Under the pieces are notes generated by a model. The model made no database searches. It was not told the DNA's origin and was given only the letters and a program-made list of their open reading frames with translations. Shown in pieces: positions 1 to 64,000 of a stretch of 64,000 nt of DNA. Numbering within the stretch: position 1 is the first letter of the stretch; every line of letters starts with the position of its first letter. Source of the DNA: an uncultured Chloroflexia bacterium (GTDB taxonomy: Bacteria; Chloroflexota; Dehalococcoidia; GIF9; UBA5629). The translations under genes and the position numbers were made by a program. The stretch covers positions 110,201 to 174,200 of the forward strand of contig CAVVVB010000017.1 of NCBI GenBank assembly GCA_963751585.1, given 5' to 3'.

Positions 1-1789
1 GACATCTACATTTTCGAAAGGATAGTGCCATTGAGCAAAAGGCATGGATCCCGAGTCAAACCAACAATCGATTACCTCGGGGTGCCGCCTCATCGTACCA
101 CCACACTTGGAACAAGAAAAGGCAATGTCATCAACAAAGGGACGATGCAAATCTAACGGTTCAACCAGACCTTCAAGGTTCGGTTTGGCCTTCAATTCAT
201 CGAGACTACCGACGCATTCGCAGCTGCCACATCCCGAACAACCCCAGATATTGAGTGGCGTTCCCCAGTAACGCTCCCTGGAAAAGGCCCAGTCAACGTT
301 ATTCTCCAACCAATTGCCAAAACGACCGTACTTTATATAATCCGGATACCAGTTGATCTCAGCGTTCCCAGATATAAGCGCCTCTTTCTTAACAGAGGTT
401 CTGATATACCAGGTCCTTTTTGCGTAGTATAGAAGAGGGGCTTCGCAACGCCAACAAAAGGGGTAAGTGTGGACAATGCGCCCGCTGTGGTACAGCAAGC
501 CCCTTGATTTCAGATCTTCCAGAATAAGAGGGTCAGCTTCCTTGACAAACTTTCCAGCAAAGTCGAAGGTGCCGGTCACTTTGCCATTCAAGTCTACAGG
601 CTGGACAAAGTCGAGATCGTTATTTTCTCCTGCTTCAAAGTCGACCTCACCAAAGGCCGGAGCAATATGAACAATGCCAGTGCCTTCCTCCATAGAGACA
701 AAATCGGCAGCGATCACACGATATGTCAGACCTGATTTTATGCCTTCAGCCTCCATTAGTTTAGGCGGCTCTTGTAAGACGAGATCATGTCTCGCAATCT
801 GTGGTTCGCCGACATAGAACGTCTGAAAACTTCTTCTTTCCACCCCAAACTGGTGCGGATTGAACAACGGCTCATATTCAAGCCGAGCAAGGTCTGCACC
901 AGCTACAGTAGCCACCTCTTTATAACCTCCAAGTTTGACTTTATCCACCAGAGCCGACGCCAAAATGAGATAATCGCTCTCCCCTTCCATCACGCTGTAT
1001 TTAGCTTCCGGGGCTACTGCTAACGCCGTATTGCCCGGCAATGTCCATGGTGTCGTCGTCCAGGCCAGGAGAAAGACAGGCTTATTCTCGTTGCGAGTGG
1101 GCCACAGAAAAGAATGTAGCTTTGTTCCTTCACGCAGTGAACTTATATCCAGTCTAAACTTTATGTAAACTGATGGATCCTCAGCATCATCTCTATAGCC
1201 AAGGGCGACTTCGTGAGAGCTGAGGGAGGTACCGCACCTGGGACAATGCGGGGTAACTCTATAGCCTTGATAAATCAGGTCCTTTGGCCCACAGTTGTTT
1301 CAGTGCCCACCAGCAAGATTCAATATAGGTATTGTCGAGAGTCTTATAGGAGTGCTCCAAATCAACCCAGAAGCCGATGCGCTCGGTCATGGCTTCCCAT
1401 TCCTTCAAATAGCTGAACACGCTCTCCCGACATAGAGCATTAAATTTAGCCACTCCGTAGTCTTCGATCTGAGCTTTTCCGGAAAAACCTAGCTTCTTCT
1501 CTATCTCTAATTCTACTGGAAGTCCATGAGTATCCCAGCCTCCCTTGCGTGGAACGTAGAAACCCTTCATCGTCTTGTATCTAGGAATGATGTCTTTAAA
1601 CACTCGGGAAAGCACATGGTGTATTCCCGGGCTTCCGTTGGCCGTTGGTGGTCCCTCATACAGGGTAAACTGTAACGCGCCAAGCCGGCTGTCGAGGCTT
1701 TTTTGGAAGATATTCTGCTCTTTCCAGAAATTGAGGATGGATGATTCTAACTGTGGGAAATTGACTTTACTGATTACGGGTCGAAACAT
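1..1789 (-). CDS. ileS: Isoleucyl-tRNA synthetase (type 2), 3' end beyond the window edge, with apparent frameshifts
   Basis: N-terminal ORF has [15 protein letters not shown] and [10 protein letters not shown]; after an extra base near 1279 the reading continues with [25 protein letters not shown] and [14 protein letters not shown]. Confidence 0.93.
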
Positions 1790-1791
1790 AC

Positions 1792-2454
1792 CTAGTGCTT
1801 CTTCAATAAAATGACTACCTTGCGCATTTCGCCTTCACCTGTGCTCTGGGTAGTGACATCCGGATGATCGGTTAGGGCCAAATGGATAATCCGGCGTTCA
1901 TCTGCGGGCATAGGCTCAAGAGTTATCAGACGTCTGTTCCTTTTCACTTGCTCCGCCAAACGCAAGGCCAAGCTCCGCAGGGATTCGTAGCGGCGCTTCT
2001 TGTAACTTGCAACATCCACATTTATCGGAACCCACCTCTTTAATTTCTCAGCAACTATCAATCTTAAAACATACTGCAGAGAAGATAGAGTCTGACCACG
2101 CCGACCAATCAAGACACCAAGGTCATCACCCTCAATATTCAGGGTTGCTGGTGCTTCACCGGCAGTTGATTGGTCCACTGTAACATTGCCAGCTATACCC
2201 ATGGACTTGATCAAAGCCTCTAATACCTCCCGACCTACTTCAACAATGTCGGCTTCATTAGCATTGGCTTCATCAACAGGCTCTGTTAACAGTCTAACCT
2301 TGATACTAGCTTCCTCGGCGCCCATCCCCAAAACACCGGCTCTGCCCTTTTTCAAAACTGTGACCTCCACCTGGTCTTTGGTGACGCCCAACTGTTCTAA
2401 TGCTAACCGGATTGCTTCATCAACCGTTTTGGCAGTTATTTCCAATTCTTTCAT
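1792..2454 (-). CDS. jag: Jag/EloR (KhpB) RNA-binding protein, KH and R3H domains
   Basis: Jag_N start (TAKTVDEAI), [11 protein letters not shown] motif, ERRIIH R3H motif; downstream of yidC. Confidence 0.93.
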
Positions 2455-3329
2455 CTTCCAAAAAGCCCTCTCTTCTTCTCTTCGGTCCCCTTCCTTATCG
2501 TTTCAGACTCAGCCGCTGCCCCCTGCGTTATTTTAGATTGTCCCTCAGCGGGCGGTAACAATCTCTGAGGCTGCGTTAGCTTTTGCGCTGGTACCGGCTT
2601 AGGAGCCGAGGGAGTTCTTAAGTACCCCCACCCACCACTGACGAAGTACTGGATTATGATGCCTATTACGTTTGAAACCACCCAGTATAGCGCCAAGCCA
2701 GTGGGGAAGTTTAAGGTAAACAACCCAAACAGCAGCGGCATCATTAATGTGGTCATATTAGTCATAGACCGCTGCCGAGGGTCAGTGGCCGGTGGCGTGA
2801 CCATCTTCTGCTGCACCCACATTGTGCCACCAACCAATATAGGCAGAATAAGGTTTGCGGAGCCGGGTTGGGACAGCTTTAAAAACAAAAAATTCTCATT
2901 CAGTGGTATAGCCTGGTTCACAATCGGCCACGAATAGAGATGCTGCGACAGGCTAAGCAAGGCACCGGGAGAAGCTGCTAATGCCAGCTGAATGGACTGA
3001 TACAGTGCAATCCAGATCGGAAACTGGATGATAAGGGGCCACAAACAACCTAATGGACTAACTCCAGCCTCCTTATATAGCTTCATCGTCTCCTGCTGCA
3101 GCTTCTGCTGGTTTTTGGCGTACTTCTTCTGAAGCTCTTGCATTTTTGGCTGAAGCATTTGCATAGCCTTGGTCGATTTGGTTTGCCGCACGGTAAGTGG
3201 AAATAATATCAACCGCACGACAATCGTAAGCACAATAATCGACCAACCGAAGTTGCCCCCAAGCAAGTTTGACAGAGCAACTAAGCTGTTGAGTACCGGC
3301 TGTAAAGCGATGACATCCCACGGGTTCAT
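2451..3329 (-). CDS. yidC: Membrane protein insertase YidC/Oxa1 (short form)
   Basis: FGWSIIVLTIVVRLILFPL, LQPKMQELQKKY, GCLWPLIIQFPIWIALY, GLALYWVVSN. Confidence 0.95.
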   Translation of the reverse strand: MNPWDVIALQPVLNSLVALSNLLGGNFGWSIIVLTIVVRLILFPLTVRQTKSTKAMQMLQPKMQELQKKYAKNQQKLQQETMKLYKEAGVSPLGCLWPLIIQFPIWIALYQSIQLALAASPGALLSLSQHLYSWPIVNQAIPLNENFLFLKLSQPGSANLILPILVGGTMWVQQKMVTPPATDPRQRSMTNMTTLMMPLLFGLFTLNFPTGLALYWVVSNVIGIIIQYFVSGGWGYLRTPSAPKPVPAQKLTQPQRLLPPAEGQSKITQGAAAESETIRKGTEEKKRGLFGR

Positions 3330-3337
3330 AATTAGCT

Positions 3338-4552
3338 CTACTTTATATTAGAATAGGAGAATTCCCACAGCTTTTTGCCACTCTGCGCGTCTAAGCAATA
3401 AACAGAGCGATTGCTGCTATGAACATAAATCATGCTGCCTTCGGAATGGAGAGGTGCAATCACCGGCCCACCGACAGATACGGCATCATATTTCGGCTTC
3501 CCGCTGTCTGTCTGTAGCATATACACCGTCCCGGAATTTGATGCGACCACTAGGAGACCATCTGCCAGCACCGGCGTGGCAACGATCTGATCATCCGCAG
3601 TAAACTGCCAAACCTCTTCACCGGTGTTTACATTGAGTGCATAGACCTTATGATCAAGGCAACCAGCAAAAACCACCTCATTTTGAATTACCGGAGAGGC
3701 CCAGAACCAGTTACCCGCCCCAAATTTCCACCTCACGGCACCATCCGTGCTGTTAACAGCATATAGATAATGGTCAAATGTGCCAAAGAAAATGGTGCCG
3801 CCAGATACTACGGGTGATGAGGCAATAACCGAGGAATAGTCCTTCCGCCACAATTCCTTACCGTCTTTAACCGCATAAAGCTGTTTAGCATAGTTACTAA
3901 TGTATACAACTCCATCTCCAACATCGGGAGACGTCCATATCTTTCCTTTGGTGTCAAATTCCCAATTCTTTTCTCCGTAAACCACGTCTAATGCATAAAG
4001 CTTACCATCCGAGCTACCGACATAAAGATTATTATTCACCGCTACGGGGCTGCCGACAATGGCACCTATGGATTTAACATCGCTCGGATAAATCCACTCG
4101 CCCTTTGACCTCAACGGTGCGTTGTCCGTATAACCCGGAGCCAGCCTATTTATGGCTACTAGTTTGCCACCTCCGCCAGTATAGGTGCCGACACATACCA
4201 GATCTCCCACCACCACCGGTGTGGTATAAACGCTTAGCCGCGGCCCGGCAGGCGCACAGGCCGGACCGCATATCGCACCCGGAGTTCCCACGGCAGGAAA
4301 CTTGGTAAACACCCACTCGCCCTCACCGGGGAAAGCTGCACCCTGGCTTCGCGCCGAAGGATTTATGGCAAACACTCTACCATCCATCGTCCCGAAGTAA
4401 AGAGTGCCATTTTGACTGGCAACTCCAGACCATTCCTGGTAGCCTGGACCACTACTACAACCAAGAGCAAACAGGCCCAATACAATTAAAGAAAGAATTA
4501 GGCTTAATTTCTTAGTTCGGGTTTTGAAGAAGACAGCCACCGCATTCACCAT
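3338..4552 (-). CDS. PQQ-like beta-propeller repeat lipoprotein
   Basis: Lipobox-like ALGC after a hydrophobic signal; repeated SPxV..YVGS.DG.LYALD..G...W blades. Confidence 0.85.
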   Translation of the reverse strand: MVNAVAVFFKTRTKKLSLILSLIVLGLFALGCSSGPGYQEWSGVASQNGTLYFGTMDGRVFAINPSARSQGAAFPGEGEWVFTKFPAVGTPGAICGPACAPAGPRLSVYTTPVVVGDLVCVGTYTGGGGKLVAINRLAPGYTDNAPLRSKGEWIYPSDVKSIGAIVGSPVAVNNNLYVGSSDGKLYALDVVYGEKNWEFDTKGKIWTSPDVGDGVVYISNYAKQLYAVKDGKELWRKDYSSVIASSPVVSGGTIFFGTFDHYLYAVNSTDGAVRWKFGAGNWFWASPVIQNEVVFAGCLDHKVYALNVNTGEEVWQFTADDQIVATPVLADGLLVVASNSGTVYMLQTDSGKPKYDAVSVGGPVIAPLHSEGSMIYVHSSNRSVYCLDAQSGKKLWEFSYSNIK

Positions 4553-4573
4553 TAGAGATAGAATCCAGAAGCC

Positions 4574-4783
4574 TTAAGGTACAGGATCATAGCCACCGCT
4601 AGCCCACGGATTGCACCGGGCCAAACGCCTAACTGTTAGGCGGCATCCTCTGGCCACTCCGTACCGTTCAATTGCCTCATAAGCATAGTGAGAGCAAGTA
4701 GGAGTAAATCGACAAGCCGGCGGGGTAACTCGCGATATCGTAGACTGATACAGCTTAATTGATTCCAACACAAACCGTTTCAT
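4574..4783 (-). CDS. yidD: Membrane protein insertion efficiency factor YidD
   Basis: [11 protein letters not shown]...RCNPW..GGYDPVP signature. Confidence 0.95.
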
Positions 4784-5114
4784 TCTTATCTATCAAGTCA
4801 GCCTTTAACAGCAACCTTTCTATCGATTGTCTAAGCCGGTAGTAATCAGCCGATGAAGCAGCGGGCCGGGCGATAAACACTATGTCCCACCCCGGTCGTA
4901 CAGTTTGTATTCTAGTAATCTCTTTGAGAAGACGTCGTACCCGGTTACGCACCACCGCTTTGCCAACATCTTTGGCTACTGAAAACCCAAACCGGCTAAC
5001 CCCCACATCATTAGACAATACCTTCACCACTACGAGATTGTCTACCCAGGCCTTACCCGACTTATAGACGGTCAAATATTGGGCTCTTTTGGTCAAAGCC
5101 CATCTTTCAGTCAT
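4755..5114 (-). CDS. rnpA: Ribonuclease P protein component
   Basis: [21 protein letters not shown] (RNR motif). Confidence 0.95.
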
Positions 5115-5118
5115 ACTG

Positions 5119-5259
5119 CTAAACTGGTGTCAATCGCCAGCGCCCCTTGAGCCGCCGCGACTTCAATACCTTCCGTCCCCCTCGGGTTGCAGCCCTGGCT
5201 TTAAAGCCATGCTTACGCGTTCGCGAAATCTTTTTGGGTTGATAAGTCCTCTTGGGCAT
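5119..5259 (-). CDS. rpmH: 50S ribosomal protein L34 (46 aa, below the ORF-track cutoff)
   Basis: Manual translation [46 protein letters not shown]; GGAGG RBS; immediately upstream of rnpA. Confidence 0.95.
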
Positions 5260-5282
5260 TCTATACGTCCCTCCGGCAATAG

Positions 5283-5582
5283 CTAGGATTCGCTCACGGG
5301 TGCAGCCACGGGGCGGGCATGGGTATGATCCGGGGTATAAGGCAACAAAGCCAGGTAACGAGCCCTCTTTATGGCTAGCGCCAAGCGTCGTTGATGTTTG
5401 GCACAGGCACCAGTCCGACGACGAGGCATAATCCTGGCTCTATCAGATACATAACGCCTCAATCTGGCGATATCTTTATAATCTATTTCGCTCTTATCAG
5501 CACAGAAGGCGCAAACCTTCGGCTTAAAAACAAATCTGCGTCCTTTTTCTCTGGTTTCTCTTATCCCCTCGCCTTCCTCCAT
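5283..5582 (-). CDS. rpsR: 30S ribosomal protein S18 (zinc-ligand form)
   Basis: [38 protein letters not shown]. Confidence 0.95.
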
Positions 5583-5617
5583 AACTTAATCTATGCCTCC
5601 TTCCAAGACTCTAACTA

Positions 5618-6028
5618 CTAAAAGGGCAAATCCTCAGGCGCCACCTCCTCTTCCGCACCCTCCGTTGGAGTTTCTTCGCCAGGGAGAGGAGCTACGGCCT
5701 GTCTATCAAGAAACAGCACCCTGTTAGCTATCACTTCAACCGTGACACGTTTTTGACCATCCCGACCTTCCCAGGAACGAGTCCGCAGACTACCTTCGAC
5801 ATAAACTCGTTGCCCTTTGGTCAAAAACTGATTACAGCTCTCAGCCTGTTTCCTCCAGGCAACCACGGTAAACCATTCCGTGTCTTGTTTTCGTTCCCCC
5901 TCAGACGTCGTATAAGCTCTGCTGGTTGCAACGCGGAACGAAGTTACCGGGTTACCGGACGGCGTGAAGCGCATCTCCGGATCAGTCCCTACGTTACCAA
6001 TAAGCATAACTTTGTTTAGACTCACCAT
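5618..6028 (-). CDS. ssb: Single-stranded DNA-binding protein
   Basis: LNKVMLIGNVGTDPEMR, acidic tail ending DLPF. Confidence 0.96.
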   Translation of the reverse strand: MVSLNKVMLIGNVGTDPEMRFTPSGNPVTSFRVATSRAYTTSEGERKQDTEWFTVVAWRKQAESCNQFLTKGQRVYVEGSLRTRSWEGRDGQKRVTVEVIANRVLFLDRQAVAPLPGEETPTEGAEEEVAPEDLPF

Positions 6029-6049
6029 GGTCTACCTCCTTACCCCACA

Positions 6050-6337
6050 CTAGTCGCCTGATCTTATCAAAAGGTGGCGCAAAATCTTCCCAGAAAGCTG
6101 GAGATTAGCTTCTAGCTCTTTGGTCAAAGCTGGCTTCATCTTAAGCTTAGCCAACACGTAATTCCCTTCAGTAGACCTCTTTATGGGATAGGCCAGCTTT
6201 CTTCTACCCCACTGGTTTATCTCATCAACACTGCCTTCCATCTTAGCAACTAACTCGCTGATCTTAGTTAATAGATCAGGTACATCCTCATCGACCACCT
6301 CGGGAGTTATTATAATCACCAGTTCATAATTGGGCAT
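6050..6337 (-). CDS. rpsF: 30S ribosomal protein S6
   Basis: YELVIII, WGRRKLAYPIK, GNYVL, ILRHLLIR. Confidence 0.95.
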   Translation of the reverse strand: MPNYELVIIITPEVVDEDVPDLLTKISELVAKMEGSVDEINQWGRRKLAYPIKRSTEGNYVLAKLKMKPALTKELEANLQLSGKILRHLLIRSGD

Positions 6338-6477
6338 TCATATTACCTCGGAATTCAAAAGGTGCGGCCATTATAGCATATCAATTGGAATGGCAGCAAA
6401 CTGCCCGTGACTTTATGTATTCCTTGCATTTTTGTTATCTGTGGCTTATATTCTTGATTGCACAAAGGAGTCTATCT

Positions 6478-7578
6478 TTGGAAATCTGCATCATTGGACT
6501 GCCCAAGAGCGGAAAAACAACCATCTTCAATGCTGTGACTAAAGGGAAAGCCGAGAATTTAGTCCATGCGCCAGCTACCATTAGTCCAAGCATTGGTGTA
6601 TCAAAGGTGCCGGAACCAAGATTGCAGGTTCTGGATAAGATATTTCATCCCAAAAAGATAATACAGGCCGAGGTCAAATATACCGATATTGTCGGTACAA
6701 CTAAGAGTTTCGGCAAGGGTGAAGGAATAAGTGGCCACTTTCTGAACTATCTAAGCAACGCTGATGCTCTGCTTCATGTAGTCCGAGCCTTTTCAGACGA
6801 GAACGTACCACATATAGACGGAGATGTTAACCCAAAACGCGATATAGCTAACATGAACTTAGAGCTTGTCTTCTCCGATTTAACTATTATTGAAAGAAGG
6901 CTGAAACGACTCGAAGAATCTCTGAAAGGCGCTAAGCCATCGGAACGTGGCATTTTTGTTAAAGAGCAGACACTCCTTCTGAAGATCAAGGCGGGGCTGG
7001 AACAAGATATACCAATATGGCAACAAGGTCTTACTGTAGATGAAACTAGAAGCCTGTCCAATTACCAATTTCTTACTGCAAAACCCATGCTGTTGGTTCT
7101 CAACATCGGAGAGAGCCAGCTAATGCAGGCAGCTGTACTTGAAGCTGAACTTCGCTCGGCCTATCCTGATGCCCATTTTGATATAGTGGCGCTGTGCGGT
7201 AAGCTGGAAATGGAGCTGGCTCAACTCAGCGATGCCGAAGCTGCAGAATTTCGTGCTGCATTGGCACTGGCTGAGCCGGCAGTTGAACGAATCATTAGAC
7301 TCTCCCATCGACTCTTAGGACTACTCTCTTTCTTCACAACTGTCTCCGATGAGTTAAAAGTCTGGACTGTCCCTCAAGGGACAACTGCCTTAAAAGCAGC
7401 AGGAAAGATCCATTCTGACATTGAAAAGGGGTTCATAAGGGCTGAAGTTGTGAGTTTCCACGAGTTGGAGAGATGCGGCAGCCTGGCTGAAGCTCGAAAA
7501 CAGGGCCTGCTCAGACTCGAAGGTAAAAATTACATCGTACGGGACGGAGATATAATAACCTTCCTGTTTAATGTTTAG
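6478..7578 (+). CDS. ychF: Redox-regulated ATPase YchF
   Basis: GLPKSGKTT P-loop, AGKIHSDIEKGFIRAEV, TGS tail; TTG start at 6478 chosen from the AAGGAG RBS. Confidence 0.93.
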   Translation: MEICIIGLPKSGKTTIFNAVTKGKAENLVHAPATISPSIGVSKVPEPRLQVLDKIFHPKKIIQAEVKYTDIVGTTKSFGKGEGISGHFLNYLSNADALLHVVRAFSDENVPHIDGDVNPKRDIANMNLELVFSDLTIIERRLKRLEESLKGAKPSERGIFVKEQTLLLKIKAGLEQDIPIWQQGLTVDETRSLSNYQFLTAKPMLLVLNIGESQLMQAAVLEAELRSAYPDAHFDIVALCGKLEMELAQLSDAEAAEFRAALALAEPAVERIIRLSHRLLGLLSFFTTVSDELKVWTVPQGTTALKAAGKIHSDIEKGFIRAEVVSFHELERCGSLAEARKQGLLRLEGKNYIVRDGDIITFLFNV

Positions 7579-7706
7579 GATACGTGCATAGGAGAATCTC
7601 ACTTCTCGATGAAGTTTGCCACAAATGATACCGTCGCTTTCAACATCCCAATATCAGATGTTATAATAATGACTCCCACTGAGATAACCAAACGACGAGG
7701 AGAGAT

Positions 7707-9974
7707 ATGAAACAAGGGACAAAGATTATCGCTTGGTTTGACCAGGTCACCAAGAATGACATTCCCCTGGTAGGCGGCAAAGGAGCAAACCTCGGTGAGA
7801 TGGTCAATGCGCGAATACCAGTGCCGCCAGGCTTCATCGTCACAGCCGATGCCTATTTCAAGTTTTTGGAAGCCACCAAGCTTACAAATGAAATCCGGCA
7901 ATACCTGGCGGACTTGGACGTTAATGATAGTAAAAAGCTACAAGAGACAGCGAGTCTGATTAAGCAGAGTATTTCCAGTTTGCCCATGCCAGCCGATATG
8001 GCTAGCAAGATTAAAAGCGCTTATCGGAAACTCGGCGGTGGGTTGGTAGCAGTTCGTTCTTCAGCCACGGCCGAGGATTTACCCGAAGCTTCTTTTGCTG
8101 GGCAACAACGCACTTTTCTAAACGTTCAGGGTGAGGATGGGGTAGTAGCAGCTGTACAAGGCTGTTGGGCTTCCCTATTTGAACCAAGGGCGATATTTTA
8201 CCGGGAACAGCAGGGCTTCGACCATCTCAAAATAGGCATAGCTGTACCCGTACAAGCAATGGTTCAGTCAGAGACTTCAGGGGTGCTGTTCACAGTGGAA
8301 CCATTGACCAGCGACAAAACAAAGATTCTTATCGAAGCAATCTATGGATTGGGCGAGGCAATTGTCTCCGGCGACGTTACTCCCGATCAGTATTTGTTAG
8401 ACAAAGAAGAACTCAAGATCCTGGACAAGAAGATAAGCAAGCAAGAATGGCAATTGGTGCGTAATTCAAAGCTGGCACCAACTGAACTCGAAGGGACTGC
8501 TAGAATCTCTGTTTCACCATCAAAACAAACCTTGCAGAAGCTCAATGACACCGAAATAATCGCTTTAGCTAAACTGGGCAAAGTGATCGAGGACTTATAT
8601 CAATCTCCACAGGATATCGAATGGGCAAGACAGGCAAGACAACTTTTCATCCTCCAAACACGGCCAGTAACTACGCTGAAAGAAAAGACAGATACTAGGA
8701 CTCTTCCAAAAATCGAAGAGGCCGCAATTCTAAATGGCGTTGCAGCCAGCCCAGGAATAGCGGTTGGCTTCGTGAGAATTGTTCCGGACGCCTCACAGAT
8801 AGACACAGTGAAAAATGGCGATATTCTCGTAGCCGAAATGACCACACCGGATTTCGTGCCAGCCATGAAGCGAGCAGTGGCTATAGTTACTAATCGCGGT
8901 GGGCGAACCGCCCACGCAGCTATCGTCAGCCGCGAGCTTGGCATCCCTTGCGTAGTGGGCACGGAGGTAGCGACAAAAACTTTGACGGACGGTCAGGAAA
9001 TCACTGTGGACGGTTTCCGCGGACAGGTCTATGCCGGCAGAGTAGCCGAACCGACAACAGCTGCCCCCGTGGTTATCACTCAAGAACGAATCAAGACAAA
9101 AACCAGAGTCTATGTAAATCTGGCTGAACCCGAACTGGCTAATACCGTAGCCGCGAGGCATGTAGACGGAGTTGGCTTGCTCAGGGCTGAATTTATGATG
9201 GCGCAAATCGGCGGGCATCCAAGATATATGTTGCATGAGGGAAAAGGCGAACAATTCATGGAAACGCTAGCCAAAGGCATTACTGCATTTACCAAAGCTT
9301 TTCACCCTCGGCCGGTAGTTTATCGGACTTCAGACTTCAAAACCAATGAATACAGAAATTTGCGCGGTGGAGACAGGTATGAGGAATTTGAAGAGAACCC
9401 GATGCTTGGATATCGAGGATGTTCCAGATATACAAGAGAAACAGAAGTTTTCCGACTCGAAATAGACGCCATTAAAAAAGTATGCCAGTATTACGATAAC
9501 CTCTACGTGATGATTCCCTTCGTCCGTTTTGTAGATGAGATGGCCAGAATAAAAAGGTTTTTAGCGGCGGAGGGCTTATATCAGTTCTCCAACTTTCAGC
9601 TGTGGATGATGGTTGAAGTGCCTTCAAATGTCTTCCTTATAGACAAGTTCTTGGATCTCGGGATTGATGGTATTTCCATTGGCTCTAACGACTTAACACA
9701 ATTGATTCTTGGAATAGATAGAGACAATCCCAAATTGGCGCCGCAATTTGACGAAAGAAACGAGGCAGTGCTGATGGCCATAGAAAAGATTATCAAAGCT
9801 GCGGTCAGCAAAGGTGTCACCGCTTCCATTTGCGGACAAGCGCCCTCAGTATACCCGGAACTTACAGAAAATTTGGTAAAATGGGGCATAACTTCAGTTT
9901 CGGTAAGCCCTGACATGATTGATGAAACACGGCGCATCATTGCCGCAGCAGAATCGAAGCTTAGCCGCTCGTAA
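7707..9974 (+). CDS. ppsA: Phosphoenolpyruvate synthase
   Basis: VGGKGANLGEM, VAVRSSATAEDLPEASFAGQQ, GGRTAHAAIVSRE, SIGSNDLTQL. Confidence 0.95.
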   Translation: MKQGTKIIAWFDQVTKNDIPLVGGKGANLGEMVNARIPVPPGFIVTADAYFKFLEATKLTNEIRQYLADLDVNDSKKLQETASLIKQSISSLPMPADMASKIKSAYRKLGGGLVAVRSSATAEDLPEASFAGQQRTFLNVQGEDGVVAAVQGCWASLFEPRAIFYREQQGFDHLKIGIAVPVQAMVQSETSGVLFTVEPLTSDKTKILIEAIYGLGEAIVSGDVTPDQYLLDKEELKILDKKISKQEWQLVRNSKLAPTELEGTARISVSPSKQTLQKLNDTEIIALAKLGKVIEDLYQSPQDIEWARQARQLFILQTRPVTTLKEKTDTRTLPKIEEAAILNGVAASPGIAVGFVRIVPDASQIDTVKNGDILVAEMTTPDFVPAMKRAVAIVTNRGGRTAHAAIVSRELGIPCVVGTEVATKTLTDGQEITVDGFRGQVYAGRVAEPTTAAPVVITQERIKTKTRVYVNLAEPELANTVAARHVDGVGLLRAEFMMAQIGGHPRYMLHEGKGEQFMETLAKGITAFTKAFHPRPVVYRTSDFKTNEYRNLRGGDRYEEFEENPMLGYRGCSRYTRETEVFRLEIDAIKKVCQYYDNLYVMIPFVRFVDEMARIKRFLAAEGLYQFSNFQLWMMVEVPSNVFLIDKFLDLGIDGISIGSNDLTQLILGIDRDNPKLAPQFDERNEAVLMAIEKIIKAAVSKGVTASICGQAPSVYPELTENLVKWGITSVSVSPDMIDETRRIIAAAESKLSRS

Positions 9975-10007
9975 AATTGTGACAGGGAAATAGAGGCCAG
10001 GCCTTCG

Positions 10008-11081
10008 ATGACATGTCTGAATATTCGGGAACGCATAGAAGAATCCGAAAGCAGACTCTCCCCCTACGCATCAAAAAGCCAATTTAGCCGGGGCAGATTG
10101 AAATGGGAAGCCCCTTGTCCCATGCGCACAGCTTTCCAAAGGGATCGCGACCGAATCATTTATTCGAATGCATTTCGCCGACTTAAGCATAAAACTCAGG
10201 TATTCATCGCCCCTTTGGGTGACCATTATGTGACAAGGTTGACTCATACATTAGAAGTATCTCAAATTGCCCGAACTATAGCTCGAGCACTTAATCTGAA
10301 TGAGGACTTGACTGAGGCTATTGCTTTAGGACATGACTTGGGCCATACCCCGTTTGGCCATGTGGGTGAGCAGGTGCTCAATGAGCTCTGTCCAGGCGGC
10401 TTCAAACATAATGAACAAAGCCTGAGAGTAGTGGACCTCCTCGAAAAAGATGGGCAAGGGCTGAACCTAACATGGGAAGTAAGAGATGGCATATTGAATC
10501 ATTCTAAAAGCGGAACAGAGATACTTGGCAAAGGATGGACAGAGGTTGGAACTGTCGAAGGCCAAGTCGTTAAAATAGCTGACACTGTTGCGTATGTCAA
10601 TCACGATATCGCTGACGCTATAAGAGCTGGCGTAATCACTGAAGATTCACTGCCAGCCTCTGCAATCAAAGTTCTTGGTGACACGACTTCTCAACGAATC
10701 AACGTAATGGTCTGCGATATCGTTGACTATTCCTCTGCATCGCTAGCCAACGCCAATTTGAATAAGCCAGACATAGGTATGAACCCGGAGGTCTTAAGAG
10801 AGACCAACAACCTGCGTGAGTTTCTTTTTGACAAAGTGTATAATCCCAGTCCGGCTAGTAAAGATACGGCAAAAGCGAGAAGGGCCATACATCTGTTATA
10901 TTCATTCTTTTTGTCACACCAGGAGAACTTGCCTGCGGAATATGCTTTGCGAGATGACAACGAAGAACGGAAGGTAACGGACTACATTGCTGGAATGACC
11001 GACCAGTATGCAATACGGATGGCGAGAGAAGTCTCACAACTAAAGAAGAGGTCAACTCCCGCCTGGAGCGCAAGCAAATAG
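10008..11081 (+). CDS. dgt: Deoxyguanosinetriphosphate triphosphohydrolase (HD domain)
   Basis: FQRDRDRI..FRRLKHKTQVF, RLTHTLEV, GHDLGHTPFGH, DYIAGMTD. Confidence 0.92.
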   Translation: MTCLNIRERIEESESRLSPYASKSQFSRGRLKWEAPCPMRTAFQRDRDRIIYSNAFRRLKHKTQVFIAPLGDHYVTRLTHTLEVSQIARTIARALNLNEDLTEAIALGHDLGHTPFGHVGEQVLNELCPGGFKHNEQSLRVVDLLEKDGQGLNLTWEVRDGILNHSKSGTEILGKGWTEVGTVEGQVVKIADTVAYVNHDIADAIRAGVITEDSLPASAIKVLGDTTSQRINVMVCDIVDYSSASLANANLNKPDIGMNPEVLRETNNLREFLFDKVYNPSPASKDTAKARRAIHLLYSFFLSHQENLPAEYALRDDNEERKVTDYIAGMTDQYAIRMAREVSQLKKRSTPAWSASK

Positions 11082-11091
11082 CTGACGTAAA

Positions 11092-12973
11092 ATGAGCATA
11101 ATCGATGATATAAAACAGAGATTGGATATTGTCCAAGTTGTCTCTGAATACACTAAACTACAGAAATCGGGGCGCAACTATAAGGCATTATGCCCGTTTC
11201 ATTCCGAAAAGACCCCCTCCTTCTTCGTATTTCCTGAGAGGCAAAGCTGGCATTGTTTCGGTGCATGTGGCACAGGCGGCGATATTTTTTCTTTCGTCAT
11301 GAGGAAGGATGGCGTCGACTTTACACAAGCGTTGCACCTTCTAGCCGATAAGGCAGGAGTTATGTTAACTGCAAAGGCAAGACCCGAAAAAGAGGCCCGA
11401 AATCAGGAGAGGCAAAAGTTATTTGAAATCAATGAAGCGGCTGCCCAATATTACCACGATGTGCTTTTGAACACACCGGATGGAAAGACGGCAAGAGATT
11501 ATGCAACCGGACGAGGTCTATCCCTGAATACCATCGAAGATTTCCAATTAGGTTTCAGCCCGGCAGGCTGGGATGCCCTAAAACAGTATTTGAAGAACAA
11601 GGGATACAGCGATGCAGATTTGTCCCTTGCTGGTCTACTGGTGGAGCGAGATGAGAGAAGCAGTTATGATCGATTTCGCAATCGCTTGATATTCCCCATT
11701 CGGAACCTTGAAGGAAAGATTGCCGGCTTCGGTGGAAGAGCGTTAGACGATTCGCTGCCAAAGTATCTAAACTCTCCTCAAACACCAATTTTCGATAAGA
11801 GCCGCAGTCTTTACGGCATTGACCGTGCCAAGACAGCCATCGTTAAGAAAAACCAGGCAGTGATCGTCGAAGGCTACATGGATGCGATCACAGCCCACCA
11901 GCACGAATATGATAACGTAGTTGCTTCCATGGGGACGGCAATGACCGATAAACAGCTAACTATCCTCAAAAGTTAACCAGAAATCTAATACTGGCGCTTG
12001 ATGCCGATGCTGCTGGGGAAGAGGCTATCTCCGGAGCGGTGAGATGGTTGATAAGATCCTATCAGTTCCATTTAAGGATTACTCGTCGTTTGGATACAAT
12101 CCGGCGTCAATGATGTTTGATTATGCTCAAGATTTTGAAGTAAAGGTCTTCGTTCTACCTCAAGGTAAGGATCCGGATCAGGTAATTATGGAAAATGCTT
12201 CTCAATGGCAAGAGTTAACAAAGAATGCTAAACCTATGATTGATTTTATTTTCGAAAAAGTCACTCATAAATTTGACTTGTCAAATGACACTGGTAAGTC
12301 TATGGCCGTAGAGAAACTTCTACCGTTGCTTTCCCAGATGAAAGATAAATACGACAAAGCGTTTATATAGAAAGGCTCGCCCGGATGCTAAAGATTGATG
12401 AGAATGTATAGGTGCTGCAGTGAAGAGATTTAGAGCCACCGAGCGGAAACGAAAGCCAGCAAAATCCTCCGAGGTTTCACACCTGTAGCGCCTATATTCG
12501 CTTCATCCAGTCCCCTGGAACAATATTGCCTGGCCTTATTGCTCCAATATCCGGAACTCAAGGCGGAAAGTCAAGAACTATCGGCCGATTACTTCGAGAA
12601 TACAGAAAATCGAGAACTGTTTACAAAGTGGCAGCAAAATGATAACCTTGACTGCCTTAGAAACAGCCTTGATAGTACTCTTCAGGAATATATGGGAAGT
12701 CTCACAGCCAAGAACTTACCTCCGCCGCTCAAGGAAAGCGAAACCGCACGCTGTGAAGACCTAAGACGATGTATTAGTCGATTGCAGGAGATGAGACTGA
12801 AGAATTTGGAAGTCCGAAAACAGGAACTTCTAGCTACAGAAGCCGAAGTAGGCGGAACGACGGCACAGCTGACCAAGTTAGAAGAACAAGGCTTGGAAGT
12901 AAGTGAGCAGCTTAGAGACATCTTTATGAAACAAGACCATCGTCGACGGCTACCCAGGAGAAATCTATCATGA
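11092..12973 (+). CDS. dnaG: DNA primase, split by apparent frameshifts near 11975 and 12360-12480
   Basis: CPFH..CFGAC zinc finger, [14 protein letters not shown]; Toprim ALDADAAG follows in a shifted frame; located between dgt and rpoD. Confidence 0.92.
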
Positions 12974-14532
12974 CCTCAAAGAGGGATGAGGAACTTCTCT
13001 CCTACTTCCCAAGTAAAGGCAAGAGTCGACTAAACCCTCAGAAAATGCTCGACGGGCAAGACGAAATAATGCCGCCGAAGGATGATGGTTGGGATGCTGC
13101 AGGAAAATACGAACCTGAAGAAGCTAGTGCTCAAGGAACCTTCCCTTGGGAAAGCCAGGAGCCAGCCGAACTCGAAGATTGGGCCAAGGAAGACAAGGAA
13201 GATAAGTCCCTTCTTATTCTTGAGATGGATCGCGTTGAACACGAGGCAATTGATGATCCGGTGCGTATGTATCTTCACGAAATTGGCAAAGTCCCGCTAC
13301 TTACTGCCGACGACGAAAAGTCATTAGCCAGCAAAATCGAAGAGGCCAAATATCTGGATAAGATTGAACAGCTTTACTTTCGGCACCATGGTAGGTACCC
13401 GCCAACAATTGACGTCGTAGTCTATCTGCTTCGCTTTTTGATGGCATCTCAGACAGTGATCGCGGCTCTTGGCAAACAACTCAAACTACCCCCTGCAGAT
13501 AGTTTCGTTAAGAGAATTCGGGAGCCTCGACTGCGGGCAGCAATTGACAGCATGATTAACCAAGAGATGGTTGAAACTATCGCTAAGGCTACTCACAGAA
13601 GTGCACCAGAAATTGAACAGAGCTGGATAGAGTTTTCCATAGTCAGCCGGCTACTACCACCAGAGGTGCCCAATTTGATAGGCGAGAAGACCACTTGGAA
13701 ACAATTGGAATCCCAGATTGCAGAGCCGTTAAATCCCGAATTCCTTGCTCAACTTAGCTCCTCTAGTCAGCAATTTAAGGCACATTTCAACAAGGTTAGG
13801 AGAACAGCAAAGAAATCAGAAAAACATCTTACGGAAGCAAATCTACGATTGGTAGTCAGTGTTGCCAAGAAATATGTCGGCCACGGAATGCCACTCCTTG
13901 ATCTAATTCAGGAAGGAAATATCGGCCTGGTTCGCGCAGTAGAGAAATTTGAATACAGAAAAGGTTATAAATTTAGCACGTATGCTACATGGTGGATTAG
14001 ACAGGCGATCACTCGAGCTATAGCTGACCAAGCCCGTACTATTCGGATACCGGTGCATATGGTAGAAACCATCAATAGGCTGCTTAAAGTAAACAGGCGC
14101 TTAGCTCAAGAGTACGGGCGTGAACCAAGTTACGAGGAAATCGGCAAGGGCATGGAAATATCTTCAGACCGGGTCAGAGAAATATTGAAGCTGTCTCAAA
14201 TGCCAATATCCTTAGAGATGCCCATCGGCGAAGAGGAAGACAGTCACCTCGGCGATTTCATCGAAGACCGCGCTAGCTTGCCACCAGCTGACGCTGCTTC
14301 GCAAGAATTACTTAAAGCACAACTGAACAAGATACTGTCCGAACTGACTGATAGGGAAAGAAGAGTTGTATTACTCAGATTCGGCTTAGAGGATGGCCGT
14401 GCCCGCACCTTAGAGGAAGTGGGCCAGGAATTCAATGTGACCAGAGAGCGGATCCGGCAAATAGAGGCCAAGGCGCTGCGAAAACTCCGACATCCCAGCC
14501 GAAGCCGCAAACTCAAGGACTATCTGGAATAA
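12970..14532 (+). CDS. rpoD: RNA polymerase primary sigma factor
   Basis: [77 protein letters not shown]. Confidence 0.96.
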
Positions 14533-14569
14533 ACCAGTATATAATCGTCCCGCTGCTAGGAGGAACCGA

Positions 14570-15172
14570 ATGAGAATAATTAGAGGACTGATTATGTTCA
14601 TTGGCATAATCGGGATCCTGGTAATCATTGCACTAATCGTCGGCTACTACTTGTACTCGCTTTCCCCACAAATACAGGAAAGGATCGCACCGATTGCTGT
14701 AGGTGCCGACGAGGCTCAGAGTTTTGACAAAAAGTTCGATTCCCTCCAGGAACAAATAAAGGAGGCGGTCGGCAAGGGACAAAAAGAGAAAGTGAGCCTG
14801 GTCATCACCGAGAAAGAGGTCAATTCTAAACTGGTTCAAATGCTGGCCGATGGCGAATTGCCACTAAAGAAGATACTAATCAACTTTGGCGACGGTTATT
14901 TTTTGACTTACGTTGAGTTTGCGTCGCCTATGGGCGACGCAAAGACAGCTGCCATGGGGCGGTTCGAGATTGTAGATAGTAAACCCAAGGTGGTTCTATC
15001 TGAGTTTGATCTGGGCAGGCTACCCTTGCCTAAGTCTACGAAAGGAAGAGTCGAACAGATCTTGGACATCTTGGTCAGCTTGGAGCTTGCTGACTTCCCC
15101 GTGGATATAAATGATGTCCAGATAACGAACCATCAGCTTACTATTACCGGAACAACTAAAGTGGCAAAATAA
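14570..15172 (+). CDS. Hypothetical membrane-anchored protein
   Basis: AGGAGG RBS, N-terminal TM helix, soluble beta-rich remainder. Confidence 0.75.
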   Translation: MRIIRGLIMFIGIIGILVIIALIVGYYLYSLSPQIQERIAPIAVGADEAQSFDKKFDSLQEQIKEAVGKGQKEKVSLVITEKEVNSKLVQMLADGELPLKKILINFGDGYFLTYVEFASPMGDAKTAAMGRFEIVDSKPKVVLSEFDLGRLPLPKSTKGRVEQILDILVSLELADFPVDINDVQITNHQLTITGTTKVAK

Positions 15173-15179
15173 AATATGG

Positions 15180-16511
15180 TCATCGGCCCATCATACCCAT
15201 CAGATTCTTAGGCAATTTCCCCTGCGCTGCCATTTTGGTCAATCTTTGCATCTGGCGGAATTGATTTAGCAACTGATTGACGTCTCTAGTTTCCGTTCCG
15301 CTACCTTTCGCAATCCGTCTCCGTCGACTACCATCAATAATGGCAGGGTTTTGTCGCTCCTCCAAAGTCATGGATAATATGACAGCCTCGATCTTCTTCA
15401 TCTGGCTTTCCCCAACCCCCTGCTGGAGACCGGTAGCAAGTTTTGAAAAACCGGGCAACATTTCGAATAATTGAGGTAGAGATCCCATCTTTTTGAGCTG
15501 GCGCAGCTGTAATAAAAAGTCCTCAAAATTGAACTCAGCGGCGCGCATCTTCTTCTCAAGTTGCTTGGTATATTTCTCATCAAAAGCCTGCTCCGCCTTC
15601 TCGATCAGAGTAAGCACATCCCCCATGCCGAGAATACGAGACGCCAGGCGGTCCGGATAAAAAGGTTCCAGGGCACTAGCCTTCTCTCCCGTACCGATGA
15701 ATTTCACCGGCACCCCGGTGACAAACTTAATAGACAGCGCAGCACCACCACGAGCATCCCCATCCATTTTCGTGAGTACCAGCCCGGATAGCCCGACGTT
15801 CCTGTTAAACTCTTCAGCCGTATTCACGGCGTCTTGACCTGTCATGGCATCAACCACTAATAGTACTTCCGTGGGCTGAACTTCGGCCTTCAATTGAGCC
15901 AACTCCTTCATCATCGCCTCATCGATATGGAGACGGCCTTGAGTATCAATGATCACCCATGTGGCTGCGATCTCCTGCGCCCGCGTCACAGCTCGGCGAC
16001 ATATATCCAACGGTACCTCTGTAACAGCCTCACTATAAACCGGTATGTCTAACTGTTTACCAAGTATCACTAACTGTTCAATCGCAGCCGGTCGGCGGGT
16101 ATCGGCAGCCACCAATAAAGGACGCTGGCCATTGCTTCTAAGGTGCAGAGCCAGCTTAGCCGCCGTGGTAGTCTTTCCTGAGCCCTGCAATCCTACCAAC
16201 ATCACGATTGAAGGAGGATGACTAGCCACCGCAAGGTTACTACGCTCTTTCCCCAGAGTACTTATAAGCTCCTGGTCAACTATCTTGATGATTTGCTGAG
16301 CTGGCGTAAGACTCTCCATTACCTGGGCCGTTAGAGCCCGCTCTCTGACATTCGCCAGGAAACTCTTTACTACCTTGAAATTTACGTCGGCTTCCAAGAG
16401 GGCCAGACGTATCTGGCGCAGAGCTTCATCAATGTCTTTCTCACTGAGTCTTCCCTTGCTGCCCAGGCTACTGAATATCTTGCTCAGTTTTTCACTCAGA
16501 GCTTCAAACAT
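15180..16511 (-). CDS. ffh: Signal recognition particle protein Ffh
   Basis: ALLEADVN, GLQGSGKTT, DTQGR, TKMDGDARGG, Met-rich M domain. Confidence 0.97.
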   Translation of the reverse strand: MFEALSEKLSKIFSSLGSKGRLSEKDIDEALRQIRLALLEADVNFKVVKSFLANVRERALTAQVMESLTPAQQIIKIVDQELISTLGKERSNLAVASHPPSIVMLVGLQGSGKTTTAAKLALHLRSNGQRPLLVAADTRRPAAIEQLVILGKQLDIPVYSEAVTEVPLDICRRAVTRAQEIAATWVIIDTQGRLHIDEAMMKELAQLKAEVQPTEVLLVVDAMTGQDAVNTAEEFNRNVGLSGLVLTKMDGDARGGAALSIKFVTGVPVKFIGTGEKASALEPFYPDRLASRILGMGDVLTLIEKAEQAFDEKYTKQLEKKMRAAEFNFEDFLLQLRQLKKMGSLPQLFEMLPGFSKLATGLQQGVGESQMKKIEAVILSMTLEERQNPAIIDGSRRRRIAKGSGTETRDVNQLLNQFRQMQRLTKMAAQGKLPKNLMGMMGR

Positions 16512-16525
16512 CGTTTATCCATAGC

Positions 16526-16554
16526 ATTGTACCTATGCCTGTCGCTACCGTCAA
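16526..16554 (-). promoter_or_regulatory. Sigma70-type promoter for ffh
   Basis: TTGACG-17 nt-TACAAT on the minus strand, 14 nt upstream of the ffh ATG. Confidence 0.65.
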
Positions 16555-16687
16555 TTACGACAAAATACCCACGGCTTAAGAGGAGGGATGCTTCAGGGCG
16601 GTTCGATAATGTTCAAGCTCAACCTTTCGGTCTGAGTATGATCCTGAGACAATAACAACTGGAAATATCAATGAGTTAAACTCAACC

Positions 16688-16716
16688 TTGATTTATCTTT
16701 AGTCAAGAAGGATAAT
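16688..16716 (+). promoter_or_regulatory. Putative sigma70 promoter for the acetoacetate-CoA ligase gene
   Basis: TTGATT-17 nt-GATAAT. Confidence 0.45.
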
Positions 16717-16816
16717 ATACAGGCTGCCAGAGACTTGAATACCTCGCTACAACTTGAAATAGGTACCTCTTTAGCACTCTTGTCCGTAGTCACATAATGA
16801 AGAAAAGGAGAACACT

Positions 16817-18775
16817 ATGTCAAAGCTGCTCTGGAAACCGTCAGAGGAACGGAAAAGGAAATCGAATATTGTTCGGTTCATAGAATATGTCAATAAGCGC
16901 TATTCTCAGAAGATCGCCAACTATGACGAATTGTATTCCTGGTCAGTAAGCAAAATACCTGATTTCTGGGCGGCTGTATGGGACTTTGTTGGGATCAAGG
17001 CCTCCAAAAAATATGACACTGTCATTGATGACGTGCACAAAATGCCAGGCGCCAAATGGTTTCCCGGCGCCAAATTGAACTTTGCCGAGAACTTACTGAG
17101 ATATCGGGATAACCATACAGCCTTTATCTTCAGAGGGGAAACCCAAAGAACAGCCAAAATGAGCTATGCTGAGCTTTACGACAGCGTGGCACGCTTAACA
17201 AAATCCCTCCGAAATATGGGAATTCGCCCGGGTGACAGGGTGGTAGCATATATGCCCAATATGATGGAAACAGCTATTGCTATGCTTGCTAGCACAAGTA
17301 TAGGGGCTACGTGGGCTTCTTGCGCCACTGATATCGGCCCAGAAGCAGCTATTGACCGTTTGGGACAGATTCAACCCAAAGTATTATTCACAGTTGACGG
17401 ATATTTCTATAAGGGCAAGGCGTTCAATTCACTATCGAACGCGGCTGACATCGTCAAAGGGATACCATCTATTGAGAAAGTCATAGTATCTTCTTATACA
17501 GGACAAAAAGCCGACATCAGCCATATTCCTAATTCAACACACTATGTCGACTTTCTGGCCAAGGAAAAAGGACTCGAAATTCAGTTTGAACAATTACCAG
17601 CCGATCACCCAGTGTATATTATGTTTTCCTCCGGAACAACTGGTAAGCCCAAATGTATGGTGCAAGGAGCCGGAGGCATACTGATTAATCAGCTAAAGGA
17701 ATTGGTTATTCATACCGACTTAAAGAGAGAAGACGTACAATTCTTTATCACAACCTGCAGCTGGATGATGTGGAATTGGATGCTAAGCTCCCTAGCAACT
17801 GGAAATACTCTAGTTCTGTATGACGGGAATCCGAGCTATCCCGATTCCGGCGCCATGTGGAAAATGATCCAGGATGAGAAGATAAGTATGTTCGGCTGCA
17901 GCGCCAGCTATATCAATTTTCTCAGGGGCGAGAAGATGAAACCGGGCAAAGATTACGATCTGTCATCCCTACAACAAATATGGCAAACCGGCTCACCTCT
18001 TTCAGCCGAAGGATTTGAGTATGTTTATCAGGATATCAAAAAAGACTTGTGGTTTAATTCCAGTGCCGGCGGCACAGACATCAATGGTTGTTTCTGCACG
18101 GGCAATCCCATCAGTCCTGTATATGCGGCTGAATTGCAGAAGGCCGCGTTGGGTATGAAAATAAATGTATATGACGAAATCGGCAAACCGGTATCCGACC
18201 GTGAGGGAGAACTGGTCTGCGAAGCTGCGGCTCCCCCCATGCCCCTCTATTTCTGGAACGATCCTGACGGCAAAAAATATAGGGAGGCTTATTTCGAAGT
18301 CTATCCAGGTATATGGCGTCACGGTGATTACGTCGTTAGGCACAGTGAGACAGGTGGGTTTACCTTCTTCGGTCGTTCCGACTCCGTGCTAAAGCCTTCT
18401 GGAGTACGCATTGGCACCGCGGAGATTTACAATCAGGTGGAAAAATTGGATGAGATAGCTGACAGCGTTGCCATAGGGCAGAACTTCGAAGGAGACCAGC
18501 GTATTATTCTCTTCGTCAAGCTGGCTGAAGGGCATACTTTGACAGAAGATTTAATAAACAAAATTCGAAAGACACTGCGCGACAATGCTTCCCCACGACA
18601 CGTTCCCGCTAAAATCATTCAGGTGTCTGATATTCCATACACCCTCAACATGAAGAAAGTTGAAGGCGCTGTCACAAATATAATACATGGCAGACCGGTC
18701 ATGAACCGAGACGCCTTAGCCAACCCTCAATGCCTGGACTACTACGAGAAACTTCGCGAGCAGCTGAAGTCATAA
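16817..18775 (+). CDS. Acetoacetate--CoA ligase
   Basis: WFPGAKLNFAENLL, IMFSSGTTGKPKC, WMMWNW, GGTDI, WRHGD, GVRIGTAEIY, KKVE. Confidence 0.9.
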   Translation: MSKLLWKPSEERKRKSNIVRFIEYVNKRYSQKIANYDELYSWSVSKIPDFWAAVWDFVGIKASKKYDTVIDDVHKMPGAKWFPGAKLNFAENLLRYRDNHTAFIFRGETQRTAKMSYAELYDSVARLTKSLRNMGIRPGDRVVAYMPNMMETAIAMLASTSIGATWASCATDIGPEAAIDRLGQIQPKVLFTVDGYFYKGKAFNSLSNAADIVKGIPSIEKVIVSSYTGQKADISHIPNSTHYVDFLAKEKGLEIQFEQLPADHPVYIMFSSGTTGKPKCMVQGAGGILINQLKELVIHTDLKREDVQFFITTCSWMMWNWMLSSLATGNTLVLYDGNPSYPDSGAMWKMIQDEKISMFGCSASYINFLRGEKMKPGKDYDLSSLQQIWQTGSPLSAEGFEYVYQDIKKDLWFNSSAGGTDINGCFCTGNPISPVYAAELQKAALGMKINVYDEIGKPVSDREGELVCEAAAPPMPLYFWNDPDGKKYREAYFEVYPGIWRHGDYVVRHSETGGFTFFGRSDSVLKPSGVRIGTAEIYNQVEKLDEIADSVAIGQNFEGDQRIILFVKLAEGHTLTEDLINKIRKTLRDNASPRHVPAKIIQVSDIPYTLNMKKVEGAVTNIIHGRPVMNRDALANPQCLDYYEKLREQLKS

Positions 18776-18800
18776 AGTAACTATCGTCCGGCATCAAACA

Positions 18801-18897
18801 AATTCTGCTGAATAAGAGCGCCATGGACGCCGAAGGCCGACATTGCCTTTTCCCGGCGCTACGGCCTCGCCCGGCTGTTGGATTTTTGAACAAAATC
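18801..18897. repeat. Possible MITE/REP-like intergenic element
   Basis: GC-rich core bounded by imperfect inverted ends aattctgctgaataa / tttttgaacaaaatc (10/15 match). Confidence 0.3.
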
Positions 18898-18972
18898 GCT
18901 TCCGTCTATTTGACACACTCAGCAATGAGAGATACCATATATATCTCTGGGTCACCTTGAGTTTCACAACAA

Positions 18973-19578
18973 TTGACCAATAGACTCCGAAAATCTTCTG
19001 TGACAACGAAGCGCTATGAGATTAGATGGCACGGCCGAGGCGGACAAGGAGCTATAACAGCCGCCAAGATAATTGCTCGTGCAGCCTATCTTACGGGCTT
19101 CCACGGCGTAACAGCAGCACCATCGTTTGGCGCCGAGAGAAGGGGTGTTCCAGTAACTGCCTCAACCAGGATTTCATTAAATCCGATAGTCGTCGTATCT
19201 CAGGTCGAAAAGCCAGATGTCGTCGTGGTATTAGACATCACATTGCTGAAACACCCAGAAGTAACCAGCGGCCTGGTGGATGGAGGATGGCTAATAGTGA
19301 ATTGCACGCAGCATCCTAAGGACCTAGACATCAAGCGTGACTTGAACGTCGCCTGTGCCGACGCCACCGGGGTATGCCGGGAACTGGGGCTGATGGTCGG
19401 TGGACTCCCTATGGCAAATACTGCAATATTAGGCGCCTTTGTCCGTGCTACCCAAATAGTGAACATGAGCAGCCTAGAAAAAACGATAAAAGAAAGATTT
19501 CCCAATAACGCAACTGGCATTAATATCGCCGCCATTACCAAGACTTACGAGATAACCGAACTACAAAGTTTAAGATAG
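18973..19578 (+). CDS. 2-oxoacid:ferredoxin oxidoreductase gamma subunit (true start possibly GTG near 19000)
   Basis: EIRWHGRGGQGAITA, FGAERRG.PV, NTAILGA. Confidence 0.92.
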   Translation: MTNRLRKSSVTTKRYEIRWHGRGGQGAITAAKIIARAAYLTGFHGVTAAPSFGAERRGVPVTASTRISLNPIVVVSQVEKPDVVVVLDITLLKHPEVTSGLVDGGWLIVNCTQHPKDLDIKRDLNVACADATGVCRELGLMVGGLPMANTAILGAFVRATQIVNMSSLEKTIKERFPNNATGINIAAITKTYEITELQSLR

Positions 19579-19587
19579 CGTGAGGCC

Positions 19588-19863
19588 ATGGGAACCAGGG
19601 ATTGCAAACATATTTGCGATGAGTCAGAACCTGGTGTCGGCGAAGCCGGCAAGACAGGCGAGTGGCGCAGTCTGACACCGGTGATAGATCATAGCCGGTG
19701 CATCCACACCAGGCAAAAGAAGCCATCATGTTTCATTTGTTGGCTCTATTGTCCAGATGCCATCATCAAGAAAACCATCCCAATCCAGATAGACTTAGAA
19801 TACTGTAAAGGGTGTGGAATATGTATGCAGGTTTGTCCGGCAAAAGCCATAGCTATGGTGTGA
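19588..19863 (+). CDS. 2-oxoacid:ferredoxin oxidoreductase delta subunit (4Fe-4S)
   Basis: KTGEWR..P, CFICWLYCPD, YCKGCGICMQVCP. Confidence 0.92.
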   Translation: MGTRDCKHICDESEPGVGEAGKTGEWRSLTPVIDHSRCIHTRQKKPSCFICWLYCPDAIIKKTIPIQIDLEYCKGCGICMQVCPAKAIAMV

Positions 19864-19898
19864 TGATAAAGCTTTCTACAGAACCATGGGATTAAGCA

Positions 19899-21125
19899 AT
19901 GTTGCCGCAGAAAGATAACAAAGCCGATATCCGATTACTGGATGGTAATCAAGCTGCCGCTGAAGGAGCCAAACTCAGCCGTGTCCAGGTCATCGCTGCC
20001 TATCCAATTACCCCACAAACGCCTGTCACCGAATCACTTTCCGAATTTGTTGAGAAAGGCGACCTCAAGGCTGAATACGTGGCCGTTGAGAGTGAACACA
20101 GCGCGATGGCTGTGTGCACCTCGGCCTCTTTGGTGGGAGCCAGAACCTTCACCGCCACCAGCGCACACGGATTGGCCTACATGCATGAAATGCTACACTG
20201 GGCAGCTGGAGCACGTCTTCCTGTAGTACTCGCCTGCGTCAACCGCGCCATGGGAGCGCCATGGAACGTACTTAACGACCAGCAGGACTCTATATCTCAA
20301 CGAGATACCGGCTGGATACAGATATACGCCCGAAACAACCAGGAAATTATCGATTCGATTATCCAGGCTTATAAGATCGCGGAAACAGTGTATATACCCG
20401 TCATGGTCTGCTTCGATGGTTACCTCCTATCTCACACTGAAATGCCCGTTGAAATACCATTACAGGAGCACGTAGACAGGTTTCTGCCCCAGTATAAACC
20501 GCATACTACGCTCGACCCCGCTAACCCTAAGAACTACAACCTGGTGACTCTGGCAGATCCTAGAATCAACACACAGGGTGTGCTGTGCCATGGATACATG
20601 GAGTTGAGATATCTCCTGCAGGAGTCTCTGCAAAACTCGTTAGAAACCATAGTCAAGGTGGGACAGGAATTCGGCGAACTATTTGGACGACATTATGCGA
20701 ACACTTTCTGGAAAGATAACGTCGAAGATGCCGACGTAGTTATCGTAGCTATGGGTAGTCTGGCGATGGAGGCACTGGTTGCAGCAGATATGCTTCGGGA
20801 AGAAGGTGAACATGTTGGTGTCATTGGCTTAAGGGTATTCAGGCCGTTTCCCAAAGTCGAACTGGAAAGAGCACTGGGTAAGGCTCGCTTGATTGTGGTT
20901 TTCGACAAAAACATAAGCTACGGCTCCGAGGGAGCCGCCTGTTCAGAGATCAAGTCAGCCCTATACGGACATCATGCAAGGGCGGTAATCCGCAACTTCA
21001 TAGTAGGGTTAGGTGGCCGCGACGTCAAAGCTAGAGAACTGGCAGAGGCGGTGAGAAAATCGCTACCATCGCTCAAAACAGAAACTATAAATACCGAATA
21101 TCCTGAATGGATATGTCACATTTAG
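19899..21125 (+). CDS. 2-oxoacid:ferredoxin oxidoreductase alpha subunit
   Basis: AAYPITPQT, VESEHSA, RTFTATS, GLGGRD. Confidence 0.93.
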   Translation: MLPQKDNKADIRLLDGNQAAAEGAKLSRVQVIAAYPITPQTPVTESLSEFVEKGDLKAEYVAVESEHSAMAVCTSASLVGARTFTATSAHGLAYMHEMLHWAAGARLPVVLACVNRAMGAPWNVLNDQQDSISQRDTGWIQIYARNNQEIIDSIIQAYKIAETVYIPVMVCFDGYLLSHTEMPVEIPLQEHVDRFLPQYKPHTTLDPANPKNYNLVTLADPRINTQGVLCHGYMELRYLLQESLQNSLETIVKVGQEFGELFGRHYANTFWKDNVEDADVVIVAMGSLAMEALVAADMLREEGEHVGVIGLRVFRPFPKVELERALGKARLIVVFDKNISYGSEGAACSEIKSALYGHHARAVIRNFIVGLGGRDVKARELAEAVRKSLPSLKTETINTEYPEWICHI

Positions 21126-21138
21126 CCGGAGTGTTACA

Positions 21139-22071
21139 TTGAAGTCTACGGCAGTCAATCTGACCGAGTTGGAATATGTATTGCCAGGAAACCGCACATG
21201 CCCGGGCTGCGCCCTTTCTCTCGCCTATCGGCATATTTTAAAGGCACTAGACGGTCAAGTCATCGTAACAGTGCCAGCCAGTTGCCTTACCGTGCTGCAC
21301 GGCATGTACCCCATAACAGCGGTTAATGTCCCGTGTGTAAACACGCCCTTTGCCTCCGCTGCGGCCTCTGCCACCGGGCTCGCCGCCGGGCTAAGAGCTA
21401 CAGGCAGGACAGGATTAACCGTATTGGCCATGGCTGGTGATGGCGGTACACATGATATAGGTATTCAATCTTTGAGTGGTGCTGCTGAAAGACAGGAGGA
21501 CTTCATCTACATCTGCTACGATAACGAAGGCTATATGAACACTGGCAACCAGCGTTCGGGATCCACACCGGTAGGTGCTATTACAGGTACGACGCCTATA
21601 TCGGGCAAACAGCAGAACCCAAAAGACATAACTGCCATAATGGAAGCGCATCATCTGCCTTATATTGCCACTGCCAACGCCTCTTACCCGTTGGACCTTT
21701 ATGAAAAAGTCAGGAAGGCGAAAGCAAAAAACGGCACCAGGTTTATCCATGTATTCACTCCGTGCCCGCCCGGATGGCAATTCCCCTACAGTGATACCAT
21801 CAGAATCGGCCAGCTTGCGGTCGAGACAGGACTTAATGTGCTTTATGAGATCGAAGACGGCAATTTTCGATTCACTTCGGCCAGCGATCGCCTTGCCCAA
21901 AAAGGCGAACTGAAAACAATAGAAGAATACTTAGCCGAACAGGGACGGTTTAAAAACATTACCCAGGAGCAAGTGAATCAAATACAGAAGTGGGTAAACG
22001 CCCGATGGAAACGTTATCTTCAGCGGGCAACCGGTCTGCAATCTCCAAGCAGCACAGAGCCAGCATCCTAG
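21139..22071 (+). CDS. 2-oxoacid:ferredoxin oxidoreductase beta subunit (TPP-binding)
   Basis: CPGC, GDGGT.DIG, YDNEGYMNTGNQRS, PCPPGW. Confidence 0.93.
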   Translation: MKSTAVNLTELEYVLPGNRTCPGCALSLAYRHILKALDGQVIVTVPASCLTVLHGMYPITAVNVPCVNTPFASAAASATGLAAGLRATGRTGLTVLAMAGDGGTHDIGIQSLSGAAERQEDFIYICYDNEGYMNTGNQRSGSTPVGAITGTTPISGKQQNPKDITAIMEAHHLPYIATANASYPLDLYEKVRKAKAKNGTRFIHVFTPCPPGWQFPYSDTIRIGQLAVETGLNVLYEIEDGNFRFTSASDRLAQKGELKTIEEYLAEQGRFKNITQEQVNQIQKWVNARWKRYLQRATGLQSPSSTEPAS

Positions 22072-22278
22072 GATATTCTTAAAAGTAACGAATTGGCCGT
22101 AGGTACCTCAAAAGCTGGAAGACCTCTGCTAAAAAATGACTTTAGCCTCTTGTTCCCCAACAATTCGATGAAATGTGCAATTTGCTACCATTGTCCTGAC
22201 TCTGGGAATAATCTATACTTTGTTGTATGAATAAAGTTAAGCCTGAGAGTAGCATTTGATTATATTTGGAGGTGTGAG

Positions 22279-22479
22279 ATGGCTAGAGACCCAGTATGTG
22301 GAATGGAGGTGGATGAGAAAAAGACAAGATTTACTACAACCTATAAGACCAAGACCTACTATTTCTGTGGCGAAGCATGCAAAACTAGATTTGATAGCAC
22401 AGTAAATAGCCTTAAGAAAGCTGGAGGCGGCATCTGCTTTGGCGTCCGCATCGAGGAAGAAAGAGAAGCCAGCGAATAG
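22279..22479 (+). CDS. YHS-domain protein
   Basis: DPVCGMEVD...YYFCGEAC; GGAGGTG RBS. Confidence 0.85.
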   Translation: MARDPVCGMEVDEKKTRFTTTYKTKTYYFCGEACKTRFDSTVNSLKKAGGGICFGVRIEEEREASE

Positions 22480-22679
22480 TCGATTGCATGTATGCTGGGT
22501 CGGGGTTGCATCCAAAAAATGACATCGGCTATGTACATTAAGCGCGGTATGAATGTAGCGCAATCTAAGGTCGCTTGCCGCACAAAATAGCTTTTTCTTA
22601 AGTAAGTCGGTCACAGGATTACTATATCTTCAGTCTCGGCCTTATATTCTTACCACAGGTCACTTTCAAGAGTGAATCG

Positions 22680-23468
22680 ATGATGGTTGTTGATGTTAAT
22701 CCAGTCGTATTTTCTGTCGGACCCATATCCATCCGCTGGTATGGCTTGATGTATGTCGTGGGCATCGCGGTGGGTTTACTGATAGCGTGGCCTTATGCCA
22801 GGTCCAAAGGATTCACTCAGGGTCAGCTTGAGAAGATACTTTATTGGGGTGTTCTTGCCGGCCTTGTCGGTGCCAGACTATACTATGTAATCCAACAGCC
22901 CCTGGGGCCGTACCTTTCGGAGCCCTGGCGCATCCTGGCGTTCTGGGAAGGTGGGATGGCTTTCTATGGGGCCATCTTCGCCGTAGTCATTGTACTGCTG
23001 GTAGCAGGCTGGCGCTTTAAAATGTCAATCTTGAAACTTCTGGATTTCGCGGCACTCTTCGCTGTCGTAGGTCAGTTCTTTGGCCGCATCGGCAACTTCA
23101 TTAACGGGGATGTTATTGGTTATGCCACCAATCTTCCCTGGGGAGTGGTATACGCCAATCCTAACTCGTTCGCGCCTCGACACGATATAGCCTACCAGCC
23201 TGCGGCTGCATATGAGGCATTTATAAACGTACTGCTCTTCGGTCTTCTCTGGTGGCTACGGAAGAAAGTGAAGCCAGGCATATTATTCTTCGTCTACATC
23301 CTTGGCTATTCTTTAAGTCAAATAATCGTGTTTGCGTGGCGAGATAACGTGGTCGTATTCCTTGGGCTAAAGCAGGCGCAGTTGACCGCCATGGGAGTCA
23401 TAGTGGTCGCTGTGGTTATTTTCCTGGTGCTGTTAAGACGGCAGCGTAAACCGACGGACACCACATGA
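22680..23468 (+). CDS. lgt: Prolipoprotein diacylglyceryl transferase
   Basis: IRWYGLMY, GARLYYV, WEGGMAFYG, GRIGNFING, P...YE. Confidence 0.9.
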   Translation: MMVVDVNPVVFSVGPISIRWYGLMYVVGIAVGLLIAWPYARSKGFTQGQLEKILYWGVLAGLVGARLYYVIQQPLGPYLSEPWRILAFWEGGMAFYGAIFAVVIVLLVAGWRFKMSILKLLDFAALFAVVGQFFGRIGNFINGDVIGYATNLPWGVVYANPNSFAPRHDIAYQPAAAYEAFINVLLFGLLWWLRKKVKPGILFFVYILGYSLSQIIVFAWRDNVVVFLGLKQAQLTAMGVIVVAVVIFLVLLRRQRKPTDTT

Positions 23469-23626
23469 AATGACCAAACGCAGGTAGCCCGATGTGTTCT
23501 ACCTGACCGTTTACCGTCAGGCGACGCCACGCTCCTGGCTGTAGCAGCTGCGGGCAGACTTACCATTAACTATTACGTAAGTATCCCCTAACGTCATGTA
23601 GGGTAGCACGGCGAAGATTCCCCTGT

Positions 23627-23737
23627 CTAGTTAGGGGTCGAGCGGTCATGCCGCTTTACCTTAACTTTTTTGCCATCGTCAGTTCTAACGTATGGCTTGA
23701 CAGGCACAAACTTCTTGCCTTTTTCAGTTTTGGCCAC
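23627..23737 (-). CDS. Small basic protein (36 aa), IS passenger, not in the ORF track
   Basis: GTG start 6 nt after AAGGAGGTG; translation MAKTEKGKKFVPVKPYVRTDDGKKVKVKRHDRSTPN. Confidence 0.7.
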   Translation of the reverse strand: MAKTEKGKKFVPVKPYVRTDDGKKVKVKRHDRSTPN

Positions 23738-23877
23738 GTAAAACACCTCCTTTCTTGGGCATTAGCCCAAGTTCGTAGAAAGCTAATCGCCCTCAAGTTG
23801 GTGTTTTGCCGTGCTACCCATGCCTATAATGAGATTTCGTATAGGATTTGTCAATACGCTTTTGATAGAATAGGGAT

Positions 23878-24579
23878 ATGCCCAAAAAGCACAGACCATT
23901 CCCACTTAACAGGGTGTTAGCTATGTTAGCATCATGGGTAGTCAACACAATTTCTTGGGTTCCTATTCTATATCAGCCTGTTAATGATTACATCATCAAG
24001 CATATTCCGAATGTTCCAGAAGTTAATTGGCTTGCTATTATATCTGGGGTTGTATTTATTGGTTTTGCTATTTGGACTATATGGGATTTATCTAAGAGGA
24101 TAGAAAGGTCGGAGGATAAGAAACCATCCATAGGGGTGGAACCTTTTGCTCGTGGGCAAGTCGCTACTTTAGAAGTTACAAATGAAGGCGGGGTGGGTAC
24201 TTTCCACGCTGAATTTAGAATAGTATTGGGTAAAGATGCCAGATGGCAAACCTCTGGGCCTTATCGAATGTATTGGAAAGGGCATGGAGAGAAGGCCATA
24301 CTCAATAAATCGGACACGGGGGTCATTGTTGTAGCTGAACAATTTTTGGTTATTGATAAGGATACACATGAATTATCTTTGTACCACGTACAACACGTAG
24401 TAGGAAATACTGTAAAGAGTTCCTTGTTATATGGGGATTGGCCTGGAATAGTTTGTCTACAAATATCTATTACCGCAGACCCAACTCTACAGAAACAATT
24501 TGACAACAAGGTCTACAAACTAGCTCACGACAAAAAAACAGATGAGATTACCTTTGAACTATGCCAAAACGTAAAATAA
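23878..24579 (+). CDS. Hypothetical membrane protein, IS passenger
   Basis: 233-aa ORF, AT-rich, one or two N-terminal hydrophobic helices then a beta-rich domain; inside the IS ends. Confidence 0.7.
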   Translation: MPKKHRPFPLNRVLAMLASWVVNTISWVPILYQPVNDYIIKHIPNVPEVNWLAIISGVVFIGFAIWTIWDLSKRIERSEDKKPSIGVEPFARGQVATLEVTNEGGVGTFHAEFRIVLGKDARWQTSGPYRMYWKGHGEKAILNKSDTGVIVVAEQFLVIDKDTHELSLYHVQHVVGNTVKSSLLYGDWPGIVCLQISITADPTLQKQFDNKVYKLAHDKKTDEITFELCQNVK

Positions 24580-24636
24580 TCAAACGTGATATAACTGAAG
24601 AACAATTCTTTGCGCTACTTGGCAAAGCGGCACAAC

Positions 24637-25506
24637 CTATCGAATCTGATTCAGAATCGATAGAAACATCGGACATTGTTCTAAGCGATGATTGTAGCGA
24701 AACTGATACTCATTCAGATACGATTGAAGATATTTCGGACTAACCGCATGATAACAACCGCTTATGCCACGTTTGGTAAGAGACCAAAAGCCCTCGATGG
24801 TGTTAGTGTGTGCATTGCCATTCACATATTGACCGCTAGAATGGTTGACCTCTTCATGCTTATAGCCAAGTCTATCAATGGCATCATAAACGGGGTATTC
24901 GTCCGTGTAGATGATGGTTTTCTTGGCAACATTCTTGGTAATCAAGGGCATTACGGTAGAACGCTTGGTATCAGCGACAACTTGGCTAATAACCTTGCCG
25001 TGCCTTTGAGCAATCCCGATAACGGCGGTCTTGCCTTCGGCCCCACGCCCCCGGGGACCAGGTCTCTTTCCGCCAATGTAAGTTTCATCAACCTCAACCT
25101 CGTTGGTGAATATGCTATTGCTTTCGTCAAGAAGTGTTCGAATCTGTTTGAACATACGCCAAGCTGTTTTGTAGGTCACGCCATGTTTGCGCTGAAGTGC
25201 CATAGCGGAGAAGCCAGTTCGTGTCGTAGATATTTCATGGATAGCATCAAACCATATTCTAAGGGGTGTCGTAGTCTTATGGAATATAGTCTTAGCCAGT
25301 GGGCTAACTTGATGCCCACAGCGACCACATTCATAAACTGGACGTTTGGCTACCTTATGATGCTTCGTAATCTTCTTGCATACAAGACAATCGATACCGT
25401 TCGGGTAACGAAGATTCTTGATCCATTCGAGGCAAGCATCATCACTGGGAAAATACCTTTCAAAGTCTTTGGTGGTAAACTTCTTTTGTCTAGTTTTTTG
25501 TTTCAT
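24637..25506 (-). CDS. IS1595-family DDE transposase
   Basis: Zn ribbon CLVC..CGRC, TYKTAWRM, VEVDETYIGG, YTDE, HTNTIEGFWS, YLNEYQFRYN; ATG at 25506 after AAGGGGTG. Confidence 0.95.
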   Translation of the reverse strand: MKQKTRQKKFTTKDFERYFPSDDACLEWIKNLRYPNGIDCLVCKKITKHHKVAKRPVYECGRCGHQVSPLAKTIFHKTTTPLRIWFDAIHEISTTRTGFSAMALQRKHGVTYKTAWRMFKQIRTLLDESNSIFTNEVEVDETYIGGKRPGPRGRGAEGKTAVIGIAQRHGKVISQVVADTKRSTVMPLITKNVAKKTIIYTDEYPVYDAIDRLGYKHEEVNHSSGQYVNGNAHTNTIEGFWSLTKRGISGCYHAVSPKYLQSYLNEYQFRYNHRLEQCPMFLSILNQIR

Positions 25507-25530
25507 CGTAATCACCCCTTATTTAGCTAC

Positions 25531-25559
25531 AGTATAGCACAAGAAGCCCATGTTGTCAA
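25531..25559 (-). promoter_or_regulatory. Transposase promoter with its -35 inside the terminal inverted repeat
   Basis: TTGACA-17 nt-TATACT. Confidence 0.7.
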
Positions 25560-25823
25560 GGGATAATTACGAACTATTATTAACTGGCCGTCATGCCAAA
25601 CAAATTGACGTTATGTTCAGATATGCCCCTTTGGTAGTGCACAGAATTTAGTCACGTATAGCAGCAATTTCCCGAGGTGCTCAGTTAGGCTATAATCGCC
25701 TGAAATTTGCATTCTATGCACTGCAAAGCGTCGAGCGGTGACTACTGTCTATAAATACTGCCTGGTACTGCAAGTTCACCTTGATATGAAGCGGCAAATA
25801 GGCTAATCTAAGCCCCACGAGCT

Positions 25824-26411
25824 ATGACCACCGATATAATCAGCCGAAAGTTACTCGAATGGACACATGGCATGAGTGCCGAAGATGCCAGAATAACCAT
25901 TTTTTACAGGATAAGAGACATACCTTATGCTGTGCTCCCTGAACTCAATGACCCTGAACGATTTGTAGACATAGTTAAGCTCAATAGAGGTTCATGCACC
26001 CCTAAACATTTCTTGCTGTGTAACATGTTCCAAAAGATAGGGCTTGAAGTACTATACGTAGTCTATCCTTTTCTATGGGGTGATTTCGAAGCGCTCTACC
26101 CACCCGAGCTGCGTGATTTAGCTAGAACAATGCCGATGAGCTACCACCTGGCCTGCAAGGTAGACATACAAGGCAATCTCGTTCTGGTTGATGCTACCAT
26201 AGACCCAGCATTACAAAAGCTAGGTCTGCCTGTGAACAATAAGTGGGATGGCTTCAGTGAAACTCTACTCGCCATGAACCCATGCGGCGAGGAGCAATTG
26301 TACCATCCTTCTGAAGCCCGTCTCATGCAACCACAAAATACTGATGAAAAATCGCTGGCATTTTACAATGGACTTAACTCGTGGTTGGAAAGAGTGCGCC
26401 GCAGCCAATAA
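25824..26411 (+). CDS. Transglutaminase-like cysteine protease-fold protein
   Basis: IRDIPY, GSCTPKH (Cys), YHLACKV (His), VDAT (Asp) in transglutaminase triad order. Confidence 0.7.
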   Translation: MTTDIISRKLLEWTHGMSAEDARITIFYRIRDIPYAVLPELNDPERFVDIVKLNRGSCTPKHFLLCNMFQKIGLEVLYVVYPFLWGDFEALYPPELRDLARTMPMSYHLACKVDIQGNLVLVDATIDPALQKLGLPVNNKWDGFSETLLAMNPCGEEQLYHPSEARLMQPQNTDEKSLAFYNGLNSWLERVRRSQ

Positions 26412-26433
26412 TCTCGATCTCATTAGACAGACA

Positions 26434-27288
26434 ATGTCTGAAGCCAAAATGACTGGAATCTTTCTGCCTTACTTTCAGGGGCAAAGACTGGCTGATTTTC
26501 CCATGGCGCTAGCTGGAATCTTGGATTCCGAAAATGTTCATTACTACGACGGTATTTACCAAACTAACGGTGCCAACTATGTAAAACCTGTCAGTGAGAA
26601 ACTATTGTTAAAAGTGCATTCAAAAAGAATGATAGAATCGGTAAAGACTACCGGCGATTTTGAGGCAGCTTCTTACTCAGTTGGAGTAACGGTTCAAGCT
26701 GCGGAAGAAATTTATCAGGGGAATCTGGATAATGCCTTCGCCTTCACCGGGTTTGGCGACCATCATGCCGGCAGAGACTTTTACGGCGGCATGTGTTACT
26801 TCAATGGTGCCGCTCTGGCAATAGCCAAACTGAGAGAAAAGGGGATAAAGAAATTCGCCATAGTTGATACTGACAGTCATCATGCCGATGGTACCAGAGA
26901 TATCTTTCTACATGATAAAGACGTACTCCATATCTGCTTCTGTTTCCAAAATTATCGTGATACTAACAACAATGTCGATATTGCCATTCCCTATGGCACC
27001 AGCGACGAAAATTACATTCAAAATCTTCAGGATGGGTTTGTACCTCTGGTAAAGGCCTTCAGCCCACAGCTTTTATTCTGGGAATTTGGCTACGACGCCA
27101 CCAGTGGAGAATACGGCGACAAGGGTCTGACCAAGGACTGCCATATTGAAATCGCCAAGATAGTAAAATCAACCGCCGATGCTTTCTGTGATGGCAAATT
27201 GATAACCATTCTTTGCGGCGGTTCGAGACGTGATCTGGCAACCTATATAATTCCCAAAATCATTGCCATTCTGGCTGAACTCAAGTAG
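26434..27288 (+). CDS. Histone deacetylase-family (Zn) amidohydrolase
   Basis: DHHAG, GMCYFN, DTDSHHADGT, GYDA; start placed at ATG 26434 to avoid overlap with the upstream gene. Confidence 0.88.
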   Translation: MSEAKMTGIFLPYFQGQRLADFPMALAGILDSENVHYYDGIYQTNGANYVKPVSEKLLLKVHSKRMIESVKTTGDFEAASYSVGVTVQAAEEIYQGNLDNAFAFTGFGDHHAGRDFYGGMCYFNGAALAIAKLREKGIKKFAIVDTDSHHADGTRDIFLHDKDVLHICFCFQNYRDTNNNVDIAIPYGTSDENYIQNLQDGFVPLVKAFSPQLLFWEFGYDATSGEYGDKGLTKDCHIEIAKIVKSTADAFCDGKLITILCGGSRRDLATYIIPKIIAILAELK

Positions 27289-27297
27289 GATTTAGCC

Positions 27298-28881
27298 ATG
27301 GGCGCTTTAACCGCCGACCTTATCCTTTACAACGCTAACGTGGTCACTTTATGCTCAAACGATACCAATAGCCAGCTGGTTGCTATAAAGAACGGCAAAA
27401 TATTAAGCGTATCCACCAACGACACTCTCAACGATTTCAAAGGTGCCAGAACTCAAATAATAGACTGCCACGGTAAAACGATCCTTCCCGGTTTCAACGA
27501 TGCACATTGTCACTTTGTCGCTTTTGCCGAAAGCCTGCTTACCCTTGACCTCTCCCCGACTACAGTGCGTTCCATCTCTGACATTACAGTGCGTTCCATC
27601 TCTGACATTAAGGACCGCATCCGTAAATCGGCACAGAATTTGCCAGCAGGAAGCTGGATAAGAGCTGGTGGGTACAACGAGTTCTATTTAGCTGAGAAGC
27701 GTCACCCTACACGATGGGACTTGGATGAAGCCACAACCAGCCATCCGGTAAAACTGACCCACCGTTCGGGACACGCCCACGTCTTAAATAGCCGGGCTCT
27801 GGCACTCGCCGGCATCACTACAGAAACTCCTGAGCCACCTGGTGGCATGATTGAACGAGATCTGGAAAGCGGTGAGCCGAACGGTTTGCTCTACGGCATG
27901 AACGCGCTACTTTCAAGGGCAATACCGCCTATAGCGGACAGCGAACTGCAACAGGGAATGAGACTGGCAAACGAGAAACTTCTATCCCTAGGCATAACCT
28001 CGTTTCAGGATGCCTCTCCACACAACGATTTCCGCCGCTGGGAAATGTTCCGGCAATGGAAAAACCGGGGCTACCTTAAACCGCGAGTTCATATGATGCT
28101 GGGGATCGAAGCTCTAAGCCAGCTACACGAGCACAAGCTTCGTGCCAGAACTGGTGATGACCAGCTGCGTCTGGGCGCGATAAAAATAATCCTGGATGAA
28201 ACTCGGGGGCAGCTTAATCCACCTCAAGCAGAATTGAATAAGCAGGTGCTGGCGATTCACCAAGCGGGATTTCAAGCTGCTCTTCACGCCGTTAATGAAA
28301 CGATGGTAGAAGCTGCCTGTTCAGCTTTGGGCTCTGCGCTCAAGTCGTCACCACGGCAAGACCATCGCCACCGCATAGAACATTGCTCAGTATGTACTTC
28401 AACAATGGCCAAGAAGCTAGCCACTCTCGGTGTGGTCATTGTCACTCAGCCGGCTTTCGTGTACTACAGCGGAGACAGGTACCTCAAAACAGTGCCCGAG
28501 CCAGAGTTCAAACATTTATATCCTATAGCTTCTCTGACTAGAGCAGGTGTGAAAGTTGCCGCCAGTTCGGATTTCCCGGTGGTACCACCGGATCCACTGA
28601 TTGGCATCTATGCAGCATTCTCCCGATTGTCGCAAACGGGGCAAAGTATACTACCTGAAGAGCGCATCTCGGCTTCGCAGGCATTGAAGATGTACACTGA
28701 GCATGCGGCTCATGTCTGCTTCGAAGAAGATATCAAAGGCACAATAGCGCCAGGCAAACTCGCTGATCTAGTAGTGCTTGATGGAGACCCCACTGGGATA
28801 ACAGAAGAGAAGATAAGAGAATTAGAGGTGGAAATTACCCTAATAGATGGGAAAATAGCATACAAAAAGGGCAATGTCTAA
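27298..28881 (+). CDS. Amidohydrolase 3 family (YtcJ-like) metallohydrolase
   Basis: PGFNDAHCH, PTRWDLD, SGHAHVLNSRAL, HRIEHCS, SSDFPV, GKLADLVVLD. Confidence 0.92.
   Translation: MGALTADLILYNANVVTLCSNDTNSQLVAIKNGKILSVSTNDTLNDFKGARTQIIDCHGKTILPGFNDAHCHFVAFAESLLTLDLSPTTVRSISDITVRSISDIKDRIRKSAQNLPAGSWIRAGGYNEFYLAEKRHPTRWDLDEATTSHPVKLTHRSGHAHVLNSRALALAGITTETPEPPGGMIERDLESGEPNGLLYGMNALLSRAIPPIADSELQQGMRLANEKLLSLGITSFQDASPHNDFRRWEMFRQWKNRGYLKPRVHMMLGIEALSQLHEHKLRARTGDDQLRLGAIKIILDETRGQLNPPQAELNKQVLAIHQAGFQAALHAVNETMVEAACSALGSALKSSPRQDHRHRIEHCSVCTSTMAKKLATLGVVIVTQPAFVYYSGDRYLKTVPEPEFKHLYPIASLTRAGVKVAASSDFPVVPPDPLIGIYAAFSRLSQTGQSILPEERISASQALKMYTEHAAHVCFEEDIKGTIAPGKLADLVVLDGDPTGITEEKIRELEVEITLIDGKIAYKKGNV
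27561..27608 (+). repeat. Perfect 24-bp tandem duplication, in frame (TVRSISDI x2)
   Basis: tacagtgcgttccatctctgacat occurs twice head to tail. Confidence 0.95.
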
Positions 28882-28950
28882 ATTTGACGAGGAATTAGCC
28901 TGGTATGAATCTTACCGACGGCATAAGCTCACAGCCGTTCGTGTAATATT

Positions 28951-29091
28951 TTAGTCAGATGAAGGTAAAGGCCTCGGCTCCTGGGGTTGCATCTCTTGGC
29001 CACAACAGATAACCTTGCCTTCGCCGCCCTTGGTGCATAGCACTTCAGTGCCGCAAGTCTGACATTTAAATCTCTTACCTAACTGATTCAT
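28951..29091 (-). CDS. Desulforedoxin-like micro-protein B (46 aa) with C-terminal PLPSSD tail, not in the ORF track
   Basis: Manual translation MNQLGKRFKCQTCGTEVLCTKGGEGKVICCGQEMQPQEPRPLPSSD; CxxC-x15-CC; GGGAG upstream. Confidence 0.85.
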   Translation of the reverse strand: MNQLGKRFKCQTCGTEVLCTKGGEGKVICCGQEMQPQEPRPLPSSD

Positions 29092-29139
29092 AATACTGTT
29101 TTTCTCCCGTCTGGCTCAAAAGCAAACAGCGGATATCAA

Positions 29140-29259
29140 CTACTTTTTCAGCTCCATTGGCTGCCCGCAGCAGGTTATTATCCCATCACCGCCTTTGGTA
29201 ACGATAAACTCGGAACCACATTTCTTACAAACGTATCTTTTGCCTGTCTGATTGGCCAC
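29140..29259 (-). CDS. Desulforedoxin-like micro-protein A (39 aa), not in the ORF track
   Basis: Manual translation MANQTGKRYVCKKCGSEFIVTKGGDGIITCCGQPMELKK; AGGAGGT RBS; CxxC-x15-CC. Confidence 0.88.
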   Translation of the reverse strand: MANQTGKRYVCKKCGSEFIVTKGGDGIITCCGQPMELKK

Positions 29260-29311
29260 TTCTATTAGACCTCCTGGAATATTTTAGCTCTAAAGTCTCT
29301 GAACTGCAAAA

Positions 29312-30871
29312 CTAAGGCTGCCCATACTGCTCACGGAGCGCTTTTCTTATCACTTTGCCCAAAGGATTACGGGGCAAGGAATCAACGAAAACAATCGACC
29401 TCGGGCGCTTGAAGCTCGCCAACTTGGCCCGGCAATACTCCATTAGCTCCTCGGCAGTGGCCACCTCACCTTTTTTCAGTACCACAACAGCCTTCGGCAC
29501 CTGCCCCCACTCGGGATCAGAAACACCGATGACAGCAGCCTCCTCCACCTTGGGATGAGAATGAAGCACATCCTCAAGCTCTTCGGGCGAGATATTCTCG
29601 CCGCCTCTGATAATCATATCGTCGCCACGGCCCGCCAGAAATATGTAGCCATCTTCATCCCGCCATCCCCTATCGCCTGTAATCAACCAGCCGTCGGTTG
29701 TAAAAGCCTGTTTTGTCTTTTGCTCATCGCGCCAATAGCCGGTCATTATTCGAGGGCCTTTAGCCACAATATCGCCGATTTCAAGCAGTGGTAGCTCTTT
29801 ACCTTGCTCATCTAGAATCTTAACTTCCACGTCAGGCAATGGCCTGCCAATTGACTGGGACAATCTCTTCAGTTTCTTCTCCTTCTCTTCGTCTGTCCCT
29901 TCAATTAAATGGTCCTCCGGCCCCAAAGCCGTTATGGTTGAAGCTGTTTCAGTCTGCCCGAAGGCATTTATGAACTTCACCCACGGCATTACTCGTATGG
30001 CCCTGGTAATAACTTCGAACGGCATGGAGGCTGCGCCGTAAGTGACTACCTGCAAGCTGTGCAAATCATATTTGGCAAAATCCGGGTAATCTATCACCAT
30101 TTTTAGCATCGTCGGCACGAGCATGGCACGGGTAGCCTTCTCCCGCTGAACGGTTTCCAACCACTCTTTAACTTCGAATTGCCGCATCATCACCAGGGTC
30201 CGCCCGCCGTAAATGGCCGCCAGCATGCCCTGTATCCCAGCCACATGATATAAAGGCACAGTCAGGAGATTTCTTTCCTCTACATCCGGGCTGGCTGGCT
30301 CCACATTACCCAGAACATAACTGACAAAGGCATCATGTCGCAGGGGTACGCCTTTCGGTCGCCCAGTAGTGCCGGCGGTATACATCAGGATAGTAAAATC
30401 CTCATCTCCGACATCGGAGAAAACTTCATCCGGAGAGGCTTCATTAATCAGATCATTATAGAAAGGCATGTCTGCCTCTTTGCCATCCAGACAGATGCAT
30501 TTCTTTATCGTAGGTAAGCTGGAAAGCATGTCACGCGCCATGTCCAGATACCTTTTGCCCACAAACAAGACCTTGGCCTCAGCATTGCCCAACATGTAAC
30601 TCAGTTCATCTGTTTTGGCTCTGAAATTCAAGGGAACAAAAATGCCACCCATCTTAACCGTGGCAAAATACGACTCAACGATCTCGGGACAATTCACCTG
30701 GAGCATAGCTATGCGGTCGCCTTTATTCACTCCAGATACTATCAAGGCATTAGCCAGCCTGTTAACCCTCTCGCTGATCTGAGAATAGGTCCATCTCTTT
30801 CCCTCAAAGACTATGGCATCACGGTCCGGACATATAGCAGTGGCTATGTTTAAAAAATCACCAGTGTTCAC
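29312..30871 (-). CDS. AMP-forming acyl-CoA synthetase-family (ANL) ligase
   Basis: YTAGTTGRPKG, FGQTE, TGDRG..D.DGYIFLAGR.DDMIIRGGENI, LPRNPLGK. Confidence 0.92.
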   Translation of the reverse strand: MNTGDFLNIATAICPDRDAIVFEGKRWTYSQISERVNRLANALIVSGVNKGDRIAMLQVNCPEIVESYFATVKMGGIFVPLNFRAKTDELSYMLGNAEAKVLFVGKRYLDMARDMLSSLPTIKKCICLDGKEADMPFYNDLINEASPDEVFSDVGDEDFTILMYTAGTTGRPKGVPLRHDAFVSYVLGNVEPASPDVEERNLLTVPLYHVAGIQGMLAAIYGGRTLVMMRQFEVKEWLETVQREKATRAMLVPTMLKMVIDYPDFAKYDLHSLQVVTYGAASMPFEVITRAIRVMPWVKFINAFGQTETASTITALGPEDHLIEGTDEEKEKKLKRLSQSIGRPLPDVEVKILDEQGKELPLLEIGDIVAKGPRIMTGYWRDEQKTKQAFTTDGWLITGDRGWRDEDGYIFLAGRGDDMIIRGGENISPEELEDVLHSHPKVEEAAVIGVSDPEWGQVPKAVVVLKKGEVATAEELMEYCRAKLASFKRPRSIVFVDSLPRNPLGKVIRKALREQYGQP

Positions 30872-31122
30872 GTCAACCCCTTAAATAAAATAGTGACTAA
30901 CATAATAACCGAAGGGCTCGGGGACAGTCAACCACGGCAGGATAAGATTTCTAATCGAAAGCCCTGTGGCCCGGGCAAAATGACTGAGTCACCTACTGGA
31001 CATCCTATGAGGCTGTAGCCAATATAATATGTTATTGTTGTGCAGGCACAGGCCTTGCACAGTGCTACGAGTAACCAAGTATCCTCGATTAGACAATGCG
31101 TAAGTGTCAGGGCATTTTGATG

Positions 31123-32232
31123 CTAACGTGCTTCTGACAGGGCTGTCGGGGGAGTCTTTACCTCAGGTCCAATTATTGGAGCTTCGCTTAGTCTCAAGGC
31201 TTCCTTTAGATCTGCTACCCCTTCCTCAATTTTCTTGGGAATAACCTTTATTTTGTCAAACTGTGGGAATTTCTCAGTTTTAATTTTCTCAGCCTCTGGA
31301 TTCAAGATAATTAGGCGAAGGTCTCGCTCTAGACTCCTTATGAAAATGTCTCGAATTGTGGGGTCATCAAATCTATAGCCGATAACGACACAAGTTCGAG
31401 CTTTTCCTAAGTATCCTTCAAAATATGTTCTCAGTGACTGGTAGGGCTCGCCATACTGGAAGTCATAAGTGCCAGGTGGGATAAGCACATTTTCTCTCCA
31501 GTAGCCGCGCAGTTCAAAAAGCCCCTCTTCTGCCTCCCTAAGTTCGTGATAGATGTCTCTCCTCCAGTTCAACGACCCGTGCAACTTAAAAAGGAATAAT
31601 TTGTCTACCCCTGGTTCCTGGTCAAACGCTTCCTCAGGAGACCAAATTGGATTTCGGTGTGTTCCTTTCCTTGGTTCATTTTTCCCTAGTTCCTTAAAAC
31701 CCCTTACGACTCGGTCAATACTAGACCCAGGAATATTTTCTAAGGATTCTATGACCTTGTCATAATTCGTCGTGAAGATAGGAACCATATTATCATTCTG
31801 TTCTCTGATAACATGAATATAGTCTTGATAAATTTCCCATGCTTTATCCAACTCCGGCTTATCACCGTATGCAATATATAACTGACTTACAATTTTATTC
31901 TTAAGGCTGGCATATGTGCTGCTAAACAGTTCGTCTAACTTCTGAGTAGCTTCTGGAGTGAGAGAATCCTGCGTGGTGCGATGCGGTGAAAATGCTTCTT
32001 GCTTCAACAGTGGATCTTTGCTCTCCTTTATACGTAGGTCGAGAGCCCTGATAATATCCTCAATAGTAATATTGGGGTATCTCGCAAAAAAATCAAAGAC
32101 CTCCTTCTCAGATTTCCCTAAGGACATATTTCTTACTTCGGTTATGAATTGGTCAGTGGTCTTATATCCCAAAGGAGTAGAAGCGCCTGCCCCAATAAAA
32201 AGGATAGCATCGACTGGGTGAATGTTTGTCAT
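31123..32232 (-). CDS. SIR2-like domain protein (SIR2_2 type)
   Basis: ILFIGAGAS, IFTTNYD, LFKLHGSLNW, VVIGYRFDD; no sirtuin Zn-finger cysteines. Confidence 0.88.
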   Translation of the reverse strand: MTNIHPVDAILFIGAGASTPLGYKTTDQFITEVRNMSLGKSEKEVFDFFARYPNITIEDIIRALDLRIKESKDPLLKQEAFSPHRTTQDSLTPEATQKLDELFSSTYASLKNKIVSQLYIAYGDKPELDKAWEIYQDYIHVIREQNDNMVPIFTTNYDKVIESLENIPGSSIDRVVRGFKELGKNEPRKGTHRNPIWSPEEAFDQEPGVDKLFLFKLHGSLNWRRDIYHELREAEEGLFELRGYWRENVLIPPGTYDFQYGEPYQSLRTYFEGYLGKARTCVVIGYRFDDPTIRDIFIRSLERDLRLIILNPEAEKIKTEKFPQFDKIKVIPKKIEEGVADLKEALRLSEAPIIGPEVKTPPTALSEAR

Positions 32233-32357
32233 TATTCTCGCCTTAATCTAGCTACTTCAAGAGATGTTAACACAATCATACCATAATTTTGTTCAAACAT
32301 CAGAGTTTCGCAACAAGCTCATATGTGACAGCCCAGCTATCATAATAGTATAATATT

Positions 32358-33713
32358 ATGTCTCGTGATAAGAGTGATATTGCTCAAATGAGCCAAAGCG
32401 ATTTACGTAAGCTTTCCCTGTTTCCTATAACAGGGAAAGCAGATAATAGTGGCCACCTTCACATTGGTGGCTGTGACTGCGTTGACCTGGCTAAGGAATT
32501 TGGGACCCCTCTCTATGTTTTCGACGAGCATACTATTCGTTCCAAGTGCCAGGAGTTCCAAACCGAATTCACCAAGCGATACTCGAATACGCTCGTTTTA
32601 TACGCCTCTAAAGCTTTTCTAAATCGGGCTCTGGCAACCATACTCAAGGAGGAAGGTCTGGGGTTAGACGTTGTTTCCGGCGGGGAACTGAGTGTAGCAC
32701 AGCTAATAGGCTTCCCTCGCGAAAAGATATACTTTCACGGTAATAATAAGACGGCTGCGGAGTTGAATCTAGCCCTGGATGGTAAAATCGGCCGAATCGT
32801 GGTGGATAATCTTGATGAACTGGAACTGCTTAATGAATTAGCTGGAAAGAGAAAAGTGAAGCAGGATATACTGCTTCGCCTAAATCCCGGAGTCGACCCA
32901 CACACTCATCGCCACACCACTACCGGAATACTGGACAGTAAGTTCGGATTGCCATTAGCCACCGGACAGGCCGACGGGGCAGTAGCCAGAGCCACGTCAG
33001 CACCCAACCTTAACCTTGTGGGGCTTCACTTTCACCTTGGTTCGCCAATCTCCGATACCTCTCCCTATCAGATAGCTATAGGCCTAGTTGCCAAGTTCGC
33101 GGGCGAAATGAAGACGAAGTACGGCTTTCACCTTGCTGAATTTAGCCCAGGTGGTGGTTTTGCTGTCAAATATACCACCGATTCAGCTACAGCGAGCATC
33201 ACTGACTATGCCGAAGCCATCACCACCACTATAACCACCGCAGCCGGTGAGTACAAATTTGCCCCCCCCAAGCTGGTCATAGAACCCGGAAGAGCTATTG
33301 TGGCACAAGCGGCAGTAGCTTTGTATACCGTTGGTTCAATAAAAGAAATTCCCGGAGTAAGGACGTATGTATGCGTAGACGGTGGCATGGGCGACAATAT
33401 CCGACCGGCTCTTTACGAAGCCAAATATGAAGTCTTGGTGGCCAACAAGGCCAATCATGATGAATCAACTACTTATACTATCGCTGGTAAGTATTGCGAA
33501 TCGGGCGACATTTTAGCGAGAGACGTACGTTTAAGTCCTGTCTCTGCAGGCGATGTCATCGCTATGCCTGTCAACGGTGCTTATTCCATCCCCATGTCAA
33601 GCAATTATAACATGGTGCCCAAGCCAGCCATTGTAATGGTCAAGGAGGGCAAAGCCCGGCTCATCCGCAGACGCGAAAAATACGAGGACTTAACGAAATT
33701 GGACGTGGTTTAG
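32358..33713 (+). CDS. lysA: Diaminopimelate decarboxylase
   Basis: YASKAF, DVVSGGE, HFHLGS, IEPGRAIV, DGGMGDNIRPALY, GKYCESGD. Confidence 0.95.
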   Translation: MSRDKSDIAQMSQSDLRKLSLFPITGKADNSGHLHIGGCDCVDLAKEFGTPLYVFDEHTIRSKCQEFQTEFTKRYSNTLVLYASKAFLNRALATILKEEGLGLDVVSGGELSVAQLIGFPREKIYFHGNNKTAAELNLALDGKIGRIVVDNLDELELLNELAGKRKVKQDILLRLNPGVDPHTHRHTTTGILDSKFGLPLATGQADGAVARATSAPNLNLVGLHFHLGSPISDTSPYQIAIGLVAKFAGEMKTKYGFHLAEFSPGGGFAVKYTTDSATASITDYAEAITTTITTAAGEYKFAPPKLVIEPGRAIVAQAAVALYTVGSIKEIPGVRTYVCVDGGMGDNIRPALYEAKYEVLVANKANHDESTTYTIAGKYCESGDILARDVRLSPVSAGDVIAMPVNGAYSIPMSSNYNMVPKPAIVMVKEGKARLIRRREKYEDLTKLDVV

Positions 33714-33719
33714 AAAAAT

Positions 33720-34754
33720 ATGTGGCGAACAATTGGTCAACCTGAGGCTGTGTCTTTGCTGAAACATAGTATCGGAACCGGTAATCTGGCACACGCTTAC
33801 CTTTTCGTCGGAGCACCAAACATAGGAAAAATGACTTTAGCACTGGACCTGGCCAAGGCGGTTAACTGCCAGGGGAATGAATTACCTTGTGGTGAATGTC
33901 AATCCTGTCACCGGATCGCCGACGGCAAACATGCCGATATCAAGATCGTAAGCATAAACGTACCCGGAGAGGCAAAACCACGAACTGAGATTAGCATCGA
34001 TGATATTAGAGAGCTTCAGCGTAGCGCTAGCCTGCCGCCTTATGAGGGTAAATGTAAGGTATTCATTATCGACGGCGCTGAATATTTATCCAGCGAGGCA
34101 GCAAACTGCCTGCTTAAAATCATAGAAGAACCGCCGCCGCAAGTGCTGATACTCCTTTTGACCGCTGAAGAACCACGGCTCTTGCCGACGGTCATATCTC
34201 GTTGCCAGCGGATAGAATTAAAGCCGCTATCAGACGAAGAAACAGAGAAGATACTCGTGGATATGCACGGCGTCGACAACGATAAAGCGAGGCTCTTGGC
34301 CAGATTGTCCAATGGTTGCCTCGGTTGGGCAATAAAAGTTGCTGTTGACGAAGATTATCTGGCACAACGGAATCGAAGATTGACGGAGATGTTTTCTTTG
34401 CTAACTGTTGGCCTGGATGAGCGGCTGAGCTATGCGGCAAAGACTGCTACCGACCGGCGGGCTGCTGAAGAGACAATAAGGCTCTGGCTAGTAGGTTGGC
34501 GCGATATCATGTTGACCAAATGCGACTGCAAGCACGCTGCTACCAACGTCGACTATGTCTCGGTATTTGAAAAGTGCGCACAAGTGCTCAGTTTGTCAGA
34601 GATCAGGAACTTCATTGATGCCCTTCACGAATCGCTGCAACAAATCGCCGCAAATGCTAATCTGCGTTTGGTGCTCGACATATTGATGCTTGACATGCCG
34701 AAGAAAGAGGGAGTATTGAAGGATATACAGCTACCTTCACTCATAACGGTATAA
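33720..34754 (+). CDS. holB: DNA polymerase III delta' subunit
   Basis: HAYLFVG, PCGECQSC, AANCLLKIIEEPP, LLPTVISRCQ. Confidence 0.9.
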   Translation: MWRTIGQPEAVSLLKHSIGTGNLAHAYLFVGAPNIGKMTLALDLAKAVNCQGNELPCGECQSCHRIADGKHADIKIVSINVPGEAKPRTEISIDDIRELQRSASLPPYEGKCKVFIIDGAEYLSSEAANCLLKIIEEPPPQVLILLLTAEEPRLLPTVISRCQRIELKPLSDEETEKILVDMHGVDNDKARLLARLSNGCLGWAIKVAVDEDYLAQRNRRLTEMFSLLTVGLDERLSYAAKTATDRRAAEETIRLWLVGWRDIMLTKCDCKHAATNVDYVSVFEKCAQVLSLSEIRNFIDALHESLQQIAANANLRLVLDILMLDMPKKEGVLKDIQLPSLITV

Positions 34755-35584
34755 TGGCAGAAATAGTGGGAGTTCGTTTTCAGCAAGCCGGCAGAGTCTA
34801 TTATTTCGATGCGGCGGGTACACCTGTCGAAGTAAATGACCAGGTAGTGGTTGAGACCGCCCATGGTCAAGAAATCGGCAAAGTGGTCATTGCGCCAGAT
34901 CAGGTCATCTTTAATGAAGTATCTGAACCGTTGAAGCACGTTATACGCAAAGCATCGGCCGAGGACAGGGAAAAGGTTACACGACAGCTAGAAAAGGCAA
35001 AAGCCGCGATAGCCAAGTGCCGCGAATTAGTCGAGAAACTCAATTTGCCAATGAAATCAATCTCAGCCCAGTATAACCTGGACGGAAGTCATCTCACTAT
35101 TTTTTTCAGCGCCGAGAAAAGGGTAGACTTTCGCGAGCTCGTCCGTGAACTAAGTCGCAGCCTTAAGACACGCGTCGAGTTAAGGCAGGTTGGGGCCAGA
35201 GATGAGGCGAAGCTGATCGGTGGAATGGGTAAATGTGGTTTTTCATTATGCTGTTCCAGGTTCCTTAGCGAGTTCGAGCCAGTTTCTATCAAAATGGCAA
35301 AGGAACAAGATATTGCCCTCAACCCGACCAAAACATCTGGCATGTGTGGTCGCCTTCTATGTTGTCTGGGCTACGAATACGGGCAATACCGAGCTATGAA
35401 AGAAAAACTGCCCGCCGTGCGGCAGGAAGTAAAAACGGCTCTAGGAAATGCTAAAGTAGTTACCTGCAATCCGCTAAAGGCGACGGTGACCGTAGAGCTG
35501 GAAACAGGGGCCACCGTGGAACTGCCTCTGTGCCAGATAACTTGGAGCCAAAAACCAGCAGGAGAAAATCAGACCAAGTCTTAG
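34754..35584 (+). CDS. PSP1/YaaT (RicT) domain protein
   Basis: RVDFRELVRELS, ELRQVGARDEAK, SGMCGRLLCCLGYE. Confidence 0.92.
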   Translation: MAEIVGVRFQQAGRVYYFDAAGTPVEVNDQVVVETAHGQEIGKVVIAPDQVIFNEVSEPLKHVIRKASAEDREKVTRQLEKAKAAIAKCRELVEKLNLPMKSISAQYNLDGSHLTIFFSAEKRVDFRELVRELSRSLKTRVELRQVGARDEAKLIGGMGKCGFSLCCSRFLSEFEPVSIKMAKEQDIALNPTKTSGMCGRLLCCLGYEYGQYRAMKEKLPAVRQEVKTALGNAKVVTCNPLKATVTVELETGATVELPLCQITWSQKPAGENQTKS

Positions 35585-35585
35585 A

Positions 35586-36089
35586 TTACTGAGGCAGGTA
35601 CTTCTGCCACTCAGTATGCGCACGGAGGTGCTGGTAAGGTACATAGAAGCCGTCATTGTGCGGTGGTTTAGGTATATGAAGAAGCGGCATGGCAGCTTCG
35701 ACCGGCGTGCGCCCAGCCTTCCGCCGATTGCAGGGTATGCAGGCACTGACTACGTTCTCCCAGCTATGCTCACCTCCACGGCGCCGTGGAACAACATGAT
35801 CTAGAGTGAGTTCCTTACTCTCCCGACCACAATACTGGCATTTGTATTGGTCACGATTGAAGACTTCAAGCTTGGTCAGCTTTCTTTGCTGGCGTGGCCG
35901 CCGGATAAAATAGACGAGTCTAATCACCGAAGGGGCATCGAAGACGCCGTCGACAGAGTGGAGGTTACCCCGTCCATTCTCCAAAACCTCAGCCTTGCCT
36001 CGAAACAACAGAATTATAGCTCTCCGCACTCTGCATATATTGAGGGGCTGATAATTTTGATTGAGCACCAGGACCGGCGAGTTAACCAT
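35586..36089 (-). CDS. HNH endonuclease
   Basis: VLVLNQNYQPL, RDQYKCQYCG, TLDHVVPRRRGG..WENVVSACIPCN. Confidence 0.92.
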   Translation of the reverse strand: MVNSPVLVLNQNYQPLNICRVRRAIILLFRGKAEVLENGRGNLHSVDGVFDAPSVIRLVYFIRRPRQQRKLTKLEVFNRDQYKCQYCGRESKELTLDHVVPRRRGGEHSWENVVSACIPCNRRKAGRTPVEAAMPLLHIPKPPHNDGFYVPYQHLRAHTEWQKYLPQ

Positions 36090-36146
36090 GTTGCTCCGCA
36101 GCCATTTCGGGTTATTTTAACAAGAAATCCATTGATCGACAAGAAT

Positions 36147-37571
36147 CTAAGAGGGATAACCTCGCCGGGAATATCGTTTCTGAGACTTATCCTCATGAAC
36201 CCGTGGGGCCCTAATATCACCCCTGTAATCCGGAGCATTGATATTCAAGAATAGGCTGAGGCTAGGGTCAACCATCCGGGAGCTAATGCGTCTCTCAATC
36301 TCATCTAAAGAGAGGCAAGTGGTCATCACCGTAGCCAATCTCGCATTATACCTGTAGTTTATTAGCTGATACAGCTTCTCCTGTGCCCATGGTGTGGCCG
36401 ATTGCTCACCGAAATCATCAAGAATGAGCACTGGAGCTTTCTTAATTTTCTCAAAAAACTGGTCATAGGAAACCTTGCTCTCCGGGCTAAAAGTGGAACG
36501 TAAATAATCGAGCAGGTCAGCAACCACAATAAACAGTACCGATTTGCCTTCCCGGCGCAGATGGTTAGCAATAGCCGCGGCCAGATGTGTTTTGCCACAT
36601 CCGTTAACTCCTTGTAAAACCAGCCAGCCTTCAGGAGATTTGGCGAAATTGACAGCACTACGATAGGCCTGTTCTAAGCTATGACGCTCCTCACTGGAGA
36701 GATTCAGCGATTTGTAATCGAAATTACTGAATGATTTCTTGCTTAGCGCCTCCAACTCTATGCTACTCAGGTGCTCCAAAGTTGGTGAGGACTTGCCCTG
36801 AATTACGCATACGTTGCATAGGTCAGTGTCAATTAGATGCCCTCGCAGGCCTTCTTCAAACTGTTCCACAGGCATATCCGTAGTGATAACCGTCGGCAGA
36901 CGAATATTAAAACGGTGGTTGAGCAACTGCTCCAATTTACTTTTGGCCCACGTGGTGGTGGCGGCCGTGCTCAAGTCATCCAGAATTAAAAGAGGCGCGT
37001 TTTTTACACGCTCAAACAGTTCATCATGGGCAATTTCACTGCCAGGACTAAAGGCGCTCCTAAGGTGATCTAGCAAGTCAGCAGCACTTATATAGAATAC
37101 TGGTTGTCCTAAGTTCAAACGGTAATTAGCTATTGCGCAAGCGAGGTGCGTCTTACCAGACCCGCTCGGACCAACCAAGATTAGCCATCCTTTTGGGGCG
37201 TCGGCAAAGGTTTTAGCAGCTTCGTAGACCCGAGCGAAATTCTGCTGCGGCGCGGCTGCATCATTTCGACCAGTCGGCAAAAGGTTATCAAAGGTTAGTC
37301 GGGATAAAGCGCCAATATTACTAAATTTCTGAAGCTGGGCCAGCTTATCCTTTTTCAGATCATCATGCTTGCAGCTACAGGGCACGACTCGACTGAAATC
37401 AGGGCGCCCCGAAGCCGATAACGGATGTACGAAACCGGCTCCCTTACATATCGGGCAAGACAATCCAGGCGAGCTTTCTTCTATGGATTCAGCGTTTGAC
37501 CATGTGTCCGTAGATCTGCCCCGTGTATTTGTCTCGGTCATCTTTTCTAAGATTTCTCCCAGGTTTTCCAT
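36147..37571 (-). CDS. DnaC/IstB-like ATPase with two tandem AAA+ domains
   Basis: CPICKG..CSC, then GPSGSGKTHLA/LILDD and GVNGCGKTHLA/LILDD; ATG at 37571 (MENLGEIL). Confidence 0.88.
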   Translation of the reverse strand: MENLGEILEKMTETNTRGRSTDTWSNAESIEESSPGLSCPICKGAGFVHPLSASGRPDFSRVVPCSCKHDDLKKDKLAQLQKFSNIGALSRLTFDNLLPTGRNDAAAPQQNFARVYEAAKTFADAPKGWLILVGPSGSGKTHLACAIANYRLNLGQPVFYISAADLLDHLRSAFSPGSEIAHDELFERVKNAPLLILDDLSTAATTTWAKSKLEQLLNHRFNIRLPTVITTDMPVEQFEEGLRGHLIDTDLCNVCVIQGKSSPTLEHLSSIELEALSKKSFSNFDYKSLNLSSEERHSLEQAYRSAVNFAKSPEGWLVLQGVNGCGKTHLAAAIANHLRREGKSVLFIVVADLLDYLRSTFSPESKVSYDQFFEKIKKAPVLILDDFGEQSATPWAQEKLYQLINYRYNARLATVMTTCLSLDEIERRISSRMVDPSLSLFLNINAPDYRGDIRAPRVHEDKSQKRYSRRGYPS

Positions 37572-38207
37572 TATCTTTGCCTTCCGTAGCCCATCGTTCC
37601 AAAATACGGGCAATGTATCTCCAGTTACGCTTGCCTAAAGCGACGGCCTCCTCAAACGCACTATTAATCCACTCCGTCGGATAAAGTTTCTCAGCCTCCT
37701 GCAATTTTTCGGCAATGATAGGCGTTAGCATCCCGATATTCTGTTCGTAAAGGCTGAAAATGTTCGACGGCAATGGAGTTAGCGCTGTTTCACTGCTCTC
37801 GGTGTCAAAGTCAACTGCGGAAGCTTACCTTGCTCAATCCTGCTAATCACCGCTTTAGTATCCTCGCCGTTAAGGAAATAAACGTCTTCGGGCTTTCCAT
37901 CTCTATCACTTATCAAGTGAAGCATAATACCCCGTTGCACAGCCTGATTCAGAGCGTCGCGAAGCACTTCACTCTTGGGTTTAGCGCCCTCTTCGAGGCC
38001 ACTCACAAGGCTTGAGTCAGCCAGGAGTTCATTATAGGTCACAAATTTGGGATAACCCTTACGGCGGCTGAGCAGCCAGAAAATGTGCAATATCACCTTA
38101 AGCTCAGCAATACTGTCTATCTCCGGCATCACCGCACTGAAGAACAAGTTGGGTATCGGAGTAACCTCGGCTCTTGCCGGAAAGCCCGAGAATTGTTTCT
38201 CAGCCAT
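37489..38207 (-). CDS. DnaD-domain replication protein, apparent frameshift near 37776
   Basis: N part TPIPNLFFS..ELKVILHIFW; C part NIFSLYEQNIGMLTP..AFEEAV..RNWRYIARILERW. Confidence 0.85.
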
Positions 38208-38230
38208 TATAATTCGTGCCCAAATAATCG

Positions 38231-39625
38231 TTAAGTCGCACCTAACCGAGTCTGTGCTATGTCTTCGAATTTCGCCGTCTTCGCCCTGAACAACAAACGG
38301 ACCTCTCCCGTAGGACCGTTCCGGTGTTTGGCGATAATGATGTCAGCCATATCTTTGGGATAGGGCTCTATCTCGATATCGTGGTCTTTCTTCCATTCAT
38401 CTTCTGTGACATACATTTCGTCACGGGAGATAAAGAGAACCACATCAGCATCTTGCTCAATGCTCCCACTGTCTCTGAGGTCCGACAATTGAGGCTTATG
38501 CGATGAGCGCCATTCTACGGCTCGACTAAGTTGAGAAATGGCCAATACCGGTGCGTCAATTTCACGGGCCAGCGCCTTCAGTGAGCGTGTTATTTCACTT
38601 AGTTCTTGCACGCGACTTTCAATTCTATTGCCTCCCTGTATTAGTTGCAAATAATCCACGATAACCAGATCAACACTCCGTTCGAAATGAAGCCGCCTTG
38701 ATTTACTTCGCATCTCCACTACTCGTAATTGGGGTGAATCATCAATATATATCGGCGCTTCGGAGAGTATGCCACTGGCTTCCATGATCCTTCTTTCCTC
38801 TCTCTCGCCATAAGTACCCAAACGAACACTTCTAGAATCCACGTTGGCCTCGTTGGCCAAAAGACGCTGAACGACCGCCTGTCTGGACATCTCCAAGCTA
38901 AACAGGGCCACACAAGCCTTCTGATTGATAGCCGCATTTCTAGCAATATTTAGAGATAAGCTAGTCTTGCCCGTGCTTGGCCTGGCACCCAGGATAACCA
39001 GGTCGGACCGTTGCAAGCCCCCTAAAATGTCATCTACGGCAGCGAAGCCGGTAAGGATATGCGGAATTTCCTCTCCGGGGAGTGATGGTTGCCCGGTTTC
39101 TTCAAAATACTGACCGAGAATCTGGCGAATAGGCACAAAATCCTGACGGCTCTGCCGCTGTCTTACCTTGAAAAGAATATCCTCTGCTTTGCTCAAAGCA
39201 ACATCAACCTCAGTATCAGATTCATAGCCAAGAGCGTTAATCTGGCTGCCTGCACTTATAAGTCGTCGCATCACAGCCGCCCTCGAGACAATTTGCGCAA
39301 AATGTTCAATGTGTAGAGAGGTCGGCACCATAGACACAAGATGGCTCAAATAGGCAGCCCCGCCGATCTCTTCCAGTTTATCTCTCTGCGCCAACTCATG
39401 GGCTACAGTAATCTGATTTATCCCGACATTGCGTTGATACAGGCTAAAACAAGCATCATAGACGGATTGATTTTCAGGTATAAAGAAGTCCTCTGGCCTC
39501 AGAAACGTGGCAATCTTGAACATGCTCTCGCTATCAATCAGCAAAGAGCCAAGCACCGCTTTTTCAGCTTCAATATCATGCGGCGGTAGATTCTCACTAA
39601 CCAATTTTAGCCGCCTCTTCCTCAA
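38231..39625 (-). CDS. dnaB: Replicative DNA helicase (true start probably near 39604)
   Basis: [53 protein letters not shown]. Confidence 0.96.
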
Positions 39626-40055
39626 TGATTACTTTGATCTTAGCTTCCGCTCCCATGCCCAGGTTAATCACTAAATCGTAAGTACCAAGATTATGGAAAG
39701 GCTCCTCCATCTCAACTCTCTTTTTGTCGATCTCAAAACCTGTGAGCCGAGAAATCTCGCCGGCTACGTTAGCCGCGGTAATGGCGCCATGAAGGCGGCC
39801 TTTGGCTCCTACTTTAACCTTAAAATGCAGTTCTTTGCCCTCCATCTCCTTAGCCATGCTATTCAGCTCATCAAGCTGGCGGCTTTCGTGCTCTGATTTC
39901 TCCGCCGACAGCACTTCTGCCGCCTTTGTAGCTGAAGGCGTTGCGGGTAGGGCCAGGCCTTTAGGAATAAGAAAGTTCCTGGCATAACCGTTCGCAACTT
40001 CCCTTATCTCTCCCCTCTTACCTTTCGATACATCTTGCAGAAAAATGACCTTCAC
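39597..40055 (-). CDS. rplI: 50S ribosomal protein L9
   Basis: [22 protein letters not shown]. Confidence 0.96.
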
Positions 40056-40252
40056 TCTATACCTCCTTTTCTGGGCTCAGAATTGGCAAAACAACTTCAT
40101 AGCATCAAAATGCACTTAATCTCGGTGTTATTTTATAATTTTCTCCGCAGTTTGCCCAGCATAACCGGAGTCCTAGGATGCCAATTTTCAAAAAATCACT
40201 CGCCAGCTAACAGCTACTGCTTAGAATATCCACAGACATACACCTGGGATGA

Positions 40253-41443
40253 TTAGACTAGAAATTCCTCTTTAACCATGGCCAAAGCTTCTGGCTCACT
40301 TAGAAGGTCGACTACGGTCATAGCCATGGCCTTAGCCGAATCTAGCAACCCTTGATGTCCTGACTTTGATGCAGCGGCTAAAGCAAAGTCTGCTGAATGC
40401 AACAGCGCATTCGGCGGAGCGATGGCAATGGTAGGATGAATAGCAGGTATAATCTGGCTGACATTGCCCATATCGGTGCTGCCAAAACCGAAGCGAGGCT
40501 CAAAAAGTTCTACCTTTCGGCCCAAGGATTCCAGGTTCTGAGCAAACAGCTTGGCCAAGGCTGCATTATTCTTCATCGGGGCGTAAACTTCACCCCATCT
40601 ATGTTCCAATCTGGCACCCGTAGCCATCGCTGCTCCCCGGAAACAGTTCAAAACTCTCTCCCTTAATTCATCAAGATAGTTATTTCCCATCGCACGAACC
40701 AAAAATGAACCGGAGCAATGGTCCGGTACAATATTGGCCGCCTCGCCACCAGCCGTAATTATGCCATGAATCCGCGATGTGTCTTTTACATGCTGACGCA
40801 GTGAATTTACACCGTTGAACGCCAAAATCATAGCCTCGAGCGCATTTATTCCCTGCTCTGGAAAAGCGGCTGCGTGCGCGGCTTTGCCGAAGAACTCGAT
40901 GTCGAGCGTAACACAAGCCAGCGCCTCGGTAATCACCGAATCTCTTACCCCCGGATGGATCATCATAGCCACATCAACCCCCTCAAAAGCTCCGTCTCTC
41001 AGCATGATCGCCTTCCCGCCATAAAGCTCTTCTGCCGGTGTACCGAAAACGGCAACAGTCCCGCCACAATGTTCAACAACGTATTTGGTAGCCACCGCCG
41101 CCCCTACTGCGGAGGTGGCAATTATGTTGTGCCCGCAGGCATGCCCAATTTCAGGCAGGGCATCGTATTCAGCCAGCAGAGCGATTACAGGCTTGCCATT
41201 GCCGTATGCAGCTTTGAAAGCGGTAGGCAAATCGGCAAGGTTTTTCTGCAAACGAAAGCCACTTCCTGAGAGATAATCTGCCAACCATCCGGCCGCCTTC
41301 TCCTCCTTAAAACCAAGTTCGGGATTAGCATGGATCTTAAGGCTTAATTCGGAGAGTTTGTGGCTGTCCTGATCTACTTGCCTGATTACCGCCGCTTTCA
41401 GTTCCGCCCTTGTCAAAACCTTGTTTGTCACGTTTTGAGCCAC
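40253..41443 (-). CDS. M20-family amidohydrolase
   Basis: IHANPELGFKE, EYDALP..GHACGHN, GTPAEE, GSTDMGNVS. Confidence 0.92.
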   Translation of the reverse strand: MAQNVTNKVLTRAELKAAVIRQVDQDSHKLSELSLKIHANPELGFKEEKAAGWLADYLSGSGFRLQKNLADLPTAFKAAYGNGKPVIALLAEYDALPEIGHACGHNIIATSAVGAAVATKYVVEHCGGTVAVFGTPAEELYGGKAIMLRDGAFEGVDVAMMIHPGVRDSVITEALACVTLDIEFFGKAAHAAAFPEQGINALEAMILAFNGVNSLRQHVKDTSRIHGIITAGGEAANIVPDHCSGSFLVRAMGNNYLDELRERVLNCFRGAAMATGARLEHRWGEVYAPMKNNAALAKLFAQNLESLGRKVELFEPRFGFGSTDMGNVSQIIPAIHPTIAIAPPNALLHSADFALAAASKSGHQGLLDSAKAMAMTVVDLLSEPEALAMVKEEFLV

Positions 41444-41543
41444 CCCAACAATTAGCCATTATACTCCAAGACTCCGGTATGTTCTACTTACATTTTCACT
41501 AACTTGGAATGAGTTTGCCCTGGCAACCGCAATCGCAATCAGC

Positions 41544-41572
41544 TTGACTTTAAAAATATCTCAACCTATAAT
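41544..41572 (+). promoter_or_regulatory. Sigma70 promoter of the DUF177-rpmF operon
   Basis: TTGACT-17 nt-TATAAT. Confidence 0.75.
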
Positions 41573-41587
41573 GAACTAAATCTGCAA

Positions 41588-42106
41588 ATGGTAATAGACA
41601 GAATGCGTATCAATGTTGCCCAATTGCTCAAAGAACCGATAGGATCGAGTCGCACCTATCAAATAGAGGAGAGCCTTGACACGGAGGATGTAAGCTCCGT
41701 GAAGGGCGAGGTAAAGCTTGTTCGTACGGATCGCGGCATTATGGTAAGCGGCATTATGTCAGCCCATGTTAGGGGAATCTGCAGCCGCTGTCTCAAAGCT
41801 ATTGACTACCAAGTGAAGTATGATTTTGCGGAGGAGTCTCTGCCAAGTACAGGCATTTCGGAGGGCTTAGCTTCGCCTGATCAGCCTTGTTACATTGCTA
41901 TTGACGATAGTCAAGAAATAGACTTGAGCGAAGTCGTATACCAATACGCCTTGCTGAGTATACCCGCCAAGCCACTTTGCGACCAGGACTGTGCCGGAAT
42001 CTGTCCCAACTGCGGACTCGATCTAAATCAGGGCACCTGTCAATGTTCATCCGAAGCATACGATGAGCGCTGGTCAAAATTGATCCGTTTAGGGAAGGAG
42101 CGTTAA
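41588..42106 (+). CDS. DUF177/YceD family protein
   Basis: CSRCL, PAKPLCDQDCAGICPNCG, DERWSKL; upstream of rpmF. Confidence 0.92.
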   Translation: MVIDRMRINVAQLLKEPIGSSRTYQIEESLDTEDVSSVKGEVKLVRTDRGIMVSGIMSAHVRGICSRCLKAIDYQVKYDFAEESLPSTGISEGLASPDQPCYIAIDDSQEIDLSEVVYQYALLSIPAKPLCDQDCAGICPNCGLDLNQGTCQCSSEAYDERWSKLIRLGKER

Positions 42107-42113
42107 CTCAAAA

Positions 42114-42332
42114 ATGGCGTTGCCAAAGAAGAAATATCCAAAATCAAGGCAAGGCAAAAGGCGTAGTCATCTAGCTCTTGCCATTCCCAAATTGGTTGAT
42201 TGCCCTCAGTGCCACACTCCCAAATTGCCCCACCATGCTTGTCCTACGTGCGGCACTTATGCAGGCAGAGAGGTCATTGAGGTTAAGACCCCTAAGAAGC
42301 CTGGCCAAGGATCAGGTGGCCCCAGAACATAG
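42114..42332 (+). CDS. rpmF: 50S ribosomal protein L32
   Basis: ALPKKK..RRSH..CPQC..PHHACPTCGTY. Confidence 0.95.
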   Translation: MALPKKKYPKSRQGKRRSHLALAIPKLVDCPQCHTPKLPHHACPTCGTYAGREVIEVKTPKKPGQGSGGPRT

Positions 42333-42410
42333 CGTCTACCTTCAATGGGTGGGCAAATAACCTAATAGAACAGTCAACGCGAGCGTAGATTTGAACTAGA
42401 AGGAGGTGAT

Positions 42411-43355
42411 ATGGTCGAGGCAGTAAAAGTTGCTTACGTCTTTCCCGGTCAGGGATCATGTTCGGTAGGGATGGGGTTAGAGCTTTATGTCCATTACGCT
42501 TCGGCGAGGGAGGTTTTCGACGAAGTTGACAAGATTCTTGGCTTTTCTCTCTCGCGCTTATGCTTCGAGGGCCCGCAAGAAGATTTAAGACAAACCGTCA
42601 ATGTCCAGCCCGCGGTTTTGGCTACAAGCGTAGCCAGTCTACGAGCTGCTCAAGAGGTCAGCAAAGATGGCGCACCGGTACCTACTCTCGTTGCTGGACA
42701 TGACATGGGTACATACAGTGCGCTGGTAGCCGCTGACGCGCTGAGTTTGTCCGACGCAATACGTCTGATTCGCGAAAGAGGACGATTGATGAACGAAGCC
42801 GGGCAAAGAACGAGCGGCGGCATGGTATCTATGACGGGGTTAGATATTGAAGTCGTTAAGAACCTTTGCTTTACCACAGGTACCGAGATTGCCTATATTG
42901 ATGCCCCGGACCAGGTCACTATCAGTGGCTCACAAGAAAATTTGAACAAGGCCAGAAGATTAGCCCAGATAAAGGGCGCCCGCCGTGCTCTGCCCCTGAA
43001 GGTGAGCGGGCCCTTCAATTCCACACTAATGGAACCGGCCATAGCCAGGTTGAGAAATGCGATATCGGAATTCACATTCAACAAGCCGTCCGTCCCAATT
43101 GTAGCTAATGTTACCGCCCAACCTCTGACAGATCTGGAAGCGATAAAGGAGGAGCTAGTCAGTCAGCTAGTTCGCCCCGTTCAATGGCAGCAGTCCATTG
43201 AGACAATGATCGGCAGGGGTGTAACCACCTTCTTTGAACTGGGCCCCGGTGAAGCACTGACCAAACTGATCAAGCGAATCAGCCCCGGAGCTCAGACATT
43301 TAACATCAACAACGTCCAGACCGTAAATGAAATAATGTCATGGCGCAGGGGGTGA
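42411..43355 (+). CDS. FabD-like (malonyl-CoA:ACP transacylase fold) protein with substituted catalytic residues
   Basis: FPGQGS, QPAV, RGRLM, QVTISG, PVQW, ELGPG identify the fold; GHS is GHD and FHS is FNS. Confidence 0.88.
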   Translation: MVEAVKVAYVFPGQGSCSVGMGLELYVHYASAREVFDEVDKILGFSLSRLCFEGPQEDLRQTVNVQPAVLATSVASLRAAQEVSKDGAPVPTLVAGHDMGTYSALVAADALSLSDAIRLIRERGRLMNEAGQRTSGGMVSMTGLDIEVVKNLCFTTGTEIAYIDAPDQVTISGSQENLNKARRLAQIKGARRALPLKVSGPFNSTLMEPAIARLRNAISEFTFNKPSVPIVANVTAQPLTDLEAIKEELVSQLVRPVQWQQSIETMIGRGVTTFFELGPGEALTKLIKRISPGAQTFNINNVQTVNEIMSWRRG

Positions 43356-43571
43356 TAACGCGCCAAACTGTAAATGCGGTGGCTGCACTTAATAAGAGCT
43401 TAAGTTCCGCGTCATAGCCATCTGAACATAGCTCTCTTTGAATACCACCGCCAACCATAACTATTGTGGCAAAAAGCTGCTCTCGCTGCCACGGCACCCG
43501 CCCTAAATCAGCCTAGAATATTGGTGTGCCCAAGAGCACTTAGGAATATCCGCTAAGTTAGGAACTGGTAA

Positions 43572-43988
43572 ATGGTGACTGGACTCAGGCGAAAAGCAAG
43601 AATCGTAGCTCTGCAGACACTGTATGAGCTTGACTGTTCCACTCACAAGCCAGGGGAAGTCTTGGCTCGCCAATCGAAAAAGGCAGCTCTGCCTCATGAG
43701 GTTGCCGAGTTTGCCGAAAGTTTAGTCAATGGAATACTTGCTAACAAGAAGGATATCGATGATGTCATTCGAAAATTCGCACCAGCCTTCCCCGTCGAAC
43801 AAATAACCGCCATAGATAGAAATATTCTCCGCCTTGCCATTTTTGAGCTTTTATTCGATAATAGAGTTCCTGTCAAAGCAGCAATTAACGAAGCCGTTGA
43901 ATTGGCTAAGAGTTTTGGTAGTGACACCTCTCAAAAGTTTGTCAACGGCGTTCTAGGCTCAGTGGTTACTAACCGTACGAAAGTGTAA
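43572..43988 (+). CDS. nusB: Transcription antitermination factor NusB
   Basis: RRKAR..ALQTLY, IDRNILRLA, INEAVELAKSFG, FVNGVLG. Confidence 0.96.
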   Translation: MVTGLRRKARIVALQTLYELDCSTHKPGEVLARQSKKAALPHEVAEFAESLVNGILANKKDIDDVIRKFAPAFPVEQITAIDRNILRLAIFELLFDNRVPVKAAINEAVELAKSFGSDTSQKFVNGVLGSVVTNRTKV

Positions 43989-44040
43989 ACTAAAGGATGG
44001 CCGAGTAAACTTGTATAGCTTGTATAACTAGAGCAAAAGA

Positions 44041-44298
44041 ATGGGACGAATCTCCGATAAACTCAGAAAAGTCATCGCAGAACAGCTAGGTGTTGACGAG
44101 AAATTGATAGTACCGTCGGCGTCTTTTATCGATGACCTGAACACCGACCCCTCCGATTTGGCCGAACTAATCACCACCATAGAACAGGAATTCAGCAGGC
44201 CGGGGCGAAAGCTGGAAATACAAGATGAAGATATTGAAAAAATCATTACCGTTCAGGACCTCATTGATTGCCTAGGAGATTACGACATAGAGGATTAG
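44041..44298 (+). CDS. Acyl carrier protein-like, DSL motif replaced by DPS
   Basis: VIAEQLGV..SFIDDLNTDPSDLAEL..EQEF..IQDEDIEKIITVQD; acidic 85 aa. Confidence 0.85.
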   Translation: MGRISDKLRKVIAEQLGVDEKLIVPSASFIDDLNTDPSDLAELITTIEQEFSRPGRKLEIQDEDIEKIITVQDLIDCLGDYDIED

Positions 44299-44330
44299 AC
44301 AGCCACTAATCCTGTCTGGCTTGAAAACAG

Positions 44331-44358
44331 AAAGGGCCCCGGTATATAGGGGCCCTTT
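44331..44358. terminator. Bidirectional intrinsic terminator between convergent genes
   Basis: aaagggcccc-ggtatata-ggggcccttt, 10-bp stem with A/T flanks. Confidence 0.8.
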
Positions 44359-44377
44359 TGACATATGCAAAACTGCA

Positions 44378-45631
44378 CTACTTCGCTACAAATGTATCAT
44401 ATGGAATGGGAGAGTCGAAATTGGTGTCCAGTACGCCGTCTTTGTACTCGGAAGTCCAACCGCCACGGAGGGTGAGACGATTGATTCCTATCTGCGGTTT
44501 CCCTACCCAATAGCTATCAATTCCCCATATTCCTTTCCAGTGGAAATTGGCAAAGCCCTCCATCCAGGCGGTAGAGTCCATGGCGTTCTGGGTATTGAGA
44601 AATTCGAAGAAAGCCTTAGGAATGTCATAGCACTGCATCAGCAATGAAGCGGGGACCTCATTGTACTTCTGCTTGGCCCTGTTGTACACATCACGGTAAG
44701 TTTGGCTGGCCATAGGACTGTCGGGATTCACATCGAGGTTAACGATCTTATTCAGAGACTGCTTAGGCACCACTTCCTCCATCACACCGGGCGGGGGATT
44801 GCCAGGCATAATGATCAGACCTTTGAACCCTGCTTCCCGCAGTTGCTTTATCAAAAGTGCACACAGAGCTCCCATGGAGCCAGGCGTGGAGGAGGTATCA
44901 ATAATATCGGCATTTTTTGGCAGTACACGCGTAATTATCGGCTGAAAGTCCGTAGTGGTAGACGGGAACTTCTCCACACCTATCCATTCGAGACCGTATT
45001 TAGGCAGTGATTTTTGAGCAGCGTCGGTAAAAATTGGCAGATCAGGCAAATCGGGGCCCATAGAGAGCACCGTTTTGGCGTCCGGGTAGAATTTCTGCAC
45101 GTAGGCAGCTAAGTCAGTGTACAGTTCCTCAAACGGGGGAGCAAAAAAGAAACTGTATGGTTTGTTCGGACCGGTCATGGTGGGATACAAAGGCAGCAAG
45201 AGAAACGAAATCACCTTGTTGGGTTCAGTTACGGTCTGTGCACCCAGCGCATCGGCGACGAAAGGCCCGCCGATCACCTTCACATGACTGTTAAATATCA
45301 GGTCCTCAGCCTGACTTTTGCCAACTATAAGATCCATCTTGCTGTCACGGATAATTGGATTCAGCGTGTACTTTTGCCCACCGATAGTGACCCCACCAGC
45401 CTCATTTTGAACATCAATGGCCAGCAGTATCCCATTTTGCATCTCGGTGCCAATGAATGCCGACGGACCGGTCAATGGGGTGATAATGCCAATGTCCAGC
45501 GTCTTGGGCGGCGCTGCAGCAGGGGCAGGTGCTGGAGCTGGAGCAGTAGACGGCTGAGCACATCCAGCGAGAACCAGCCCAACAATAAACAACATCCCAA
45601 GTATTACCGATAAACCTCTCTTCACTTTCAT
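44378..45631 (-). CDS. ABC transporter substrate-binding lipoprotein (branched-chain amino acid type)
   Basis: LAGC lipobox, PA linker, IGIITPLTG, NEAGGV.IGG, TTDFQP. Confidence 0.88.
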   Translation of the reverse strand: MKVKRGLSVILGMLFIVGLVLAGCAQPSTAPAPAPAPAAAPPKTLDIGIITPLTGPSAFIGTEMQNGILLAIDVQNEAGGVTIGGQKYTLNPIIRDSKMDLIVGKSQAEDLIFNSHVKVIGGPFVADALGAQTVTEPNKVISFLLLPLYPTMTGPNKPYSFFFAPPFEELYTDLAAYVQKFYPDAKTVLSMGPDLPDLPIFTDAAQKSLPKYGLEWIGVEKFPSTTTDFQPIITRVLPKNADIIDTSSTPGSMGALCALLIKQLREAGFKGLIIMPGNPPPGVMEEVVPKQSLNKIVNLDVNPDSPMASQTYRDVYNRAKQKYNEVPASLLMQCYDIPKAFFEFLNTQNAMDSTAWMEGFANFHWKGIWGIDSYWVGKPQIGINRLTLRGGWTSEYKDGVLDTNFDSPIPYDTFVAK

Positions 45632-45779
45632 AGCTCTCCTTTCATAACAAGTTGAATCTTAAAATAATTATGCCGGTGAACTTGCCATCAATATGTATCT
45701 GAAACTCGATCTTCCTACCTCCATTTCGTAAATATATTCAGCACACCGTGCAAAGACGGTTCATTCAGGGGCTTTTGCA

Positions 45780-45808
45780 AATCTATAACACCGCCCGCCG
45801 TTTGTCAA
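45780..45808 (-). promoter_or_regulatory. Putative sigma70 promoter for the substrate-binding protein gene
   Basis: TTGACA-17 nt-TAGATT. Confidence 0.5.
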
Positions 45809-45812
45809 GTAT

Positions 45813-48800
45813 TCAGGCTCCGGCCTTAAATGCGGTGCTTGCCGCAGCCTTTTGAAGTACATCCTTAAGCACTTCCGGCCAATTGCTGCCCACAACCTTC
45901 GTGTCCAGCTTCATTTGTGCGCTGCCCACCTTTATCCCGTGGCCAAAATCTTTCGATAACGATGCTCTGTTAGACTCCGCTGTGCTGTTGAAGTTCAAAA
46001 TTATCTTACTATCCTCTGTGGAAATAGATTCAACCATGGCTGCTGCAGCCAACTGTTTGATTTCCACTACGTACAAAAGATTCTTGACTGGCTCGGGCAA
46101 AGGTCCGAATCTATCATTCATTTCCTCGGCTACGTCGTCTATTTCTTGAATTCGTTTTATCGCCACCAATCGTTGATATAAATTCAATCTCGTGCTCAGG
46201 TCGGAAATATATTCTTCCGGGATGTAGGCAGCCAGAGACAATACGATAGTGGGGACCAGGTGTTGACTTTCCTTTTCAGGTGCCCGAACACTCGGTTTCC
46301 CTTTGGCCTCATCCACCGCTTCAGCCAAAAGCTGGCAATAAAGATCAAAACCGACGGCAGCTACATAGCCGCTTTGTTCCACCCCCAACAAATTTCCAGC
46401 CCCCCGGATTTCCAGGTCCTTCATAGCGACAGCAAATCCGGCGCCAAGCTCCGTAGCCTCCGCAATGATCTTGAGGCGCTTTCGAGCCTCTTCAGTAAGC
46501 TGCTTCCTTTTGTCAAAAGAGAAGTAAGCGTGTGCATGGCTTGTACCACGTCCCACGCGGCCACGTAGCTGATAAAGCTGCGTCAGCCCAAACTTATCAG
46601 CTTGATCAACAATAAGTGTATTGACGTTAGGTATATCAAGACCGGACTCGATTATAGTAGTAGTAACCAGGACATCGCTCTTATGGTTAATGAACTCGGT
46701 CATCACTCTCTCCAGCTCATGCTCAGGCATCCGACCATGCGCCACGGATATTCTGGCTTCGGGAACGAGGCTGCTTAACCTATGGGCAACCATGGCAATA
46801 TTGTAGACCCGGTTATGAACGAAAAACACCTGGCCGTTTCGCTCAAGCTCATGCAATATGACCTCTCGAACCAGGGTTTCGTCGTAGCCACCAACGTGAG
46901 TCCTTATCGGCAAACGCTCCTCCGGCGGAGTTTCGATGGTGCTCAAATCCCTGATGCCGGCTAACGACATGTGAAGAGTACGCGGAATGGGAGTGGCGCT
47001 TAACGTCAGTACATCTACCTCCCGCCTCAGCTTCTTAAGATGTTCTTTGTGCACTACTCCAAAACGTTGTTCCTCATCTATTATGACAAGCCCCAGATCC
47101 TTAAACACAACATCCTTCTGCAGTAGACGATGCGTACCGATACAAATATCTACAGCGCCTGATGCCAGGCCACCCAGCGTCTCCGCCTGCTCCTTTTCTG
47201 TGCAGAAGCGGCTCAACATCTCGACTCTTACCGGAAACGCCTGGAGCCTTTCGCGAAATGTATCAAAGTGCTGCTGTGCTAGTACCGTCGTCGGCACCAG
47301 CAAGGCCACCTGTTTGCCACCCATAACCGCCTTGAATGCGGCTCGAAGCGCCACCTCCGTTTTACCATAACCGACATCTCCGCAAACGAGGCGGTCCATA
47401 GGCTTTGGCTTCTCCATATCATTTTTAACCGCATTAACGGCCTCTAACTGGTCGGGCGTTTCCACATAGGGAAAAGAAGACTCCATCTCCTGCTGCCACA
47501 AACTATCTGGGGAGAAAGCAAAACCCTGAATTAACTCTCTCGACGCGTAGAGCTCCAGCATCTCTTTGGCGATAATAGCCACCGATTCCTTGATTCTCTG
47601 TTTGGTACGTTCCCATTCTTGTGTTCCCAGCCGACTCAAGGTGGGCGGTTGATCACTTGAGCCAACATAGCGACTAATACGGTCCACCTGATCGACTGGC
47701 ACATAAAGCCGGTCACCGGCGGAATACTCAAGAAGGACGTATTCGCGGTCAACCCCGTCCTTGAAGATCCTGGTCAGACCCACAAACCTGGCAATACCGT
47801 GGTCAATGTGAACAATATAGTCTCCCGGCGTCAATTCGGAAACGAACCAGTGGTAACGTATTGGGTTCTTTCTGGCCAACCGTCTTTTTTTCACGAAGCC
47901 AAATATTTCGCTATCGGTAACCAGCGTGAGGACATCTTTGATATACCAACCTTCAGACAGGGACCCCAGAACTAAAGTAGCTGATTTCAACGGTGGCACT
48001 TCCTCAATTTGCTGAACCGAACCGGCCACTATATCTTGATCTTGAAGAAGCTCCATAAGACGATTTGTTTGCTGGCTAACAACAACTACGCGACGATCTT
48101 GTTGCAGCATTTCTCTAAGCCCGTTGGCAAAAGTGTCAAGCCTGCCTCCATAGCTTGGCACCGGCCCAAAAGTCAAAACTTGACGTGGCTCATTATCTGA
48201 GTCACCTGTATCCCAAGCACAGAGTGCCAAATGGCGTCTCATACCGTTGATCTTTGCGGCAAACTCTGGCCAGGATAGGATCGAAGAATCCGATATCGGC
48301 TCGCCCCGCTCCGACAAAGCCTGATGAAACTCCTCAGCTTCACAATTCAGTTTGTCTATTGCAGTCTTGAGTTCATCGAGGCTATCTGTTATCAGCAGCG
48401 TATCGTCAGGCAGGTAATCCATGATGTTGTCAGTGCTCAGAGATCGTCTGCTCTCACTGGCTGGCGCTATGCTTACAGAGGACACCAATCTCAGAGAACG
48501 TTGCGTCTTCGGATCAAAAAGCCTGATGCTTTCCACCTGATTGCCCAGGAATTCTATCCTAGCGGGGAACTCACTATCCGGAGAAAAGACATCAATAATC
48601 CCGCCACGGCGGCTCATCGCTCCCGGCACTTCAACAATATTTTCGTATTCGTACCCGATCCCCTGCCATTTCTCTATGAGCTGTAACGGGTCAACATTCA
48701 TGCCGACTTTCAACAGATCGCAGGACGCGGCAAATTCGTCTCGAGACATTTTTTTGCTTACTGAAGCTAACGCAGAACTCACTATCAGAGCGCTTCGCCT

Positions 48801-49253
48801 TTCTCCTGACGTATTACTACAAAGGGCCAGGGTCGAAAGCGTTCGCAGTCTGTCCACCTTAGTAGCCGCATCAGGTGAAGAATATTCGTCGGCCAGGAAA
48901 TCACTTTCGGGAAAGGATTGCAACCAGGTCTCACTGGGGCACCAAACCTGAAGCTCGTCACAGAGCTTCTTGGCATTTTCCGGTTGAGCAGTTATCACCA
49001 AAATGGGTAAGTTTAACGCTTCATGAAGAGCGGCAATGACAAATGATTTAGCGGCATCGGATATGATCAATTTGACACCACCAGCTCGTGGCTCAAGCAG
49101 CTTGGCCTTTAGCTCCCCGTACCCCGGAATGTGTTCAATTAAGGGCAAAAGGCGAGACAAATTCATCACAAACACCTGTAAGGCTAGCCGTAAATGAGGG
49201 ATACTGCGGACTAGCCCTGGCTCAATTCTAGCATGAGCCCATTTGTCCCACAA
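45813..49253 (-). CDS. mfd: Transcription-repair coupling factor (true start probably near 49166)
   Basis: [62 protein letters not shown]. Confidence 0.97.
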
Positions 49254-49305
49254 AATAGAAATCGGCGAAAGCCATTGCTAGGTCGATATCCGTGGGCTAT
49301 AATTT

Positions 49306-50178
49306 GTGGTACATAGAAGGATACTCGTCCCCCTCGACGGTTCCCGCCTGGCGGAAAGAGCGCTTCCATACTCCGAGGCAATCTCTTTGAATACAGGTGG
49401 CGAGTTGATTCTTTTCACCGCCGTGGCCACCTCAAATGAAAATCTGGACCACCCTATGAGAGCCTATTTGGACGTCAGCGCGAAAGCATTGAAATCGAAA
49501 AGGGTGAAAACCTCTACAGCTATTGCGCATGGCAATGCGGCAGACGAAATTCTTAAATTTGTCGACAGAAACGAAATTGACCTCATCATCATTTCGACTC
49601 ACGGCCGCTCCGGAATTGGGCGCTGGCTCCTTGGAAGCACGGCTATGAAGCTGCTTTACGGCACTTCCGTTCCAGTGCTCTTAGTCAAGTCGAAAGCTCC
49701 AAAAGTCTCCAAGGTTGAATTCAAAAAGGTACTTGTTCCCCTTGACGGCTCACGCTTCTCAGAGGTCGCTATTCCTCATGTCAGGGACTTAACAGTGAGA
49801 AGAGACAAGGAGATTATTCTCATCCGTGTGGGTGAGCCACCCGTATTGATAGCTGACCGCTCTCCTGATGTAAAGCCCAGCTGGGAAGAGTATCTGGCCT
49901 CACTGGTCGCGGAAATTGAGCGCCAGGGTATTGCTTATTTGCAGCGTATAGAAGCAGAACTGCAGCCAAGCGGCGCGAATGTGAGGACACAAAGCATTGT
50001 TGGAGAACCAACAAAGAACATTCTGCAAGTGGCTCAACAAGAAAACGTTGACCTGATAGCCATGACTACTCACGGGCGCACCGGAATCAGTCGCTGGGTT
50101 TATGAAAGCGTGGCTACAAAAATTGTGGAGGAGTCAATACAACCTGTCTTGCTCATACGTCCGTGCAAGCCAGAATAA
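49306..50178 (+). CDS. Universal stress protein with two USP domains
   Basis: Two ILVPLDGS..E.A and THGR.G..RW..S repeats. Confidence 0.92.
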   Translation: MVHRRILVPLDGSRLAERALPYSEAISLNTGGELILFTAVATSNENLDHPMRAYLDVSAKALKSKRVKTSTAIAHGNAADEILKFVDRNEIDLIIISTHGRSGIGRWLLGSTAMKLLYGTSVPVLLVKSKAPKVSKVEFKKVLVPLDGSRFSEVAIPHVRDLTVRRDKEIILIRVGEPPVLIADRSPDVKPSWEEYLASLVAEIERQGIAYLQRIEAELQPSGANVRTQSIVGEPTKNILQVAQQENVDLIAMTTHGRTGISRWVYESVATKIVEESIQPVLLIRPCKPE

Positions 50179-50214
50179 CCTATTAACCGCATGCAAAATA
50201 TCTCTTTGAACCAT

Positions 50215-52146
50215 TCATACTGAGGTTTCAATCACCACAACCGTGCCCTGACCAAGCTTTGACTCTATTTTCATACTGCCGCCTACGAGTGTAATACGTT
50301 CCTGCATTCCGGCCAAGCCCAATCTGCCCTGCTTTACTAAATCACCTGTCGTAACTGGGGGGTCAAACCCTTTACCATTATCCTCGATAACCATTCTTAT
50401 TTTCTCTTTCCCAACAAATTCGAGCTTAACCCCAGCCATTGTCGCTTCAGCATGTCTCCATACATTCCTCAAGGCCTCTTGGGCAATGCGAAAAAGCACC
50501 AGTTCCAACTCGGGAACAAATCGTCGGCTAACGCCATTTGCCTTTACCTTCACTTCTATTCCTGAACGCTTTTGGATATCGGAGGCTAACCATTCCAACG
50601 CCGGCACGAGACCCAGGCGATCCAGCGCAGGAGGACGCAAGTCCTGACTCAATCGTCGTACGTCAGCCATCACATTGTTAACCTGCTCCCTTAACGTCTC
50701 TAATCGAATTTCGTTTCCGGATGAGACCCCGGGTTCCAAAGCGATGTCGTCTAGCTGTCGAGCCAGCACAACCAACGCTTGAATGGTGTCGTCATGGAGC
50801 TCTCTAGCAATGCGTTTTCTCTCTTCCTCCTGAGCTATGGTGATTTGGCCTAAATAAAAGCGTAAGCTCTCTTGCATTCTTTTTTCCTGCGTGACATCTC
50901 TAGCAATATGTTGGAAACCTAGTGGTTCACTGCCATCCCCAACCACATTGGTGGTAAGCTTCAAACTGGCCTCAGTCCCCTCCCTGGTGATTAGCCTTTG
51001 CTCGTAAGGTTGAGGAACTGGTTCTCCATTTAGCAATTTAGCCCGAATCTCTTTGGCCAAGTTCAAGCTTTCCTCGGAAAGTAAAGACCTGACGTTCATA
51101 TTAAGTAGCTCATCCACTCTGTATCCAGTAAGACTGGCAGTAGCGCGGTTGGCCGATACAATGTTTCCATCCATGTCATAGGATCCAGATGGCATCATGA
51201 GCATTCTGGAACAGCTCTCGATACCTTTCCTCGGATTCTCTCAATTGGTCTACAATTTTGCGCTCCCGCTCATAAAGCTGAGCATTCTCTATAGCAACAC
51301 CAATCTGATTGCCGACAGCAACAACCAACTCGACTTCATCTCGACGAAATTGGCGATGGCGGCGCATGGCTACAGATAGAGTACCCATGACTTTCCCTTT
51401 AGATCTCAGAGGTACGATAATTTGAGACCGTATTTTTTCGTCTATTACCGCTGTCTTGGTCAGCCTGGGATCTTTCGAGGCATCATCGATAAGCACGGGT
51501 TCTCCTGTCTGAGCAACCATCCCATTTAAACCTTCTCCAAGTCTAATACTGCCCAAGCTTTGGACGAATGTGTCTGATACACCCCTGTAGGCATGTAAGC
51601 TAAGTTCTTCACTATTCTCGTCCAAAAGAAATATCAACGCAGCATCAACAGCCATCACATCCATAATACTTTCAACGCTACTATTTAGAATCTCTTTTAG
51701 TTCCAGAGACTGAGAACCATGCTGGAGATTTGATCCAGAGCCGCCAGCCGTAGGCGATGTTCACGTTCACGTCGCAGCAGCGCGAAACCAAAACCCAGTA
51801 CAATACCGACGATAAAAACTGCCCCCGTCTCTAAAAGGGCGTCTTTGGGTACCGGGGAAACCAAAATGGCACGAGGTAGCATAATTGCCAGCGTAATAAA
51901 AGAAACAGTGACAGCTCCCCGCCAACCAAAGGCATAGCCAGCCAATATGATAGGGAATAGGAAAAGAATTCTATCGAGAGCATGCCGAGTTATGCCGATA
52001 GCAGACAGAAGCCCAACGACAAATGCTGGATACTTCACCACTTCCGCATAGTGCAGAATTGTGATTAGTACCAACAGTGCTACAAGAACCCAAAAGGCTG
52101 GCCTGAAAACAACCCTCGTCAGCCACCCAAACGATAATCGCCGCAC
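50215..52146 (-). CDS. Membrane sensor histidine kinase (TM-GAF-PAS-HisKA_3-HATPase), split by two apparent frameshifts
   Basis: Three consecutive ORFs: TM region, GAF, then PAS with EEERKRIARELHDD, EALRNV, DNGKGF, GLAGMQER. Confidence 0.88.
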
Positions 52147-52175
52147 GACGTTAAATCCAATCAGAGCCTAAATTC

Positions 52176-52841
52176 TCAAGATACGTCATCGAGAGTTACC
52201 CAGCCCTCTCGTAAAGCTCGTACTACAGCTTCTGTACGCGAACTGACCCGTAACTTAGTAAAAATGTTTGCTAAATGCCCTTGCACCGTGCGTACGCTCA
52301 GGCAAAGATCCTCGGCAATATCTTTGTTGCCTGAACCGCGTGTTACCAGCCTCAACACTTCCATCTCCCGGCCAGTCAGCAGCTCCAACGGCTTTTTCAC
52401 TTGCGTATTGGCAGAAACGCTAGCAAAGCGGTTTAGAACCTTTCGAGCAACTGCTGGATGAAGCACAGATTCGCCAGCATCTACCGCCCTGATGGCATCA
52501 ACTATCTCACGACCGCGAACATTCTTTAACAAGTAGCCGGCAGCCCCTGCCTCCAGCAAACCGAAAACGAACTGATCATCGTCATAAGCGCTGAGCACCA
52601 GTACCGCTATCGAAGGGCATAAAGCCTTTATCTGCCTGGTGGCTTCAATGCCATCTAGCTTCGGCATGGACACGTCAATCAAAGCGACATCTGGCTTTAA
52701 GTCGGAGGCAAACTTTACCGCTTCCTCACCATCGCCGGCTTCAGCAACTACTTCCAAGTCTGGTTCCTGTTCCAGAATTCGGCGCGTACCTTCACGCACA
52801 AATGCATGGTCATCTGCAATGAGAATCCTGATCTTTTTCAA
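52176..52841 (-). CDS. NarL/LuxR-family response regulator
   Basis: IADDH, D..MP..DG, GYLLK, LTGREMEVL..NKDIA..SVRTV..H. Confidence 0.95.
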   Translation of the reverse strand: MKKIRILIADDHAFVREGTRRILEQEPDLEVVAEAGDGEEAVKFASDLKPDVALIDVSMPKLDGIEATRQIKALCPSIAVLVLSAYDDDQFVFGLLEAGAAGYLLKNVRGREIVDAIRAVDAGESVLHPAVARKVLNRFASVSANTQVKKPLELLTGREMEVLRLVTRGSGNKDIAEDLCLSVRTVQGHLANIFTKLRVSSRTEAVVRALREGWVTLDDVS

Positions 52842-52971
52842 ATCATCTCCCTCCCATAACCCAATAATTGCAGTCCAGCGCCAAGATTATAATCAAAAAA
52901 GATAATTTTGCCTAGTCGTTCACTTTGGTTCTCAGGCATAAATGCTCACAGATGTTTCAGTATTTCAAGCC

Positions 52972-53000
52972 TTGACTGCAACATAAATGGGTACTATAAC
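52972..53000 (+). promoter_or_regulatory. Putative sigma70 promoter of the hdr-mvh operon
   Basis: TTGACT-17 nt-TATAAC, about 215 nt upstream of hdrC. Confidence 0.55.
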
Positions 53001-53214
53001 GGAAGCCAATCTGCGAGCAGATAGGTAAACTAATGTCGGAGTTGTTAGGCGGGAGAGAGTGGCGACTCATGTGCTTTCCACTACTTCAGGAAACGTTTAC
53101 CACCTTATCTACCTGTCTACCAAAGTCACGAAACAAAGCAAAAAACAACACTCCATTTGAGTTTTCCCGCGTTAGTTTTACAAGGGCTATGTTTTAGGCG
53201 AAGGGAGGTATAGG

Positions 53215-53787
53215 ATGGTGGCAAACATAAGGGGCAGCGGTAGCTTCGTGGACGAAATTTATGCTTTGCCAGGTGGTGAAGGAGTTCGCCTGTGTATTCA
53301 GTGTGGCACCTGTTCCGGGTCCTGTCCCAACGCCAGCAAGATGGATCATACCCCCCGTGAACTTATCGCCATGGCACGAGCTGGAATGCGGAAAGAGGTC
53401 CTATCCAGCAATTCAATGTGGCTTTGTCTATCTTGCTATCTTTGCACGGTGCGCTGCCCCAGGGGAATTGAGTCAACAGATTAATGCACGCCCTGGAGTC
53501 CCTAGCCATGCACTATGGCCTTAGCAGCAAACAAACACGCACGCCAATACTGTATAGACTCTTCAGTGACACTGTCTATAATGTCGGCCTCATTCCCCGT
53601 TTCGGCTGTATGACTCGATTTTATCTTCAGGTAAACCCATTTAGCGCCTTAAAGTCGATCCCTGTAGCGCTCGAACTTGTTCAAGCACAAGCGTATACAA
53701 ATCAAAAGCAAGAACTTGAAACCGGAGGCAAAACGCCAGCTGCAGACAATCTTAGACAAGGCCCAGGCACTGGGAGGCATATCATGA
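53215..53787 (+). CDS. hdrC: Heterodisulfide reductase subunit C-like, frameshifted; end approximate
   Basis: CIQCGTCSGSCP and WLCLSCYLCTVRCPRG. Confidence 0.85.
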
Positions 53788-54660
53788 GACATTATAGTTA
53801 TTTCCCAGGCTGCTGCATGCACGACGACAGTCCGATGTATGATACATCTGCCAGAGCCGTGGCTAAGGTCCTTGATACCGAACTCGTTGAGCTTGATGAA
53901 TGGAATTGTTGCGGTTCTACGCCGTACACCGTTGTCGACGAACTTGCTGCTTTTTGCTGCTGCGCCCGCAACCTAGCATTGGCTGAGAAAAGAGGACTTG
54001 ACCTGGTAGCCGCCTGCAGCGACTGCTACCTCATTCTAAACCGGACGAATCAACACTTCACAAAATATCCCGAGATAAGGAGGAAGATAAGCGACGCCCT
54101 AGCAGCTGGCGGCCTAGAATACCATGGAACTGTAAGAATGAGACATATCCTCGATGTTTTCGCCAATGATATCAGCCATGAAGAAATAGCATCGAAGGTC
54201 AAGATTGACCTTAGCGGGCTAAAAGTAGCACCTTATTATGGCTGCCAAGTGGTGAGACCGACACCTAGCTTTGACGACTGCGAATATCCTCAATCTCTAG
54301 ACCATCTGATACAGAGCCTGGGAGCACAAGCTGTACCATTTCCACTCAAGACTCGCTGCTGCGGTGGTTCTCTCATCCTCACAGAGGAAAACATCGCTCT
54401 GGAGCTGATGCACAAACTCCTTGATAACGCTTCAAGAAACGGCGCCGAGTGCATTGTCACTGTGTGCCCATTCTGCCAGACAAACCTAGATGTCTACCAA
54501 AGCTCAGGTTAACAAAAAGTTCAAGACCAAATATGAACTGCCTGTTTTATTTTTCACCCAGCTTATGGGCATAGCCTTTGGAATCGATCGCAAAGCCGTG
54601 GGCCTGGAGTACAACATCGTCCCAGCGGATAGAGTATTAGCCGCGCAGGCCAGAAGATGA
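53784..54660 (+). CDS. hdrB: Heterodisulfide reductase subunit B-like (two CCG domains), frameshift near 54500
   Basis: YFPGC, WNCCG, ACSDC, YYGC, CCGG, CPFCQTNLD, then LPVLFFTQLMG in a shifted frame. Confidence 0.88.
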
Positions 54661-54673
54661 TAAGGAGGGTCAA

Positions 54674-56642
54674 ATGGAGCCTAAAATAGGTGTCTATATC
54701 TGCCATTGTGGTGCCAACATCGCCGGCTACCGTCGACGTGGAGCAAGTAACCCAGTTTGCCAAAAGCCTTCCTTCGGTGGCCATAGCCCGTAATTATAAA
54801 TTCATGTGTTCAGACCCCGGCCAGGACCTGATAAAGAAGGACATTAAGGAACTAGGGCTTAATCGCGTTGTAGTAGCTTCATGCTCGCCACGATTACACG
54901 AACAAACTTTCAGGCGAACCATAGCCAGCGCCGGTCTGAATCCATACCTTTTCGAGATGGCCAACATCCGAGAACATTGTTCCTGGGTACACGAAGATAA
55001 GCGTAAGAAGCCACCGAGAAAGCAAAAGCCCTGCTTAGCGCTGCAGTAAGACGGGTTTCATATCACGTGCCGTTAGAAACTAAACAGGTCCCCGTCAATG
55101 CCAACACACTGGTGGTCGGCGCCGGTATCGCCGGTATACAGGCAGCGCTGGAGATCGCCGACTCAGGTCACAAAGTGTATTTGGTTGAACAAGAACCATC
55201 CATCGGTGGCCATATGGCACAGCTTGATAAGACCTTCCCCACTTTAGACTGTTCGGCCTGAATACTTACCCCAAAGATGGCCTCGGTGAGGTCACACAAA
55301 AATATCGAGCTGATGACTTACAGCGAAGTATCTGATGTCTCCGGCTACGTGGGCAATTTCAAGGTCAGGATAACAAAAAAGCCACGCTCCGTGGATGAAA
55401 CCAAATGTACCGGCTGCGGCACATGTCAGGATAAGTGTCCCATCAAAATTGATAGTGAATTTGATTTCGGCATCGGCAAAAGGAAGGCGATCTATACGCC
55501 GTTCCCCCAGGCTGTGCCGAACGTACCAGTGATAGACCGCGATCACTGCACCTACTTCCTCAAAGGAAAATGTCGCGCCTGCGATAAATTCTGTGAAGCC
55601 AAAGCAATCGATTTCGAGCAAACCGAGAAAACAGTTGACTTGGAGGTGGGCTCCATAATAGTGGCCACCGGTTTCGATCCATTTGACCCAACGCCGCTAT
55701 CGCAACTTGGCTACGGAAAATATGATAATGTCATCACAGGCATCCAGTTCGAGAGAATGAGCAGCGCGTCAGGGCCAACCGGCGGCAAAATACTGCTTAA
55801 AGACGGCTCCCAGCCCACAGCATAGCCATACTACACTGCGTCGGCAGCCGCGATCTCAACTATCACGAATATTGCTCTCGCGTCTGCTGCATGTACTCGC
55901 TCAAGTTTGCCCACCTGATACGAGAGAAAATACACCAAGCTGAAATCTACGAGCTCTATATAGACTTACGCTGTTTCGGCAAAGGCTATGAGGAATTTTA
56001 TAATCGTCTCCAGGAAGAAGGGGTAAACTTCATCCGGGGCCGTGCCGCGGAGGTTACCGATATCGCCGGAAAGTCCCGACGAGGAGGGAAAGCTCGTTGT
56101 TCTGCTGCGAAGATACTTTGATCAGCCGTCAACGGCGTATTCCCGTGGATATGGTTATTCTAAGCAATGCGCTGCAGCCCCGTGCCGATGCCAGCGAAGT
56201 GGCCAGACTATTTTCCATCAGCCGAAGCAAAGACGGCTTCTTCATGGAGAAGCATCCGAAGCTTGACCCGGTAGCTACGACAACTGATGGCGTTTTTGTT
56301 GCCGGCTGTTGCCAGGGACCAAAAGATATTCCTGATACGGTAGCCCAGGCATCAGCGGCTGCAGCTCGAGTGCTATGGCCATGATAAGCAAGGGCAATGT
56401 TGAGATCGAGGCAGCCACGGCAGTCGTTGAAGAAGAGTTCTGTTCTGGGTGCAAGACGTGTATTGCACTCTGCGCCTACTCAGGCGATTTCGTTTGATGA
56501 GGAAAAAAAGGTATCTACTATCAACGAAGCGTTATGCAAAGGCTGTGGTACTTGTGCGGCTGCCTGCCCCAGCGGGGCTATCACCAGCCGGCATTTCACT
56601 AGCCAGCAGATTATGGCACAGATGGAAGGGGTGTTGATATGA
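54674..56642 (+). CDS. hdrA: Heterodisulfide reductase subunit A-like flavoprotein, probable selenoprotein; several frameshifts
   Basis: [75 protein letters not shown]-terminal ferredoxin. Confidence 0.92.
55279..55293 (+). promoter_or_regulatory. Candidate bacterial SECIS hairpin for the hdrA UGA (55259-55261)
   Basis: ggcctc-GGT-gaggtc stem-loop starting 17 nt after the UGA. Confidence 0.65.
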
Positions 56643-57060
56643 GCTTTGAGCCTAAGATAGTCGGCTTTCTGTGCAACTGGTGTTCCTACGCAGGGGCTGA
56701 CCTGGCAGGCACATCTCGAAAAAAATATGCCCCAAATGTACGCGTAGTCCGTGTCATGTGCAGCGGCCGGGTAGAGCCAACCTTTATCCTTAAAGCTTTC
56801 AGGCGGGGGCAGACGGTGTGCTGGTCTGCGGCTGACATCCCGGCGAATGTCATTACCTGGAAGGTAATGTAAAGGCAGCTCGCAGGATGCCATTGCTCAA
56901 GAAAATGCTGGCGCAATTTGGCATCGAGGAGGAGCGAGTGAGACTGGACTGGGTTTCGGCTTCAGAAGGAGACCGCTTTGCCTCTATCGTCAATGATATG
57001 ACCGAGCAACTGAAGAAGCTTGGACCTTTCAACCGCAACAATGGAGGTGGGAATGGCTAA
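56639..57060 (+). CDS. mvhD: MvhD [2Fe-2S] hydrogenase iron-sulfur subunit, probable selenoprotein; frameshift near 56800
   Basis: [53 protein letters not shown]. Confidence 0.92.
56851..56869 (+). promoter_or_regulatory. Candidate bacterial SECIS hairpin for the mvhD UGA (56833-56835)
   Basis: Perfect 8-bp stem cattacct-GGA-aggtaatg starting 15 nt after the UGA. Confidence 0.75.
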
Positions 57061-58016
57061 GCTGAAATTGGCTCTGTACTGGGCGGCGAGTTGCGGTGGC
57101 TGCGAAATCGCCCAACTGCAGATCGGCGATAAGATACTCAAAGTTGGTGGAGGCAGCCGACATTGTTTTCTGGCCGGTAGCTATCGATGTTAAGTATAAG
57201 GATGTTGAAGCCATGCCAGACAAAGAGCATAGATGTCTGCCTGTTCAATGGCGGCATCAGAAATTCCGAGCAGGAACACATGGCCAAAATGCTCCGCGAA
57301 AAATCCAAGGTGATGATTGCCTACGGTGCCTGCGCCTATGAAGGCGGTATTCCCGGCCTGGCCAACATGTTCAACCGGCAGACGATTTTCGACCGTGTTT
57401 ACCTGGAAACACCGTCTACGGATAATCAAAGACAAAGTCATCCCGCAGACAAAATACAAGGTCCCTGAGGGCGAACTCACTATCCCGGAATTCTATGATA
57501 CTGTAAGAACCCTGGCCAGACCGTGGACGTGGACTACATCATCCCCGGCTGTCCCCCGGAAGAGAGGACAACCTGGCTGGCGCTGGAAGCCCTGATTGAA
57601 GGCAAATTGCCCCCCAAGGGAACGGTCATCAGCCACAACGCCAAAGCGGTATGCGATGATTGCCCCCGAAAGAGAGACGTGAAAAAGGTCAAGAAATTCT
57701 ATCGGACCTTTGAAATCATCACCGGAGCCGGAGATATGCCTTGCTGGAACAGGGGCTGCTCTGTGCCGGCATGGCCACCCGGGGTGGCTGCGGGGCGCCC
57801 TGCCCCCAGGCCAATATGCCCTGCACCGGCTGCTACGGACCGGTAGAGGGAGTCATTGACCAGGGAGCTCATTTCCTGAGCGCCGTAGCTTCGGTCATCG
57901 ATTCCAATGACCCGGAAGAAATCCAGAAAATCATTGATGATATCCGCGACCCGGTGGGCACATTCTACCGCTACAGCCTGCCTGATTCGCTATTAAGGAG
58001 GGCAAGAATAAAATGA
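57053..58016 (+). CDS. mvhG: [NiFe]-hydrogenase small subunit (MvhG-like), frameshifted
   Basis: WAASCGGC, GACAYEGGIPGLAN, IPGCPP, CDDCPR, CAGMATRGGCGAPCP..PCTGCYGP. Confidence 0.88.
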
Positions 58017-59476
58017 AAAAGATAACCATAGACCCGATTACCCGGCTGGAAGGTCATGGCAAGATAGAGATATTCCTCAATGATGCCGGTGAGGTCGAAA
58101 ATAGCTTACTTCCAGGTTCCGGAGCTGAGGGGCTTTGAGAAGTTCGCCGAAGGGCGTCTGGCTGAGGACATGCCCCAGATAACCCAGAGAATCTGCGGCG
58201 TTTGCCCTGAAGCCCACCACATGGCATCAACCAAAGCGCTGGATGACCGTGTTCCATGTTGACCCGCCCAGCCCGGCCAAGAAACTCCGCGAGCTTTTCT
58301 ACAGCTCCTTCTATGTTACTGACCATACCACCCATTTCTATATCCTTGGCGGTCCCGATTTCGTCATGGGCCCGGAGGCTCCGGTGGCCGAGCGCAATAT
58401 TCTGGGGGTCATTGCCAAAGTGGGCCTGGAACTGGCCGGAGCGGTGATCAAGACCCGCATGCAGAACCACCATATCATCCAGATGCTCGGCGGCAGGGCG
58501 GTGCACCCTGTCTTCGGCCTGCCCGGCGGCATCAGCAAGGGGCTTAACGAAGAGGAAAGGAAAGAGGTAGAGCAGATAGCCAAGGAATCTGTGGAGTTTG
58601 CCAAGCTGTCCCTGAAGGTCTTCGATGACATCGTCCTCAAGAACAAAGCCTATGTGGACATGATCCTCAGCGATGCCTATACCCACCATACCTATTACAT
58701 GGGCATGGTGGATGAGAACAACAAGGTCAATTTCTATGACGGCAAGGTGAGAGTAGTTGACCCCGATGGCAAAGAGTTTGCCAAATATGCGCCCGAGAGA
58801 ATATCTTGACCACATTGCCGAACACGTGGAGCCGTGGACCTATATCAAGTTCCCCTATCTCAAGAAGGTCGGCTGGAAAGGATTTGTGGATGGCAAGGAC
58901 AGCGGCGTTTTCCGGGTCGCTCCCTGGCCCGGCTGAATGCTGCCGATGGTATGGCGACTCCGCTGGCCCAGGAAGCCTATGAGAAAGTTCTATTCTACGC
59001 TGGGCGGCAAGCCGGTCCACCATACCCTGGCCACCCATTGGGCACGCCTGATCGAACTTCTCTATGCCGCGGAAAGGTTGTTGGAACTGAGCCAAGACCC
59101 TGAAATCACCAGCCCCAATATCCGCACCATTCCCACAGCTACCCCGGATGAAGGTGTAGGCATCGTCGAGGCCCCACGAGGCACACTGACTCATCACTAT
59201 ATCACCGATGAAAAAGGCGTGATCAAGAAAGCCAATCTGATTGTGGCTACGGTGAATAACGCCGCCGCCATCAACATGTCCGTCAAGAAAGCCGCCATGG
59301 CGCTCATCAAGCCCGGCAAAGAGATTACCGAGGGGCTGCTCAACCGCATTGAAATGGCCTGGCGTCCCTATGACCCTTGCTTCGGCTGCGCCACCCATGC
59401 TCTGGCCGGCAAGGCACCAATGGAGATAATTATCCGCAATAGTAAGGGACTACTTATAGAGAGGCTAGACCGTTAA
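58013..59476 (+). CDS. mvhA: [NiFe]-hydrogenase large subunit (MvhA-like, group 3c by context), frameshifted
   Basis: [22 protein letters not shown] (L1), [18 protein letters not shown] (L2) plus a C-terminal extension. Confidence 0.92.
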
Positions 59477-59577
59477 TCTGCACCCGCTTTGCCTAACCAG
59501 CAATTTGCTGCGTTAGTTCGGAAAGCGGTGTCCACTGGATTGCTACACTATCGCAATCGCAAAAGTAGCCCCTCCGT

Positions 59578-59605
59578 TTGATTCTGCCCAAAAATAATGT
59601 ATAAT
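59578..59605 (+). promoter_or_regulatory. Putative promoter for etfBA and the Fe-S oxidoreductase gene
   Basis: TTGATT-16 nt-TATAAT. Confidence 0.45.
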
Positions 59606-59760
59606 ATCCGACTGCATAGATAGCGCTATACGACGGCGTGTGGCTGTCAACCCGGGGCATATAAATAAAAACAACTCAAAAACCATATAACAACTTGCCT
59701 CGGATTTTATAAGGTCCAGGCTCGTCTCTAGGCGATTCTGGCGGAGTAACAGATCTACTT

Positions 59761-60573
59761 ATGTTAGTAATAGCGTGCGTCAAGCAGGTTCCGGATCCAC
59801 GCAGGTCAAGATTGATCCTGTAACCGGCACCTTGATCAGAGAGGGCGTACCCTTTCATTATGAATCCTTTCGATACGCATGCTCTGGAAGAAAGCTTGAG
59901 GTTGAAGGACAAGTATGGTTTCCACGTGGCCGTTATCTCTATGGGCCCTCCCAATACCGAGGTTACGCTGAGAAAGGCGCTGGCGGTCGGGGCTGACCAA
60001 GCCATATTGCTCAGTGACCGTGCCTTCGGCGGCGCTGACACGCTGGCTACAAGCCTGGTGCTGGCGGAGGCCGTTAAGAGACTAGCGGAACAGGAAGAAG
60101 TAGCAGCGGTCATCACCGGCAAACAGACAATCGATGGAGATACTGCCCAGGTAGGGCCGGGTATCGCCACACGGCTCGGCTATTCGCAGCTTACATTGGT
60201 GGACCACATTGAGTTAGTAGATATCAAGGCCAGAAAGTTGAGATGCCGACGTAAGCTCGAAGGACGACATGAAATGGTGGAAGCCAATATGCCGGCTATG
60301 ATCTCCGTACTGAGAGAAATCAATCATCCACGTTACCCCACGGTGCCCATGCGCCTTTCCTCAGCCGATGCTGCAATCCCACTGTGGGACAACAACGTGA
60401 TGCAATTGGACAAGGCCACTGTAGGCCTCAATGGGTCGGCTACGGCCGTACGTAAGATATTCTCCCCGGAAAGACCCAAAGGACAAATCATCGGCGACGG
60501 ACTGAACGCTCCTGAGCAAGCCGCCGAATTGCTCATAAACAAGCTCGTAGAACGAGACTTGCTGTACACGTGA
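59761..60573 (+). CDS. etfB: Electron transfer flavoprotein beta subunit, frameshifts near the 5' end
   Basis: ACVKQVPD, NPFD, SMGPP, FGGADTLATS, GKQTIDGDTAQVGP, N.PRYP. Confidence 0.93.
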
Positions 60574-60589
60574 CCTAAAAAGGTTCCAA

Positions 60590-61916
60590 ATGCCCGAAGA
60601 GAAGAAAATTAAGAAACCAAGAGGCGTAGCCAGGCTGATCCCGGGGAAATGCATCGCCTGCGGTGCTCGGTGCCAGACTGCCTGCCCTAAAGATGCCATA
60701 GAGATGGACGACAAAGGCGAGCCGATAATCGATTTGCAGAAATGCATCGGCTGCCGCAAGTGTGTCAATGTCTGCCCCGCCGAAGCTATCGAGATGTATT
60801 TCACGCCAGAGGAATTGAAAATCCTGGCTGAGCTGGAAGCCAAGGCTAAGGTCGCCGAGAAACCAGAGGTTGAAGAGGGTGAAGAGCCCGATGTTGCGGT
60901 TAAGCTCAAACAGTACCATGACGTCTGGGTTTTTGTAGAACAAACCGAAGGCCAGCCAGCTACCGTCGCCTGGGAGCTGCTCGGCATAGGCGGCGAACTG
61001 GCCAAGCACAGGGGCATGGAACTCTGCTCTGTAGTCGTAGGTGAACACGTAGAGAAGCTATGCCAGGAGTCCTTTGCCTACGGGGCTACTAAGTCCTACC
61101 TCGTGGACGATTCCATATTTCACAATTATCGAACGGAGCCCTACTACAAGGCTATCTGCAATCTGGTCGAGACCTACAAGCCGGAAATCGTATTGTTCGG
61201 GGCTACCGGTTTGGGCAGAGACCTGGCCGGCGCCGTTGCCACCCAACTGGCTACAGGACTAACTGCGGATTGCACCGGCCTATCAATCGATGATCGAGGC
61301 TTCTTGCTGCAGACGCGTCCTGCATTCGGCGGTAACATCATGGCCACCATTACTACCGAGCGCACACGACCACAGATGGCCACCGTCCGTCCCCACGTCA
61401 TGCCCATGCCCCAGCGAGACGACTCGCGAACAGGCAACATAATGCGCGAGAAGGTATCTTTCAAGGGCGAGGATTTTTCCGTCAAGGTGCTGGAAATAAT
61501 CAGGGACACCAGAGGGGATGAAATAGATATCGCCGCGGCTGACATTATCGTTTCCGGTGGGCGTGGTATGGCTAACAAAGAGAATTTCGAACTGCTACAA
61601 AAACTGGCAGACGAACTCGGCGGTGTCATTGGTTGTTCACGAGCTGTGGTAGAAGCCGGCTGGATACCCGTCGAACGACAGGTAGGGCAGACAGGAAAGA
61701 CAGTCAGACCCAAAATATATATAGCCTGTGGAATCAGCGGCGCTATTCAGCACCTGGTGGGCATGCAGAGTTCCGACGTTATCATCGCCATCAACCGGGA
61801 TAAGGACGCGCCTATTTTCGAGGTGGCTACATACGGCATCGTGGGAGATGTTTTCCAGGTAGTGCCGTGCTATACTGAAACGAATACATGATTTACGCGC
61901 CGAAAAAACGAAATGA
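60590..61916 (+). CDS. etfA: Electron transfer flavoprotein alpha subunit with N-terminal 2[4Fe-4S] ferredoxin; frameshift near the 3' end
   Basis: CIACGARCQTACP and CIGCRKCVNVCP; TGLTADCT, RPAFGGN, QVGQTGKTV, GISGAIQH. Confidence 0.93.
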
Positions 61917-61938
61917 TGCGGGCAAAAGGGGTTGAATA

Positions 61939-63932
61939 TTGTCACCTAATATAGCGATATATTCGCAGTCATTTTTCTGGCAGCCCTGGCAGTTTTTCGG
62001 CTGGAGCTGTTACCGGCGTTTTCAGCCTTATCATGCTGGGCAAGCCCGATAACCGCTTCAGGAAAGTCGGAAGACGTGTCTGGTTCATGCTGCTTTATGC
62101 CTTCGGCCAGAAGAGAGTGGCTGGCCGGCGCTTTCGGCATTAACCACGTGGTGCTCTTCTGGTGTTTCATAATCCTGCTGTTGGCAAACACTATCTTTCT
62201 GTTTAATGGTGTATTCCCTGACTATGTTACTTTGTCCAGGCTTCCGGACGCGGCCAACTACGTGCTGTCATTTATTTTCGATATAGTATCAATCCTGGCT
62301 TTACTCGCCGTCTGTGTCGCCATAATCCGCCGTCTGGCGTTTCCGCCAGCATACATCGAAGCGCGAACTCGTGATGCCTTCATCATACTCAGCCTTATCG
62401 GCATCCTGATGATCGCCTTTTTCGGTCTGCATCGCCGTTCGATATCAGGCGGGGACAGGAGATAGCAGCGGCATTCATGCCGGTATCCGGTTTTGTGGCC
62501 AATGTCTTCATGCCGCATTTCGGATTTCATTACGGACTCGGCTAGGCTGAGAGAGCTATTCTGGTGGGTTCATGCTCTGGCACTGCTATCCTTCCTCAAC
62601 TACCTGCCGTACAGCAAGCATATGCATATCCTGACTTCCATACCCAACTGTTATTTCAGGAGCCTCACAAGGTCAACACTCAGCCGCGAGAGGAGTTCAA
62701 GAAGGGTAACGCCTTCGGCGTGGGACAGTCGACCAGTTCAACTGGAAAGACCTGTTCGATTCCTATTCCTGCACCGAGTGCGGCCGTTGTACTGACATCT
62801 GTCCCGCCACCGCCACCGGCAAGGTGCTGAATCCGCGGCTGATAATTCATGATATGAAGGTGAACTTGTTGCACAATGGCACCCTGCTGGCCAAGCACGA
62901 AGCCCCGGATTCAGCGCTACCGCTTGTCGGTGGCAGACAAGGAAGGCAGCGTGGCAGAGGAAGCCATCTGGGCCTGCACCACCTGCGGCGCCTGCATGGA
63001 AGTCTGCCCTGTATTCATCGAGCACGTACCCAAGATAGTATCGACATGCGTCGCCACCTGGTAGAGATGAAATCCAAGTTCCCTCAGGAATTGCTCGCCT
63101 TCTTCGAAAACATCGAACACCGCAGCAACCCATGGGGCATTGCTCCGGCTGAACGCGCCAAGTGGGCTTCGGACCTGAAGTGAAGCCTTTTGAGGCAGGA
63201 AAGACAGAATATCTCTTTTACGTTGGCTGTTACGGCGCTTTCGATTCTCGCAGCCGGCAAGTCACCCTAGCTATAGCCACAATACTGGATCGTGCCGGAA
63301 TATCCTGGGGCATATTGGGCACGAGAGGAGCTCTGCTGTGGAGACAGCTTGCGCCGATTGGGTAACGAGTATCGTCTTCGACAACATGGTAAAGGCCAAC
63401 GTCAAGCTGTTCGCTGACAAGGGGATCAAGAAGATCATTACCCAATGCCCTCACTGCTACAGCACCTTCAAGAACGACTATCGACAATACGATATCCAGC
63501 TGGATGTAATTCATCACACCGAGCTAATTGACCAACTACTCAAGGAGAACAGGCTAAAACTGAACGCTGCCGTCGACCTTGGCAACATCGTGTTTCATGA
63601 TTCATGCTATCTAGGAAGGTACAACTCAAGATATGAAGCACCCAGAAACGCTATCCAGGCCGTTACCGGACAAAGCCCTGGAAATGAAACGGCATCGGGA
63701 AAACTCGTTCTGCTGCGGTGCCGGCGGAGGTCGCATGTGGATGGAGGAGAGCACGCCGAGAAAAATCTACCAGGCCCGAGCTGAAGAAGCGCTCGAGCAG
63801 AATCCAGCTGCGATATGCGTCTGCTGTCCATACTGCATGACCATGTTTGAAGACGGCCTCAAAGACAAGGGCGTGCTGGGCACCGTAAACGTTCTGGACC
63901 TGGCGGAGATAGTTCAGAAAGCTCTAAAATAG
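61939..63932 (+). CDS. Membrane-bound Fe-S oxidoreductase (TM + 4Fe-4S + CCG; HdrF/FadF/ETF:quinone oxidoreductase-like), heavily frameshifted; start approximate
   Basis: TM helices with WWVH and [67 protein letters not shown]. Confidence 0.88.
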
Positions 63933-64000
63933 GACCGAGGTATCTGATCTTTCAGTAAGACCTGCTGCATATTCAGCAAGAGGTTGGCGATACGAAGACA

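Follow-up and report, generated by a model that had tools for sequence, protein, structure and literature searches.

Paired desulforedoxin-like mini-proteins encoded beside an insertion-bearing acyl-CoA ligase: candidate partners of acid-activating enzymes

Directly behind an ANL-superfamily acyl-CoA ligase gene in the Chloroflexota DNA analysed here (the window, meaning the whole stretch of 64,000 nucleotides), two very small genes encode paralogous proteins, A and B, which on the sequence evidence belong to a widespread, undescribed and strongly conserved family. At least 371 species genomes, spread over several phyla, encode the pair, as do hundreds of metagenome contigs. A literature search covering the main texts of non-subscription journals found no publication on the family, and the desulforedoxin literature from 2018 on, in its accessible portions, concerns other subjects. 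The explanation that we tentatively favour is that A-B is most likely a small partner of acid-activating enzymes, an accessory or adaptor heterodimer of desulforedoxin fold in which the Asp at the end of the B tail would serve for docking.

The locus and its two mini-protein genes

The genes and sequence signals of the locus are the following.

30902..30931, minus strand: promoter-like TTGACT, 18-nt spacer, TATTAT, upstream of the ligase start (10 of 12 positions, a consensus match only)
29312..30871, minus strand: ANL-superfamily acyl-CoA ligase, 519 aa, GTG start (PF00501, 288.7 bits; PF13193, 88.5 bits)
29855..29920, minus strand: insertion in the ligase, residues about 318-339, after the TE motif, common to A-B-adjacent ligases
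29270..29275, minus strand: Shine-Dalgarno-like AGGAGG, 10 nt upstream of the GTG of A, read from the sequence
29140..29259, minus strand: mini-protein A, 39 aa, GTG start, ending MELKK (PF06397, CxxC...CC)
29104..29108, minus strand: Shine-Dalgarno-like GGGAG, 12 nt upstream of the ATG of B, read from the sequence
28951..29091, minus strand: mini-protein B, 46 aa, ATG start, with Cys19 (LCTK) and the tail QEPRPLPSSD (PF06397)
27298..28881, plus strand: Amidohydro_3 amidohydrolase, 527 aa, convergent, a recurrent A-B neighbour (PF07969, 302.1 bits)
26344..27288, plus strand: HDAC-family amidohydrolase, a neighbour in a subset of A-B loci (PF00850, 128.5 bits)
25824..26411, plus strand: 195-aa protein, a recurrent A-B neighbour, matching no Pfam or NCBIfam family

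The original prediction had placed two small genes on the same strand behind the ligase, each with its own ribosome-binding site, and the coordinates bear this out, with intergenic gaps of 52 nt between ligase and A and 48 nt between A and B. Its description of both products as desulforedoxin-like also holds: PF06397 (Desulfoferrod_N) matches A with 34.7 and B with 33.3 bits (Pfam cut-off 23), while the NCBIfam domain model TIGR00319 gives 24 and 23 bits, under its cut-off of 36.05. The CxxC...CC ligand set (C10, C13, C29 and C30) is present in both proteins of the window, and, again as foreseen, B alone has the cysteine in LCTK and ends in PLPSSD. A and B are the sole PF06397 matches in the source genome, which is 94.6% complete, and the superoxide-reductase domain PF01880, described earlier as missing from the vicinity, has no match anywhere in that genome. 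The nearest clusters in the Protein Atlas are auto-named PF06397 clusters only and give no functional hint.

A and B are real genes, beyond chance ORFs. Against 16 orthologues, A has a pS of 0.80 and a pN of 0.14, and B a pS of 0.85 and a pN of 0.15; for the tail codons 37-46 of B the values are 0.84 and 0.03, so that the conservation of the tail, which the earlier proposal had named as a point to be checked, is strong. Among 74 orthologues the invariant residues of A are G5, K6, Y8, C10, C13, E16, I18, T20, G23, G25, C29, C30 and K37, and those of B are L4, G5, K6, R7, C10, C13, E16, L18, C19, G25, C29, C30, M34, P43, S44, S45 and D46. Across 120 representatives of the wider family, D46 is kept in all 120, and R7 and G5 in 118 each. 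Ser-Glu forms the C-terminal end in a few relatives. Residue 19 is Cys in 80 of these representatives, Val in 24, Ala in five, and Ser, Ile and Thr in three each, replacements on which a generally catalytic role of Cys19 was rejected; Ala or Gly takes the place of Ser44 in 14 and of Ser45 in 26. The ligand cysteines of the B half number four in 72 representatives, three in 37 and two or fewer in 11, with His at position C30 in 26 of the 120.

In 78 of 80 fetched loci from several phyla, A is the gene immediately upstream of B, and the two remaining loci offer no space for it. The two-repeat protein ending PLP(A/S)SD that the original prediction had placed beside similar ligases does exist, in the form of naturally fused A-B proteins about 101 aa long, with an ANL ligase gene directly downstream of 32 of the 59 fused genes. 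The fused forms keep GKRY, LC(T/S/V)K (its cysteine in 80 of 80) and the tail, and have lost most metal cysteines, retaining 2-4 cysteines in total. Judged by gene order and the fusions, A-B is a conserved unit and behaves as an obligate pair, and its metal sites drift while the B surface stays. In the AlphaFold2 model of one fusion (pLDDT 92.1, pTM 0.81) the protein packs into one compact all-beta body whose tail is less ordered, the mean pLDDT being 80 at residues 91-100 and 62 at residue 101. Foldseek found no PDB chain matching this model at E <= 0.001, as would be expected if the solved relative consists of two 36-residue chains, and the result therefore says nothing either way. Fusions of B to an enzyme were absent among proteins of 82-2000 aa in a word-limited search, in which the longest relatives had 136 aa. 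Among fused loci, the tail PLPASD occurs with the ligase adjacent in 20 and not adjacent in 13, and PLPSSD in 6 and 12, with no clear relation between tail variant and adjacency.

The ligase insertion and the genomic company of the pair

The ligase matches NF004837 (PRK06187) with 509.4 bits (cut-off 476), and no equivalog model reached its cut-off. Its core motifs, read from the sequence, are TAGTTGRPKG, GQTE, GRGDDMIIRGGENI and a C-terminal GK, and its best 120 homologues share 74-89% identity with it from end to end, apart from the window's own entry and four shorter ones. It aligns end to end with Mycobacterium tuberculosis FadD5 (8r2q), with 3ivr and with FadD13 (3r44), at E values of 4e-86 to 4e-74. 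In contrast to 8r2q and 3ivr, its best solved relatives, which lack it, the window ligase carries an extra 12-15 residues after the TE motif, and this insertion travels with A-B: it is present in all 24 A-B-adjacent ligases (that of the window and 23 of 23 counted as full-length and directly downstream of fused A-B) and absent from all 16 non-adjacent ligases examined, four of which are second ligases within A-B loci. The insertion-bearing ligases fall into two classes with a mutual identity of only 33-39%. As far as these alignments go, the insertion is a sequence signature of ligases adjoining A-B.

The linkage of A-B to ligases is real and is not obligate. The tie of the pair to one kind of ligase, which the original prediction had named as a point to be checked, is borne out by the insertion (24/24 against 0/16). 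Among 71 unfused loci, the gene directly upstream of A-B is the ligase in 17, belongs to a 3-oxoacid CoA-transferase pair in 11 and is unrelated in 35. Of 301 Chloroflexota genomes, 17 encode a tailed B, 13 a ligase orthologue and 11 both, leaving B without the ligase in 6 of 17, and such co-occurrence counts overstate the linkage because related genomes are not independent. Of the A-B genomes in which the ligase is not a neighbour, 4 of 5 encode an orthologue elsewhere and, in a second set, 24 of 50; in the 26 others of the 50, many of them incomplete MAGs, none was found. The ligase as sole partner of A-B was rejected, since none of five genomes of the CoA-transferase type has a ligase orthologue and none has an insertion-bearing ligase. 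The tail is equally conserved in genomes without the ligase, and the ligase therefore cannot be its only target.

Conserved neighbours of A-B include two crotonases (PF00378) and family III CoA-transferases (PF02515). The cluster of the Amidohydro_3 protein recurs in 27 of 80 A-B loci, other phyla included, and that of the 195-aa protein in 11 of 80. The HDAC-type cluster was found in 5 of 80 by our own gene calls, with tblastn matches in several loci, and an HDAC-type amidohydrolase also adjoins A-B in locus L178. Some loci also contain NMO/FabK-like and acyl-CoA dehydrogenase genes, and in 33 of 80 we saw no CoA-cluster family. No ATP-grasp enzyme appeared among the annotated neighbours in the window and in 80 + 80 loci, where many neighbours classed as 'other' are unannotated. 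Our own gene calls, the longest non-overlapping ORFs, are crude, especially in GC-rich metagenome loci, and because antisense shadow ORFs appeared there, the ligase counts were redone with tblastn.

Prediction of a complex of A, B and the ligase gave a score of 0.60, against 0.11 for the best of three controls (B replaced), for a verdict of 'weak support'; at least 74% of contacts agreed among runs and the partner had a pLDDT of at least 86. In the benchmark, 58 of 80 solved complexes and 2 of 110 mismatched pairs reached the mark, and passes at or below 0.60 comprise 7 of the 80 solved complexes plus both mismatched pairs that passed, counts that apply only roughly to A, B and the ligase because our own alignments were used. 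With a score in this range, a pass is wrong more often than right unless the complex had good prior odds, and the prediction comes with no interface. Of the heterodimeric ligase partner that had been proposed, the pairing of A with B is supported at the level of the genes (78/80, and the fusions), and the complex with the ligase has weak computational support.

What the pair may do

In the mechanism that we favour, A and B would form a desulforedoxin-fold heterodimer with structural metal sites, which we read as structural because fused relatives have lost ligands. This heterodimer would be a small non-catalytic subunit that assists acid activation in a conserved acyl-CoA pathway, with two crotonases and the ligase as its core. 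In the window its partner would be the insertion-bearing ANL ligase encoded just upstream, and elsewhere a CoA-transferase of the ScoAB/PcaIJ type would stand in for the ligase. The functional surface would be supplied by B, with its GKR, its LCTK strand and its flexible Pro-rich tail, and the invariant C-terminal Asp would dock into the partner enzyme. The ligase would still yield acyl-CoA, a product suggested by the crotonases in the same operons, and crotonases and family III CoA-transferases would process it next. Physical binding between A-B and the ligase is suggested by the predicted complex, at the strength of its verdict, and we infer both the docking role of the B tail and an effect of A-B on catalysis. 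As the only invariant residue of the tail, the terminal Asp may serve either for docking or for activation of its carboxylate.

The second of these possibilities leads to a rather unlikely alternative, in which B would be a covalent carrier or modifier activated at Asp46, comparable to LysW/AmCP or Pup: ligase or CoA-transferase would activate the Asp46 carboxylate, a substrate amine or a target lysine would be joined to it, and Amidohydro_3 and HDAC-type amidohydrolases would bring about release. D46 is the sole unchanging residue (120/120) of a flexible Pro-rich tail, a few relatives end in Ser-Glu, and both enzyme types that precede A-B work on carboxylates, so that equal conservation of the tail beside either would be understandable. 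The release step could fall to Amidohydro_3, present in 27 of 80 loci, and to the HDAC-type enzyme found in some, but amidohydrolases are missing from most A-B loci, and the most constant companions of the pair, crotonases and CoA-transferases, act on small CoA esters rather than on protein-bound intermediates. Nor was an ATP-grasp or Pup-ligase-type enzyme seen nearby, B matches no Pfam LysW family, and no ANL enzyme known to us adenylates the C-terminus of a protein. In its most specific form, in which B acts in the manner of LysW or Pup as a carrier or tag, its terminal Asp is activated by the insertion-bearing ANL ligase or the CoA-transferase, and amidohydrolases resolve the conjugates, we regard the proposal as more doubtful still; if true, no earlier carrier or modifier system would have been based on a desulforedoxin fold and driven by an ANL enzyme. 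The original prediction had looked to other residues, suggesting that the ligase loads its acyl-adenylate on a tail Ser or on Cys19 of B instead of on CoA. All 74 close orthologues have Cys19, the corresponding cysteine persists in 80 of 80 fused forms despite the loss of most metal ligands, and the B gene adjoins that of an adenylating enzyme. Acyl acceptance by B in place of CoA is nevertheless very improbable, because Cys19, Ser44 and Ser45 are all replaced in some of the 120 representatives, leaving no universal nucleophile, and because the neighbouring enzymes act on CoA esters; moreover, a CoA-transferase can replace the ligase, and the downstream enzymes require CoA esters.

The fold itself recalls redox proteins, and A and B might be ordinary electron carriers of the desulforedoxin/rubredoxin type, or serve in oxygen defence, with a CoA context that is incidental or concerns a nearby flavoenzyme. 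Both window proteins hold four Cys ligands and match PF06397, their nearest solved relatives are a desulfoferrodoxin (1vzg, E 1.4e-5) and a desulforedoxin (1cfw, E 3.5e-5), NMO/FabK-like and acyl-CoA dehydrogenase genes stand in some loci, and 33 of 80 loci show no CoA-cluster family. We consider such a role unlikely, however, as fused relatives without most of the ligands still keep the tail and the B surface, superoxide reductase was not found in the source genome, and neither a conserved tail that ends in an unchanging Asp nor a heterodimer with a single specialised half is a feature of electron carriers. Sharing the linkage and tail evidence of the accessory-subunit explanation, a regulatory cap is also conceivable, in which A-B is a pseudo-substrate sensitive to metal or redox state and its terminal Asp, a dicarboxylic residue resembling a small acid substrate, fills the carboxylate site and gates the activating enzyme. 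Sensing could reside in the metal sites with their many cysteines, but the loss of these sites in fused forms argues against sensing as a general role, and this scenario, which computation cannot separate from an accessory subunit, seems hardly likely to us.

Known relatives and meaning

Desulforedoxin (the 1cfw/1dxg set) and the N-domain of desulfoferrodoxin (1vzg) are the best PDB sequence matches of A-B and share with it the PF06397 module of about 36 residues with CxxC...CC. Desulforedoxin is a dimer, and in A-B two paralogues or a fused tandem would take that part. Unlike desulforedoxin, A-B behaves as an obligate pair of unlike halves, one of which is specialised through GKR, the LCTK strand and a conserved 10-residue tail with an invariant Asp; the family can lose its metal ligands and is linked to acyl-CoA enzymes instead of to oxygen defence. 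MbtH-like proteins are likewise tiny, non-catalytic (putatively so for A-B) and encoded beside an adenylating enzyme of the ANL superfamily, and in both cases the partner enzymes may carry a recognisable sequence signature. The fold and sequence of A-B are unrelated to those of MbtH, however, neither protein matching PF03621 in Pfam at E <= 1, and the putative partner is an acyl-CoA ligase rather than an NRPS domain; the pair may still be an activator of the MbtH kind, as the original prediction also suggested. With LysW and AmCP, B has in common the small metal-ribbon type, the flexible tail and the conserved acidic last residue. The attachment site of LysW is its C-terminal Glu, whereas B ends in Asp, its companions act on CoA esters, and among the annotated neighbours of A-B there are neither a LysX-type ATP-grasp ligase nor lysine/arginine pathway genes; neither A nor B matches the LysW family at E <= 1. 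Acyl and peptidyl carrier proteins have a helical fold with a phosphopantetheinylated Ser, whereas the modelled A-B fusion is all-beta; the tail serines of B are replaceable by Ala or Gly, and the PP-binding family of Pfam matches neither A nor B. In AmCP systems a small carrier protein bears the intermediates (PMC11726168).

Few enzyme families have been studied as much as the ANL acyl-CoA ligases, which, to our knowledge, are treated as stand-alone enzymes except in NRPS systems. Here a micro-protein pair, often missed by gene callers and under very strong selection as far as its final residue, travels with one recognisable kind of ligase. If the terminal Asp is activated, this would point to new carrier or tagging chemistry. 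If A-B binds, the pair would be a new accessory subunit and the ligase insertion a signature predicting which ligases need it, which would matter when ligases of this kind, taken from soil bacteria or from anaerobes not yet in culture, are to be expressed and assayed. A-B is also a putative case of a desulforedoxin fold recruited to a non-redox role.

Two small genes downstream of the ligase

The ligase was followed on the same strand by two small genes, each preceded by a Shine-Dalgarno-like site (AGGAGG before A, GGGAG before B), and the coordinates agreed with the arrangement that the original prediction had read:

29312..30871 (-), ANL-superfamily ligase, 519 aa, matching PF00501, PF13193 and, at 509.4 bits (cut-off 476), NCBIfam subfamily PRK06187
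29140..29259 (-), protein A, 39 aa, 52 nt after the ligase, PF06397 at 34.7 bits
28951..29091 (-), protein B, 46 aa, 48 nt after A, PF06397 at 33.3 bits

Both small proteins carried the CxxC...CC ligands with the desulforedoxin spacing first noticed and passed the Pfam cut-off of 23 bits for PF06397, the desulforedoxin-type domain, while the extra cysteine (LCTK) and the tail QEPRPLPSSD were confined to B. In the window's genome (2.5 Mb, 94.6% complete) A and B were the only PF06397 matches and no superoxide-reductase domain was found, extending genome-wide an absence that had been remarked on for the immediate surroundings. Every particular of the original observation was correct. Directly upstream of the ligase and on the same strand, a 369-aa protein with a SIR2_2 domain (PF13289, 46.8 bits; 31123-32232, -) lay outside the neighbourhood conserved at other A-B loci.

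The two proteins are real genes under strong constraint. Against 16 orthologues, pS and pN were 0.80 and 0.14 for A and 0.85 and 0.15 for B, with synonymous sites near saturation and replacement sites not. The 70 relatives of B of near length were nearly all 46-47 aa long and 62-93% identical, the few with a named source being Dehalococcoidia or Chloroflexota proteins. The tail, whose conservation had been proposed as a check, was nearly invariant among these close relatives, and its ten codons gave a pN of 0.03 against a pS of 0.84 (same 16 orthologues). Scanning one genome per species, we found 371 stretches encoding a relative; the 80 loci kept came, to judge by their record titles, from Chloroflexota, Acidobacteriota, Desulfobacterota-type lineages, and one Leptospirales MAG.

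The A-B pair, its fused forms and the tail of B

B was immediately preceded by A in 78 of the 80 loci, and in the other two it started less than 50 nt from the locus end; the pair is the conserved unit. The consensus of A ended in MELKK, with 13 invariant positions among 74 sequences. Natural fusions of A and B were also found, a few of them plain A-linker-B read-throughs. In a large group, of about 101 aa (one named as a Streptomyces protein), a linker joined an A-like half to a B-like half, which confirms the two-repeat protein ending PLP(A/S)SD that the original prediction had mentioned. Its C-termini in 80 metagenome loci were PLPASD (44), PLPSSD (26, in one of which the frame breaks off at ...PLPSSD before a stop codon was read), ALPSSD (6), KLPASD (3), and ALPASD (1). 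These forms retained only 2-4 cysteines in total, the four ligands of the B half being lost, while GKRY, LC(T/S/V)K-G-G, and the tail were present in all 80. An AlphaFold2 model of one fused protein was a single compact all-beta body (pLDDT 92.1, pTM 0.81) in which confidence dropped along the tail.

A profile search over 1.84 billion representatives returned 1134 proteins with E <= 0.001, of which 200 had E <= 1e-10. Residues, numbered as in the 46-aa B of the window, were counted among the best 150 proteins in the 120 whose B-type match reaches their own C-terminus; the 30 left out were mostly read-throughs or frameshifts past the tail, A-type ends, and a small group ending in Ser-Glu or otherwise. 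D46 was Asp in 120/120, R7 and G5 were each kept in 118, and P43 in 104. At S44, 99 proteins had Ser, 9 Ala, and 5 Gly; at S45, 93 had Ser, 21 Ala, and 5 Gly; and the Cys19 position held Cys in 80, Val in 24, Ala in 5, and Ser, Ile, or Thr in 3 each. Since Cys19, S44, and S45 are each replaced in some representatives, B has no universal nucleophile. Of the metal ligands, 72 proteins kept all four, 37 kept three, frequently with His in place of Cys, and 11 kept at most two. The sole constant of B among these 120 is the terminal aspartate on a Pro-rich, flexible tail. Two minor variants were seen: six B-type proteins of 104-118 aa (P0246, P0247, P0280, P0285, P0290, P0301) in which the A half gives way to an unrelated domain of roughly 60 residues at the N-terminus, several with Ala or Val at the Cys19 position, and a small two-repeat subgroup (P0293, P0300, P0347, P0370) ending ...Ser-Glu rather than ...Ser-Asp.

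Neighbourhood and linkage to the ligase

A recurring set of genes was represented by one or more members in 47 of the 80 unfused loci. Crotonase-family enzymes (PF00378) occurred in 34 and family III CoA-transferases (PF02515) in 27, both mostly as two genes, an Amidohydro_3 enzyme on the opposite strand in 27, the window-type ligase in 18, subunits A and B of a 3-oxoacid CoA-transferase (TIGR02429 and TIGR02428, both above cut-off) in 13 and 12, and an NMO/FabK-like flavoenzyme in 11. The usual order was two crotonases, then the ligase or CoA-transferase A/B, A, B, and two family III CoA-transferases; in 71 loci, the position directly upstream of the pair was taken by the ligase in 17, by subunit B of the CoA-transferase in 11, by a crotonase in 7, and by an unrelated gene in 35. 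The window has this set reduced to ligase-A-B, with the crotonase pair and CoA-transferase elsewhere in the genome. One genome (G340, loci L057 and L178) had two A-B copies, one distant from the orthologous ligase and the second in a full cluster of crotonase, ligase, A, B, HDAC-type, NMO, and two CoA-transferase III genes. Convergent to ligase-A-B lay a triad:

25824-28881 (+), a 195-aa protein that matches no known family, an HDAC-type amidohydrolase, and an Amidohydro_3 protein

The convergent triad recurred in several Dehalococcoidia loci, and the amidohydrolase in other phyla too. The true start of the HDAC-type gene is probably later than annotated, because the annotated ORF shares 68 nt with the 195-aa ORF and its alignments to relatives begin only near residue 30. 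The Amidohydro_3 gene contains a perfect 24-nt tandem duplication (27561-27610; 2.1 copies, 100% match) that encodes TVRSISDI twice in frame.

Linkage to the ligase clade, another proposed check, held in part. Of 301 Chloroflexota genomes, 17 had tailed B and 13 had a ligase orthologue (E <= 1e-130), with both in 11, the ligase only in 2, and B only in 6; the 11 span eight families, though relatives are not independent. Where A-B did not adjoin the ligase, an orthologue lay elsewhere in 4 of 5 genomes and, in a further set, in 24 of 50, with at least one crotonase gene beside the distant ligase in 10 of 12 such places. One of the four was apparently broken (L079 genome, G001:C4:6984-8230), in three pieces in different frames with one in-frame TGA, while A-B was intact. 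In the fused class an ANL ligase started within 200 nt downstream in 32 of the 59 loci with room, in keeping with the siting beside ligases that the original prediction had described. These were 33-39% identical to the window ligase over their full length (partial alignments down to 26%), and both classes have in common an insertion of 12-15 residues after the TE motif (window residues ~318-339), present in the window ligase and in 23/23 full-length ligases adjoining A-B in the fused class. None of the 16 non-adjacent ligases examined contained the insertion (two distal ones from fused loci, two paralogues of the window's genome, six best matches in genomes with CoA-transferase A/B genes in the ligase's place, four second ligases in loci of an adjacent one, and two more), and neither did FadD5 (8r2q) or 3ivr, the two best solved relatives.

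The proposal that A and B form a heterodimeric partner of the ligase was put to complex prediction, with each chain entered as an alignment and the ligase as the scored partner. Three runs scored 0.61, 0.43, and 0.60 (median 0.60; verdict 'weak support'), with at least 74% contact agreement and partner pLDDT of at least 86. The controls scored 0.05 and 0.00 when the ligase was swapped out and 0.11 when B was. In calibration, 58 of 80 solved complexes and 2 of 110 mismatched pairs passed, only 7 of the former and both of the latter at 0.60 or below; with custom alignments this calibration is rough, and the output is a score without an interface. Exclusivity did not stand. In five of five CoA-transferase-type genomes the best ligase matches were 32-36% identical and lacked the insertion, and the B tail was unchanged; the window-type ligase therefore cannot be its only target. 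As the ligase is not obligate, the role of A-B is tied to the acid-activating step or pathway and not confined to this one enzyme.

Possible functions of A-B

The best solved matches to A-B were desulfoferrodoxin (1vzg) and desulforedoxin (1cfw), at E ~1e-5, and the fold family is already known. In literature outside subscription journals and supplements we found no paper on the obligate heteropair, the specialised B half, or the invariant tail, nor on the linkage to acid-activating enzymes or the ligase insertion.

A role as free electron carrier is unlikely, because metal ligands have been lost in the fused relatives. That B might accept the acyl group in place of CoA is disfavoured by the context, since the enzymes that constantly accompany the pair use CoA esters and the ligase can be replaced by a CoA-transferase, so that the product must still be acyl-CoA; Cys19 and both serines are, moreover, replaceable. 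A bolder reading is that activation falls on the carboxylate of the terminal Asp itself, on the pattern of LysW/AmCP or Pup; this would account for a tail conserved with either activating enzyme and for the recurrent amidohydrolases but leaves the crotonases unexplained.

Contigs C8, C12, C14, C17, and C25 of the window's genome together carried at least six pairs of tandem genes for family III CoA-transferases, as would suit an organism that runs many acid pathways dependent on CoA. The best-supported reading is an accessory or adaptor role at the acid-activating step: A and B would form a heterodimer of desulforedoxin fold in which the metal sites have a structural role, the invariant B tail would dock through its terminal carboxylate, the common ligase insertion would be the likely point of contact, and the pair would serve as a small accessory of the acid-activating enzyme in a crotonase/CoA-transferase pathway.

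Follow-up and report, generated by a model that had tools for sequence, protein, structure and literature searches.

The window examined here is a stretch of 64,000 nucleotides from the genome of an uncultured Chloroflexia bacterium of the class Dehalococcoidia (GenBank assembly GCA_963751585.1, contig CAVVVB010000017.1, positions 110,201 to 174,200 of the forward strand). A run of five genes on its plus strand includes two that encode altered homologues of the fatty acid synthesis proteins FabD and acyl carrier protein (ACP), hereafter called pseudo-FabD and pseudo-ACP. The features of this locus, by position in the window, are as follows.

41544-41572, plus strand: promoter-like site TTGACT-17-TATAAT, close 5′ of yceD (consensus scan, 11/12 matches)
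41588-42106, plus strand: yceD (DUF177, 23S rRNA accumulation protein family), first gene of the putative operon (PF02620, 91.9 bits)
42114-42332, plus strand: rpmF, ribosomal protein L32 (PF01783; TIGR01031, 80.9 bits, cut-off 22.6)
42411-43355, plus strand: gene for pseudo-FabD, a full-length FabD homologue of 314 aa (PF00698, TIGR00128)
43356-43571, no strand assigned: spacer of 216 nt without a recognisable gene, between the pseudo-FabD gene and nusB
43572-43988, plus strand: nusB, transcription antitermination factor (PF01029; TIGR01951, 135 bits, cut-off 88.35)
44041-44298, plus strand: gene for pseudo-ACP, an ACP homologue of 85 aa (PF00550, NF002148)
44331-44358, no strand assigned: G+C-rich hairpin AAAGGGCCCC...GGGGCCCTTT, 3′ of the pseudo-ACP gene (pattern match only)

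Gene layout and profile matches bear out the original prediction of a cluster running from yceD (DUF177) through rpmF, an altered fabD, 216 nt of spacer and nusB to an altered acp. The same prediction held that plsX and fabG are absent from the locus, as indeed they are, and the genome carries both elsewhere. The layout suggests that yceD, rpmF, nusB and the genes for pseudo-FabD and pseudo-ACP would be read as one transcript. Promoter-like sites are pattern matches only, with 6 in the region versus 3.9 expected, and the hairpin after the last gene, which the scan places on the minus strand, is likely a two-way terminator. In the loci of relatives that encode pseudo-FabD, the median gaps are 82 nt between the L32 and pseudo-FabD genes, 72 nt between the NusB and pseudo-ACP genes and, where no radical-SAM gene intervenes, 67 nt between those for pseudo-FabD and NusB.

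The position of the spacer is occupied by fabG in an outgroup and by a radical-SAM gene in 15 of the 52 pseudo-FabD loci. A search for gene remnants found a weak echo of a radical-SAM N-terminus in the 216 nt (7/11 residues, E 0.13), and close relatives' spacers gave no convincing alignment. An Rfam scan of 41300-44500 returned nothing beyond a chance-level snoRNA match, with no match in the spacer.

Residues lost and kept in the two homologues

The FabD homology of pseudo-FabD is clear from TIGR00128 (299.4 bits over residues 6-291, cut-off 260.9), from PF00698 (119.9 bits) and from comparison with E. coli FabD (E 2e-62). In ungapped alignments to solved FabDs, including E. coli 1mla, the nucleophile motif GHSLGEY has become GHDMGTY, with Asp in place of Ser at residue 98, and VSVPSHCALM has become VSGPFNSTLM, with Asn in place of the catalytic His at residue 203; the GQGSQ motif reads GQGSC in the window's protein. 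The E. coli counterparts are taken to be the nucleophile Ser92, the catalytic His201 and the malonyl-binding Arg117. The window's protein retains the Arg in RERGRLM as well as basic patches at RR191-192 and K288, which presumably match the surface through which E. coli FabD docks ACP.

Of the best 120 database matches to pseudo-FabD, nearly all of which are 314 residues long, 114 carry substitutions of this kind. Among 83 distinct FabDs of relatives encoded at the rpmF/nusB locus, 52 are without the Ser, and in these the nucleophile and His positions are held by D/N (18), G/Y (15), G/H (12), D/Y (6) and D/S (1). An alignment of 41 pseudo-FabD sequences has 91 invariant columns out of 314, and these include Q14, R123, Q252, R192 and K288; residue 191 is always R or K. 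Residue 15, which is Gly in the window's protein, is acidic (E or D) in 49 of 51 scorable sequences; counting residue 98 as well, 50 of the 51 have acquired an acidic side chain at one or other position.

It is conceivable that pseudo-FabD has taken on new chemistry, perhaps using Asp as nucleophile or base, with pseudo-ACP as its non-covalent partner or substrate. In favour of this, the nucleophile elbow bears Asp in 25 of the 52 loci, and the fold and the pocket residues Q14, R123 and Q252 are retained. However, Gly takes the nucleophile position in 27 of the 52 loci, the old His site is occupied by N, Y, H or S, and in the sequences compared no alternative catalytic set is conserved anywhere across the family. 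New catalysis is very unlikely, and pseudo-FabD is presumably catalytically dead.

Pseudo-ACP scores above the cut-offs of PF00550 (33.8 bits against 20.8) and NF002148 (76.1 against 71) and below that of TIGR00517 (60.2 against 70.45). Alignments to solved ACPs reveal that DLGADSLD reads DLNTDPSD, the DSL having become DPS with the loss of the phosphopantetheine Ser, and that helix II is followed by a five-residue insert, RPGRK. Among 40 distinct sequences, the old Ser position is P in 32, A in 6 and G in 2, the next position is S in 17, D in 10, P in 6 and E in 3, and these orthologues conserve no Ser either at the phosphopantetheine site or beside it. Of the best 120 database matches to pseudo-ACP, nearly all of them 85 residues long, 119 lack the Ser. 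The protein is still strongly acidic (median net charge -15), and it would be unable to carry phosphopantetheine. The alignments to solved structures thereby uphold the claim that both proteins are full length and without their acyl-carrying residue.

Read errors as the source of the substitutions are ruled out by the same changes in the relatives' proteins. In a comparison of contigs from two public runs of one sample, 95-99% alike, codons 98 and 203 of pseudo-FabD and 37-38 of pseudo-ACP showed no variant letters among the differences listed, which were all but six.

Conservation of the pair among relatives

Selection on the two genes was measured as dN/dS by NG86, using pairs with 0.05 < dS < 1.5. 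The ratio is 0.068 for pseudo-FabD (89 pairs) and 0.102 for pseudo-ACP (127 pairs), and the neighbours give 0.099 (NusB), 0.077 (L32) and 0.186 (YceD); in genomes without fatty acid synthesis only, it is 0.067 for pseudo-FabD (34 pairs) and 0.119 for pseudo-ACP (46 pairs). Intact FabDs of order relatives stand at 0.126 (38 pairs). Pseudo-FabD and pseudo-ACP are under strong purifying selection, like L32 and NusB. The features that mark a pseudoenzyme, namely homology to an enzyme, loss of catalytic residues and purifying selection, are all found here, and the paired residue losses and low dN/dS lend strong support to the predicted retention of a pair of pseudoenzymes. That the two are instead redundant paralogues in neutral decay beside a working pathway is barely credible. 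This genome does hold a second working FabD and other ACPs, and catalytic pocket positions do vary between orthologues, but ratios of 0.07 and 0.10 are equal to or below those of L32, NusB and intact FabDs. Neutral decay would also have to be squared with the uniform lengths of the best 120 matches, with the invariant columns of pseudo-FabD and with the survival of the pair in 32 genomes from which the pathway has gone.

The two losses coincide in 49 of the 50 pseudo-FabD loci with a visible ACP. In full, the 52 pseudo-FabD loci comprise 49 with an ACP without Ser, one whose ACP keeps Ser without Leu and two where the ACP lies beyond the contig end; at loci with an intact FabD, the ACP has DSL in 13, DS without the Leu in 6 and no Ser in 1, and is unseen in 11. 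The FabD Ser was lost at least twice on the FabD tree, and transitions are so few that the co-variation is outside statistical testing. L32 is encoded directly upstream of pseudo-FabD in all 49 loci with upstream room, NusB downstream in all 50 with room, and yceD sits 5′ of the L32 gene in relatives' loci. Adjacency of nusB and acp is order-wide and independent of the state of FabD, and outgroup genomes have intact versions of FabD and ACP at the yceD-rpmF locus. A second lineage, L097, has changes in both proteins. The FabD of L076 reads GHSLGQY, with the Ser kept.

Some of these observations could be taken to mean that the two proteins have separate roles, pseudo-ACP serving as an adaptor for some other machine and pseudo-FabD doing something unrelated. 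ACP decay set in before FabD decay: six genomes combine an intact FabD with an ACP that keeps DS without the Leu, and another combines it with an ACP that has no Ser. The nusB-acp adjacency holds regardless of FabD. Against this, pseudo-FabD and pseudo-ACP occur together in all 50 pseudo-FabD loci that reach far enough, both genes change in L097, and the patch on pseudo-FabD that presumably docks ACP is conserved; separate roles are distinctly unlikely.

A precedent for an ACP with such a life of its own comes from the mitochondrial ACP of Plasmodium falciparum, which is described as Ser-less and as essential without FASII (PMC8547962). Like pseudo-ACP, it is a phosphopantetheine-free ACP that outlasts FASII, and its essential function is something other than acyl carrying (PMC8547962). 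It differs in belonging to a eukaryotic organelle, where its partner is the Isd11-Nfs1 cysteine desulfurase complex as described there (PMC8547962), whereas pseudo-ACP belongs to free-living bacteria, is paired with a presumably dead FabD and is encoded with rpmF and nusB.

Fatty acid synthesis in this genome and its family

The original prediction had further suggested that type II fatty acid synthesis was abandoned in this lineage, and that suggestion fails for this genome, which has genes of the pathway on other contigs, and holds for many of its relatives. Profile searches of the source assembly (94.6% complete) found a second FabD on another contig, with GHSLGEY and AFHS intact and 57% identity to pseudo-FabD, as well as three ACPs with DSL on other contigs, three FabF-type synthases, FabG, FabK and FabL above their cut-offs, a MaoC/HadB-like dehydratase pair, two AcpS (PF01648 phosphopantetheinyl transferase genes), three PlsX and six PlsY. 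Of these contigs, C16 carries the intact FabD, FabK, two FabF, AcpS and an ACP, and C13 carries the MaoC/HadB-like pair, PlsX, an ACP, FabL, FabF, FabG, DegV and Dak2. The contigs with intact fab genes are large, and contamination was rejected for them because their GC content and tetranucleotide profiles match those of the genome.

That this genome's own lineage gave up type II fatty acid synthesis, leaving pseudo-FabD and pseudo-ACP as a remainder, is accordingly highly improbable. It would agree with an rpmF locus that has no plsX, fabH or fabG, with the profile search that gave no FabZ/FabA match and a FabH match only below the cut-off in this genome (23.6 bits versus 26.6), and with the loss of the pathway in many relatives, but it is refuted by the fab genes of C16 and C13, whose composition matches the genome, unless the binning was contaminated.

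Among 58 genomes of the family, the ketoacyl synthase is missing in 33 and the phosphopantetheinyl transferase (PF01648) in 30, in which pseudo-ACP is kept; these absences are read from metagenome-assembled genomes, of which eight are 96-99% complete, and the same pattern recurs across 29 genomes. Pseudo-FabD is encoded in the same synteny in 32 of the 33 genomes without a synthase, and pseudo-ACP is present in all 31 synthase-less pseudo-FabD genomes whose contig extends to it, being the sole PP-binding match in most genomes without synthase and transferase. Several DegV and PlsY genes were found in 15 of 15 high-quality genomes tested, with copy numbers in family genomes of 2-12 for DegV and 4-10 for PlsY, and such abundance is consistent with fatty acid scavenging. 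Judging by its gene content, this widespread Dehalococcoidia family of wetlands and sediments appears to rely largely on fatty acids from outside. The possibility of archaeal-type lipids, also raised by the original prediction, found no backing: a PcrB/GGGP synthase search gave 0 of 14 relatives, and the marginal partial match in this genome (25.9 bits over 47 profile positions) is not a credible GGGP synthase.

These inventories bear on another possible use of the pair, in which pseudo-FabD is a sensor that binds malonyl-CoA, acyl-CoA or CoA without turnover and, with pseudo-ACP, controls the metabolism of lipids or acyl phosphates (PlsX, PlsY, fatty acid kinase). R123, the malonyl-binding Arg, is invariant in pseudo-FabD, as are Q14 and Q252, the family genomes are rich in DegV and PlsY, and PlsX is retained in genomes of the same genus that lack a holo-ACP system. 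Carboxyltransferases that could make malonyl-CoA occur in 57 of 58 family genomes, a distribution that does not discriminate for the sensor idea; they are, however, of several types, and their identity as acetyl-CoA carboxylase is putative. Moreover, the acidic residues at 15 or 98 should repel or replace the malonyl carboxylate, and plsX, plsY and degV are not linked to the pair in any examined locus. A sensor of this kind is rather unlikely.

Origin and proposed role of the pair

The homology and synteny of the two genes establish them as a conserved pair descended from ancestral fabD and acpP that is, by its residues, catalytically dead, and they likewise assign an ancestral operon, yceD-rpmF-fabD-(fabG)-nusB-acpP, to this Dehalococcoidia order. 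Compared with canonical FabD and AcpP of the yceD-rpmF-plsX-fabHDG-acpP cluster, homology is clear and the position by yceD-rpmF is shared, but pseudo-FabD has lost the nucleophilic Ser, the His and the glycine or glutamine of GQGSQ, pseudo-ACP is without the phosphopantetheine Ser, and the dead pair persists in genomes that lack condensing enzymes or a phosphopantetheinyl transferase. Living intermediates show the order of events. The nusB-linked ACP, its five-residue insert already present, first lost the Leu of DSL and then the Ser, after which the adjoining FabD lost its Ser, His and GQGSQ glycine. These losses occurred in lineages with a second, canonical set (ACP-FabF-AcpS-FabK-FabD), and many descendants later dropped that set, together with all type II fatty acid synthesis, and kept the dead pair.

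Since the dead pair is selected even where the pathway is gone, its function would be independent of acyl transfer and of the phosphopantetheine arm, and pseudo-FabD and pseudo-ACP probably form a module that is kept by selection, is non-catalytic and works apart from fatty acid synthesis. Within such a module, pseudo-ACP could act as an acidic adaptor protein and pseudo-FabD as its docking scaffold, and the acidic residue at 15 or 98 may occupy the pocket Arg as the malonyl carboxylate does. A complex prediction for the two proteins from their own alignments scored 0.01, the mark being 0.32, which speaks neither for nor against binding.

Presumably co-transcribed with yceD, rpmF and nusB, the module may act on ribosome or rRNA biogenesis; this is the leading guess, but the link is drawn by analogy and doubtful. 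Since fab genes lie beside rpmF as an ancestral arrangement in many bacteria, the neighbourhood does not count as separate support for a ribosomal role. A charge comparison testing for RNA binding found no shift of pseudo-FabD to a more basic protein, with a median pI of 5.90 versus 5.65-5.92 for intact FabDs.

The analogy itself comes from mitochondria. The mtACP of the MALSU1-L0R8F8 module is a normal ACP bound via an LYR protein. That module is bound to the large subunit of the mitoribosome and has ACP as a structural component, as is proposed for pseudo-ACP (PMC10693566). Human MCAT is likewise described as a mitoribosomal small-subunit assembly factor, a FabD fold that acts on a ribosomal subunit by binding and not by catalysis, in the manner proposed for pseudo-FabD (PMC9892005). 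Unlike pseudo-FabD, which has lost its catalytic residues, MCAT is still described there as a fatty acid synthesis enzyme.

It is tempting to go further and suggest that FabD and ACP have long had a further role in ribosome or rRNA biogenesis, as bacterial counterparts to MCAT and mtACP, and that this role has been exposed in this family, though we consider this broader idea unlikely. If it were true, it would be one reason why fab genes adjoin yceD-rpmF in many bacteria; the enzymatic role would have moved to the second set and then been lost in most species, with pseudo-FabD and pseudo-ACP surviving as a module for binding only, expressed alongside L32, YceD and NusB.

The pair is apparently undescribed, as the original prediction had supposed: no paper linking "pseudoenzyme" with FabD was found in the literature searched, and a search on Dehalococcoidia ACP and fatty acids, judged by titles and abstract openings, found no description of the pair. 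It would amount to a natural separation of function, in which two core proteins are selected without their chemistry in free-living bacteria, many of them devoid of fatty acid synthesis, and it points to a non-enzymatic role of FabD and ACP that could be studied free of lipid synthesis. In public databases, the proteins are named "ACP S-malonyltransferase" and "acyl carrier protein", and in metabolic reconstructions such names may falsely credit these organisms with parts of the pathway. PDB entry 8csp (MCAT) was among the structure matches to pseudo-FabD.

Conservation of a FabD-ACP pair without its acyl-carrying residues

The plus strand of the window carries five genes in head-to-tail order, and the family of each was confirmed with Pfam and NCBIfam profiles.

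Features of the locus
41588-42106, plus strand: yceD/DUF177
42114-42332, plus strand: rpmF (ribosomal protein L32)
42411-43355, plus strand: FabD*, a FabD homologue of 314 residues without the catalytic residues
43356-43571: 216-nt gap between FabD* and nusB
43572-43988, plus strand: nusB
44041-44298, plus strand: ACP*, an ACP homologue of 85 residues without the phosphopantetheine Ser

A promoter-like, near-consensus site occurs immediately 5' of yceD, and a G+C-rich hairpin immediately 3' of the ACP* gene. The original prediction, that both proteins have lost the residue carrying the acyl group, proved correct, since the families were confirmed and the active-site motifs are replaced in alignments. 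FabD* passed the fabD equivalog TIGR00128 (299.4 bits; curated cut-off 260.9), while ACP* passed NF002148 (76.1; cut-off 71) and fell under the cut-off of TIGR00517 (60.2; 70.45). In ungapped alignments to solved structures, GHSLGEY has become GHDMGTY and PSHCA has become PFNST in FabD*; the carrier motif DSLD of ACP* aligns as DPSD, with a 5-residue insert after helix II. The genes on both sides of the operon are ordinary-looking. Named from their translations, they are a DnaB-like helicase, ribosomal protein L9 and an M20-type amidohydrolase-like ORF upstream (38231-41443, minus strand), the last two in synteny shared with relatives, and a solute-binding-protein-like ORF and an Mfd-like ORF of 1146 residues downstream (44378-49253, minus strand).

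The best 120 database matches to FabD* come from Chloroflexota/Dehalococcoidia metagenome bins and share 69-100% identity with it; nearly all of them are 314 residues long. The Ser is missing in 114, replaced by Asp in 87 of them and by Gly in the other 27. Among the best 120 matches to ACP*, nearly all of which are 85 residues long, 119 lack the carrier-position Ser. Source annotations call the two proteins "ACP S-malonyltransferase" and "acyl carrier protein". Loci were gathered from species-representative genomes (36) and as further regions from a wider Dehalococcoidia order sample (77), and the rpmF/nusB position was scanned in 87 loci holding 83 distinct FabD sequences.

FabD at the rpmF/nusB position and the ACP after nusB
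Ser-less FabD (52 of 83): ACP without Ser 49; Ser without Leu 1; unseen at contig ends 2
Intact FabD (31 of 83): DSL 13; DS without Leu 6; no Ser 1; not found in the fetched stretch 11

The predicted co-occurrence of the two Ser losses among relatives is seen in 49 of the 52 FabD* loci, two others ending before the ACP. L32 lies upstream of FabD* in all 49 loci with room for it, and NusB followed by ACP lies downstream in all 50, with median gaps of 82, 67 and 72 nt. In 15 of the 52, the FabD*-nusB gap is occupied by a radical-SAM gene (PF04055), exemplified by a Cys-rich protein of 383 residues (locus L035:5019-6170) whose type recurs in the 14 others and whose best, sub-threshold NCBIfam match is an AmmeMemoRadiSam-type family. 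This gene is absent from the corresponding site of the window (43356-43571), where a weak echo of it may be left.

Selection was estimated as pairwise NG86 dN/dS, using pairs with 0.05 < dS < 1.5.

Pairwise dN/dS
FabD*: 0.068 (89 pairs)
ACP*: 0.102 (127 pairs)
NusB: 0.099
L32: 0.077
YceD: 0.186
FabD*, only genomes without ketoacyl synthase: 0.067 (34 pairs)
ACP*, only genomes without ketoacyl synthase: 0.119 (46 pairs)
Intact FabDs of order relatives: 0.126 (38 pairs)
Second-copy FabDs: 0.126 (8 pairs)

Neutral decay of FabD* and ACP* is therefore excluded, in synthase-less genomes as well. For the window's own FabD* against its nearest relatives, dN/dS is about 0.058, with dS near saturation.

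Fatty acid synthesis in this genome and its family

The suggestion that type II fatty acid synthesis has been abandoned fails for this genome (28 contigs, 94.6% complete, 3.99% contamination), because two further contigs, agreeing with it in GC content and tetranucleotide profile, encode the machinery. Contig C16 reads ACP(DSL)-FabF-AcpS-FabK-FabD-FabF; its FabD retains GHSLGEY and AFHS and is 57% identical to FabD*, and its FabK scores 462.5 (cut-off 453.1). Contig C13 carries a MaoC/HadB-like pair, PlsX, ACP(DSL), FabL (352.7; cut-off 328), FabF, FabG (325.8; cut-off 297.75), DegV and Dak2, and contig C27 a PlsX-ACP(DSL) unit adjoining a second AcpS. Altogether, the genome holds four PP-binding genes, three of which keep DSL, three PlsX genes and six PlsY genes. 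The inventory bore out the prediction to the extent that the FabZ/FabA family had no match in this genome and FabH matched solely below cut-off. The dehydratase step could come from the MaoC-type pair, two adjacent small hotdog-fold genes (MaoC; FAS1_DH_region, HadB-like; C13:85542-86368) at the head of the C13 cluster, which may stand in for the missing FabZ.

Loss of the pathway with retention of the pair does hold among relatives. Of 58 genomes sampled from the window's family, 33 lack a ketoacyl synthase (E <= 1e-25), 30 lack the PF01648 transferase and 29 lack both, eight of these being 96-99% complete (G006, G035, G001, G010, G013, G019, G021 and G033); ACP* is the sole PP-binding match in most of these 29. 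FabD* persists in its usual synteny in 32 of the 33 synthase-less genomes, and ACP* in all 31 of those whose contig reaches that far. In the 33rd (76% complete), a contig ends with an intact FabD next to AcpS-FabK, and a ketoacyl synthase is present in all 24 other genomes with intact FabD. The pathway is retained by 5 of the 11 genomes in the genus to which the window belongs, this genome among them.

DegV (2-12 genes) and PlsY (4-10 genes) occur in each of the 15 high-quality genomes, with or without the pathway, and an archaeal-type lipid route found no backing in these 15, none having a credible match to GGGP synthase. These numbers fit uptake of outside fatty acids via fatty acid kinase, of which DegV is the binding-subunit family, and PlsY. 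Multiplicity of lipid-scavenging genes is marked across the family, with 12 DegV matches in this genome. PlsX, an acyl-ACP:phosphate transacylase, is kept near DegV and PlsY genes in same-genus genomes devoid of holo-ACP, which lack ketoacyl synthase, intact FabD, phosphopantetheinyl transferase and any ACP except the Ser-less one (G006 C2:215914-216873; G035 C3:121189-122145; own-genome copy C11:29178-30176).

Possible role of the pair

The pair is under selection, independent of the pathway and without a conserved catalytic set, in line with the prediction of a retained non-catalytic pair. When 41 distinct FabD* were compared with 49 intact FabDs, every pocket position invariant in the intact set was changed (G15, Q17, S98, L99 and H203), while Q14, R123, Q252, R192 and K288 were kept and residue 191 was R or K. 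R123 corresponds to the Arg with which E. coli FabD binds the malonyl group, and positions 191-192 and 288 belong to that enzyme's ACP-docking patch. A new acidic residue occupies position 15 or 98 in 50 of 51 scorable FabD*, and ACP* is still acidic (median net charge -15). A non-catalytic binding module is favoured because of the acidic ACP*, the kept basic patch and pocket Arg, and this new residue, which may sit on the pocket Arg as the malonyl group would. In the window's FabD*, residues 15/17 fall in GQGSCS, compared with Glu/Asp at residue 15 in 49 of 51 scorable FabD*.

Inferred co-transcription with yceD, rpmF and nusB points weakly to ribosome or rRNA biogenesis, since fab genes beside rpmF are the ancestral arrangement and the charge comparison found no shift in FabD*. 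It is conceivable, though unlikely, that FabD* is a CoA-thioester sensor regulating lipid handling. Still less probable are separate roles for the two proteins, an arrangement that would resemble the case of the Ser-less mitochondrial ACP of Plasmodium (PMC8547962). Taken singly, the elements have precedents: pseudoenzymes, a Ser-less ACP and a FabD homologue that moonlights have all been described. In the literature searched, nothing was found that describes a dead FabD and a dead ACP kept together by selection in bacteria and outliving the pathway; no paper combined "pseudoenzyme" and "FabD", and titles and abstract starts of papers on ACP or fatty acids in Dehalococcoidia held nothing relevant.

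Origin and order of loss

Order-level relatives carry yceD-rpmF-fabD(intact)-nusB-acp, with fabG between fabD and nusB in one outgroup. Their nusB-linked ACP is DSL-intact and already has the 5-residue insert, which is therefore older than the Ser loss; the insert is partly basic, with consensus STPxRK (e.g., the catalytically intact ACPs at L069:6286-6525 and L113:2583-2837). Six family genomes read AcpS-FabK-FabD(intact)-nusB-ACP, that ACP having Ser without Leu, and one genome (L060/L099) combines an intact FabD and a Ser-less ACP with a canonical ACP directly after rpmF.

A quick maximum-likelihood tree built from 90 FabDs unites the locus copies in a single clade with 50 members (SH-aLRT 98). 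Within it, 40 Ser-less sequences group together (support 93), and one further Ser-less sequence, from locus L097, is placed apart from these, so the FabD Ser was lost at least twice. Second-copy FabDs, including the C16 gene, fall outside the locus clade and are therefore an older paralogue or a transfer rather than the product of a recent duplication. The Gly-type sequences branch basally and the Asp-type ones are derived, a pattern consistent with Ser (AGY) changing first to Gly and then to Asp by single-base substitutions. The end branch of the window's FabD* is 0.14, longer than those of its genus mates.
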